Source: Eledone cirrhosa (lineage: Eukaryota). From it: 64,000 nucleotides of DNA. Under the pieces are notes generated by a model. It did not search any database. It had not been told where the DNA came from and saw only the letters and a list, made by a program, of their open reading frames with translations. Shown here one piece after another: positions 1 through 64,000 of this stretch. Position 1 is the first letter of the stretch. Every line of letters starts with the position of its first letter. The position numbers and the translations under genes were made by a program. The stretch is from positions 124,001 through 188,000 of the forward strand of contig CAXHJY010001591.1 in NCBI GenBank assembly GCA_964016885.1. The letters are read 5' to 3'.

Positions 1-21
1 ATTTTATATTAATTATCTATA

Positions 22-368
22 TCTACATATAATATAAAAGATTGGAACTTCCATCATCCTTTTGAGAAACGTGGAACAACCACGTCTATGCAATGATACA
101 CGTTTTACAGTCAGGCAGAAGATGAACCATCAGCTAGAGGTCACTATTCTAGGTGGGAGCACCTAGAATTGTTCATATACTATGCAAAAACGGTACAACG
201 AAGAATCTGGTATATCTGGAAGATTTTTTTTACTGTTTTTTGTATCACACAGACACCACGGACTCGGCTCATACTGTAACCAGACAAACATCCAATACAG
301 TCATTTTCTCTTTTACCTGTCTTCTCTTATCATCTGTTTACCCAAGTGAAGCTGGGTACGTCACCCTA

Positions 369-369
<1 letters not shown>
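22..369 (+). mobile_element. Mini non-autonomous Helitron with a Pif1-helicase remnant
   Basis: 5' TC(TACATATAATATAAAAG); 38-~160 translates KIGTSIILLRNVEQPRLCNDTRF...EVTILG (Helitron helicase motif); subterminal hairpin acccaagtgaagctgggt followed by CTAG|T. Confidence 0.75.
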
Positions 370-409
<40 letters not shown>

Positions 410-411
410 TG

Positions 412-442
<31 letters not shown>

Positions 443-443
443 G

Positions 444-476
<33 letters not shown>

Positions 477-477
477 G

Positions 478-526
<49 letters not shown>

Positions 527-529
527 GTG

Positions 530-560
<31 letters not shown>

Positions 561-976
561 GTATATATATATGTATATATATATGTATATATATATATAT
601 GTATATATATGTATGTATATATATATATTTATATATATATGTATATATATGTATGTATATATATATATGTATGTATATATATATATGTATGTATATATAT
701 ATGTATGTATATATATATGTATGTATATATATATATGTATGTATATATATATATGTATGTATATATATATGTATATATATATGTATATGTATATATATAT
801 GTATATATATATGTATATGTATATGTATATATGTATATATATATATATGTATATGTATATGTGTATGTATATGTGTATATATATATATATATGTATATGT
901 ATATATATATATGTATATGTATATGTGTATGTATATGTGTATATATATATATATGTATATGTATATGTATATGTAT

Positions 977-1008
<32 letters not shown>

Positions 1009-1012
1009 GTAT
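370..1012. repeat. Compound (TA)n/(TATG)n microsatellite
   Basis: Directly visible; source of the spurious YIYI ORFs. Confidence 0.97.
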
Positions 1013-1477
1013 AAGATAAATAAATAAATAAATACATACACAAGCACAATAACAACAAGCACATAAACACAAACTAGTCACCCATCACACAGCAAACATA
1101 ACACTATACACACACGCAAACGCATGCGCAAAGAAGACAAAATAAAATAAACAAACAAGCAAATAAATAAATAAATATATAGACAGACTGAATAAAAATG
1201 GCGTAGACATACAACACAACAGGAGGAAAATATAACACCACTGACGATGTTGCAGATGTGCAACGAAAGATTTATGATAAACTATATATATGTGTTTGTG
1301 TCTATATTGTATCTGTATTATTTTTGACCGTCGGTCAGTCAATGGCAACATTGAGGACCGAGTAAGTTAGATTACCGATATAAAAGACAGCGAGAAGCGA
1401 AAACCAACCAAACAGTGAGTGTGTTCTGTTATTAATTCTGGCAATATTACACAAATATGACCCTCCCCAAGTATAAC

Positions 1478-1830
1478 ATATATATATGTATATATATATA
1501 TATATATGTATATGCATATATATATGTATATATATATGTATATGTATATGTATATATATATGTACATGTATATATATATGTACATGTATATATATATGTA
1601 TATATATATGTATATGTATATATGTATATATATATATGTATATATATATGTGTGTATATATATATATATATGTGTGTATATATATATATATGTGTATATA
1701 TATATATGTGTATATATATGTGTGTATACATATGTGTGTATATATATATATATGTGTATATATATATATATATATATGTGTATATATATGTGTGTATATA
1801 TATATGTGTGTATATATATATGTATATATG
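1478..1830. repeat. Compound (TA)n/(TG)n microsatellite
   Basis: Directly visible. Confidence 0.97.
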
Positions 1831-2832
1831 TCAGGTCACCAGTTGGTGCTGCTGGTAACATGTATCCCAGTACAACCTGTCTCATGGTCGGGTCGTTGGC
1901 GACTAAACTGGCAACCCCACCAAGGTTTCTTGGTGAGGGGGGTGACTTTGGACATCATGCAGGACTAAAAACAAAACCTGTCAAATGGCAAAGGAGCTCT
2001 TAAGAGTCAATGGCCATCCAAAATCACTGGGAGAGATGACCCCTTAGCCTTTGTCAAGGCAGAATTCTAGGAGAAGAAAAACTCTGATATAACACTTGCA
2101 ACCTTGATGGTATCCAATGATGTTGACTTGTTCTTCTTTTTGGTAAATATCATCTTGGTTAAGAGAGTGGGACTGGCTTTGTGCAGTGCCTTTGCTCACT
2201 ATAAAAGCTTCACTGCACAGGCATTGCTTTATATCTAGAGATCTCTCTGCACTTGTCATCACATGGTACCATGGGCCCAGCACTATGTGTCAATAATTGT
2301 CACAGGTGTAGTGTTAGTACCAGAGTTTTCAAATCGTTCAGCGCATCGGTAGGCGTTCTTCTACATGGATATAAAGTAGTGGCCGTACTCGAAAAGGAGT
2401 TGGCAGCCACCATATATATATGTATGTATATATGTATGTATATATATATATGTATGAATGTATGTATATATATATGTATGTATATATGTATGTATATATA
2501 TATGTATGTGTGTATATATATGTATGTATGTATATGGGAGTGAAGGACCCCTAGCCTTTGTCAGGGCATTCTTCTAGGAGAAGGTAACTCAGGAAACTGG
2601 GATAACTCCGATATAAAACCTGCGGCTCAGTAGTTACCGATCATGTTGATCTTTTCTTCTTTTCGGGTTATAGCTACTGTCGCTCAGAGAGTGGGATTGG
2701 CTCAGTGCACAGTCTTTCCTCACTTTAAAAAATATCTTCACGCACAGGCATTACACGATAGAATTAATTAATAATTATTAATAATGGTATATCGTGCAAT
2801 GGCCATACTCGATAACGAGGGGGCAGCCATCA
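1831..2832 (+). repeat. Two partial copies of an interspersed repeat resembling an RTE-clade LINE 5' UTR, separated by a TA-rich microsatellite
   Basis: 2037-2230 and 2546-2755 are homologous (ccc..tagcctttgtca..ctaggagaag..gagagtggga.tggct); ggcc.tactcga...ggcagcca.cat recurs at 2381 and 2801. The family assignment is tentative. Confidence 0.5.
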
Positions 2833-2906
2833 TGTATATATATATGTGTATATATATATGTGTATATATATATGTGTATATATATATGTGTATATATATA
2901 TATGTG

Positions 2907-2971
<65 letters not shown>

Positions 2972-2978
2972 GTATATA

Positions 2979-3042
<64 letters not shown>

Positions 3043-3050
3043 TATGTATA
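2833..3050. repeat. (TA)n-rich microsatellite
   Basis: Directly visible. Confidence 0.95.
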
Positions 3051-3425
3051 TTTACTCTTTTACCTGTTCCAGCCATCCGGCTGAGGCCATGCTGGGGAAC
3101 CGCCCTTGTTGCTACACATTTTATCTCCAGCCTGTATTGGTTGCCCACTGGTGTAAGAGGGAGTTTGTTGCTGCTGCCCTTAGGTTTCCCTCGTGCCTTT
3201 CTGTGGGCTCATCCGGGATCCTGGATAGCAAGGTGTCGAGATATTTCTTGAAAACATCCACCTCCACACGATGCAGATCTCTCAGATCCCTCGGCAGCTT
3301 GTTGAAGAGTTGAGGGCCCTTGAATCCCAGGCTATTGCAATATCTGCTCCTTATTCTAGATGTGGAAGACGGGACCTTTGGCATCACAGTGTGACGTCCT
3401 GTTCGAAGGTTGGTCCAACTCCCAA
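3051..3425 (-). mobile_element. CR1/L2-clade LINE 3' end fragment
   Basis: ORF 3121-3465 contains [20 protein letters not shown]...[16 protein letters not shown], a CR1-type ORF2 C-terminus. Confidence 0.75.
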
Positions 3426-3458
3426 TGCCAAAGTTTGGTGCTATCATCACCATCATCT

Positions 3459-3570
3459 GGAGCAATGTGAAATAAAGTGTCTTGCTCAGGGAAACAACAC
3501 ATCACCCGGTCTGAGAATTGAACTCACAGCCTTTTGGTTGCTCTAACCACTAAGCCATGTGCCTCCATCA
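3459..3570 (-). mobile_element. tRNA-derived SINE fragment
   Basis: Minus strand shows an A box (tggcttagtgg) and a B box (gagttcaattct), followed by a ccctgagcaagacacttt CORE-like segment. Confidence 0.6.
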
Positions 3571-3628
3571 TATATATGTATATATATATCAAGTAAGAAT
3601 ATTTTCGAAACAGCGAGTGGGTTTGAAA

Positions 3629-3795
3629 TTATTAGAAATGTAAGCTATCGCCGTATTTTGACTAAAGAAATTAAAGAAATTATTTAGCCTGATAGTGGGG
3701 TTAAGAACCCTCGGAGTTCTTAACCCCACTATCAGGCTAAATAATTTCTTTAATTTCTTTAGTCAAAATACGGCGATAGCTTACATTTCTAATAA
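3629..3795. repeat. Perfect 80-bp inverted repeat (fold-back) with a 7-nt loop
   Basis: 3629-3708 is the exact reverse complement of 3716-3795; loop cctcgga. Confidence 0.95.
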
Positions 3796-3829
3796 AGTAT
3801 ATATATATATGTATATGTATATATATAAC

Positions 3830-4500
3830 TTTGATAGGTTTCGGCCAGTATTGGCCAAGGCCATGTCTAACTTAATAGCACCACCCAGCGAAGTCTTACA
3901 AATCAGGGTTTGGGCACCATGGCCCACTCGAGCAGAAAGTTATTGTTTATGGAGGCATATCCGGGTGTAGGAGGCTTATCCGGGATTTCTTGAAGGAATT
4001 CGTCCAAAGACTTCTTGAACTTGATGGGGTCTGTTTCTGTTTTGATATGTTTTGGTGTAATGTTGAAGAGAGCAGGACCAATTGAGGTGAAATAATAGTG
4101 CCGTATTGTTGTTATGAGATGCGAGTGAGATTTTTGTTGTGGGCGGATAACATGGGGCCCAAGCCTTGGGTGTACATTTAAAGGTGATGCCGACATCATT
4201 TGGGCAAAGCTGATGGAAAATTTTCCATATCATGCAGATAATGTAGAGCTCACGGCGACGTTGGAGAGAATAAAGGTTGAGCTTTTCTAATTGACTCCAA
4301 TAGTCAAGGCTAGTCATGCCATCTATCTTTTTTGTAATCGATCTTTGGGGTGCTTCAACTTTCATAATACTTTGTTTTGTGTGGGGAGACCACAGTGGAC
4401 AACAGTATTCAAGGTGTGGTTGGGGCGAAAGTGGAGAAGAGAAGGATAACAGTGTGGATATCTCTCGACTGGAAAGTTCTGAGAATCCAGGAACACATAC
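3830..4500 (-). mobile_element. CR1-clade LINE 3' fragment
   Basis: Frameshifted ORFs: HTVILLFSTF, QRSITKKIDGMTSLDYWSQLEKLNLYSLQRRRE, GPALFNITPK...FKKSLDEFLQEIPDKP. Confidence 0.8.
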
Positions 4501-4544
4501 TAGTGTGGAAGAACGGATGTAAAACGGTGATGATGATGATGATG

Positions 4545-5140
4545 ATAATCATCATCATCACCGTTTTAGATCCATTCTTCCACACTAGCATGGGTTAGAC
4601 GAGTTGTCCTGTTATGAGCAATGCCAGGTTGGGTGACCATGTCTTGCTCATAAAGGAACTGATTTTAGCTTGATTGCTACAGCTGGATGCCCTTCCTAAC
4701 ACCAACCTCATTTACAGTGAGTGCTAGGTGCTTTTTTTCCATGGCGCCTACACAATCACCTTACAGTGTGGACTAGATGCTTTTTTGCCGTGACACCTCC
4801 ACGACTATTTTGCAGTGGGGGAATATTATCTATATGCTTCAGTTTCGGCTTGTACCCATAGGAAGTCGGGTCTTCTGTATTACTGTGTAACACCAGAGGT
4901 CTCAGTCCTGTGTCATCGCGTTTGAGAGGTGCAATTGGGCAAGGTCAGCTTTGGGTCTCCCCAGCTTTGGATCTCCAGGTCTTCTTGGGTCTCCCCACTC
5001 CAAGGCTTCCATCGACTTTTAGTGCTCTGCACCATTTTATGCAGCTGTCATCCTTCATACGCATAACATGTCCATACCAACACAACCCCCTCTCCTGCAC
5101 ACAGCATTTGATTCCTCTTTTGCTCAGTCTCTCTGTTCGC
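4545..5140 (-). mobile_element. RTE-clade LINE 3' end
   Basis: LCWYGHVMRMKDDS...GRPKKTW, the family 3' UTR (ggtgttaggaagggcatccagctgtag) and a (GAT)n tail. The tail is locally folded back at 4497-4590. Confidence 0.85.
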
Positions 5141-5169
5141 ATATATTACTATATAGATATATATATGTG

Positions 5170-5371
5170 TGTGTAAAAGGTAAACAGAAATAACAACACA
5201 ATCGGTACAGTATATGGAAAGAATATATTAGGTTAATGCTTGAAATAGCAGGAAGAGGGTCTTAACGTTTCGGAAAGAAAGAATGAGAAATGAGATAGAT
5301 TAATGGGATAGGTGAGGTGGAATTAGGAAAAATGTCTTTAGATAAAAATAACAGATCCATTCATGTTGACA

Positions 5372-5375
<4 letters not shown>
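5170..5375 (-). mobile_element. Penelope-like pseudo-LTR remnant with a hammerhead 3' half
   Basis: Minus strand reads a pyrimidine-rich tract, then GAAACGTTAAGAC cctcttcc, similar to the pLTR remnant at 14350; the CUGANGA half is missing. Confidence 0.35.
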
Positions 5376-5410
<35 letters not shown>

Positions 5411-7049
5411 TTGGGTCATAAAGATGTCCCTCTATATCATCATCAGCATTTAACGTCCACTTTCCCTGCTAGCAAAGGAGGTAGAGGAGGTATGTATCCT
5501 GCTTACATATGGTCATTTCGAGATACAGAGAAGTTCTCATGTATTTTGACACAAACTCAAGGGTCTTCCTAACCCTTTGGCAAGCTTTCAATAGCTGGAT
5601 GCCCTTCCTATCACCAACCACTTTACAGCCTGTACTGGCTGCATTTATCATGTAGATCATCAAAAATAGAGAGCTTGTTGTGTCTTTGACACAACTAAAA
5701 GGTCCTCCCAACCCATTTAGGCATGGTCGCTACAGTGAGGTGCCCTTCCTGTTGCCAACTACCCTTACTGGGTGCATTTTCATGGGATCATCACTAAAGC
5801 GGTTGTCATAGATCTAATTATAGAGTCCTCTCAGCTCTGAGGAGAGAGATAGGTATGAAGTTATGGGTGTATATGGGGATTTGGCATGGCAATGAATAAA
5901 AGGTTGATTAGTGTATGGGGATGTAGTGATTTAAGGGTTGTGGTTAATATGGTGGGGGTGTGAAGCGTGATAGTGATAAGTAAGGGGTACGAGATGGGTA
6001 AGGGTGGCTGATTAGTGTATGGGGAGAGGAGATGTGGTAGATAAAGGGGGTTTGTGATGGAGAGATAGATAAGGGCAGTAGTGAGGGGGGGGGGGGGTAG
6101 AAAGTGTAGCTACTAGGGTGCAATGGTGAGAGTAACTAAGGTCTTTGGGGTTGGATGCAATAGTGGTGAGTGCTTGTGGGAGAGAGAGGGAGGGCTCATG
6201 GATGGGTCAGATCATATTGTATACTTCTGGCTGGGTCTTCCCCATCACAGCATAGTTCCATATATATATTTATACATAATGGTAGAACAGAATTTGCAAT
6301 AATGTTCACCTTCCTGCACTAATGACTTTGATGGCTATATTCAACAAGATCTGCTCTAAGATACAAGAATATATACATGTATGGCATTAAATTGACTAAC
6401 CTAACCCTGACACATGGGAGCCAGTTGCGGATCACAGGATTCTATGAAAACAAGTATTTGTACAAATTGTGTATGTTATATATATATGCATATATACATA
6501 TCTATGTATAAATATTTATATATTTGAGTGATGAAGGTAGCTATATGTATTTGTGTAGGTTTTGTAAGAAGCAAAGAACAAAATTTATATGAGACCTGTT
6601 TGACAAGACTAGTATGGGGAAGCTATGACTTCTCAATGAAAATTCACATGCAACACCCATAAGCATAAGCATTTTTTATATCCCGGATCTGCACCTAAAT
6701 CTGAAAATTGACGGTCGGGCTACAGTTATGAGTATTTCAGTTATATACCTTTCTCCCTTAAAAGATTGATACAAATAAGTGCCAGTAATATACTGAAAAT
6801 TTGATGAATCAACTATATATGATCCCCTTCTCGCAAAAATTATCCTTATGCCTCTGAAACAAATAATTAATTTTGTTGATAAGCTCAGAATAAGGTCGGC
6901 CTCTTATCCTGCTCAATACGCTAGTGAAACCTCATAACACTGAGCCTCCCACTTCTTGTAAATCTGACTTCTTATGTGTAATATAAAACAAAATCAATAT
7001 TCTTGTTGTTTTCTTGTTGAAAAAATAGAGGAGTTGTTTTTACATATTT

Positions 7050-7380
7050 AGTAGGCAGTTGGCCAAATGGTTAAGGAGTTTCTTTTGCACTCATTAGGTT
7101 CCAGGTTCAATCTCACTGCATGGCATCTAGGGGAAGTGTCATTTACCATAGTTTTGGATCAACCCATGCCTTGTGAGTTAAACTGGATAGACGGAAACTG
7201 TTTGGAAGCCCATCGGATGGACTTTGCTTGTAATTCAAAGGGACAGTTTTGTTACTTATATGCTGAATCTCCTTGAAAATTATGTTAAAAGTACATGTGT
7301 TCGTGGAATGTTCAGCCATTTACATGTTAATTTTATGAATAACTGGAACACACACTCATTGACACTGACAGAGGTTCATT
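7050..7380 (+). mobile_element. tRNA-derived CORE-type SINE
   Basis: A box tggccaaatgg, B box ggttcaatctc, then a ggcatctaggggaagtgtc segment and gatagacggaaactg. Confidence 0.55.
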
Positions 7381-7432
7381 CTAATAGGTAGTTTCTCATT
7401 CATTAAAAGACATGTACTCTTATCATTACATG

Positions 7433-7929
7433 TGTAGCGACGTGGTTAGTCAGTCTAGTCACTACTTCTGATCAGATCCGAGAATAGCCCTTAGAAGGAC
7501 TGTTATCGCATACGGTTTGATCATATCTGAAGATAGCCCTTAAAAGGACTTTTGTCGCATATAGCCCTTAAAAGAACTGTTGAGGATGGACAGACGAAAG
7601 CGCAAGTTGAAAGGACGAAGCAAGGCGAGATGTAAATTCGATCAGCTATTTATTTTCACATGAAGCGACGATACGAGGTACAAGGCGTGTGAGTGACAAA
7701 GCGTGGCAGAGGCGAGGAACAACGATGCGTTAGCTGACTCTGCCAAAAGTCGACTCACGAAGTGTTTGGAACCACTTTATTTATACAGAAACAATCGTTT
7801 GATGTTTAGCCGGTGTGTAGGCATTTATTCTGGTAGGTTTTAAGGGTTCTTTTGTTTCACGTTGGGGTAGCTAGCTAACAGGTAGATGGCGCTGTATATT
7901 TCACAGATGTTATTTCCGGTGGCTGTACA
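7433..7929 (-). mobile_element. Solo LTR (497 bp) with a 4-bp TSD
   Basis: Termini TGTAGC...TGTACA, flanked by CATG at 7429-7432 and 7930-7933; TATA-like tataaata and AATAAA on the minus strand; internal tandem atagccctta.aaggac repeats. Confidence 0.75.
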
Positions 7930-8009
7930 CATGTATGAAAAGATCTTATAGCAAACTACAATATCAAACATTAACTAGAACTTAACTAAAATGACCAGTC
8001 TAATTTACA

Positions 8010-8825
8010 TAATTGTATGATGTGTGCATACAAACAGCAATATTGCATGGTAGTAAGACCTGAGCACTGTGTGCAGGAGACTTGCAATTGGAAAGAAATG
8101 AAGTTTGCATGCTCCGATGGATGCGTGATAGTAATATACGTGAATGGCAAAGCATAAATGAATTGAGAGAGAAGCTAGGCATAAGAGGAATCAAATGCTG
8201 TGTGCAGGATAGGAGACTACGTTGGTATGGACATGTGATGTGTATGAAAGATGACAGCTGCCTAAAAAGGTGCAGAGCACTCAAAGTCAATGGAAGCTGT
8301 GGAGTGGGGAGACCCTGGAAGATTTGGGATGTGATAAAAGCTGACCATGCCCAATTGCATCTCTCAAAGGCGATGACACAGGACCGAGATCTCTGGCCTT
8401 ACACAGTAATACAGAAGACCTGAAGCATATATACAGTATGCTCCACCCCACCCTCCCATACATCTATGACGACAGTGCAATGTATGCATCCAGTAAAGCT
8501 TCCAACCCACACTGTAAAGTGGTTGTGTAGGTATCATGGCAAAAAGCACCCAGCCCACACTGTAAAGTGGTAGTATAGTAGTCACAACAAAAAGCACCCA
8601 GTCTGCACTGTAAAGTGGTCATATAGGTGTCACGACAAAAAGCACCCAGTACTCACTGTAAATGAGGTTGGCATTAGGAAGGGCATCCAACTGTAAAAAC
8701 CAACCCCAAATCAGTTGTGTATGAGCAAGACATGTTCACCTGACCTAGCATTGCCCACAACAGGACAACTCATCTAACCCATGCTAGCATGGAAGAATGG
8801 ATGTAAAATGGTGATGATGATGATG
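8010..8825 (+). mobile_element. RTE-clade LINE 3' end
   Basis: LERNEVCMLRWM...RLRWYGHV...GRP; 3' UTR with tandem aaaagcacccag..cacactgtaaagtgg units; (GAT)n tail. Confidence 0.85.
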
Positions 8826-9119
8826 CATACATTGACACTGTATAGAAGCATAAAAGATGATAGAGAAGTACCTGTGTCAGTTTCAATGATGCGTGTCCTA
8901 GTTGATTGGTCACTGGAATAGCCAGCTCCTGAGATTAAGGTGTATGTGGCTGAGTATTCCACAGACAGATGTACTGTTCATGTAAATCTCATGGAGATAC
9001 AACATGATACTGTATGACAAGGCTGATTGTTTGAATTACAGCTACAGTCCATCTTACGGGCTTCCTAGCAGTTTCCGTCTACTCAATTTCACGAACAAGA
9101 CATGAGTTGACCCAAGGCT

Positions 9120-10150
9120 ATGGAAAATGACACTTGCTCAAGAAAGCCATGCATGTGGTTGTTGCACAGGGGGAGTAAGCAAAAACCTTCAGGAAACAAG
9201 CTCTTTTAAATGCACAGAGGATCCCATAGAAACAGTTGATAGCTTCTGCTACCTGGGTAACCAAATCAACGGTGGTGGTGGATGTGCAGAAAGTACAGTT
9301 GCCGGAGTATGGACGATTATGACGTTGGTGGAGTGTAGGGTATGGGAGGTGTGTGAAAGGAGGAGGTAGGATAAGGGTTAAGTGGTACATACTAAATGTA
9401 TGCTTCAGAGACAAGCCAATGTCTTGAGTCCCTCCTGAAATTACAATCAATGATATATCGGTTCCATCATCACAGACAACCTCTCTTTTGAGTCTGAGAT
9501 GAGATGTATTGGAAGACCTACCTCAACATTAGCCAGTTTGACAAAGAGAGAGAGTTTGGGAAGAAAGCAAATTGATGAAACACATGAAGGTTTCAGTCTA
9601 CAGAGCCTGTATGCTCAACACATTGCTTCACAGGGACATGGAACCTCTAGTTTACACAAGAGCAGTATTTCAATGTCTTTAGTTTTCACAGCCTGAGACA
9701 TACCCTAGATAACAAGTGGTTTGATTGAGTCATGAATGATGCAGTTCTAGTACATGCCTAGATACTCAGCCTCTTCATACTGCTCTATCAATGATATTTC
9801 CATTGGCTACATGCATCATATGCCTGACAGAAGGATTCCGAAAGACCTGCTATAAGGGGATCTGACCTCCATCAAAAGAGAACAAGAGTGATCTCATCAT
9901 TGTTAAAAAGCTTTCCACAAAAGAGATATGATGTCACTGGATATGAACATAATAAGAGGGAAAATATTGTAATAGAAGCGAGAACTAGAGAAAGGTGTAA
10001 AGAGACAAAAGGTGAGGCTGAAACTTGCTATTGAAGAAAAATGAAAAAAGAGCACTATGACAACACTGGCAGATAGTGCCTTTAAATAGTGTGATTATGG
10101 CCAGGGTTGCTATGCCTGTTTTGACCTCTACAGTTTCAGCAGATACTAAT
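9120..10150 (+). mobile_element. Degenerate RTE LINE fragments (probably two families)
   Basis: ETVDSFCYLGNQI at ~9230. 9400-10100 resembles a decayed RTE ORF2 C-terminus (second family assignment is tentative). Confidence 0.55.
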
Positions 10151-10576
10151 CTACTGCCAAGATCTTGGGAACATTTTTCAGACACAGATCCATGGTCTCA
10201 CAGCTGCCAACAAATAAATATTGGAGGTTTCTTACATGCTTTACTTACATATAATACAAATATCATGAAATATATATTGAATAAATAAATGTGTTTATAG
10301 TAAATCAATTACATATAAAATCATGTGTAAATATAATATAAAATATGGATATGAATTATGGATAGAGAGGTCAGTTCATCGAGGCAAAGAAAAATTAACA
10401 TAGATCAGTTTGTAAAGTTCAACACTGCTACTCTGGTATTTGTTCATAACCCCTTCATTGTTGTTACACAGCATGTAGCACCTATGAAGAAAAAGATGTA
10501 AAAAAAAAATTATTTCTTCTTACAGTGACATGTTTTTATTTATTTATTATTATTATCATTATTAAATAAATAAAAA

Positions 10577-11970
10577 CATGCAATGGGTATAGCGAGGAAT
10601 TTAGCATACAGGTTGGGGTCCACCAGGGCTCTGTTCTTAGCCCTCTCCTGTTCATTATAGTATTGCAGGCAATAACAGAGGAGTTTAAGACCAGATGCCC
10701 ATGGGAACTCCTATATGCGGAGGATCTCACATTTATAGCTGAATCTATGGTGGAACTAGAGAAGAAATTCCAAACATGGAAGCAGGGACTAGAAAGAAAG
10801 GGTCTCAAAGTCAACCTCAGAAAGACTAAGGTCCTCGTAAGTAGACAAGAAAACAGAGCCCAGATCCCCTCAGGGAAATGGCCTTGCTCAGTATGTAGGA
10901 ACTCCATCCTCTGCCCCAAATGCAAACAATGGGTACACAAGAGATGGAGCGGGATCTCAGGAAGCTTAACTAAGAATGTAGGCTTCACATGTAGCAGCTG
11001 TGCTGGGACAGCAAGCAGCAAACAGCCACAGGAAACAAGTACCACCAATCTCTGGGAGGGCCCTGTAGAAACAGTAGACAGCTTTTGCTACCTAGGTGAC
11101 CGAATTAGCAGGGAAGAGGAGTGTTCGGAAAGTACAGTAGCCAGGGTAAGAATGAGATGGAAGAAGTTCAGGGAGCTACTGCCACTGCTAGCTGCAAAAG
11201 GCCTTCCCCTCAAAATGAAAGGCAGACTGTATGATGCGTGTATACAAACAGCGATGTTACATGGTAGTGAAACCTGGGCACTGTCTGTAGAAGACTTGCA
11301 TAGATTAGAAAGAAACGAAGCCTGCATGCTCCGATGGGTGTGTAATAGTAATATACGCGAACGGCAAAGCATAAATGAATTGAGAGAGAGAGACTGAGCA
11401 TAAGAGGAATCAAATGCTGTGTGCAGGAGAGGCGGTTCCGTTGGTATGGACATGTGATGCGTATGAAGGATGACAGCTGCATAAAAAGGTGCAGAGCACT
11501 AGAAGTCAATGGAAACCACGGAGTGGGGAGACCCAAGAAGAACTGGGATGAGGTGATAAAAGCCGACCTTACCCAATTACCTCTCTCAAAGGCGATGACA
11601 CATGACCGTGACCTCTGGCATCACGCAGTAATATGGAAGACACGACATCCCATGGGTACAAGCTGAAGCATATAGGCAATATGCCGCCAGCCCCTCCCAC
11701 TGCAAAGTGGTCGTGGAGGTGCCACAGCAAAAAAGCACCCAGCCCACACTGTAGAGTGGACATGTAGGTGCCACGGAAAAAAGCACCCAGCACTCACTGT
11801 AAATGAGGTTGGTGTTAGGAAGGGCATCCAGCTGTAGAAATCAAGCCAAAATCAGTTGCCGTATGAGCAAGGCATGGTCAGCCAACCGGACACTGCCCAC
11901 AACAGGACACCCCATCTAACCCATGCTAGCGTGGAAGAACGGACGTAAAACGGTGATGATGATGATGATG
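10577..11970 (+). mobile_element. RTE-clade LINE, 5'-truncated
   Basis: VGVHQGSVLSPLLF, LLYAEDL (YADD region), KWPCSVC...HKR zinc-finger insert, RFRWYGHV, family 3' UTR and (GAT)n tail; frameshift at ~11390. Confidence 0.92.
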
Positions 11971-12053
11971 ATATATATTAGAATGGAGGCAGTAAAAACC
12001 AGTTAGACGATTACTCATCAGAGTACTCAATACTTGGGGTAGTAGAGTGGGTA

Positions 12054-13032
12054 ATATGAAAAATTCATATTACTGAGCTCCGGCCATTTGAACAGCTAGA
12101 TCTGAACTGAAGTACCGGTGTTAGAGCAGTGGGATTCTAGCTGGTCTCCTTAGGGGGTAGAATCAATATATAGGCAGACAGTCTGTGCATAAAATAATCT
12201 TTAAAGTTCCCTTGTTTTTTGTTTTTTCGGGGAGTGGTCAATATGTACATCTTCGTAAAGTTAGCTGTTTTAGTCCTGCTTTATCCTGATAAATGTCTAT
12301 CATAGCATCACAGACCCGGTTGGCTTCTTGATTTATTACATTCATATGGGCAAAACATAGGAAAAGCTAGATGGAATGAATCCTCAGAGGAGTGGGTGAT
12401 TAAACCTGTTGACCTGAAGATGTTAAATATAAATATACAAACAAATAAACAAACTATGCTAATTCCTTTGACTTAGATAGGCTGAAAATTTCTCCTGTTT
12501 TTTTGTTGTTTTTTTTAACCTAATGTAGCTAAGTACAATGTTAATTTTACAGATTTACTATGAATGTTTAAGATAAGGTAGAATTATTTCTTAAATGTAT
12601 GTGTGCTCTACTAGCAGGCTTAACATCTTCAGGTCAACAGGTTTAGTCACCCAGTTCTTCTGAGGTTTCATTTCGTCTAGCTTTTCTTATGTTTCGCAGG
12701 TATGAATGTAATAAATCAAGAAGCCGATCAGCATTAGATAAAGATAATTTAAGACATTTATCAGGATAAAACAGGACTAAAACAGCTAACTTTATGAAGA
12801 CTTACATTTGAATAAATGTAAAAACACCCCCAATCACTGACCACTCTCCAAAAAAAACTAAAAACAAGAGAACTTTAAAGATTTTTTTATACACAGACTG
12901 TCTGCCCATATATGGACTCTACCCATTGAGGAGACCAGCTAGATTCCTGCTGCCCTAATCCCGATGCTTCAGTTTGGACCTAGCTGTTGAAACGGCTGGA
13001 GCTCAGCCATAGGGGTCCCAAATTTTTCATAT
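12054..13032. repeat. Diverged long inverted repeat (~370-410 bp arms, ~190 bp spacer); probable fold-back or Penelope-derived element
   Basis: 12054-12426 is reverse-complementary to 12620-13032 (e.g. taaacctgttgacctgaagatgttaa / ttaacatcttcaggtcaacaggttta; gttagctgttttagtcctg / caggactaaaacagctaac), with substitutions and indels. Confidence 0.85.
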
Positions 13033-13039
13033 ATATATA

Positions 13040-13268
13040 TAGAATAAGGAAATATAAAGTTTAGATGATAAAGTCCTTTATTGATAAGGCTGTTATACAT
13101 ATTTCGAGGACGACAATTGGTTACGCAATACAGTATAGAAGCTAGTGTCATGCTCTCTTCAGACAGCTTCTACGCTGTATTGCATAACCAATTGTCGTCC
13201 TTGAAATATGTATAACAGCCTTATCAATAAAGGACTTTATCATCTAAACTTTGTATTTCCTTATTCTA
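13040..13268. repeat. Near-perfect ~104-bp inverted repeat with a 21-nt spacer (Penelope-like fold-back)
   Basis: 13040-13143 is reverse-complementary to 13165-13268 with ~4 mismatches. Confidence 0.92.
13089..13167 (-). ncRNA. Type I hammerhead ribozyme motif
   Basis: Minus strand: gctgt-CTGAAGA-gagcatgaca...tgtcgtcctc-GAAA-tatgta-TA^acagc. Stem I is gctgt/acagc, stem II is long, stem III is minimal; cleavage triplet AUA. Confidence 0.75.
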
Positions 13269-13429
13269 AAAATACTCCATCACTCCTGTGAGGAAAATGC
13301 ACGCTGAGTTCTTGAATTGAATTACATCAATATTTTTGCAATATATATATATATGTATGTTTTAAGTATATGTCATAGCATCTACATCTGTGTGGCTTTA
13401 TTCTGTGTAAATGGTGAACAACTCTAGGA

Positions 13430-13830
13430 CGCCAAAGGCAGTTTCCTACGGTTAACTACGTCAAGGCAAGCAAAACCAAGGGCTCCCCCTCCCCCCAAAA
13501 AACACTTCAAGGACTAAACCAAGTGCCAGCTGGTTCAAGGCAATATTGATCACAAGGAATGGGAATAACTGTCAGAAGACAGAAAGAAATGGAGAGCGAC
13601 CATCAAAACAGCTGCAGCCAGCTTTAAGAAGGGCAGGAAGGTGGCAGCTGAAGACAAACATCAAAGAAGAAAACTGTCTGCCACCCAACTCCCAACTGAT
13701 CAAGAACACACTTGCCCCAACCAGAGCCTGCAGGTCCAGGATTGGCCTCTACAGCCACTCCAGGGCATGCCACCGCACAGAACAGAACAATTCTTCCACT
13801 GATCTTCGTAAGCAAAAAATTCACCATGCA
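13430..13830 (+). mobile_element. RTE-clade LINE 3' end (second family)
   Basis: Reads ...RACRSRIGLYSHSRAC, the C-terminal zinc-finger-like motif of RTE ORF2. Confidence 0.65.
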
Positions 13831-13984
13831 TTCATTCAAATGGTGAAATACAATAGCTATCTAACCTACTTTTTAATTGTTAACTTTAGCTACTTGTAAT
13901 ATATGACTAACAAGAGTAAGCATGTACTTTCATCATACATTAAACTTAAAATGATCTTGCTTTGTGTGTGTATATACTATAAAG

Positions 13985-14264
13985 TGTTCATTTTGGTGCC
14001 ATGACAAAAAGTGCCCAGCCCATACTGTAAAATGGTCGTGTAGGTGTCTCGACAAAAAGCATCCAGCCCACACTGTAAAGTGGTCATGTAGGTCTCACGA
14101 CAAAAAGCACCTAGTACACACTGTAAATGTGGTTGGCATTATAAAGGGCATCCAGCTGCAGAAACCAAGCCCAAATCAGTTCTATATGAGCAAGACATGG
14201 TTATCTGACAACCCATCTAATGTATGCTAGCGTGGAAAATGGACATTAAATGCTGCTGATGATG

Positions 14265-14270
<6 letters not shown>
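13985..14270 (+). mobile_element. RTE 3' UTR or RTE-tailed SINE
   Basis: Same tandem aaaagca.ccagcccacactgtaaagtgg units, gggcatccagctg hairpin and GAT tail as the RTE copies. Confidence 0.7.
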
Positions 14271-14341
<71 letters not shown>

Positions 14342-14349
14342 TTATATAT

Positions 14350-15790
14350 ATGAAACATCAAACCCTCTTCTACTTCCTCCTAAGTGTGAAACTAATAAGA
14401 CTTTGTGTTATTGCATCTCTGTGTTTGTCTTGTCATTTCTTAAAACTATTTTTCCACACTTACATGGCCAACATGCAATTCGAACTTGGATATCTACCCA
14501 GCACCTTGGAACTCTTCACTCAAAGATTACCCACAGATTAAGCAGTCTTCAAATTGCTGGACCTTTGAACTGCTCATGCACTGGAATAATATTGTGACTC
14601 TCCTCCACCACTTTTTCCTTTCTAATTTTTGTTCTCAAAAAATTTTTCTTCTCTCTCTCCTTTCTCTCCCTCCAAGGGGCTTCCCTGCTGTTACCTTCTC
14701 CTTGCCTTCTTGCCCACTATGCCTAACCAAAAAACCTTCCTCCACCACCTCCACTCCTACTTAAAACTGTTCCTTGCCCCTCTTCTCTCCTTCTGCATCC
14801 AACCCGCTCTCCAACTTTCATACCTCATTATTGCTAAAACCTTGCATTCCAGTCATATTAATTTCCTCAGCTGCTGCCTTCATCTCCATCTTATCTCCAC
14901 AAGGTTTTCACATCTGCTTTCACACCACCACTTACTTGTTCCCCTCCTTCAGGCTCATCCTCACCCATTCCTCCCGTCTCCTCCTGCATGCCACTCTCTT
15001 CTCCACCCCTCTCCAAGATCTGCACCATCGACTGTGACATCCTCCCTCCAAATCTTTCTTTATCTCTGTTCTGCATGTCACCCCTTCCTTGCACATTCAA
15101 TCCTTCTCTTCATCCAAAACCTCAACTGCCTACTTTTCCTTTTCCTCACTCCCAAACTCTGCAAATTAAATTCTCACCTTCTGCCCACTCACATGTCTAA
15201 CTTCCCACCCATCCCCCTCACCCTACCAACCCTCTTTCCACCACCCATTCTGCACCTAAAACTTCCAACCTCACCCGCTATTCAACCACCTACTAACCCA
15301 CAACTTGTTATCCTACCACCCGACCTTCTTCTCTCCAGACCTAAGCGTTCCCTCCTCAGTAGGGGCCTGTACTTCATACTCCACACTCACTATTTAGAAC
15401 AACAATTTTCACACTCGAGTGGATATTAATTGATTCCTGCACCACATCAAACTGCATGTGCATTCCCATGACCAGCTCCAAATAACCCGAATTACTTCAT
15501 TCATTGATGTCGGCCAAAGCGCCACAAACTTATTCAACTTCCGTAAACACTCCCAACGAAGCAATATTTCTTGAGCCAAACTCACTGCCCTCTGCTCCCT
15601 CTGAAACTGTGACAACATTGTCATCAAACTGGCAGACAAGAGAAGCACCATGGTTGTGTGGTGTGCCAACCTCTACATGACAGAGGCTCTACAGCAGCTT
15701 CATAACTCCCTTGTCTACCATACCCTTCCCTCTGATCCCACCCCTCAATATCAGCAACAAGTATCCTCCACCATAAAACTCACCACTTCA
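14350..15790 (+). mobile_element. Penelope-like element, degenerate 5' part (pLTR remnant plus N-terminal/RT-proximal ORF)
   Basis: 15610-15780 reads DNIVIKLADKRSTMVVW...YMTEALQQL...YHTLPSDPT (the PLE IKPADKG motif region); pyrimidine-rich upstream ORF remnant; begins with a GAAACATCA hammerhead-like half. Confidence 0.7.
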
Positions 15791-15949
15791 CACAGACACA
15801 TATATATGTGTGTGAGTGTGTGTGTGGGTTTGCATTTGTGTGTGCAGATGCCTAACTCCTGGTAGAGTCAGAGCTGATCCCTCCCAATTTATTTCAGAAA
15901 AGAAGAGAGAGTGATATAGAGGAAGTGAGAAAGATATATAGAGATATAC

Positions 15950-16090
15950 GAGGAATCGATCCCAATACTAGATTGGTACTCTTTTTTTTCCACCTCGAAA
16001 GGATGAAAAGCAAAGTTGACCTCGGCAGGAGTTGAACTGATAGCACAGAGAGCTGGTACAAATACTAACATTCAAATGACACTGCCAATT
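15950..16090 (-). mobile_element. Meta-domain tRNA SINE
   Basis: Minus strand gttcaactcctgccgaggtcaactttgcttttcatcctttcgaggt...gagtaccaa. Confidence 0.7.
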
Positions 16091-16153
16091 CACATTATAT
16101 ATATATAATGGAAGCTCCAACCGTTAAGGTTGTCTTTTTTTCAGGGTATGTCA

Positions 16154-16263
16154 ATATTTATAAAACTAATCTGTATAGTATTTTATCTGATGAAAGCGCA
16201 CCATAATTTGCCTTGGTGGCCCTTGAAATATGTATGATAAAATAAATATGGTTTTATAAATAT
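16154..16263 (+). ncRNA. Type I hammerhead ribozyme motif, probably inactivated (G at the cleavage position)
   Basis: tattttat-CTGATGA(16187)-aag.gcacca...tggtggc.ctt-GAAA(16225)-tatgta-TG-ataaaata; stem I is extended by atatttataaaac/gttttataaatat. Confidence 0.7.
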
Positions 16264-16447
16264 AGTTTCCATTTGTTAATATATTGTATATATATATATA
16301 TCCAGGGGTGTAACTTCGAGCTGCCGATCATTGAGTCAAGTCGGGTAGGATCGATACAGATCGAACCTTGAGCTGATCAGTGGCGAAACGCGCGTCACCT
16401 ACCAATAAATGTAATGAAGGAGTAACCAATCGTCCTTATTATCCTTT

Positions 16448-16484
<37 letters not shown>

Positions 16485-16511
16485 CACACATTAGATATAT
16501 ATATATATATA

Positions 16512-16870
16512 TCATCATCATCATTATCATCGTTTAACGTCTATCTTCCCACGTGAGGCAAGATTGGTCATCTCGCTCGTATGGGACTGTCTGGCGAGTT
16601 TTCTACGGCTGGATGCCCTTCCTAACACCAACCATGTTTACAGTGTAGACTGGGATGTTTTTACCGTGTTACCCACATGGCCACATTACAGCATGGACTA
16701 TGTGTTTTTTTGTCGTGACACCTACACGCCTCATTTATTTAGGACTGGATGTTGTGGAACCAACATAACTTTACAGAGAAATGGGGGTGGGGGTAGTGGG
16801 AGGGGGTTGTATATTTGATTAAGAGATTCCTAGTGACTGTAGGTTTCGCTTTGTACTTAGGCAAGGCGGA
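16512..16870 (-). mobile_element. RTE 3' UTR fragment
   Basis: (CAT)n tail and gctggatgcccttcctaacacca hairpin; homologous to 22600-22995. Confidence 0.7.
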
Positions 16871-16934
16871 TTTTATATATACACATTATATATATATATA
16901 CACACATTATATATATATATATATAATGTGGATA

Positions 16935-17122
16935 GGTGGTGGATTGGCAGTATTGGTAGAGGGTCGGATGCCATGCTTTGACGCATAGAGTTACGGCCCT
17001 TGCCATTCTGAGTTCAAATCCCGCGGAGGTTAACTTTGCCTTTCAATCTTATGGGGTCGATAAAATAAAGTACCAGTAATGCACTGGGATAATTGCTGGC
17101 CTTGTGCCAAAAGTAGAAACAA
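16935..17122 (+). mobile_element. Meta-domain tRNA SINE, near full length
   Basis: A box tggcagtattgg, B box gagttcaaatcc, gaggttaactttgcctttca...ggggtcgataaaataaagtaccag, tail gctggccttgtgccaaaagtagaa. Related copies at ~26830, 27000, 29270, 30980, 36050, 38500, 44110 and 47340. Confidence 0.75.
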
Positions 17123-17139
17123 TTATATATATATATATA

Positions 17140-19170
17140 TCATCATCATCATCATCATCACCGTTTTACGTCCGTTCTTCCACGCTAGCATGGGTTAGAC
17201 AGGTTGTCCTGTTGTGTGCAGTGTCTGGTCGGCTGACCATGCCTTGCTCATACAGGAACTGATATGGCTTGATTTCTACAGCTGGATGCCCTTCCTAACG
17301 CCAACCTCATTTACAGTGAGTGCTGGGTGCTTTTTCGTGGCGCCTACACGTCCACTTTACAGTGTGGGCTGGGTGCTTTTTTGCCGTGGCACCTCCACGA
17401 CCACCTTGCGGTGGGGGGTGTGGGGGCATATTGTCTATATGCTTCAGCTTGTACCCATGGGAGGTTGGGTACTCTGTATTACTGCGTGACGCCAGAAGTC
17501 ACGGTCGTGTGTCATTGTCTTTGAGAGGTGTAATTGGGTAAGGTCGGCTTTTATCACCTCATCCCAGGTCATCTTGGGTCTCCCCACTCCACGGTTTCCA
17601 TCAACTTCTAGTGCTCTGCACCTTTTTATGCAGCTGTTATCCTTCATACGCATCACATGTCCATACCAGCGCAACCGCCTCTCCTGCACACAGCATTTGA
17701 TTCCTCTTATGCTCAGTCTCTCTCTTGATTCATTTATGCTTTGTCGTTCACGTATATTACTGTTACACATCCATCGGAGCATGCAGGCTTCGTTTCTCTC
17801 TAATCTACGTAAGTCTTCCACCTTCAGCGCCCAGGTCTCACTACCATGCAACATCGCTGTTCGGATACATGCATCATACAGTCTGCCTTTCATTCTGAGG
17901 GAGAAGCCTTTTGCAGCTAGCAGTGGTAGTAGTTCCCTAAACTTCTTCCATCCCGTTCTTACCCTAGTTATTGTACTTTCTGAACACCCACCTCCGTTGC
18001 TAATTCAGTCACCTAAGTAGCAGAAGCTGTCTACTGTTTCTACAGGGCCCTCCCAGAGATTGGTGGTTCTTGATTCCTGTGGATGTTTGCTGCTTGCTGT
18101 CTCAGCACAGCTGCTGCATGTGAATCCTACATTCTTAATTAAGCTTCCTGAGATCTTGCTACACCTCTTGTGTACCCATTGTTTGCATTTGGGGCAGAGA
18201 ATGGAGTTCCTACCTACACCTTTCCTACATACTGAGCAAGGCCATTTCCCTGAGGGGATCTGGGTTCTGTTTTCTCGTCTACTTACAAGGACCTTAGTCT
18301 TTGTCATGTTGACTTTGAGACCCTTTCTTTCTAGTCCTTGCTTCCAGGTTTGGAATTTATTCTCTAGTTCTACCATAGATTCAGCTATGAGTGCGAGGTC
18401 ATCAGTATACAGGAGTTCCCATGGGCATCTGGTTTTAAACTCCTCCGTTATTGCCTACAGGACTATGATGAACAGGAGAGGGCTAAGAACAGAGCCCTGG
18501 TGGACCCCAACCTGTACGCTAAATTCCTCGCTATACTCATTGCTAATCCTAACTTTGCTGACTGCTCCCCTATACATGGCTTGTACCGCTTTCACAAGCC
18601 ATTCATCTACTCCTAGTTTTCTAAGAGCCCACCAGATTACAGCACGTGGAACTCTGTCAAAGGCTTTCTCAAGGTCGACAAATGCCAAGTAGAGTGGCTT
18701 ACTTTTAGCTAGGTACTTTTCCTGTAATTGCCTCACAAGGAAGAGGGCATCAGTGGTGCCTCTTCCTGGTACAAACCCAAATTGCATCTCGTCTATTTTC
18801 ACCCGGTCCCTAATCAGCTGTGCTATAACTCTTTCTGTTACTTTCATGACCTGGTCCATCAACTTTATACCTCTATAGTTTCATCTATCTAGTGCATCGC
18901 CTTTACCTTTGTAGCAGTTGACAATGATGCTACTGCACCAATCTTTTGGTATGGCCCCTTCTAGTATTACCTGGTTAACGATACGTGTGGTTATAGTGTG
19001 ACCTACAGACCCAGATGCCTTCAGCATCTCGGCAGCTATACCCGATGGACCGGTTGCCTTCCCCATCTTCATATCTTTGATTGCCTTACTTACTACGCTG
19101 CTGCTGACTTGTACTGCTGGTCCCTCTATAGGGTCTACTTGGGGTAGGGTCTCTTCTTCCCATGCATTCT
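17140..19170 (-). mobile_element. RTE-clade LINE, 5'-truncated RT region (few disablements)
   Basis: GKATGPSGI, QFGFVPGRGTTDA, FVDLEKAFDRV, QGSVLSPLLF, YTDDL, RLRWYGHV, 3' UTR and (GAT)n tail. Confidence 0.95.
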
Positions 19171-19188
19171 ATATATATATATATATAT

Positions 19189-19520
19189 ATGTAATCTGAG
19201 TTTTTTGAATATTAATAGTAACATTCGATTCGTTTGCAATTATGCAAACAAGCCTCAATTTTATAGCCGATCAGTCACTGTGTATTTTTGAAAATAGCAT
19301 ATATTTTCACTAGCTCTGACAGTTTGGCAGGTGAACAGCGAGCTGTACTGATGAAGGGTGATACCCAGAAACATTAGTGTCTGCAGTTCTGTTTGCATGT
19401 CAACACAAGAGCAAGAATGAAGTGTTCATTCTATTGACATGGCTATAAAATTGAGGCTTGTTTGCATAATTGCAAACGAATCGAATGTTATTATTAATAT
19501 TCGAAAAACTCAGATTACAT
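19189..19520. repeat. ~80-bp inverted repeat enclosing a hammerhead ribozyme (Penelope-derived element between (TA)n tracts)
   Basis: 19189-19268 (atgtaatctgagttttt...ttatagcc) is reverse-complementary to 19441-19520 with ~2 mismatches. Confidence 0.92.
19331..19396 (+). ncRNA. Minimal type I hammerhead ribozyme
   Basis: gagctgta-CTGATGA(19348)-a gggt gat accc a-GAAA(19368)-ca ttag tg-TC^tgcagttc. Stem I is 8 bp, extended by gtgaaca/tgtttgc; GUC cleavage triplet after 19381. Confidence 0.85.
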
Positions 19521-19525
19521 TTATT
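19520..19525 (-). terminator. Candidate polyadenylation signal AATAAA for the SRD5A1-like mRNA
   Basis: First AATAAA on the minus strand after the stop codon (~130 nt downstream); lies at the outer edge of the right arm of an inverted repeat. Confidence 0.4.
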
Positions 19526-19653
19526 GTATTCAGCCATGTAGAGCGAAATTTTCTTTTTATATATATATATATATATACACATACATACATGCTGCACAAA
19601 TGCATATACATACCAATAACCTATAACAATACCAAAGTTTCTTTGTGAAGGAA

Positions 19654-19720
19654 TCACCAAACAAAAGGAATAACTATCTTCCTTGTCTTTGGATAGTTGT
19701 CAAATTTCTGCAAATAATAC
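19654..19720 (-). CDS. SRD5A1: SRD5A1-like coding exon 5 (terminal)
   Basis: Acceptor tctatttcag|G; reads (K)YYLQKFDNYPKTRKIVIPFVW-TGA, the typical YxxKFxxYPxxRKxxIPF C-terminus. 67 nt. Total CDS is 780 nt (259 aa plus stop). Confidence 0.95.
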
Positions 19721-19889
19721 CTGAAATAGAAATAAAGTCAAGATATAAATATTGTTTTTGCGTGATAAAATAAAGGTGGAGACTCTAGTTGCATTATGCA
19801 AAAGCCTCAAGCACATGATCAACTAGGTATCAACAAGATTTTCCTAATGCACTAACCAAATAGGATCATCTAAATTGTAAAAGGAAAAG

Positions 19890-21525
19890 GAGCTGGTTGC
19901 TAAATTAGATGATGGGGTTAGTAGTGGCATTGCAACTGATGTGCAAGCAGCGAGAATGGCATTAGACCGTTTCTTTAATGCGAAACACAAAAGTTATATT
20001 GTCTGAGCTACGAAACAAGGGAACAAAAGCTGTTCAATGGGCCTGTGTGGTGGAGGCACAGTGTTGTAACAAAACCATGGATGGAGACAAATGCGTGCTG
20101 AATGATAATATCAGCAGAGATTTGGGATGCTCTGGTCAGTTGCACGAGGTGAAGGTCACTCAGTTTGTATGGTCTGCCCTATGAGTTTTACATAGATATG
20201 CCAGACTTGTTCTCCGATCCCCTCAAAGTGGTCTACTGCAACTGGCAGCAGAACGGGAGTATTCCTAGTATTCCTAGTTCTGTGAGACAGCGTGTAGTAA
20301 TGCTCATGAGGAAAGCTGAGAACAAGAGGGATATGTTCGACAATTTCAGACCCATAACTCCGCTAAACACAGAGTTTAAGATTTTGGCCAAGGTGTTATC
20401 GAAGAAGTTGGCACTTGTCATTGGGGGTTGGTAGGGGAGGCACAAACTTGTCAATCCCGACCAGGTCCATGCACAACAACCCCCACCTCATGCAATACAT
20501 CATAGGGAGGGTAGGGTTTAAACCTGGATTTGGTGGGGCTGTGATCACTTCAGATCAATCAAAAGCTTTTACAATAAGGTCGACCATCGATACCTGGAGG
20601 CTGTCCTCAAAGCATCAGGTTTCAGTCCCATATTCAGAGGCTGGATCGCTGCAATGCACAGCGGCATCAGCTCAGTGGTCAAAGTAAATGGCCACCATTT
20701 GGAACTGTTTCAGATCACGCAATCAATCCGTCAAGGGTGGTCTCTCTCTCCCACTTCTGTACATTCAGCCTTTAATGCGGAAGCTGGATCTGTTGCAGGG
20801 CATCTCACTCAAACCAGGATGCGGAATGGCTATGTCGGCATATGCGGACAACATCAACATTATGGTGTCAAACACCTCGAAAATTGAGGTGGTCGGCACC
20901 ATCTAAGAAGAATATGAAAGGTTGACGGGAGCAAAACTGAACCTGGAAAAGTCAGTGGTTTTGCAGTTCAGCACCTGGAAAGGCAATTCCATGCCAGTCA
21001 GCAATATTGTCGGACACGGAACGGTTGGACTGGTGAAGTTGCTTGGGGATAGTTCAGACCAGACCTCCATGTAGATAAGAATTGGGAAGAGCAGGGTGGC
21101 CACTTGGCAGTGCTACCGGGAAACTCTGCTGGTTTGATATAAACTCTACAGGCACAGAAGTGTGGTCAGACGAATCTGCTTGAGATGCTTGCATAACGAT
21201 GAAACTGTTCTGTATGCACTTGTCCAGTGTCTATGAAAAACTGACTTGTAGATTTATGTCAAACAGCTGTTATCACGCGTGGGATGGATCCAGCTATTGA
21301 CCGAATCCATAGTGAAGATCACCCTGCTGCCTTCTTTTGGCTGGAAAGGGCAAGCAGTTTTCCTCTGTCTGGTGGCGAAAGAGGTTGTGTGGTGGACCAG
21401 GTTGAAATGACTGAAAACAGATACTTTCCTCTTTGGCCAATCCCTCATCAAATTTTTTTAGTTTCACTTGGAAAGGAAAGTGAGGGTGGAGAGGGAAGTG
21501 CTGCCCCCCACCCCCCAATAAAGAA
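19890..21525 (+). mobile_element. Degenerate Tx1/L1-clade LINE ORF2
   Basis: DNFRPITPLNTEFKILAKVLSKKL, DQSKAF, SIRQGWSLSP, SAYADNI, GAKLNLEKS; many frameshifts; ends with aataaagaaa. Confidence 0.8.
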
Positions 21526-21879
21526 ATAATAATTATTATTATATTTTCTTTTGATTTCGCTTTATGTGCAATGACTATCAAGTGTCAACCAGATACTTAG
21601 GGCCGGCATTGTTTGTTTTGACAGTTTTAGATAGCTTTTTTTTCTACTTTGTTCCATCCTCACATTCACATAACAAGTCATATCACAAAAGTTGATAGGT
21701 AAATAGCTAAAAAAAGAAAAGTGAGATAATATAAAAAGGTAGTAGTAGGAAGAAATAAAAAGAAGTATTAAAGAATATAAAAGATATGAATTAATTTTGC
21801 ATTAAGGATGTTTGAATGGTATTAAATATTAATTAAATTTGCTCTAAAAATTACACAGAAAAGATTGTGTGTTGACATA

Positions 21880-24705
21880 TATTACAAAGACAAAAATTTA
21901 CGAAGTATGTACACGGTATTTGTTAAAACTATATTTGGGTTTTATAGATGCCAGGTGTACCAGGTATGTTTTCTAGAAACTGTTGAACATCTTTCTTTAT
22001 GACACCGAGAGCTCCTATCACTACTGGAATAGTTTGTGTTTTAAGGTGCCACATTCTGTTTATCTCAATTTCTACATTTTTATATTTAGCAAGTTTCTCA
22101 TACTCTTTTGCTGACACATTTCTATCAGATGGTACAGCCATGCCAATGAGTAAACAGGTCTTGTTTTTTAAAATCTTTAATAAAAAATATCAGTGGTTTT
22201 CATAAATAGTGCGATCTGAGTGAATGGTAAAGTCCCAAAGGATTGTTTCTCCTTCAGTCTCAGTTACTGGTTATGGTTTGTGTTCATACCAGTTTTCTGC
22301 ATGTTCTGCATTGTATGTCTTGCATTATTATCCAGTGGGTAGAAATAAGAGGGATCAGATGTTGTTTACTCGAGAGAAGGCTACGTTGGTACGGTCACGT
22401 GATGCGCATGAAAGACGACAGCTGTATAACAAAGTGCAGGGCAATAAAGATAGATGGTAGCCACGGAGTAGGCAGACCCAGAAAAACATGGGACGAGCTG
22501 ATAAATTCCGACCTCACACGCTTACACCTCTCCAAGACAATGTCACTGGACCGAGACCTTTGGCGGTACTCAGTAATAGAGAAGACCCGCCTTACCTAAA
22601 TACAAAGTAAAAACCTACTACAGTCAGTAGGCATCTCTATCAAAACACACCCCCGTCCCACCACCTCCACCCCACCCACACCGCCCCTTTCAATGTAAAG
22701 TTATGTTGGTCCCACAACATCCAGGCCGAAACAAATGAGATCGTGTAGGTGTCACGACAAAAAACACACAGTTCACGCTGTAAATGTGGCCGTGTAGGCA
22801 ACACGGTAAAAACCTCCCAGCCCCACACTGTAAATGTGGTTGGTGTTAGGAAGGGCATCCAGCTGTAGAAAACCCGCCAGACAGTCCTATGCGAGCAAGA
22901 CAACCACTCTTGCCTCAAGTGGGAAAACCCTCGTCCAAACCCATGCAAGCGTGGAACACGGACGCTAAACCTGATGATGATGATGATGATGATGGGTATA
23001 TTGCTCCACTCTATCATGTCTAAACTCATATTCAGTTGGTGCTAGTGTGGGACATCCTGATATTATATGGTCAGTTATTTCAAGCTGTACATCACATATC
23101 CTGCATTTGGGATCTGCTCCATTTCTGAGAATATTTGCCTGATAATTCCAAGTAAAGAAGCATTGGTCCTGGGCAGTTTTTAATCCCGAACTTCATAGCA
23201 CACTGATAGGTATGTGCTTGATCTACATTAGCATCTTGGGTGCAAAGTGGGAATTGGCAGTGCAGAGGTTTTTGTTGCCATCTATCTCTAAATGGTTTTA
23301 GACCTTTCAGCTTTGATTTGCTTCTGTGGATGTTTGCTGCTATAGTTGGAATTAGGTCAGCTTCATTATGTATGTCTTCAGTTTTTAATTCTTTCCTGTA
23401 CTTTCCTGGAGTTTCTTTTGGGTTTTGTGTTCTCTTACTAACACCATCATCCAGTCATTGGTGCTCTCTACGTCCATTTGTAAGCCTATTGTAGCTATTT
23501 TGTATGACAGTTCCAGTTGGATTAGTCCCCCCCTCCCCCACCTTTCATGTCTTGGCAACTATGGGTGATCTACATCTGCCTTGGGGTAATGCATTTTGTT
23601 GGCTGTAAGGAGTTTGTGAGTTTTGAACTCCATTCTTTGAAGATCAGATAGTTCCAATTGATGATGTTATAACTGTATCATACCACTGGTACAGCTAAAG
23701 TGTTTACAGCCTGGAAACAATTTTTAGAAAATAGTTCAGTTTTCAGGATCACCATTACTCTTCTGTAGAATTCTTTCCATATTTTCTTCTTTATTTGATT
23801 GTGTTTAATTCCATCATCTTCGTTTATACCAAGATATTTACCAAGATAGTACCTTCTGGATCTAACTCCTGTATGATTATATCTATATCGAGTTTAATAG
23901 GTGATGTTTTTTGTTAGCTTTCCTCTTTTAAACATTGCTTTGCCCCATTTGTCAAAGCCAATTCCATGTAATTTCTAAATTGCTTCACAGTTGTTAAAAG
24001 TCCTTCTAACACTTGATTTCTTTTAGTATGTAATTTTAGGTCATCCATAAAAAACAAATAGTTAACGATCTTATTGTTGCTGTTCATCTTATACCCATAT
24101 CCCATGTTGTTGAGCTCATTTGATATTGGAAAGAGAGCTAGGCAAAAGAGAGGGAGTCACCTTGAAATATTTCACAATTAATTTTAATTTTATCTGACTT
24201 TATAACTCCCTTGTTGTGGTTTAAAAAGAGGGTTGTACTCCATTTTGTCATGTCGACTTGTAACAAATCAGATATTATGGGAGAGATTTTGTAAATTTCT
24301 AGGGCTTCGAATATCCATTCATGTGGCATACTGTTAAATGCTTTTCTATAATCAATCCAAGCAGTGCTTAGATTTTTCTTTTTGGATCAACAACTTTCTA
24401 TAATCGTCTTATTAATAGTTGGTTTTTGTACCCATATGAGTTCTGCTTTCCTCCTTTTTGTTCTTGTGGAATGATTTCATTTTCATCAAGGTATTTGTAT
24501 CTTCACTTAGTTAGTATAGATATCAGGATTTTATAAGTCGTAGTGACACAAGTTATTGGCCGATAGATTTTTGTTTTTTTTGGTAGTGAGGTCTTAGTTG
24601 TTTTGGAGAGAAGGTATGTTGTGCCTTGTGTCAACCAGTTCGGGGTTTCATTCAGATTTTGTATTATAGATATAATTTCACTAGCAAGTTCTTTATATAT
24701 CCCTG
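21880..24705 (-). mobile_element. R4/Dong-like RLE non-LTR retrotransposon, degenerate, interrupted by an RTE 3' end
   Basis: YRPITCVTTTYKIL, IFQGDSLS, LFFMDDLKL and the restriction-like endonuclease end MAVPSDRNVSAKEYEKLAKYK...IPVVIGALG. Confidence 0.85.
22335..22995 (+). mobile_element. RTE LINE 3' end inserted in the R4-like element
   Basis: RLRWYGHVMRMKDDS...GRPRKTW, 3' UTR and (GAT)n tail. Confidence 0.85.
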
Positions 24706-26400
24706 TAAGAGGTTGTGTGGTGGACAAGGCTGAAAGGACTGAAAACAGACACTTTCCTCTTCGGTCAATCGCTCATCAACTTTTTCAAGTTTCACTTGGA
24801 GAGAAAGGTGAGGATGGAGAGGGAAGTGCTGCTCCCAGTACATTTGCTAAAAGGTGGGTGAATGTTGTGAGGATGGCCCGTTGAATTGGCCTACTCTGAC
24901 CGTGCACCTGTAGGCTGGCTGATTTGGAGCATCAGGTGGTTCAGGACTGGTGGGGTTCTTGAGTTGCCCCTGGGTGGACCTCCCACCCATTGGGGAATTT
25001 TCGTTGTTGTAATTCTTTTGTTTATTGTTATTTGTTAATTTGTTTTTACTTGATTGTATTGTCCCCTATATGTTGGCCCTTGTGGCTAATAAAGAAACCC
25101 CCACCCCACCCCCACCAAAGGTATTTAATCCTTTTTTTACTTTTTCTATAAGTAAACCTGCTTGTTGCACAGTGGCATCTACTTGGTGGTCAAAGTCAAC
25201 GGCCACCTATCAGAACCATTCCAGATCACTCATTCTGTTCATCAAGTGTTCCCTCTCCCCTCCCTTCTGTATGTGCTGACTCTTAAGCTATTACTGTGAA
25301 AGCTGGAGTTGTTGCAGTGCATGCCACTTGAACTAGGATATGGAAGAGCTGCATTAGCATATGCATACATCACCATGATGGTCTTGAACAACTCAGAAAT
25401 CAAGGTGATCGGCAACTTCTTAGAGGAATATGAAAGGCTGACGGGAGCAAAGATCAACCCGGAAAAGTTGGTGGGTTTGAATTTCGGCACCTGGAGAAGC
25501 CAATCTATATCATTCAACAGCGTCATTAGAAGATGGCTGGATGGACTGGTGAAATTGCTTGGGGACTGGTTTGAGCCAGACATCCAGGTGCTGAAGAACT
25601 GGGCTGAGGTAACAAGCAGAGTGGCCACCCTCACCCAGAAGTGGGTCAAGAGGAAGCTATCCTTGAAAGGTCAGCAAATGTAGTGAATGCGTACATTGTG
25701 TCCGTCATCTACTATCGCTTGATCATTGTGCCTTATATGTGTTCACACCTCATCAAATTGGAATGCCTGCTATTCAACTTCTTGTGGAAGGTTCTATTGG
25801 TGAAGAGGTCTATCTGCAACCAGCACCCTATACACGGAGGGCTAGGCAAAGCATAGCTGATGATATGCAACCATGCGCTTGGGCTATGGCATCTTCAGAT
25901 ATTCCTAAACAGTGAACAAGTGTGGTCGCATTTTCTCTGATGGGCTTTTCTGCAGCTCATCTCTTTGACTGAGCTGCAGGCATGAGTCACGTGAAGACCA
26001 TGACTGGATGCCTGGCATCTTGAATGTTGTCAGGTGCTCACTGTCACTCAGGCAATGCGTCAGTGAAAATTTCATTCTAGAGTTCTATAGAGGACTAGTG
26101 GTGCGTAAGTGCAATGATGTTCTCAGAAGGGTTCTGGGTATCGACAAAATCAAAATGACCAGTCTGTTTTGGAGAACTTTCAAACTGGGGACTCTGGACA
26201 ACTTTCAGATATCCCTGTCTTGGCAGTGCTATCAGGGGGAAAGATAAACTTTACAGGCATGGGAATGCTGTTAGAGATGCACACAGGGTGAGAAAACCAT
26301 TCTGCACGCACTTATCCAGTGTCCGTGCATTACTGAGGATGGATTTGGCTATCAAATGAGTCCATCATGAAATTTGCCTTGCTGCTTTCTTTTTTCCATG
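24706..26400 (+). mobile_element. Tx1/L1-clade LINE fragments (a 3' tail followed by a second ORF2 piece)
   Basis: Tail ending ccttgtggctaataaagaaa at ~25095; then LTGAKINPEK, LTQKWVKRKLSLKG, QHPIHGGLG. Confidence 0.75.
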
Positions 26401-26561
26401 TGGTGCATTTTATGAGTGTTAGTGTTGTTATTTTACTCATAGATGTAGCATTTTATAAGGTTGACTAACAATAATGCCTACACCAATGAAAGCTATACGC
26501 ATCTAAAATAGTTGCAAAACAAAAAGAAGAGATGGAGAGCAAGGGCTAAAATATGACTTAC

Positions 26562-26712
26562 TTGTGATGAGTGTAGCTGCGTGGGATGAGTACACAGAAT
26601 GTGTTTAATGCAAACACTAAAGCAGGAAGTGAACAGCACGCAATAGCATAGCCACCCCATTCAATTATTTCTCCAAATAAATTGGCAGCAGTTATATAAT
26701 TGAACATTCCAC
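26562..26712 (-). CDS. SRD5A1: SRD5A1-like coding exon 4
   Basis: Acceptor attttcag|G; reads (G)GMFNYITAANLFGEIIEWGGYAIACCSLPALVFALNTFCVLIPRSYTHH(K), containing the NADPH-binding NxxGExxEW motif; donor AA|gtaagt. 151 nt. Confidence 0.95.
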
Positions 26713-27699
26713 CTGAAAATAAAAAATTGAATAAATTATTATTATGGAAAGTTAACCTTAGTGAGATTTGAACTGAAAATGTAAAGAGCTAGAAGAAAAT
26801 AACTTGCAGAAATTTATTCCGCATCTTGGTACTCTGAGTCCAAATAACCCCAAGGTCAACTTTACTTTTCATCCCTTCGAGATCAATAAATAAAGTATTA
26901 GTCAAGTACTGGAGTTTATTTAATTGACGAAGCCCACCTAAACAATTTCTGGTCTCATGCCAATGTTAAAAACAATTATTAAGGGTTAGTGGATAGGCAG
27001 AATCATTAGAGTGTCAGACAAAAGGCTATGAGATATTTGTTCTGGTTCTTAACATTCTGACTTCATATCCTGCAGCGGTCAACTTCACCCTTTGTCCTTT
27101 TGGGGTTGATAAAAATGCTGAAAAAAAAAATACTAAAATGTGTGCTCCACTAAGGTACTGTACACAGTTGATTATTTTATTCTATTTTAATAAGGCTTTA
27201 ATTATACCATGCGGACCGTTAGAAGCCCAATGCTTGCTCTAGACATTCGGTCACTTCTACCTATTTCTTAGCCTATGACACATTCCTTTTTCCTTGTTTA
27301 TTATGAACAGCGGTTCAAACTCTATTGTCTCTCTTCACAGGAGGTGAAAACATAACTTGATTTAAACTGCTCCCTTTCTATTCCTTTTTTTTTGTCTGTA
27401 CTACATTGTGCTCCATTAAGGAACTGTACACAGTTGATTATTTTGTGTCCCATCCCCCCCCCCCCCCCACTCACCACTCACCACTATATCTTGATCGACC
27501 AAGCAACCAATAAGCGAGCTAGAACTTTGTAGCTCACACACCACCCCAGGAACTACTACCACCACTCCTCCTACCAGTAATACTATCACCATTGTTATAA
27601 GGCTTGGATGAACTTTTGCTGGATGAACTACAAAGTTGAAGAAGCCTTTCTTAAATGTGTATAAGACCACACTCCACGCTAGGCTAGCCACATATAATA

Positions 27700-29449
27700 A
27701 TGATTTCTTTATTGGCCACAAGGGTTGACACCAAGAAAAACATTACAGACGGCACAGGACGGTATGATGTGGGTTTTGTGCGTGTAAAGATTTTTATTAT
27801 TTATATAAGAAAAAAAAAAAAAGACATAGAAACATATATATATATATAAACAATAAAAATGAAAATTGAAACAATGAAAAATTCCCCAATAGGGGGGAAG
27901 CCTCCGAGAGTTACTCGTGGCAAAAACCACACAAAAGATTATGGCCACCCTGACGACCAGAGCAAGCGCCCTCTCTCAATTTTTCCATTTCTCAAATTAC
28001 AGGTGTATATTCAGAGCGGTCCCGTTCACTCGGACAATTCTCGCTACATTCACCCACCTTTCAACAAACTTGCTAGAAGGCAGCACTTGCCTCTCCACCC
28101 TGATTTTCCTCTTAAAGTGAAACTTGAAAAAGTTAATTAGGGATTCGCCGAAGAGGAAAGTGTCTGTCTTTCACCCTTTCAACCTTGTCCACTACACAAT
28201 CTCTTTCGTCATGGCCACCAGGCAGATGAAAACCGCCTACCCTTCCACCTCGAAGGAAGACGGCAAGACCATCTGCACAATGGACTCAGTCGATAACCGG
28301 ATCAGTCCTACACGCGACAGCAACTGTTCGACATAGCTCCACAAGTCAGCAATGCTTGGGCACTGAATGAGTGCGTGCACGACGGTTTCATCGTTCTACG
28401 TGCATCTCGGACAGGCTCGGCTGACGGCACTTCCGTGCCTGTGGAGCTTATCTCAAACCGGCAGCGCTCCCCGGTAGCACTGCCAGGCCAGGGATTTTGG
28501 GAAGTTATCCATAGGCTCTGGGCTGAAAGTTCTCCAGAAGAGAGCAAACAGCTGATCTTCTCCGACGCCCAGGATCTCTCCAAGAACGTCATCGCTCTTC
28601 CCCTCCACTAGTCCTCTATAGAACGCCGAGGTGGATGTTCCACCGATACTGGTGCCCAGCTGGGAGAGGGCAGTGAGCGCCTGGAGACATTCCAGTTTCT
28701 AAGCGCTATCCCTCGGTCTTTTCCTGACCCAGGACTGCAGCTCCGTCAAGGAGACAAGTTGTGGGAAAACGTGCCTGGCGAACAGCAACCACACCTGTTC
28801 ACCATCAAGGAAACACCAGAGATGTCGCAGCCTCAGCGCATGTTTACGCATCATCAGCCATGGCATGCCCAGTCCTCCACGCAACGGGTGTTGACAGCAG
28901 ATGGATCGTCTAACCATGGGAGCGTGTCCCTTTCACAAAAAGCAGAAGAGGAGGCGCTCCATTTTGGTGAGAGTTGGGCTGGAGCAAGGGACGACGGTGA
29001 GGCGGGAGCAGATGACAGATGCGATGTACGCATTCGCCACCTCCGACTATTCCAGGTTTATCTTTGCTCCTGTCACCGCTTTGTATTCCTTGAGAGCGGT
29101 GCCGAGCATCTGGACGTGTCTGGACGTGTCTTTTGCATTGAAGAATTGGTCGAGTGCCAATCTCGCCGCAAGCACGTCGGTTGTGATGCCTGTCCTAAAC
29201 GCCTCTTCTAGCTTTCTGACTAGCTCTCCCTCTACTCTATTTTCCTCTATCACTAGTCCTTTGCTAAACCTAATCGACTCTACTTTTGGCACAAGGCCAG
29301 CAAATACCCAGTACATTACTGGTACTTTATTTTATCAACCCCGTAAGGATGAAAGGCAAAGTTAACCTCGGCGGGATTTGAACTCAGACCATAAAGGACC
29401 GTAACTCCTTGCTGCAAAGCATGGCGTCCGACCCTCTACCGATACTGCC

Positions 29450-29488
<39 letters not shown>

Positions 29489-30960
29489 CTTTCTTTGTTG
29501 GCCACAATAAATTTAAGCAACAAAAATTCTCCAATACGGGGGAAACTTCCAAGGGTCACATGTGGCGAAAACCACACAAAAGACCACAGCCACCCTGACC
29601 ACCAGGGCAGCGCCCTCTCTCAGACTACAGGCATATACTCAGACCAGACTCGCCAATTTCACCCACCTTTCAACAAAATTACTAGAAGACAGCACTTGTC
29701 TCTCCACTCTGATTTTCCCCTTTAAGTGAAATTTGAAAAAATTAATCAGAGATTCGCCAAAGAGGAAAGTGTCCATCTTCAATCCTTTCAACCTTGTCCA
29801 CCATACAATCTCTTTCGCCATGGCCACCAGGCAGATGAAAACTGCCTGCCCTTCCTCCTCCTTAAAGGAGGATGGCGGGGCTATCTGCACAATGGACTCA
29901 GTCAATAACCGGATCCGTCCTACGCATGACAGCAAATGTTTGACATAGCTCCACAAGTCAGCAATGCTCGGACACTGAACGAGTGTTTGCACAATGGTTT
30001 CGTCGCTCTGTGCGCATCTCGGACAGGTTCGGCTGACGTCACTTCTGTGCCTGTAGAACTTATCTTGAACCGGCAACGCTCCCCGGTAGCACTGCCAAGC
30101 CAGGGATTTCTGGAAGTTGTTCATAGCCCCCGAGCTGAAAGTTCTCTTGAAGAGAGCGAACAGCTGATCGTCTTCAATGCCCAGGGTCTCCCTGAGAATG
30201 TTGTCACTCTTCCCCTCCACTAGTCCTCTATAATAATAATAATAATGTTTTCTTTATTAACCACAAGGGATGACATAAAGTATAACATTAAGGACAGCAC
30301 AGGACGGTACAAATGGGCATTTCTGCGTGTAAAGAAAAAACAAAGGGAATGACAAAAAAAGAAACAAAGGAAAATTCCCCAAGAGGGGGGAGACTTCCGA
30401 GGGTCACTCATGGAGAAAGCCCATTAAAAAAGCCACGGTGACCCTGACCACCAGGGCAAGTGCCTTCTCCCAGTTTTCCACCTCCAATCTACAGGCGCAT
30501 ACTCAGAGCAGGCCCATTCACTCGAGCCATGCTTGCCTCTCTCACCCATCTTTCAACAAATTGCTGGGAAGGGAGCACTCCCCTCACCACCCTGATTTTC
30601 CTTTTCAAATGAAATTTGAAAAAGTTAATCAGGGCATCACCGAAGAGGTAAGTGCTTGTCTTCAGCCCTTTCAAACACGTCCACCACACAACCTCTTTTG
30701 CCATCGCCACCAGGCAGATAAAAACTGCCTGCTCTTCCTAGCTAAAGGAAAATGCCGGGGCAATCCTCATGATAGACTCAGCTGTTAACCACAAGGGTTG
30801 ACATAAAGTATAACATTAAGGACAGCACAGTACATAACGGTACAAATGGGCATTTCTGCATGTAAAAAAAAAAAGAATTATATATATAAAAACAAAAACA
30901 AAGAATGTAACAAAAAAATGAAACAAGGAAAATTTCACCCAATAGGGTAACTCATGGAGA
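27700..30960 (-). mobile_element. Cluster of at least four tandem Tx1/L1-clade LINE 3' ends with an interspersed SINE
   Basis: Tails (ttctttattggccacaaggg type) at ~27700, 29490, 30250 and 30790; ORF2 C-termini CPRCAQSDET...QCP and LINFFKFHLK..RVER; QHPLRGGLGMP. Confidence 0.85.
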
Positions 30961-31239
30961 ATAATGATAATAATAATTGTTTCTACTTTAGGCACAAGGC
31001 CAGCAATTACCCAGTACATTACTGGTACTTTATTTTATCGACCCCGTAAGAATGAAAGGCAAAGTTAACCTCAGAGGGATTTGATCTCAGATCATAAAGG
31101 ACGTAACTCTATGCTTCAAAGCATGGTGTCCGACCCTCTAGCGATACTGCCAATCTACTCGGCAGGATTTGAACTCAGACCGTAACTCTATGCTGCAAAG
31201 AATGGTGTCTGATGCTCTACCGATACAGCCAAACCACCA

Positions 31240-31342
31240 ATAGTGGTGATAGTGATGGTAATGATGATAGTGGTAATGGTGATAATGACGCCGATAATGG
31301 TAATAGTGATGATAATAATAAAAATGGTAATGGTAGTGATAA
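31240..31342. repeat. (RAT/TGG/TAA)n trinucleotide low-complexity tract
   Basis: Directly visible. Confidence 0.8.
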
Positions 31343-34300
31343 TAATAATAGCTGAAGAGTAAAAAATACTGCATTGGTGACCAGCGCAGGATAGTTCACT
31401 TCAACTTTAAGGTTTGAGGGCCCTTTAAAGATGATTACGTCACCCTCTAGAGATGGTGTCTCAAAAACAATCACTGGTTAGAGTGGAACCTTAAAACCAC
31501 TAACCTCAATGAGTGAAATGAATCAAAATATTTGTTTACACAAAGACGTGAAAGGTGCTGGAGTTACTAGTGAAGGTGCCTCGTCCAGCAGGTGCCCTGT
31601 GATTGAGCAGCACAGGCCATCTCATCCTGACACTGCTAGAATGATGTGGAGTAAGGAGGTAGACAAAGTTGTTATAGGGTGTATTTTAGAAGAAAGCCTG
31701 TGAATGAAAATGGTGTGCCAGTTAGAGGATATAGACAAAGGATATTTTGAGTATGGCAGGAGATGGGGCTCTTTGAAGTAACTGAACAGAGGATTTGTGA
31801 TCAGGCAAAGAGCAATATGCGAAAACTGATGGCTATCTGAGATTGAGATTGAAATGATAAAGAAAAAGATAAACCAGGATGGTATGGAGAATATAGAAGC
31901 TCAGGATGTTGGAGATTCAAATAGAGATGAGAGTATGGAAAATGATGGAATCCAACAGGAAGAAGAGGAACTGAATATTCAAGAAGCAGGAGGTGACATT
32001 AACATTGATGTACCAAAGGACATATCAGAAAATGACAGACAGATTATTGCTAATATATTGGAGATCTCTAAATCAGGAGGCAGTAATAAAAAAAAATGTT
32101 TAAATTAAACCAACATCAGCTAAAAGAAATAACTAAGAAAGTAAACAACATCCTTGACAAGGTGCCAACTAGAACCATCACAGAAACCAACAATCTCATC
32201 AGCACTGCAAGTATCTCCATTGCTAAAGAATTAGGTCAGAAACAGACTACACCAAAACAGATTAAGGAACTATGGTGGAAAAGGAGAATTGAAGGGGACA
32301 TCAAAATTCTTAGGAAAGATATCAATATTCTGGAAAGGAAAAAAATGAGGTAAATTAAGAAAATGAAGAAAGATTGAACAACTTACAGGGAAGTACAATA
32401 TCGGGAATTGTAGGAAAAGAACACAATAGAAGTGTAGAGTGGCTGACTGACATTAAACATGAAATTGGGGATATTCAACAGGGAGAATTGGAGATAACAA
32501 CTGATATGGTAAATATCCAGTGTAGAAAGATACCAAATTAGAAAGCTCCCAGCAAAGACGGTGTGCAAGGGTTCTGGTTGAAAAATCTGAGGGCCCTTCA
32601 TGGGAGAATTGCTGAGTAACTAAATAAGATCTCCAATGGTAATGCATGAATACCTGGGAAAACACTACCTGCAGAGCAGAAGAGATGTAGGAGAAGAAGC
32701 AAGGGAACTAAGGATCAATAATTGATTGATAAGGCGATCCTTAAAGATTGTAAAAGGAGACACACAAATCTTGCCATGGCCTGGATCGATTACTGCATGG
32801 TGCCACATAGTTGGATAATAGAATGTTTGAAAATGTTTGGTATTGCAGCTAACATTAGACAATTTCTGGTGAGCAGTATGGATGGTTGGAAGACTGAGCT
32901 GACATTATGTAGACAAACATTGGGAGTTGTAAAGATCAAGAAAGGAATATTTCAGGGAGACAATCTTTCACCTTTGCTGTTTGTAATGTGTATGGTTCCA
33001 CATTCATTGGTGTTGAGAGGGTCTAAGGCTGGTTATGAGTGGGGAGGACGCAAGTTTAAGATAAACCATCTGCTGTTCATAGATGACCTTATGGGTAATC
33101 CTATAAACATATTGATTCCCTTATACGGACAGTTCATACATTCAGTATGGACATAGGAATGGAATTTGGCATAAAAAAAGTGTGGGGTGCTACTACTAAA
33201 GCGAGGTAGAATTAATAAGACAGAAGGAATTGAATTACCAGATGGACATGTTATGAAGGAAATTGATGACAATGGGCATAAAAACTTAAATATTCTGGAA
33301 ACAAACCAAATAAAAGAGAAGAAAATGAAAGAACTATTATCAAAGGAATATAAATGGAGACTGAAGTTGGTGTTAAAGACAAAGTTAAGTGGTAGAAATA
33401 AGATACTGGCTATCAACACATGGGCTGTTGCAGTGCTAAGGTATAGCACCCGTGTAATAGTGGAGATGTGATGAACTTAAGGAGCTTGATAGAAAGACCA
33501 GGAAAATGATGACATTTCAAAGGGGCTCTACACCCCAAACGTGATGTGGACAGATTGTATCTATCACAACAGAGAGGAGGAAGAGGTCTCATGAGCTGTG
33601 AAATATGTGTGAAGTCAGAAGAAAATAAACTGGCATGGTATGTAAAGAATTGCAGGGAAGGATTGTTGACAGGAGTAAGAAAGATAAAGGTGTCTTAAGC
33701 AGTGATGAAGCAAAGGAAAAGAGAGAATTTAAACAAGACAGACAGAATGCCACTTTGAATAGATGAAAGAAAAAAAATCTATGGACAATTCATACGTTAA
33801 ATGCCTGAGACAGTTGACAAAGATAGGAACTGGGAATAAACTAGGAAAAGTGACTTAAAAGCTGAAACTGAGGCCCTTATTTTGGCAGCACATGAACAGG
33901 CACTGAAAATGAATTATATCAAGTTCAATATTGACAAGTCAATGAATTCCCCACTTTGTAGGCTGTGTGTAAGAAAGGTGAGACAATAAACCACATTATT
34001 AGTGTCTGTAAGATGCTTGCTGAGAAAGACTACAAGAGAAGGCACAACAACATTGCCTGATTAGTTCATTGGAAGCTGTCATATGTATGACATGAGCAGA
34101 AGTGAGAAATGGTATGAACACGAACCAGAAAGGGTGGCTGAAAATGAACAGTATAAGGTCTTGTGGGACATAACCATCCAGAGTGACCATTTTATCGTGG
34201 CTAGAAAGCACGATATTGTTGTTTTAGAAAAGAAGATTAATAAGGCAGGAATTGTGGATATTACTTCATCATGGGACCACAGGGTGACTGAGAGGGAAAG

Positions 34301-34640
34301 TGAGAAAATTGAGAAATACCAGGAGCTGAAGTGAGAAATCAGGAAACTGGAGAGTCAGACACATAGAAGTGGTACTGATTGTGGTTGGCACACTGGGAGC
34401 AGTTAGTAGGGGGCTGGATGCATGGCTTGGGAAGCTAGGAATTACCATCAGGACAGGATTGTTGAAAACAGCCTTGCTGGGAACAGCAAGAATTCTAAGA
34501 ATGGTTTTGGAAAGTTGAAGAAGAAGGAATGACCCAAAGGACATTTGGCCATTTGGCTTATGGCTCACTCTTTTGGTACAGTGTTGGTGTAACATCTTCC
34601 AGAACAAAAGCAATATGAATAATGATAATAATATCATTAT
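31343..34640 (+). mobile_element. R4/Dong-clade RLE retrotransposon, near full length but decayed
   Basis: [58 protein letters not shown]...ETINHIISVC zinc knuckle, VLWDITIQSDH...DIVV...EKIEKY RLE domain; flanked by (AAT)n. Confidence 0.9.
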
Positions 34641-36856
34641 TAGAATAGGGAGAAGAGGAGGGTTTTAGTTTAAGCATGTGTAAAAAAAAAACAAAAAAAC
34701 AATGACTGCAGCATAGGGAAGAAAGACTGGACAAAGAGTTTTTTCATACTGTATTTGGGATATGTGACACATTGAGGGTAATAGGAGGTAAGACAATTAT
34801 GGGAGAAGTAAGCCTAGGTGGAAAGAGTGTATTGAACCTAGCATGTCTTCCTAGCATGTCTTCTTTTATCTACTTTGGTACCTTCCTCTAGATAGCACAT
34901 AGTATGTTTACACAAAAAAAAAACATTGTGCCTTCATATCTCATGTTTATGCCAGTGCAGTCATCAGCTGAAATGAGTCCACAAGGAAGCCTCTACATTG
35001 TTGTTAGAAATAGCAGCCAAATTTCTTTTAAATCACATCAAAAAGGAAGGATACAATGGACAATGTAGTCCTAGATATACAACAGATGAGCTGTTCATGT
35101 TCTTGACCCAACAAAGTAGCTTCTATGTGGTTGCTCACAAAGCAAAAAATGGCTGTAAACTTTTCCTAAAACCACACCCTATATTCTTAAAATGGAAAAA
35201 TATTTAATAATAATAGAATTTTATACATTATGTCTGAAAAAAATGGATGTTGATTTTTGGTCTGTTGAGGAAGACTGACCTTGAGCTAAACAACAACTGA
35301 CATCTGTTGAGCTAATGAGTGAGCATGTACATGGCTGCTTTCCTTGCAAATCTCTCTCAAATAACAATCTACTGTCTTCCTCATGTAGTCCTAGATAGAT
35401 TATGACTGAACAAAAAAGTTGGAGCATCTTTGATCATAGGTCAGATTGATCATGCCTGACTTAGGACTAAACACCAACAGTTCATATTTATAGATAAAAA
35501 ATGGGAACCTTAACATAGTTAACAAGACCAGCTAGAAATAGCAGCCAACCCCATTCCAATTACATCCTACTAAATTAAAAATAGAAAGGCATATTTAATA
35601 ATATGGTCTGAAAAAAAAAGGTCGGATGTTCATGGCTTGATTACCTTTAATCACACATCTACTTCATCAAGCCTGACCCAGGTTAAACTACAACCACTAC
35701 TAGCAAATGAAGAAGTCTCTACATGGTTTCTTAACTTGGCTAGAAATAACAACCGAATTTTCTCCTTCAAATTACACCCAAGCCTTAAATGATATAGTCT
35801 AAGATACTCTGTGATTCCTGACTTTTATGTAGTTGTGTTCTCTGTTGAAGTGCTATGCATTTGCAGTCATAGTCTCGTCAATCTCTGATGGATGAACATA
35901 ATGAACATTCAGAAAAAAAGATTGGATGGTGAAAGTTTGAATGATTTTGATCATGTCTTCTTGATCACGGAAGGCCTGGAGCTAAATGACAACTGCAGCT
36001 AATTTCTATTTTACTTATTTATATATAGCACAAAGGTAGCAAATTGGCAGTCAATAGGATGTTGAATTTGAAATACCTTGGTATTTATTCCAGCTCATCG
36101 CACTTTCTGTTCAAATCCCACCGAGGTCAACTTTGCTTGTCATCCTTTGGGGTCAATGAATAAAATACCAACCCAATGGTGGGGTTGATTCGTCCTGTCT
36201 CCTTCTCTGAAAGAAATCAGCTACATTCCAACTTGGAGAGGGATGTGCTCCACCAAGTTTTAAATGCCCAAGACAAGTTGTATGTCAGGACAGCACCCCC
36301 TACAACTCCATCAGGAGTTAAGAGCCATTTTTGCTTATATATGGCACCCTCCTATCAGCAATGGCACATGGCCTAGAATTAGGATTTTGGTCTCATGAAG
36401 GTCATTAGTTCAATTACCAAACCAGTTGGTGTGTTGTATCCTTTAACAAGATACTTCATTTAATATTTCTCATTCAGCTCAGTTCATTCAGCTGAAAAAA
36501 GAATGAGTAACAGTAGCTGGTAGTTAATCTTGAAACAAACTTGCATTCCATCCTGGAAGAAGTCTTGTACTTCAAGCTACTCAGTGCCAATGAAACTGGG
36601 ATAAATTCCAGCCTGACGAGTCTCTAGTCACAGGACAGACTTTAACTTTTTTAAATTAGCAAAAATACAAAATCTTTGAAAGATATATGTATTCAAGGAG
36701 CAGAAATGAAACAGGGGCTCCACTAAACCTAATTAGCCAGCACCACAAATGCAACCATATTGTCATTATTTCTATGCATGGATTGCCTCTCAATGAATTG
36801 TGTTGCCACAATCATTGTTTCTATAGATCGCCGAGGAGAAACACTTATATACAATA

Positions 36857-38324
36857 CTAGCAGATTTACCCGGCGTTGCTCGGGGTTTGAAATTATACTA
36901 AGAATATACAGCTAGGAAGTAAAAGAAGAACATTATTTGTCCCCAACCTGTCAAAATAAGCAGAAGTCTTCAATAATTAATGCAAACGAATATTTAGTGC
37001 AATCCTTGTACACATAAAACTATGCTGATAATGAAGGAAAACACTGAACAGGATGTAGTTATACAAATGATTAAAGACAATACACGTTTCAAATCTGTAA
37101 AAACACAGGCAGTTTTGCTAAAGTACAAACAGTTGTAATGAAAGCAGAGTTGTATACAAACAAAAAAACAATGAGAGTAGAATAAGAGAAAATCTATTCT
37201 TTGAGAGCATCCTTTGCTGTGTATGGTTAAATTTTTAACTTATAATCCAAAATATCCTGCATGACATATTCATTGGGATGTTTTGTAATGAGTAAGGTGA
37301 AGTCAAGGCAGAGTTGTAATAAGTTTTTTTGTTAACACTAAACCACTTCAGGATAGACGATAATCTTTGTTTTTCTTTTCGGAACAAACGCAAAGAGATT
37401 ATCTCTACTGCCAACTCGTGAGCAGGCAATGTAGAATTGTCCGTGCGAAAAGCAAGGTTCATCCAAGTGAATTCCAGCGACAGACAGAGTTTGACCGTGC
37501 GACTTTTTTATGGACATCGCAAAGGCAACACGAAGGGGAAATTGGGTTCGGCGAAAGGAGAAGGGAGTATCCACGCCTGATGTAGTCAGGCTAATTTTTG
37601 TTATTATCACATCCTCGCCTTTTCCACATCCGGATAGAATGGTAGCGTCAATACTAAGTGGAGACAGTTTTTTAACCACAAGGCGTGTACCATTGCATAG
37701 TTTTGGAGGAGTGGTATTTCTCAGCAAAATAACTGGCGTTCCCTCTTTCAGAACCAATGTATTAGGGGGTAAACCAGGAGGATTTAAAGAATTTAGAAAT
37801 TCAACTGGATAATTGACCGCATCCTGTAGATCACATACAGTATCAATAGATTTATATATCCGTGGACATCCAGGAAGAAGCTGAAGAAGCTGATCGTTAA
37901 TACAGCTAACCATGATGCGAAAATTAACACTTAATATAGTGAAAGAAGTTAAAACAACAAGTGTTTTTTTAACTTTGAAAGTGCAACAAAGAATAAACAA
38001 GAAACAAACGATAATATTAGTGATTTATCTTCAAATGAATGTGATGTTTATATCTCTGAAAAGTTGGTTATCTCCCTTTTTTATAAGGATTGTCAATAAA
38101 GTTTGTTATCTCCCTTACATCAATTTTTCTACCGATAATTTTGATATCGATTTTTTATTGCTCAACGTGGGTCGATTTGAAAAATGTTTGTGATGTGACA
38201 ATCTTAGCGACCTGTGCAACGTGCACAGAAAATTTGGTCAAATTCAGTTGGTAATTGTGAAAGCTTTAAGCATGCAAAGTTGTACACAGACACACACACA
38301 TCCTCGCTTTTATATATATAAAGA
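36857..38324 (-). mobile_element. Internally deleted Helitron carrying the C-terminal half of the Pif1-like helicase
   Basis: 5' A|TCTTTATATATATAAAAG at 38324; 3' hairpin cccgagcaacgccgggt then CTAG|T at 36857. ORF 37338-38000 has YPVEFLNSL, ILLRN...KLCNGTRL, QFPLRVAFAMSIKKSHGQT, FSHGQFYIACSRV. Confidence 0.92.
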
Positions 38325-38333
38325 TATACTAAC

Positions 38334-38435
38334 CTTGTGGGATTTTGTATCCTGTTTCATTAGGTTTCCGCAATGTTCGTAGTATATGGTCGGAATGGAT
38401 GTTGATAGCCATCCCAATAAAGAAAATAACACAGC
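38334..38435 (-). CDS. SRD5A1: SRD5A1-like coding exon 3
   Basis: Acceptor ttctttcatttatag|G; reads (G)CVIFFIGMAINIHSDHILRTLRKPNETGYKIPQ(G), matching the NIHSDxILRxLRKPxxTGYKIP family signature; donor AG|gttagt. 102 nt. Not in the ORF track. Confidence 0.95.
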
Positions 38436-38569
38436 CTATAAATGAAAGAATGTAAAAGATATTCAAATTATGAAATTTGGCAATGATTGACAGTAGAACC
38501 GATAAAATAAAGTACCAGTAATGTACTGGGTAATTGCTGGCCTTGTGCCTAACGTAGAAACAATTATCA

Positions 38570-39080
38570 TTATGATGATAATAATATATATTATGATTTT
38601 GAGGATATTGTTAAGATACATTATGATGGTAGTATATATGATGATGATAACATATACTATGATGATGGTAACAACAATATATTATGATGATGGTGGTAAT
38701 GATGATGATGATATATATATTATTGTGATGGTACTGATGATGATATATATTATGATGATAACATATTATGGTGATGGTGATGATGATGATCATCATTTTT
38801 ACATCCATATTGCCTTGCTTGCATGTGTTGGACAGGTCCTTTTCAGCACAGTATCTCTCCACTCATCACATACCTTCATCATCTCCTCTGTGAGTCTCAG
38901 TGATTTGAGATCAGCTCTCACCACCTCTGCCCATGTCTTCCTTGGTTTACCTCTACAGTGGCTTCCTATTACTGGAATGTCCTGGCTCTTCTTCACCCAA
39001 CAATCGTCATCCATGCATATCAAATGTCTGTACAAACGCAATCCTTTCTCTTGCATATCACTTTGGATTCCTCTTAACCC
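38570..39080 (-). mobile_element. (GAT/ATT)n low-complexity tract plus an RTE 3' end
   Basis: RLYRHLICMDDDCWVKK...RGKPRKTWAEVVRADL on the minus strand. Confidence 0.7.
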
Positions 39081-39117
39081 TTTAACATTTACATTACTTT
39101 ATATATACATATATATA

Positions 39118-39152
<35 letters not shown>

Positions 39153-39269
39153 ATACATATACATATACATCAATATATATATATATATATATAAATATAT
39201 ATATTGATGTATGCTGTGTGCAAGAGACTAGATGGAGAGGAGAGTCCTCTAGAGTCCTTGTAGGCAAAA

Positions 39270-42112
39270 GTCAGTGCTACAATTGGGTGGGAAATGACAA
39301 TGGGTAGATAAGGTAATCTCAGTGAACAGGGTCAGCGCAAGAATCATTAAACTCCGACTAGTCCTGAATAAAACAATTGCCACAATAATATCAGCTTACG
39401 CACCCCAATCAGGGTTGCCAGATGAACTTAAGGATAGGTTTTACAAGTTCCTAATGCACACTACTGCTCTAACAAACGACAAGGACTTCCTAATCATTGC
39501 AGGAGATTTTAACGGACACGTTAGTAAACACCGTAACAGCTTCTATAGAGTCCATGGAGGCCACGGGTTTGACACAAGAAATGAAGATGGCTTCAGGCTT
39601 TTAGAATTCTGCGACGCCAATGACATGTCGATATGTAACGCAAACTTCAAAAAACCCGACAAACATCTAATCACCTATAGATCAGGGGAGCACTCCAGTC
39701 AGATAGATTTTATCCTCATCAGAGGACGTGATAGATGGATGGGCGTAAACACAAAAGCCTTCCCTAGTGAGGAATGTACCTCCCAACATAACTTAGTTGT
39801 CAGCGACCTCACTGTCAGAACTAGACAAACTTGGAAACAGAAGCCAACCTGGAGAAGAAAGATCTGGAAACTGAAAGACTCCTCAGCCAGTAACAGATTT
39901 AAAGATATTTTACTCCTATGACAGTAAAGAAGAACAGATAGAGACATTCAATGTAGAAGAGCACTGGGAGTTCCTAAAAAATAACTTACTAAAGGCGACG
40001 GACGAGATCTGTGGTTGGAGCAAGACCACAGGAAGGAGGAGAGTGACTTGGTGGTGGAACAATAAAGTAGATGAAGCAGTTAAGGCTAAGAGACAGGCAT
40101 GGAAAGAATGGAAGAATGGGGCAAGCAAGGTACATTACATAGAGACCAGGAGGGAAGCTAGGCTACAAGTATACTTAGCTAGAAGGGAAGCGGAGGATAG
40201 AAAATTCAAGCATGTTTTGCAATGCAAGGACCAGAAACAGGAGGTGTTCAAGATTGCGAGGCAGTGTGTCAGAGAGAATTGTGATGGCATTGGAGAGAAG
40301 TGTATCCGGAATGATAAAGGTGAGCTTGCCCTAACAAGTGCTGAGAAGAAAGATGCGTGGAAGAGCCATTATGATAGATTACTAAATGAGGAGAATGCAT
40401 GGGAAAAAGAGACCCTACCCCAAGTGGACCCTATAGAGGGGCCAGCAGTACAAGTCAGCAGCAGTGTATTAAATAAGGCAATCAAAGATATGAAGATGGG
40501 GAAGGCAACTGGTCCATCGGGTATAGCTGCCAAGATGCTGAAGGCATCTGGGTCGGTAGGTCACACCATAACCACACGTATCATTAACCAGGTAATACTA
40601 GAAGGTGTCATACCAAAGGATTGGTACAGCAGCATCATTGTCAACTGCTACAAGGGTAAAGGTGATGCACTAGATAGAGGAAACTATAGAGTTATAAAGC
40701 TGATGGACCAGGTCATGAAAGTACCGGAAAGAGTTATAGCACAGTTGATTAGGGACCGGGTAAAATTAGATGAGATGCAATTTGGGTTTGTACCAGGAAA
40801 AGGCACCACTGATGCCCTCTTCCTTGTGAAGCAGTTACAGGAAAAGTACCTAGCTAAAAGGAAGTGCCGCTCTACCTGGCATTCGTCGATCTGGTAAAAG
40901 CTTTACACAGACTCCCTCGTGCTATAATCTGGTGGGCTCTTAGAAAACTAGGAGTAGATGAATGGCTTGTGAAAGCTGTACAAGCCATGTAGAGGGGAGC
41001 AGTCAGCAAAGTTAGGATTAGCAATGACTATAGCGAGGAATTTAGCATACTAGTCGGTGTCCACCAGGGCTCTGTTCTTAACCTTTTCCTGTTCATCATA
41101 GTTGGAGGAGTTTAAGACCGGATGCCCATGGGAACTCCTGTATTCGGATGATCTCGCACTTATAGCTGAATCTATGGTATAACTAGAAAAGAAATTCCAA
41201 ACATGGAAGCAGGACTGTGGGAGGGCTCTGTAGAAACAGTAGACAGCTTCTGCTACCTAGGTGACCGAATTAGCAGCGGAGGTGGGTGTTCAGAAAGTAC
41301 AATAACTAGGGTAAGAACGGGATGGAAGAAGTTCAGGGAACTACTGCCACTGCTAGCTGCAAAAGGCTTCTCCCTCAAAATGAAAGGCAGACTGTATGAT
41401 GCATGTATCCGAACAGCAATGTTACATGGAAGTGAAACCTGGGCGCTGAAGGTGGAAGACTTACGTAGATTAGAAAGAAACGAAGCCTGCATGCTCCGAT
41501 GGATGTGTAATAGTAATATACACGAACGGCAAAGTATAAACGAATTGAGAGAGAGAGACTGAGCATAAGAGGAATCAAATGCTGTGTGCAGGAGAGGAGG
41601 TTGCGTTGGTATGGGCATGTGATGCGTATGAAGGATGACAGCTGCATAAAATGGTGCAGAGCACTAGAAGTTGATGGAAGCCGCAGAGTGGGGAGACCCA
41701 AGAAGACCTGGGATGAGGTGATAAAAGCCGACCATACCCAATTGCACCTCTCAAAGGCGATGACACACGACTGTTACCTCTGGCATCACGCAGTAATACA
41801 GAAGACCCAACTTCCCACGGGTACAAGCCGAAGCTGAAGCATATAGACAATATGCTCCCACACCCTCCCACTGCAAAAAAGCACCCAGCCCACATTGTAA
41901 AGTGGACGTGTAGGCGCCATGGAAAAAAAGCACCCAGCACTCACTGTAAATGAGGTTGGTGTTAGGAAGGGAATCCAGCTGTAGAAATCAAGCCAGAATC
42001 AGTTCCATATGAGCATGACGAGGTCAGCCGACTGGACACTGCCCACAACAGGACAACCCGTCTAACCCATGCTAGCATGGAAGAACGGGCGTAAAACGGT
42101 GATGATGATGAT
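39270..42112 (+). mobile_element. RTE-clade LINE (APE endonuclease plus RT) with stops and an internal deletion
   Basis: ISAYAPQ, IAGDFNGHV, SQIDFIL, SQHNLV (APE); RT motifs at 40500-41170; deletion at ~41215 (KQGL joined to WEGSVET); 3' UTR and (GAT)n tail. Confidence 0.95.
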
Positions 42113-42339
42113 ATATACTATTGTATTTTCGCAATAAAGGCTTTATCTGACATAATTACCTCACATAATATTGAATCTATGAGATTTTGATATTATTTAT
42201 TTTGAGAACAATACCTTAACATCAGTATGAGCTGCCAGTTACAGCCAATTTGAACAGAAAAAGGTGAGAAAATTCTCACTGGATACGACCGGTTTAAATG
42301 CTAAAGGGTTAAACTCAGTTTGACTTATTCTCTAGTCTT

Positions 42340-43850
42340 TTTTTATGGATTCAGTTATTAAGGTCCAAATTATCCTCATAGAGAAGTTCCCATGGACAGC
42401 CAATCTTAAACTCCTCTGTTATGGCCTGAAGAATTATGATGAACAATAGTGGGCTGAGAACTGAACCTTGATGAACTCCTACTTGCACCTTGAATTCCTC
42501 ACTGAACTCACTTCCTATCCTCACTTTACCGACAGCTCTTCTGTACATGGCTTGCACTGCTCTCGCAAGCTATTCTTCTACACCTAATTTTCTTAAGGAC
42601 CACCAAATAACAGATCGAGGTACTCTATCAAAGGCCTTATCTAGATTAATAAAAACTAGATATAGCAGTTTATTCTTTGCTAGGAACTTCTCTTGTAGTT
42701 GTCTCACTAAGAAGACAGCATCTGTAGTACTTTTCCCAGGCATGAAACCATACTGCATCTCATCTAATTTGACTCTTTCCTTAATTAACTGCACTATAAC
42801 TCTTTCTATCACTTTCATAACTTGGTCGATTAGTTTTATTCCTCTGTAGTTGCTCTTTTCTAGAGCATCACTTTTACCCTTGAAGCAATTTATGATTGTA
42901 CTACTGCGCCAGTCATTGGGTATGACTCCTTCCTATATTACCTAATTGGCTATACAGGTTACTAGATTGGCTCCTACTTCTCCCAATACTTTTAGTATCT
43001 CAGCAACTATCTCTGATGGTCCCATGGCTTTACCATTCTTCATCTCTTTGATTGTTTCTTTGATCCTATAACTGTTAATTTCAATAGCTGGTCCCTCTGT
43101 AGGGTTAGTTGGGGCAAGTCTCTCTTCCTCCTATTTATTCTCTACATTCATCACCCTCTCATCGTAACATTTCCAGGCCACTTTATTTTGAGTATCTGTG
43201 GTACTAAGTGCACCAGTCTCATTTCCAACACACTTTTCCCCAACAACATCCTGATTCAAACTGACAGACTGCCTTACAGTATGGAACACTTCATACCTCT
43301 GATCCTCATGTCACAAGACATTGGCAAACTTTCTTTCTTCAGCCTCTCTCTGAACTGTGTTTGCCTGTTGTCTAGTTTCTCTCTTAGCTATCTGGTAACG
43401 GTCTCTGCTCCCCTCCATTTTTTTAGTCTTTCCACATCTGTCTCATAGCTGTAATGGCTCTATCCGCTGTGCTGTTCCACCACCAGGCCACCCTCTGTTT
43501 GACAGTGCTCCAGCCACATGTCTCATCAGTAGTTCACTATAGGCTATCACTAATAATTTCTAATTGTCCTCTATGTCATGTATTTAACTTGGCAGAGTTT
43601 AATGAGAAAGGACAGCAATGTGTTCAGCTGTGGTAGAACCACATCTAGTCAAGCTTTGTAACTTCAAATGCATCCTGTAGGGCCTTTCTAAACCTATATT
43701 TAACAGAAAGGTCTTTTAGCTTGCAAACCTTCTGTTTTCATATTTTCCTGCATATTTTGTTCTGTCTTGTGTTTTTCCTAATGTCACCAATAACTAACTT
43801 GTGTTGGATGGCACGTTCTTCCCTGGGGAAGACCTTAAAATGTATTACTG
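42340..43850 (-). mobile_element. RTE-clade LINE fragment (diverged subfamily)
   Basis: QYGFMPGKSTTDAVFLVRQLQEK, LDKAFDRV, QGSVLSPLLF, LLYEDNL. Confidence 0.9.
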
Positions 43851-44042
43851 TCTGTCGATGATAATATATTATAATGATGATGATGATGATATATGATGAT
43901 CATCATCATCATCATGATATGTTCTATTGTGATGGTTATGATGATAATATATTATTATTATGATAATGATGGAGATGATAATATATTATGGTGAGATTGG
44001 TGATGATATATATTATTGTGATAGTAATGATAATGATAATAT

Positions 44043-44080
<38 letters not shown>

Positions 44081-44249
44081 AACATATATTATGATGATGT
44101 GTGTGAGGTGAATTGGCAGAATCAATAAAGAGACAGACAAAATGTTTTATGCTATTCAGTTTCTTTCTTTTATGTCTATGTTCAAATTCCAATGGAGTCA
44201 ACTTTGCCTTGCATCCTTCATGGGCATTGATAAGATAAGTACTATACCT

Positions 44250-44680
44250 TCTTCTTCTTCTTCTTCTTCTTCACCCACTTATTCCTGAGAGGACTGTGGC
44301 AGCAGAGTCCTTAGACACACCTTCTAGGAGCTGCTATCAGAAGTAACTATCTCCAAATGATTTGGTTGGATACTCAAGTGAGGCCAGCTGACCTTATGGA
44401 TGTTATCCAACCATCTTGCTCATGGTCTACCTCTGGGTCTCTTGATGGTTGGCTATGCCTGTAAAAATTGTCCAGTGCTTATTTCTTTAGACATTCTAAC
44501 CACATGCATGTTGTACCAGAGCTGTGATCTCTTGATGCAGAGAAGCAATGGCTCTTCCTGGACTGACACCCTGATATCCCAGCTATGCACCCTATCGAGT
44601 AACATTACTCTAAAGGCCCTTCAGAGGAACTCCATTTTGGCCACTTATATTCATGATTATGTTCTATACGATCCTTCACA
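44250..44680 (-). mobile_element. RTE-like LINE 3' end with a (GAA)n tail
   Basis: Minus strand contains the RPRGRP motif (agacccagaggtagacca); (CTT)n tract at 44248-44272. Confidence 0.55.
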
Positions 44681-45738
44681 ATTCATGAACATGCTTAAGT
44701 TAGAAATCCTTAATGTGATGATAATATATGTGGGTACATATATACATTTGTATTGTCCTACCCATGCTAAAGTGGAAGATGGACGTTAAACAATGATGAT
44801 GATGATAATGATGGTGTGTGTGTGGGTTGCTTCTTTTGTTAATATCAGATCAAGATGACCTATGACTGAGCTGATCAAAGGAATTCAAGTTTTGACCATG
44901 TTTTCTTTTATTTTCGGGCAGGGTACCCCAAACTACATTTTCTAAATGGAATTCCTATGTACTGGTGGAAGGAAATTCTCTACCAAGCTGGCATGAAGAT
45001 CCACAGAATAAAAAAGGATTACATATGGTCTTTGATAAATAAGCAGCAGCACAGGGTACTACAGATCAGGAGGCTAGGAGTTAAACCACAATGCCAAGGA
45101 AATCCATTCTATTGGTTCAGCTGAGAAATTTATAGAGGGCAACTAAGCTTTGAGGCACTCAACCACCCTGGAAGGTGTAGGTTTGAATCCAGTCAGTGGC
45201 AAAAATAGCAACAGCAGAAGTGCATCCAAAGCAGTAGCATGCAGAGGAAAGGGCAACAGTGCATTGGCCCAAGGCATCCTTTGGATGGGGGCATCATTTA
45301 GGGAAAATAACTTATTAAATTTGATTGATTTATATTAAAATCGAATAAAGCGTTTATTTCATGTTTCATTTGTGTTTATATATTCAAAATGTTTTCTTTT
45401 CTCATAATATTTCTCAGTATATTAGGCCTTATACTTGAGTTTTGGGGCATACAATCAAGATCTGCCCCGGGCATCACCAGAGCTCTGCACGCCACTGATC
45501 CAAGGACATGACCTATGACCTAGATAGAATTAAGGGACAAAACAATTTGAAGACTTTCTGCTATCTTGTTCTTCCCAGAGGTTCTTACTCCCACAACATG
45601 TCCTTCATGTTTTTTTGTTTATATAAAGTGTGGTTTGAGAGAAGTTTGGTTACTATTTCATGCCTGTGTGCTGTGTGTGGTATTGTCATTATGTAAACAA
45701 GAATTGTAAAAGACAACCAAAAGTCCTGTTTAACAAAC

Positions 45739-45905
45739 CTAATATGAACTGTAAACTGTAGAGCCAGTCAGATGGGTAGGTTAAATACTTTGCAAGTGAG
45801 CGAGCTTGTATGTAGGAATTGAAGAAACAGAAGATAAATGCTAAAGCGACTACCAACAGGGGTGATGGTTTACCTCCACGGATCATTATTGGGTAGATAC
45901 AGGTC
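45739..45905 (-). CDS. SRD5A1: SRD5A1-like coding exon 2
   Basis: Acceptor ttctttcatttgcag|G; reads (R)TCIYPIMIRGGKPSPLLVVALAFIFCFFNSYIQARSLAKYLTYPSDWLYSLQFIL(G); donor AG|gtttgt. 167 nt, in frame with exon 1. Confidence 0.93.
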
Positions 45906-48432
45906 CTGCAAATGAAAGAAGGTAATTGTTAAGTGAAACAACAGGTGTATCTTTTGGTTGTTATTGTTGTTATGAGATATTATAATGTCATGGTGTTACT
46001 TATTAAAGAAAGGATTGCTTGTAGGAAAAAGGGGCTGTAATAAGAAAGATGGTATATATCATTATCATCACCATCATCATCATTTAATGTTCATTTTTTT
46101 CCTACTAGCAAGAGTTGGACAGGCTGTCACAGATCAAGTCAGTACTTGAGCAGAGCTACAGATCTCTCAGATGGGCAAGGAGCCTGTATCTTTCTTACAT
46201 ATGTTTCAGCACTTTACGGGTGCTCAGATGGGATGGGGGGGGGGGGGGGCATCATGCTTACATGTATTCAGGCACACTACCAAGTGTATTTTATTGTGGT
46301 GCCATCATTTGAGAAGTTATCATGTCTTTGACACAGCTAAAGAGTTCTCCCAACTCTTTATTTGGCAGGTTTTTTATGGCTGGATGACCTTCCTATTACC
46401 AACCACTTTATAGAATCAGAATAGAACCCGCAGCCTGTCAGGGAGGTCAGTAGCCCTGCTTTAGTACAGACTCGATTTAAGAAGACCCATCCAACCCTAA
46501 CTGGCAGGGAAAGTGAATGATGATGATGACAATGATGATGATGATGTACTCCCTAATATCTATCCTTATCATTATACACCCCATCGATGAACCCTTCCTA
46601 AAATCCTGACACACTGGTAAGTATCCCTCTTCTACACTATTGACCACCCTATCCATCCCCCCTCTTCTATTACCCCCTAGTAGCTATTCTCCCCCTGCCC
46701 TGGTGACTACCCACCTACACTATCAGTGGAAAGGTTGGCATCCTTACTCTCCTACTCATCACTTTGTCAAATCTCACCACAGTTGTCATACACCCATAAC
46801 ATCATTCTTATCTTTCTCCACAGACCCCCCTACCCCACTGTAGGGCAGAGAGGTGATTGACAATAGGAAGAGTATCCTTGCTGTCGAAACCATGCTGAAA
46901 AGAATGGAGAGGAACCTTTAGTTGTGTCAACGGTGCAACAACCTCTCTACTGTTGGTGCTCTACATGATAAGCGCACCCAGTACACACTGTAAAGTGGTT
47001 AGCGATAGGAGGGGAAGCCAGTCATAGAAAACTTGCTAAATAAAAGGTTGGGAGGATACTTCAGTTGTGTCAAAGACAATAGCCTCTCTAGTGGTAGTGT
47101 CATGATAAAATAAACTTGGTAGAGTGTGGGATCGTATGTAATCGCGATGCCAGCCCCCAACCCATCTGAGAAGTCAGTAGCCCCACTTGAGTATTGACTT
47201 TGTGAAGACATGCTCAAACCTTGCCAGCAGGTAAAGCAAACGTTAAATGATCATGATGATGATGATGGTGTGTGTGTGTGTGTGATAGATTTTGTTTTCA
47301 GTAGACAAAAAGGCCTTTTAGTATTTAGTTGCAAACCATTACATTATTAGTTCAAATCCCACCATGGCCAACTCTGCCTTTCATCCCTCCAGGGTCAAGA
47401 AAATAAAGTATCAGTTAAGTACTGGGAAATTTTAAATGAATAATCAATCCTCCAAATTTGTAAAGTTGTTATGTGGCCCCGGGTTGAACGTGAATGAGCC
47501 AATTTATTATCAAAGGCATTCCAACTGTGACCACATTTTTTTTTTCGGGAGGTGAGTAGAACTACATTATCTAATACATTGTTTTCCAAAGTGGGCGGTG
47601 CTTTGATATCTGGGGGCGGTTGGGGGGGGGGGGCGACAGTGTAGTATTAAAAAAAGAAAAAAACAACCTATTTATTGTTTAAATTTTAAACAATAAATAG
47701 CTTCTTTTTTTCTTTTTTTTACAAATATATTGCATATGTATATTAAGCATTTATAATAAAGACATCTACTATATAAATTTGAAGTGGTCGGACGTTGTAT
47801 GTGTAGGTGTAGTCGGATAAACGTCGAAACGGCTTGGTGGAATGCAGCGAAAATTTAGTTATGCAGAATGACCCGAGGATGCGTTGGGTCGACTTTCAAG
47901 CTACAAGCTTCCATGGTTACGGAGAAAATCGATGGAACAGGAATTTCCTATTCAAATTTAACTGAGAGTAATCTGTGAACGCAGAAGTAAATATTTTGAG
48001 AAACGTTACAACCGAACGAAAACAGGAAGACGATGTTTTGGTTCGTGAAAACGTTCCCTGGCAATGAACGGAAAAAATCGAGGATAATACGTCGTTATGT
48101 GGACCATGAAGAACAATTTCATGCAAAGACTAAGTTTATGGTATAAATGGAGTCGTTAGACTAATATTCTATTTAAAATAACAGAATGATTTCCAGCCCC
48201 GGAGTTTAAGAATGATGTAAATAAAATTGAAAACGAAAATGACAGAGGTTATTAAAATAGTAAAAGTAAATAGTGAAGATTTAGGCCAGTACATACGTAT
48301 GCCAAGACGGACATACACATACATATGCACACACAAATACATACACCCCCCCCCCCCACACACACACACGCGCGCGCGTATGTATAAACCTTATGCATTT
48401 GTACAGTATTTTCACCAAACTTAAGACATAGG

Positions 48433-50272
48433 TATAACAAAATACTGGATTGTATGAATATAAAAAGACACTAGGTTGTGTATATAACGTTTAATTAACA
48501 AGTTGAAGTTATGTAGAAAAGTATAGTTGACAAGTCAATGAAAGTAGATGAAAGAATGAAGTAAAGTTATTTGTTACCGTTTTGAAGTTAGCTCGCAAGA
48601 GACCATGTTAGGGTTGGCAGTCGAACGCGCCTGGCCGAAGGGCCAGGCAGGTTAGAAGGCCAGGAGCAGAAAGGCAAATGAGAGAGAGAGATCTCTCTGA
48701 GTATCCCTTTTATAGGGTCCAAGACGGAAGTGACAAAAAGGGTTCTGCCACCCCCAACGGGAAGTAACTCCAGCTACTTCCTGTCTAGAGAGCGTTAATC
48801 TATTGGTGATGTGATCGTCACAACAAGGGAGGCAACTCTTGCTACATTATCTCCCGCCAGATTTTTAAAACATAAAAATCGAATGAATCATGTATGAAGT
48901 AAGATGGCGAGCATGTTGTAACACCAAAGTCCAAGCATGAAAATTACGAAAAAAATAATGTTTGCAATAAAAGGAAAACAGCAAAATATAAGCATGCAAA
49001 AATCAATGATAGATATCAAGGTAGCCAACCGCTCTTGGCCAAAGAACGACTGGACATCTATCTATCCATCACCCAAAGATACAATGTAATCAAAGTAAAA
49101 GAAGAGGTCAAAGTTCAAAATACAGTTCACAGGTGTGCAATCACATGACGGCAGGAAAGAAAGTGTGTTCCAGAGAATGAATGCAGGTGGTTTCTGGTCT
49201 GGGTATAACGTGAAATTTCCAACCCCCGAAGGGATTTTCTCACAGGAAGAGTGCTGCAAAAATAAATTCTCTGGCTTGTTCTGCTGGTTTTGGTTGTTGA
49301 TGAAGCTGTGTTGCTGTTTATGTTGTTGTCTCGCGGAGTGAGCGTATTCGATGTTTAAATTCACAGTAACAAATTTTCCAGAAAAAATGAGTTGCGCAAA
49401 GTGCTAGAAATAACAGCCAAAGTTGATGGTAGATGTTGAGAATGCGTTGACCTGGAAGGGTCAAGAGGCCAGCGACCAAAGAAATAAGCATTCTGAACAA
49501 ATGCGCAGTTTTCAACGGCAAATTTACGAGGTAAATTTTTAAACCGGCAAATATGAGAATATAGCTTAAGGCTGGAGAATCCTTGGCAAGAAACATTATC
49601 TATGGCGTGTGTTATCTCAGCGAGTCGAGATGTGTGCTCCTCACACGTGCCGAAACAAGGTTAAAGTCAAGTTGAAAAAAAAAAAATTTCTATTGCGTGA
49701 GAAAATGGCGCGAAAATGATAGTGCAACAGGTCGTTGGCAGCTATTTTGAAAAATTTGTGTGGGAACGTGATAATATGATGAAAAAGAAAGAAAGGCTTC
49801 ACTTGGTATAACAAATATCGCGAGTTCAATTTTTTTGTGAACAATGAAAAAAACTTGGTGGAAAGAATAAGCAATAGTTGAAATTCAGCGAAAATAAATG
49901 TTCATGTTGAAAAAGAGTCTGTCTGAACGAGAATTTCACATGTGCGTGTGTTCGTTTCTGTGTCTGCGAATTTTTCCTAGTTTGTTAATAAAGTTTGCTG
50001 CGTATTCGAAATGTTGGTCGACACATTCCAACTAAAATGGGGTACTGTTAATTAATTTTTTTTATATATATTCACACAACACCAGATCCTATCATTTTTT
50101 TATTTTTTTCGGGGTCACCACTTATAACAAAATACTGGATTGTATGAATATAACAAGACACTAGGTTGTGTATATAACGTTTAATTAACAAGTTGAAGTT
50201 ATGTAGAAAAGTATAGTTGACAAGTCAATGAAGGTAGATGAAAAAATGAAGTAAAGTTATTTGTTACCGTTT
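48433..50272 (-). mobile_element. Non-autonomous LTR element (TRIM/LARD-like): complete 3' LTR 48433-48846, non-coding interior, truncated 5' LTR 50123-50272
   Basis: 50123-50272 repeats 48433-48582 with ~3 differences. Minus-strand PBS TGGTGACCCCG at 50110-50120 directly follows the LTR end GTTATA; PPT ctggcgggagataa precedes TGTAGC at 48846. No recognisable retroelement ORF inside. Confidence 0.85.
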
Positions 50273-50760
50273 GAGTGCGGATGTGGTACCTCCATGATCT
50301 TATCTGCCAGCTCGGCGAGTCCTTCTATGGTGGTGGACTCCCTGGTGGATGCTAGTACAACTTGTGTGGCAGAAGGTAAACGCTGGAGGAAGAGTTGCTT
50401 GAAAATTTCATCCGGGAGTTTATGTTCCTCCAGGAGCTGCTTCATTCGCCGTAGGAGTTGTGTCGGCTTTTTATCTCCTAATTCCTCCGATATGAGGAGC
50501 TGGTGCAAACGTTTCTGCTGCGACTCCGACGTCCGCTTAACTAATGTTCTTTTAAATGTGTCATATGACACAGAGCCGGGTGGTGCTAAAATGAGGTCTC
50601 GAACCTCATTCATAATCTCCGGAGACATCGAACCGATGACATGTGTGAGACGGGATGCCTCGCTAACGATCCGGTTCGATGCGAACTGCGCTTCGATGTG
50701 CGCGAACCACAGTGTTGGATCGTGCACCCAGAATGGTGGAATCCTTAATGTAAAGACCGC
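50271..50760 (-). repeat. Inverted duplicate of the gag 5' region
   Basis: Reverse complement of ~50868-51358 with few substitutions (HIEAQ/HIDEQ, SMSPE/SMFPE, LISEE/LILEE, LEEH/LGEH, AEL/A*L). Confidence 0.95.
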
Positions 50761-53700
50761 CGTTACAAATGGTGACCCCGTAAAACAGACACACAACCTT
50801 CTGATCATCCACTACAAACGATGTCTCTAGCACACGACGATTCATCAGCGGCAGAAATGGCAGTCAGGGCGGCATTTACATTAAGGATTCCACCATTCTG
50901 GGTGCACGATCCAACACTGTGGTTCGCGCACATCGATGAGCAGTTCGCATCGAACCGGATCGTTAGCGAGGCATCCCGTCTCACACATGTCATCGGTTCG
51001 ATGTTTCCGGAGATTATGAATGAGGTTCGAGACCTCATTTTAGCACCACCCGGCTCTGTGTCATATGACACATTTAAAAGAACATTAGTTAAGCGGACGT
51101 CGGAGTCGCAACAGAAGCGTTTGCACCAGCTCCTCATATTGGAGGAATTAGGAGATAAAAAGCCGACACAACTCCTACGGCGAATGAAGCAGCTCCTGGG
51201 GGAACATAAACTCCCGGATGAAATTTTCAAGCAACTCTTCCTCCAGCGTTTACCTTCTGCCACACAAGTTGTACTAGCATCCACCAGGGAGTCCACCACC
51301 ATAGAAGGACTCGCCTAGCTGGCAGATAAGATCATGGAGGTACCACATCCGCACTCAACTTTAGCGAATGTGACGCCAGCCGTGCCTCCCACCAATCCTT
51401 TCCTTCAGCCATCCAGTGCCACAGAGATGCCCGATCTACACCAGTTACTGGCACAGCAGGCAACACAGATACAGGCCTTGACGCACCAAATTCAGGCCTT
51501 GTCACTGGGCAACCCTGCCACGCGTCGGTCCAACAGTCGAACTCGCCGATTTGGTGGTCGCTCAAGAAGTCCGAGCGCATCTCGGGATTCACCAGAAATG
51601 TGTTGGTACCACCAAAGATTCGGGAGACGAGCGCAAAAGTGCAGCCATCCCTGTTCATTTGTTTCGAAAACGAATCAGGGAAACGACACAGCCAGAAACT
51701 GAATGCGACGGACGTTTCTGGCCCTCATAACCAAAAGTCGCCTATTTTTCATTCAGGATCGCGTCACAGGTTTCCTGGTCGACACTGGTGCTGAAGTCAG
51801 CATCATCCCGGTTTCCTGCGTTCCTGGAAAAAGGAGAGAGACACCAGCCTGGCTCCAGGCGTGAATCACTCACATATTCCGACCTACGGAGAACAGTCCC
51901 TGACACTAAATTTGGGACTACGCCGCACTTTCCAGTGGGTATTCGTTGTGGCTAAGCTGCCGACCCCTATTTTAGGAGCTGATTTTCTTCAGCACTTCTC
52001 GCTGCTAATGGATCTGAAAAACCAACAACTCGTTGACAACTCCACTGGTCTCGCTGTGCGCGGCATAACCGCTAGGACAGCCACAGTCAGTCCAGTCATT
52101 TCACGATCGACAACAACAACCCGGCACAACCACATCATCAACAAATACCCAGACGTAGCTCGACCACTATTCAACGCTTGCCCTGTAAAACATGACGTCA
52201 CACACTACATAAAAACACACGGCCCACCTGTCGCTGCACGACCTAGAAGGCTACCACCAGACCGGCTGAAGTCCGTCAAACAAGAATTTCAGCACATGCT
52301 GGATCTCGGCATCATACGTCCGTCCAGCAGCAACTGGTCCTCACCCATACACTGTGTACCCAAGGAGACGTCGAACGACTGGCGAATCTGTGGCGACTAC
52401 CGTGCACTGAACAACTGCACCGTTCCTGATTCTTATCCAGTGCCTCATCTACAGGACTTCTCTAGCTCGCTGCACGGGGCTCGCATATTTTCGAAGATCG
52501 ATCTTGTGCGAGCTTACAATCAGATACCCGTTGAGCCCGCAGATATTCCAAAGACCGCAGTCACAACACCCTTTGGAATGTTCGAATTTCTGCGTATGCC
52601 TTTCGTCAAATCCATCAGATTTTCCACAACCTACATCTCTCCGCAAACTGCGAGAATTTCTTGGCCTGGTAAACTTCTACAGAAGATTTATACCCCACTG
52701 TGCAGAGACAGCCCAACCACTCACAGATTTGCTGCGGCAGCGTACAACCAAAAACGCAAACATCAAGCTCAGCGAAAAAGAATGTACCGCTTTCGCTGAG
52801 TTGAAGAAAATGTTGTCCGAGGCTACAATGCTGAGTTACCCCAAACCTGACGCCCCAATGTGTTTATTGACTGATGCATCCGATTTCGGAGTTGGAGGTG
52901 TGCTTCAAAAACTCTCTGGCGATATTTGGCGACCTGTATCTTTTTTCTCTAAGCGATTAAAACCCGCCGAAACTAAGTACAGCACATTCAGTCGTGAATT
53001 ATTGGCAGCATACCTTGCTGTCAAGCATTTGCGACACATGCTAGAAGGTCGTGTGTTCTCTATATACACCGACCACAAACCACTAGTGTACGCGTTCAAC
53101 GCCAAGCCTGACCGACACTCACCCAGGGAGGTCCGACATCTGGACTTCATTTCTCAGTACACTACTGATATTCGGTACATTAAGGGTGCCACCAACTCAG
53201 CAGCTGATGCCCTATCGCGCATGGAGCTTAACGCAATCCACACCACTGCCACTATCGACCTCCAGAGGATTGCAGCGGATCAATAGAATGACGAGGAACT
53301 GCTGCAACTCCGGAAATCATCCTTGAAATTGAAGGAATGCCCGCTGCCCTCTTCTTTGGGTTATATTTGGTGCGACATCTCCACAGGCCACGAGCGCCCA
53401 TACGTGCCCCGGAAACATCGACGCGACATTTTCTCGGCACTGCATTCTCTGGCACATCCTGGCGTCCACGCCACGCAGAAACTGATGGTTGCCCACTTTG
53501 TGTGGCCCAACATCAACAAAGACACCCGCGAATGGGCTAGGAACTGTATCGCGTGTCAGAAGGCGAAAATTCACCGGCACATCAAAGCCCCGATCGGTTC
53601 TTTCGCAACACCTGATGCACGGTTCCAACATGTGCATATAGACATCGTTGGACCTTTGCCTCCTTCTCACAACTACACTCATCTTCTCACATATGTCGAC

Positions 53701-55682
53701 CGATTTTCTCGCTGGCCAGAAGCTTTTCCCCTGACGGATATTACTGCGGAAACTGTCGCCAAAACGCTAGTGTTTCACTGGGTTTCGCGTTTCGGCACAC
53801 CCGCGACCATCACTACGGATAGAGGACGAACTGACTCGTCTCCTCGGGTGCAAACACATCCGTACAACAGCGTATCAACCTGCCGCTAACGGCATGGTAG
53901 AACGCTTCCACCGCCAACTAAAAGCATCTATCAAGGCTTACGAAGACTCCACTAACTGGTTCGAATACCTCCCACTCATTCTTCTTGGTATTCGTTCCAC
54001 TGTTAAGGAGGGAGTCGGACATTCTCCGGCTGAAATGGTGTATGGCACCGTACTCACTCTACCCGGACAAATGATTACTCCTGTTTCGACACAAGAGCTT
54101 CCAGACCCTACAAAATATGTGCACCGTTTACGGTCATCGATGTCGCATCTGTCTCCTTCAGCCCCTAAACAACAGCACGTTACTTCACACATACCAAAAG
54201 ACATCGATACATGGACGCATGTTTTCGTTAGAAATGACGGTATTCCATCGCAACTTCGTCCGCTGTATTCCGGGCCCTATAAGGTGATACAGAAACGCCC
54301 TAAGTATTTCGTCCTCGACTTCAACGGGAAACGAAATACCGTCTCCATTGATCGTTTAAAAAAAGCGTTCATAGAACAGGAATTGCCACCAGTACCCACC
54401 GTTTCTCCAGCAGACTCACCAACAACTTTGCCCGACACAAACACGACAAATTCTGCACAACCCCGACACACCAAATCTGGAAGAACAGTCCGATGGCCCA
54501 CGCGATACGTACAAGTTTATCGGGTAAGTACAAATTATGCATCTGGTCGACATTTCGGCTAATTTGTACATTTCAACGAATCGGCCAATTTCTGTGGTCA
54601 TGAACTATTGCTACATACAAATCAATTAACTCTGTGCATCACCCACATCAAAAGAACAGACAAAAGAACATTTTTCCGTTTTTATGAAATGAACGAACTT
54701 TTAATCAACAAACTTTTCGTACGAACATTTTCAATTTTATGTAACATCACTACATTTTCCTGCATGTAAATTTCTTTTGCTTTGCATGTTTTCTTTCATT
54801 TCTCCTGTTTGTAAATGACTTTCATGTGTTTTTTTATTTTTACTGATTTTCTTCAACAACACACCTAGTCATGCCTATCTTCATTTCACATGCACCTAGA
54901 TCGTTCAATCTTAGCTTTCTCACTGGAAGGGGGTTACTATAACGGCGGCGAAGATTCGAAACCGAATCTGAGCTTTCCCGCCTCTGGGACAAACCGTGGT
55001 AACTTGTTTACGCTCAAGAGACTAACCCCTTGGGAAGAGGCTAAACACAGGTCAGAGGTGTTTACGCCTGACAGAAAATAGGTCAGAGGATATATCCATC
55101 TTTCTGACTTGTTTACGCTTGGCAAACTAATCCCTTGGGAGACTAACCAAAGTTCAGAGGATATATCTATCCTTTTAACTTCAATTCTTATAAATACAGG
55201 GGTTGTTCACGCCCCGACAGAAAAGAAGTGATATACAGACAAGACAAGTCGCATTTACAAGCTCTCGTCACGAAAAACCAGTCTGCCAATTATTCTCACC
55301 TTCCTGGCTGATCGCTGACTCCTGCAATACAAATAAGTAAATATACAGATACGCACACACGCATTCATAGTGAGTTCAGTATTTTTACACGCACCATTCA
55401 TTTCTGTTTACACATATTGTACCTTTCTGATACAGTACAAATTATATTATAATCGTATTCTGTGATATTTGAATTTACGTGGCTCGAAGAGCCACCAAAT
55501 TATTGTATGAATATTTTGTGTTATTGATTTTATCATTCAATATTCAAATTGAATATTGTTATAATAAAATAAACTGTGTAACAGCACAAACCTGGTATTT
55601 TTCTTTACATCGAAACCACCATACCAACAGTTACATCCATCCATCCACTTATCGTTACAACCACACATAATATTCCGTTACA
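50760..55682 (+). mobile_element. Ty3/Gypsy LTR retrotransposon (defective): 5' LTR remnant, PBS, gag, PR, RT-RH, IN, PPT, 3' LTR 54938-55682
   Basis: ccgttaca-aa-TGGTGACCCCG (PBS 50770-50780, complementary to the tRNA-Trp 3' end); gag RIPPFW...CWYHQRFG; protease [10 protein letters not shown]; [27 protein letters not shown]; RH TDASD, YTDHKPL; IN HSLAHPG...CIAC, HIDIVGP, TDRG, VERFHRQLK, GPY; PPT ggaaggggg; LTR TATAACGG...CCGTTACA. Contains stops, frameshifts and an RT deletion. Confidence 0.95.
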
Positions 55683-56510
55683 TAGGTTACTTATGTACTC
55701 CGGATGGTCATGGGCACTTTCATTTTTCCAGATATTGATTATAGGGGCCTCCCGGTAGATAACCCCCTTTAACCATTTCCTTGGAGTCGACTGAAGAACT
55801 GCAGTGCAATGCAACAAAACGTCATAACGTCTGGAGTTCGCAACCGATTTTCACAAAACTTGACACATGGGCTACGTTTGTCCTACAGATTGTAGTGACT
55901 GAGATGGTCGCTTAGCAACTAGCAGTTGCCTCCCCTTAACAACTCTTCAGAGAGCGGAGGCAAGATACATCCGGTCACAGACGCGGACATGAACAGACGT
56001 GAAAGGATTCGCTCCTAAAAAAAATATTGACCATGCTGGCTTCGTGAGGGACTATGTGAAAATGCCCTCCTTCGGATCAAGGACGCCACGATATCCGACT
56101 AATAGGCATTCGCTTATTCCTTCGTTATTCCTGCACCGGAGAATATAATTACACTACTTCTATTAACCCACAAGATATGTTTGAATTGACATTGTACATA
56201 ATTTATTAAATGTCGCATTTAATAAAGGATCGTTGATTTTTTTACTGCCCCCCCCCCCCCCCCCTTCTGGAGTCATTTATTTCTACAAAGAGAAACGATG
56301 TATTGTCCATTCATCGACAAACATTCTTGTGAACTCTCAGAATTGGCACATATTGAGTAGGGGACCCCTGAGAGCAGGAACCCCCTTTTGGAAAAAGCCG
56401 ATGATTTTGTAAAAGTATAGTTTTCGAAGTAGCACTGAAGTATTGACATAAATGGTATACACAACTGCTATTTAATACCCGAGCAACGCCGTGTACCTCT
56501 GCTAGTCTAT

Positions 56511-56567
56511 AATAAAGACATCTATGAGATTGTGTAGATTCTATACAATCTCATAGATGTCTTTATT
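56511..56567. repeat. 28-bp near-perfect palindrome
   Basis: aataaagacatctatgagattgtgtaga-t-tctatacaatctcatagatgtctttatt; one mismatch. Confidence 0.9.
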
Positions 56568-57430
56568 CTTATTGGCAAAATCACATTCTGTTTACATCTA
56601 TGTTACTAATGATAAACTAACATCATCACCATCATTGTTTAATGTCCACTTTCTCTGCTAGTAAGGTTTGGATGTGTCATCACAGACTGATGGTGGGGGC
56701 GCTGAGGGTATTACGTGGCCGTGGCCCCAAAAGTTTGAGAACCTCTGATCTAATACATCCTTTCCTTATTTATAAAACTGTAGGCTGGGGTTGGAAGGAG
56801 ATTTAGGAGCTATTTCTAGCAGATTGAGTAGTGGGATTGAAAAGCAATGTTTATTGTGATTTTTCTACTCAAGCACTATCTAATAATTTTTTTTTTCCCA
56901 ACTAGACATCAATATAATTTTATTAAGGCATAAATGTCAACATGATATTACAAATAGAAAGAGAAAAAAGAAAAAGAAACACACACACACACAAGCAGGT
57001 AATCAACACATCTAGGACTACATACAACAAAAGGCAGAGCAAAAGATAGCATGTTTCTAACATAGGCGCAATATCAAAATCTGGTTAAAAGCAATTAATC
57101 GATTAAATTGATTCAGTACATGACTGGTACTTTATTTTACTGATCCAGGTTAAAGGGTAAGATCGTCTGGCCTTTTCCCATCAAGTCTGGATAGTAGGGA
57201 TGACTCCAGAATTGAAGGGATACTGATTCTAGTCCGCCTAATTAAGTTCAACTCGGTAAGACGAGCGAAGCGGCTTAAGTATCATAGAAATGACTGAAAA
57301 GGCCAAGAACAGAGAGAGAGAGAGTCAATCAGACGACGAAATGTCAAATTAAGCAGAGGTGATAAATATGTTACATGAAAACTTACTTCGTATTAGTATA
57401 CATACGAATAATAATATTTAAAAATGTTAC

Positions 57431-57723
57431 CTTTGGAAATAATGCAACAGGAAAAGTCCTAGTAGGATTCTGTTGGGCCATTCTTTCAAACGAGATGAAT
57501 CGGCGAATAAAATGAGACAAGCAGAGACCCAAAGGCAAGGCGATTCTTGTATAACCCAAGCGAGCCTGCAATTTATCATGTAGCCCCAACCACGAGATGA
57601 ATAACGACCGTAAGGCGCCGGCAACTTGAACATTACTAGGAACACGACCAATGGCAAAACGAAGAAGATCGTAATAACATATTTCAAAAGATCCCTGTCG
57701 TCAGCTATTAAAGTTTCAAACAT
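57431..57723 (-). CDS. SRD5A1: Steroid 5-alpha-reductase (SRD5A1-like), coding exon 1 of 5
   Basis: ATG at 57723; translates MFETLIADD...APYGRY...AWVIQESP...LHYFQ(R), with the SRD5A motifs YGRY, WxxQE and HYxxR. Donor AG|gtaaca at 57431/57430. 293 nt, phase 2. Confidence 0.93.
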
Positions 57724-58100
57724 TTTGATTTGGCTTCGGATTTACTATTGACAATGAAGGTCGGTGCGATTATTGCGTTAAGTTGTGGTGCCCCTTTTGA
57801 TGAATGATGGAGATGTTTGTAATTTGCGACGATGAGCCTTGATAGAACTGAATTCTGTACAAAAGAAAAATAACACGTATTCGAATTATTTTTTAAATAC
57901 GTTATTGTGTTATTGTTTTTTTTTTACGGAAGTATGTTTTTCGTAATTTGTTTCTCGGTAATTTCAGTTTTTGCCAAACAAGGATAACTGTTATGAATCT
58001 GATTGGTCACAAGGTGTATTTATTGCACCCAAATTGTTAACGGTTGTAAAAATATCAATTATATTCGGGAAATTCTTTTTTAATCAACCGGTGCAGAAAG
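57724..58100 (-). promoter_or_regulatory. Probable 5' UTR and proximal promoter of the SRD5A1-like gene
   Basis: Apparently non-repetitive, locally CpG-enriched sequence just upstream of the ATG, with a CCAAT box on the minus strand (gaccaatc, ~58001-58008). The TSS cannot be determined from sequence. Confidence 0.4.
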
Positions 58101-58787
58101 AGATACCAACAGACGTCTAGTAGTTGTGTGGGTGGTCCGTCACAACCAGTTGTGTTTTTGTGTGATATCTATGGATCGACGACAGGATTTTATGAATAAA
58201 ACTGTACATATATCTATCATTACATACATTTCTGTATTCTCCATCTAATATATATGCAAAGATTATATAACATACATAGCTTATATAACATTCATACATA
58301 CATTATACAGGTCTCTCTCTCTTTCTCTCTCTTGCTCTATCTATCTATTTCGTGCGCGCAGGGACACGTATGCATACGGGTAGCGATGTGCGAGCTGGGA
58401 GATAAGATAATTTGAGTAGAATAAACGATGTTATCTTCCTCGTTGTTAATAGATAAATTAATATAAGTCTAGTTTTTAAACAATCACGCGCGCGCACATA
58501 ATCACATGCATACAATGTTTAAATATCTCAAATATTTAGATATTTTTTGATAATTTTTTTATAATTACACCCGTTTCGTATTGGAGGTAACATGTATATT
58601 TTTCTTGTAGTTTTTGATGTTTTGAACGAATCTGACGATGAAAACCGCCTGAAATTATTCGTTTTTTTAATTATCTAGATGGAAGGCGCACCCTAGGTAT
58701 TCTAGGGTGTGCGAATATTACACCCGTATCGTTTTGAAAGTAAAATTGATGTTTTCCCTCTGGTTTCTGATGTAGTTTGAATGTGTG

Positions 58788-58852
<65 letters not shown>

Positions 58853-58879
58853 ATCATATCCTACATCAATTAAAGCGTA

Positions 58880-60830
58880 ACCGTCAACATAATATTACAA
58901 CTAGAAAGAGAAAGAAAAGGGAAAGGAAAAAGGAAACAAAAACACAAGCAGGTAATACATACATCTAGGACCACATACAACAAAAGGCAGGCGAAAGGGG
59001 TGGACAAACGAACTTCTAGCAGAGCAAAAGATAATAATATCGCGAGCACTGAGAAACCTCTCTAATAATTTTTGAGGCCAGTCAGCATGCTCGCAGAATT
59101 ACCTCGGGTGATGGCGAGGATGATGCGTTGGAACAACCAAGCACCCTCACGAGTATCACCAGTTACCTCGGTTAGGTGAGCTGCCAGTGAAGATAAGAAC
59201 CTCGCAGTTAGCGGCTCCACTCCCCCTAACATCTTGAACGCCTCAAGCTAGAAAATGTAGTTAGTCGACAGATCACGGTATTTCAGGATTTTGTTGTGTT
59301 CGGCTACAGAAGCTGTAGCTCTCACTTTTACCGCTGCATCCAGGATGTGGGAAGAAGCAAAAGAAATACTAACTGTGACATCCCAGATAAGACACCTGCC
59401 TCTTATCCAGGGGCACAGGGGAAGACCATAGGTATTTTCCCATCAATTCTGGACAACCCAGATGGTTCCAAAATTGATGGGTTGTTTGCCTAAGCCAAAG
59501 CTCTCTTGATGAGGTCTAGCTCCCTGTGACACGCGAAGCGACTGGTATTCAGGCAGCAAGATAGGCCGTGCAGGCCTGTGGAATCGAGGATCTTCCCACA
59601 CCAACATTTCAGACCCGTACAGATGTCGGCTCCCACTCTGAACGCAATGGAGACATGAAGCTCGTCCAAGCTAAGTAGGCCACCAATGTTAGCCATGGGT
59701 AGGGCATCAACCCAATCACCTGAGTATTTGATGCTAACAGACAGTAAGTGGCACCTTGAGAACTGATCTGACTGGTCAAAGAGAGAGAGTCAAAGGTGGC
59801 TTTCAAATGTATGCTGTCCCAAGCTCTCTGACTCTGTTTGTCCTCCACCTTCTCAGGAACAGACAAGTCCAGCTCACTCCAGAAGAGCTTAATCCATCTC
59901 CCAGATGGAACTAGTCCATGTTGGAGAGGAGAGGATGTTGCTCACCAGGGTGGAGCAAGCATGGGTGTAGGAAAGGAAGCAAGGGAGAGAGACAGACGAA
60001 CATTTGTGTAGACCAAAACCACCAAATCGCTTGGGCAATGCAGCCTGACCACAGGACTCTGGAGAGTCTGACATTGACCAAGCATTCGAGTATTCACAGT
60101 TGTATAAATATGACATATTCTTACAGGATGAAAATAAAAATGCAATTAATTATTACTAGGAATCTCACAAATATAATACATAAAAATATATCAGATATAA
60201 TATACAAAAAGGGGAAGCAAAAACATAAACGAAAACGACCATCAATTCACCACCAAGTGTGACAATCGACCGTACATCATAAGGGTCAACGAAACACTTT
60301 GAAGCAAGCCAACACACTTGCAACATTTCCTCAGGTGATGGCGAGGCTAAGGCACTGAAACAATCAGGCACCCTTACGGGCATCACCTGACACCTCAGTA
60401 AGGCAATCTGCCAGCGATGACAAGAACTTCACTGTCAGTGGCCCAACTCCACCAAACGTCTCGAATGCCACAGGTTGGAAAAAATAATTATTAGATAAAT
60501 CAAGGTATTTCCAAATTTTATTCCGTTCAGCAATAGAAGTAGTGACCCCAACATTTACAGTAACATCCATGATGTGGGAGGGAGAAAAAGAGTCACTGAC
60601 AGCGGTGTCCCAGATGAGACACCTACCTCTTACCCAGTGACAAAGGGTAAGGCTATCTGGTCTCTTCCCATCACTTCTGGATAATCCAACCGGCTCCAGA
60701 ACTGAGGGGATATTTACCTGAGCCCGTTTGATGATCAGGTTTAGCTCAGTGTGGCAGGCAAAACAACTAGCAGCAGGACAAACCATGTAGGCCTGTGAAG
60801 TCGAGGGACCTACCACAATGACATCGCAGA
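58880..60830 (-). mobile_element. Two tandem CRE-clade (RLE) non-LTR retrotransposon 3' fragments
   Basis: QAALPKRFGGFG, FRVGADIC...CWCGK..DSTGLHGLSC, RELDLIKRAL, VLEPVGLSRSDGKRPD, LIWDTAV, AERNKIWKY, FQPVAFETFG. The putative 3' UTR at 58890-59035 recurs at 56935-57050. Confidence 0.8.
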
Positions 60831-61751
60831 CTCCCTTTAGCCTTCAAAACCGTTGGAAACTATTTGTTTTTTTCGGGTGCATTGGGGTATGGGTAATCTT
60901 TGAGTTCACAGGTTTGGAGCTTCCGACCCAGATTTGATATAGCAAACCTTTAACATTCTATTTATGACTATTCAGTGTTGTTTTTGTTTTTGTTTTTTAT
61001 AATTTATATGTCATAATTTACATTGTATAATGTGTCCTCATTTTGAGAGAGATTTTTAGTGTGCATTTATGTCTGCTATTTCTAGCAGATATATAGAGTA
61101 TGGCTGTATGGCTGGTATTAGGAAAAGCTTATAGCCATTGAAACCATGCCAAAAAGGGTTGAGAGGACCCTCTAGTTACAACAAGGCAACCTCTCTAGTG
61201 CTGATGTCACAAAAAAATGCACCCACTACACCCTGTAACATAGGAAGAACATCCTGCTGTAGAAAACATGCCATAAAAGGGTCCTGAGGACACTTCAGTT
61301 GTGTCAAAGGGATGACAACAACTCTTGTGTTAATGATCTACATGATAAATGCAGCCAGTACACTTTGTAAGGTGGTTGGTGGTTGGAAGGACATCCACTG
61401 TAGAAAACCTGCTAAATGAAGGGTCAGTTAGGCTCTTCAGCTGTGTCAAAAACATGACAACATTCTTAATGTAAGTGTCACGATAAAATGCACCCAATGC
61501 ACTAAGTAGAGTGCAAAAACGTAAGCTGGAAGTGGACCTCCAGCCCATTTTAGAAGTCAGTAGTTCTGATTAAGTACTGACCTGATCTGTGATGACATAT
61601 CCAACCCTTACTAACAGGGTAAATGGATGTTAAATGATGATTATGATATATATATATATATATAGTAATAATATATATGAAGACTAAAATCCAAAGAGGG
61701 CTCGATAAGGATTATATATATATATATATAAAACCTGTAGAGCAAATATTC

Positions 61752-63750
61752 ATTATATGTACAGATTAAAGTTTAAGCAAAGAATCGTTGCTTTCACCCT
61801 TTTACGGGATCTTCTGAAACATCCTGCTGTAGAGAACATGCCATAAAATATGTACATTCAAAGCAGAGACCTCACTCTCCAGTTGGTCCTCTTCGCAATC
61901 CCCACACAAGCCAGATCACTGACGATCCCAAAGAATGTGCAGAACTCATTGCTGAGTGCAATGCAAGCATTTTTACTGTTGAAAACCAGAATGTACCATC
62001 TCCACCATCTCTAACATCAAATTCCATAACAACTATGGAATTTACACCTGCAATGCTGCGACGTCACGTTAAGAATAAGCGCAACTATGCCTCCCCTGGT
62101 CTTGATGGTGTTACATACCTGCTTCTCAAACGTGCCGGGTACTTCCTTTTGCACCAGCTTTCTTTCTTCTTTCAATACTGTCTCAACTATGGTGCTACTC
62201 CAGAGCAGTGGAAAACTGCCAGTGTCATTCCCCTGTTCAAAAAGGACAACCGAACGTCACCTGTCAACTATCGTCCAGTCAGTCTTACTAGCTGTATTGC
62301 CAAACTGATGGAATCCTTTGGAACTTCTGGAGCTCTCACAGCCTTATCCGGCCCTCGCAATTTGGATTTATCCCTAACTGCAGCTGCTGTGATCAGCTTA
62401 TCGAGTTCCTTGAAGACATTACCCGGATCACTGACAGCGGCTCATGGGTGAATGTTGTTTACCTTGACTTCGCTAAGGCTTTTAATTCTGTGCCACACAA
62501 AAGACTTATGGCAAAATTCTCTGCAATGGGTGTGAAGGATAATCGTTTTAGCTGGTTGAAATCCTTCATTCTCACCCGAAAAGAGGTAGTCACGTTCTAG
62601 GACAGCATTCTTCACCATATGAGATGTCATCTGGTGTACCACAGGGATCTGTTCTTGGTCCCCTTTTGTTTTTGCATACATTAATGACATAGATGCCAAC
62701 TTAAAGAATGCCACAGTACTGAAATATGCAGATGACATCAAGCTGTACCTTGAAATCAAAAGGGCAGATCCTGAAATCTATAACTCTTTCCTACAATCAG
62801 ACCTGGACACAATGCAGCAATGGATCACAGACTAGCAACTGAAGCTGGCTGTGGACAAGTGTACCACCATGCATTTTGGGAGGAAAAATCCAGCGTCCAC
62901 ATACTCCCTCCACAACACTATCAAGAAGTCCTCTTGTGAACGTGACCTGGGCATTACTGTCAGCAGCGATTTGCGTTGGACAAAGCATGTCTCTAAGATT
63001 GTCAATAAGGCCGAGGGTGTCTTGGCATCACTCAGCAAGACCTTTGTTAGCCGCTCTCCAGCCATCTATTTAAAGCTGTATACAGCTATGGTACGACCAC
63101 ATTTGGATTCGCATCATCAGTCTGGAACCCCTATCTTGCTCAGAACATTGACCTCCTGGAAACTGTTCAGAGACGTGCAACCAAGCGCATACCCTCCATC
63201 AGACACCTACCATACTCTGAACGCCTTGCTTCCCTGGGCATGGATTCATTGAAGCTCCGACGTCTGGCAATGGACTTGGTAAACACCCACAAAGTTATTA
63301 ACCATCTCGCTAACAACAACCCTGAGCACCTTTTTGATCTCCATGTGTCTAACACACGTGGACATGCCTACAAAGTCAGAAAACAGCACAGCTCCCATGA
63401 CTTTCGGAAACATTTTTCACACTTAGAGTTGCTGAAGCATAGAACAAACTGCCTGTGTCAGTTGTTAGCTGCCGAGACACTGCATCCTTTAAAACTCTCA
63501 TGCTTCCCGAAATTCGCCAAAACTACACCTGATGTCCCCCTTCCATGCACGTGCACACATGTGTATATCATGACTCATGCTCTGTTTATTTTCCTGACGT
63601 TTGTACATTACCCTATGTACACTTTTGATGAGTTGTAGTGCACCTGAGCACTGTACACAATATTTTCATTATTATTTAAAAGGGTCCCGTAAGATCCTGT
63701 AAAAGGGTGAAAGCAGCGATTCTTTGCTTAAACTTTAATCTGAACATATG
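61752..63750. repeat. ~60-bp inverted repeat arms (61752-61813 / 63691-63750) now separated by the CR1 insertion
   Basis: cagattaaagtttaagcaaagaatcgttgctttcacccttttacgggatctt versus aagatcctgtaaaagggtgaaagcagcgattctttgcttaaactttaatctg. Confidence 0.85.
61850..63675 (+). mobile_element. CR1-clade LINE, 5'-truncated
   Basis: SPGLDG, NYRPVSLTS, YLDFAKAF, SGVPQGSVLGP, KYADDIKL, RDLGI, YTAMVRPHL, TRGHAYKV; 3' end gtgcacctgagcactgtacac followed by (ATT)n. Confidence 0.92.
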
Positions 63751-63933
63751 ATAAATATGTATATACATAAATATACACACATGTATATATACATCATCAT
63801 CATCACCATTTCACCTCTGTTTTCCCTGCTAGCAAAGGTGGATGGGTCATCACAGACAAAGTCAGTAAAGTGTTACTGACCCCTCAAATGAACTGAGAGC
63901 CACACCTTGTTTACAAACATCTTTGCATTTTAC

Positions 63934-63967
<34 letters not shown>

Positions 63968-64000
63968 CATTTGTAAAATTCTGTTATAATGTCATAATAC

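Follow-up and report, generated by a model that had tools for sequence, protein, structure and literature searches.

In the genome of Eledone cirrhosa, two unrelated LTR elements lie head-to-head inside a single 4-bp target-site duplication (TSD), as read in assembled sequence. We consider it probable that snap-back and template switching between co-packaged elements produced this composite as a single chimeric cDNA, which was then inserted by an ordinary integration. The window analysed here is a stretch of 64,000 nucleotides (C1618:124001-188000) from an unplaced 259-kb contig of a 3.0-Gb genome, and all positions below without a contig name are counted from its first letter. A non-coding element on the minus strand (A) and a Ty3/Gypsy element on the plus strand (B) form the two halves, joined through an inverted copy of the B gag.

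Two LTR elements in one target-site duplication

The composite is apparently intronic, within a minus-strand gene that is steroid 5-alpha-reductase-like; PDB reductases were matched (E 2e-11) by an exon near 57430-57650, and exons near 38400 and 26670, recognised from motifs, presumably belong to the same gene. The gene region flanking the composite is single-copy, and a flank search for a second haplotype or empty allele returned a full-length match on the contig itself only. Non-autonomous Helitrons are marked by a 5' TC, a 3' CTRR and insertion between A and T, and the repeat that hosts the composite (47765-56505) carries all three. Its left part (47765-48428, plus strand), 93-95% identical to 11 other copies, begins with TC after an A, and its right part (55687-56505, plus strand) ends in CTAG before a T and contains 437 additional bases (55891-56327) that are missing from other copies.

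TAGG occurs on the plus strand at 48429-48432 and again at 55683-55686, where the direct repeat on the right side reaches ACATAGG. The host-repeat flanks were contiguous and without a gap in 11/11 other copies, with a single TAGG in ten and a substitution there in one. When exact patterns were searched in the whole genome, the empty site was found 894 times, and the left and right filled junctions once each, both at the composite locus; the TSD is therefore genuine, and neither is the site a hotspot nor has the composite multiplied. The junction between A and the inverted gag patch was likewise confined to the composite locus (40 scored of 627 candidates), and we rejected the idea that the composite is itself a multiplying element, as neither this junction nor either filled-site pattern recurred.

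Element A is read on the minus strand. Its complete 414-bp 3' LTR (48433-48846) forms the left terminus of the composite with its U5 end and is followed by a non-coding internal region (48847-50109) with a polypurine tract adjoining the 3' LTR, by a primer-binding site (PBS) with a 2-nt spacer (50110-50122), and by a 150-bp remnant of the 5' LTR (50123-50272; LTR positions 265-414), which differs from the 3' LTR at 3/150 positions and has one private base in common with it. The LTR termini read TGTAGC...GTTATA, the longest frame (113 aa) had no Pfam match, and the family TSD measured 4 bp in 15/17 informative copies, three further copies being uninformative. With two LTRs, a PBS, a polypurine tract, a TSD and no coding capacity, A is a non-autonomous LTR element.

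Element B begins with the last 8 bp of its 5' LTR (the U5 end, 50760-50767), followed by the spacer and PBS (50768-50780), a gag-pol region (50821-54562) and a complete 745-bp 3' LTR (54938-55682), whose U5 end is the right terminus of the composite (all plus strand). Its PBS, which may be of the tRNA-Trp type, is seen together with an 18-nt extension; no tRNA gene was matched, and the window contained none. The gag-pol, disrupted by stops, frameshifts and internal deletions, encodes a Gag motif CX2HX9CX3C and then reverse transcriptase, RNase H and integrase, whose order, in a Pfam scan of the stretches outside the protease, is that of Gypsy elements. The LTR termini are TATAAC...GTTACA, and 4-bp flanking repeats were present at 12/15 solo-type LTRs among 29 other loci. 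By its Gag CHCC motif, 4-bp TSD and Gypsy domain order, B classifies on sequence grounds as a CsRn1-type Ty3/Gypsy element. The available part of the description of the CsRn1 clade (PMC2582038) gives CX2HX9CX3C in Gag and a 4-bp TSD as its marks; B is alike in both, whereas it differs from the clade, as portrayed in that part, by an LTR that starts with TA instead of TG and by a non-coding partner with mirrored termini.

The LTRs of A and B do not align with each other. Shared features are the PBS core, the TSD length and the mirrored termini. Taken with two A/B chimeras, these are indirect signs that A may be mobilised by the proteins of B. Both outer ends of the composite are U5 ends that face outward. 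Read inward, the U5 end of A is TATAAC, which is also the normal U3 start of B, and TACA is common to the U5 end of B and the normal U3 end of A; the outer six bases of the composite (TATAAC...GTTACA) are consequently those of an ordinary B element. TATAAC occurs within the B LTR at base 1 only, and TACA occurs within the lost part of the A LTR at its end only. These common terminal bases, which keep models of sequential repair alive, had, like the ACATAGG extension, been passed over in the initial annotation.

That annotation had described the TAGG pair, the two unrelated elements with outward U5 ends, the inner 5' LTRs cut back to about 150 and 8 bp and the inverted gag patch between them, and had judged that simple nesting does not explain such a structure. 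We agree on each of these points.

Inner junctions and related loci

The inverted patch (50271-50761, minus strand) is the reverse complement of 50868-51358, in the gag of the adjacent B, at 98% identity, with microhomology of 2-4 nt at its A end and 2-5 nt at its B end. Patch and adjacent gag have one base in common that was seen in 0/29 other copies, so the patch was copied from this B or its immediate source, and sequence comparison thereby shows its origin in the lineage of this B copy. If two mismatches at the priming junction are set aside, patch and gag differ at 8/484 positions, six derived in the gag and two in the patch. This divergence and that of the A LTR pieces (3/150) have wide, overlapping intervals, and the corresponding age estimates of 1.7% (0.7-3.2) and 2.0% (0.4-5.7) are unable to order the events. 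Private-substitution rates over seven parts (0.6-2.0%) were about equal in A and B and too noisy for the same purpose. With one private base older than the patch against eight later differences, the lag before patch formation, if any, was probably short. When the B minus-strand 3' end was folded, the switch point showed no strong hairpin formed in advance (-9.2 kcal/mol, without shuffle control).

The position of the B break was compared with that in other B copies. Among 30 gag loci, the window included, the 5' LTR was kept in 26 and lost in four, and these four breaks lie 8, about 5, 3 and 0 nt into U5 from the PBS border, with none of the 30 loci broken in the other ~735 nt of the 5' LTR. 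Under uniform breakage, such clustering of the three breaks outside the window would have a probability of about 2e-6. A genome-wide pattern scan gave 18 matches, comprising those four, 13 ordinary LTR variants and one further break, at 0-1 nt; this last locus (C4:169.13 Mb), where elements are nested in a tangle and the flanks do not match, may differ in origin. B copies without any A partner break at the same spot at the PBS border, and one of the loci (L112) has an 11-nt fold-back directly at the PBS. In the retroviral mechanism, the border between LTR and PBS is where the minus strand reaches the end that RNase H has cut in its RNA. On the A side, a scan of one subfamily for copies whose 5' LTR is gone as far as the PBS gave three matches, all ordinary.

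We also scanned the genome for an LTR end followed by the 18-nt PBS extension and obtained 21 loci, mostly subfamilies with a longer PBS, together with several aberrant products. Four insertions, each bounded by a 4-bp flanking repeat, are regarded as sisters of the composite. At C2:86464747-86468325, two B U5 ends are flanked by the 4-bp repeat TATT; the right LTR piece begins at LTR position 282, about 30 nt past the TATA box, which suggests minus-strand strong-stop DNA if the transcription start is placed from that box. At C5:58527920-58528710, the 18-nt PBS extension links two A U3 ends, and the flanking repeat is GTAG. At C3:205185173-205188015, A LTRs flanked by AATA enclose a B PBS-gag segment with the 18-nt extension. 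The fourth locus (C3:311741997-311743143) consists of a B LTR, the PBS extension and then an A LTR (U3+U5, B/A), and its flanking TATA lies in a TA tract and is weak evidence for a TSD. Three of the four sister TSDs are AT-rich, and a search of the retrieved loci for the empty sites of five sister loci found none. Two further candidates were rejected as ordinary nesting: adjoining A and B pieces at C2:149.46 Mb, which are a whole A nested in a B gag, and an A nested in a B 5' LTR at C3:260.71 Mb.

Three sister loci carry the tRNA-like extension, which is read as copied tRNA and so as a mark of reverse transcription. In HIV-1, the available text of PMC12657518 interprets junctions that contain tRNA as products of aberrant second-strand transfer. 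Taken together, the sister sequences point to recombination between A and B in the course of reverse transcription and to clean integration of mismatched ends. No copied tRNA was found at the junctions of the window itself, so the signature of reverse transcription comes from the sister loci.

Origin of the composite

The reading that we favour as probable is a single chimeric cDNA, and the following course would account for it. The tRNA-primed minus strands of A and of B would each start with a U5 end. The B minus strand would exhaust its template 8-10 nt past the PBS, at the RNase H cut, and miss the second strand transfer; its 3' end would then prime on its own gag about 100 nt off and copy 491 nt. 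A switch to the A minus strand through 2-4 nt of microhomology would permit completion through the A PBS, internal region and 3' LTR, and the same path started from the side of A would give the same product. Since the two U5 ends together read as the normal B termini (TATAAC...GTTACA), B integrase would be expected to treat the duplex as an ordinary donor. For complexes with one TSD, co-packaging followed by template switching has been proposed before (PMC1950507).

The initial annotation had instead attributed the TSD to one intasome that took one U5 end from each of two separate cDNAs, with the inner ends resected and joined by host repair. Part of this stands: the TSD most likely stems from one integrase event that used a U5 end of each family. 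Separate cDNAs acting in trans, followed by resection and repair, are unneeded and fit worse, because partnerless B copies break at the same spot as the 8-bp remainder and because other mismatched-end insertions bear signatures of reverse transcription. We therefore regard the two-donor origin as unlikely, even with two proper attachment ends, one TSD of family length, microhomology compatible with repair, and Ty1 integrase that, in the available text of PMC8487063, inserts separate U5 oligonucleotides in concert in vitro. In its pure form it asks resection to halt within 10 of 747 nt (about 1%), at the very point where other B copies break without A, and the tRNA-joined sister insertions show that joining before integration occurs in this genome. 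A one-ended B cDNA, with a single usable end, could borrow its second end in trans; the locus would then be a natural germline record of one intasome acting on separate cDNAs of two families, a non-autonomous partner having rescued a one-ended B within a genome-wide class of mismatched ends, which we hold to be doubtful to the same degree. Joining of the A and B halves ahead of strand transfer and joining that followed it would leave the same product sequence.

Sequential repair comes next in our ranking and is likewise improbable. Here the first element would have made the TSD, and a later break in its 5' LTR would have captured the cDNA of the other through the terminal bases. Host break repair, too, typically leaves fold-back patches with microhomology, and as TATAAC (with B first) and TACA (with A first) are found only at termini, such repair could also land on exactly these ends and keep the TSD intact. 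The age estimates leave the order of events free, and A nests in B elsewhere in the ordinary way. This course nevertheless needs a break, a cDNA capture and a long resection, and with B first the break must also sit at the PBS. Among the scored copies there is no close genomic donor (best A LTR 95.7%, best B LTR 97.6%), and the single private base that precedes the patch, against the eight differences after it, points to a lag that was probably short, if there was one. An independent insertion of A and B at the same TAGG, with a middle TSD later lost by central deletion and fold-back repair, is very unlikely. Inter-element TSDs are documented for Drosophila transposable elements (available text of 10.1101/158386), but the site is no hotspot, being empty in 894 copies and holding an A or B end nowhere else; a middle TAGG is missing, the two unrelated LTRs do not make up an inverted repeat that would destabilise the centre, and the break at the PBS is left unexplained. 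An assembly artefact, for which the small contig could be blamed, is the most remote of the explanations: the inverted arms are about 2% apart with private changes on both sides, whereas fold-backs in reads produce arms that are identical, the empty site is restored exactly at both outer junctions, and the flanking gene region is single-copy. A search of sequencing runs listed nine, and in none of them were half of the sequence words present.

Relation to known systems

Read as a single chimeric cDNA, the composite joins its sisters in indicating that the integrase takes family-type ends in any pairing, whether U5+U5, U3+U3 or cross-family, and still leaves a clean 4-bp germline TSD. They offer sequence evidence for the co-packaging of a non-coding element with an autonomous partner, which is usually just assumed, and they freeze intermediates of reverse transcription, namely the stop of the minus strand past the PBS and the extent of tRNA copied. 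LTR finders that require two direct LTRs would overlook such insertions. The composite itself is apparently a dead-end insertion; nothing points to spread or to a function. Our literature search, in which older and subscription papers were thinly covered and supplements lay outside, found no report of an inverted, two-family, two-U5 insertion.

Several known systems share some of these traits. Double-insertion dimers, in the available text of McGurk and Barbash (10.1101/158386), are alike in that a target site holds two elements, in some cases head-to-head, whereas they join elements of the same family, have a TSD at the inner junction and show a site preference, all of which the composite lacks. 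The Ty1 experiments integrate two U5 ends in concert, but as short oligonucleotides, and in its available part the report (PMC8487063) is silent on whether one or two molecules supply the ends in cells. For HIV-1, the available text of PMC12657518 describes premature or aberrant first- and second-strand transfers and proviruses with copied tRNA at the junction, as at the sister loci here; the cases in that text are single internal deletions, the words inversion and inverted are absent from it, and it has no two-family or two-U5 products.

The closest parallel is found in the template-switch complexes of Sabot and Schulman (2007; PMC1950507), in which, as in the composite, two parents are combined in one insertion with one TSD. 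Those complexes are of one family, in direct orientation, with three LTRs, near-identical outer LTRs and normal U3 and U5 ends, whereas the composite has unrelated partners in inverted orientation, U5 at both ends and a fold-back bridge. It resembles a template-switch complex in its working and is strictly no member of that class; it is a new, inverted, two-family version of these known complexes.

Insertions with paired or joined LTR ends

Elsewhere in the genome, we found a B insertion (the broken CsRn1-type Gypsy family with a 745-bp LTR) at G000:C2:86464747-86468325 (L141, L142) in which both ends were U5, the flanks carried a 4-bp TATT repeat, and internal pieces were rearranged around the primer-binding site (PBS). 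Element A, the non-coding family with a 414-bp LTR, formed a palindrome at G000:C5:58527920-58528710 (L173), consisting of an LTR, the 18-nt tRNA-like extension that continues the PBS and an inverted LTR, with 95.6% identity between arms, U3 at both ends and a GTAG repeat. The insertion at G000:C3:205185173-205188015 (L145, L146), which is an A/B recombinant, held B PBS-gag and rearranged B pieces between A LTRs, with an AATA repeat, and at G000:C3:311741997-311743143 (L154), within a TA tract, a B LTR and an A LTR were linked by the tRNA-like extension.

B copies without a 5' LTR and ordinary nests

Among the B copies that lacked a 5' LTR were two further loci. At the PBS of the first (G000:C3:290.8336-290.8390 Mb; L143, L144) there was an 11-nt fold-back, and roughly 20 nt upstream lay a possible TATG repeat that may have arisen by chance. 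The second (G000:C4:169.123-169.141 Mb; L152, L153) was broken at the PBS and had an inverted B LTR with the tRNA-like extension 2.4 kb beyond its 3' LTR; a second repeat family was interleaved with B, and the flanks differed, with no match. The loci at G000:C2:149.460-149.472 Mb, C3:260.71 Mb and C1:197.34 Mb were cases of ordinary nesting of A or A-like elements within B gag or B LTRs.

Surroundings of the composite

Exons of a steroid 5-alpha-reductase-like gene were located on the minus strand at 57430-57650, ~38400 and ~26670, and the A-B composite appears to lie in an intron of this gene. Within the host repeat, 437 bases (55891-56327) were missing from 11 other copies and are probably a separate insertion. 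Another dispersed repeat, with internal 48-bp units, was present in several copies and in both orientations (8165-8830, 10580-11972, 13976-14295, 17413-19170 and 40392-43054).

LTR position 265 and long primer-binding sites

The A 5' LTR remnant starts at 50272, corresponding to LTR position 265, and homology with other A subfamilies resumes at 263-268; this position is possibly a pause or recombination point, or possibly the coincidence is due to chance. In subfamilies of both A and B (L160, L163, L168-L172, L174-L176, L178 and L179), the tRNA-like PBS was much longer and nearly identical in sequence; it was apparently inherited from a primer that had been copied too far.
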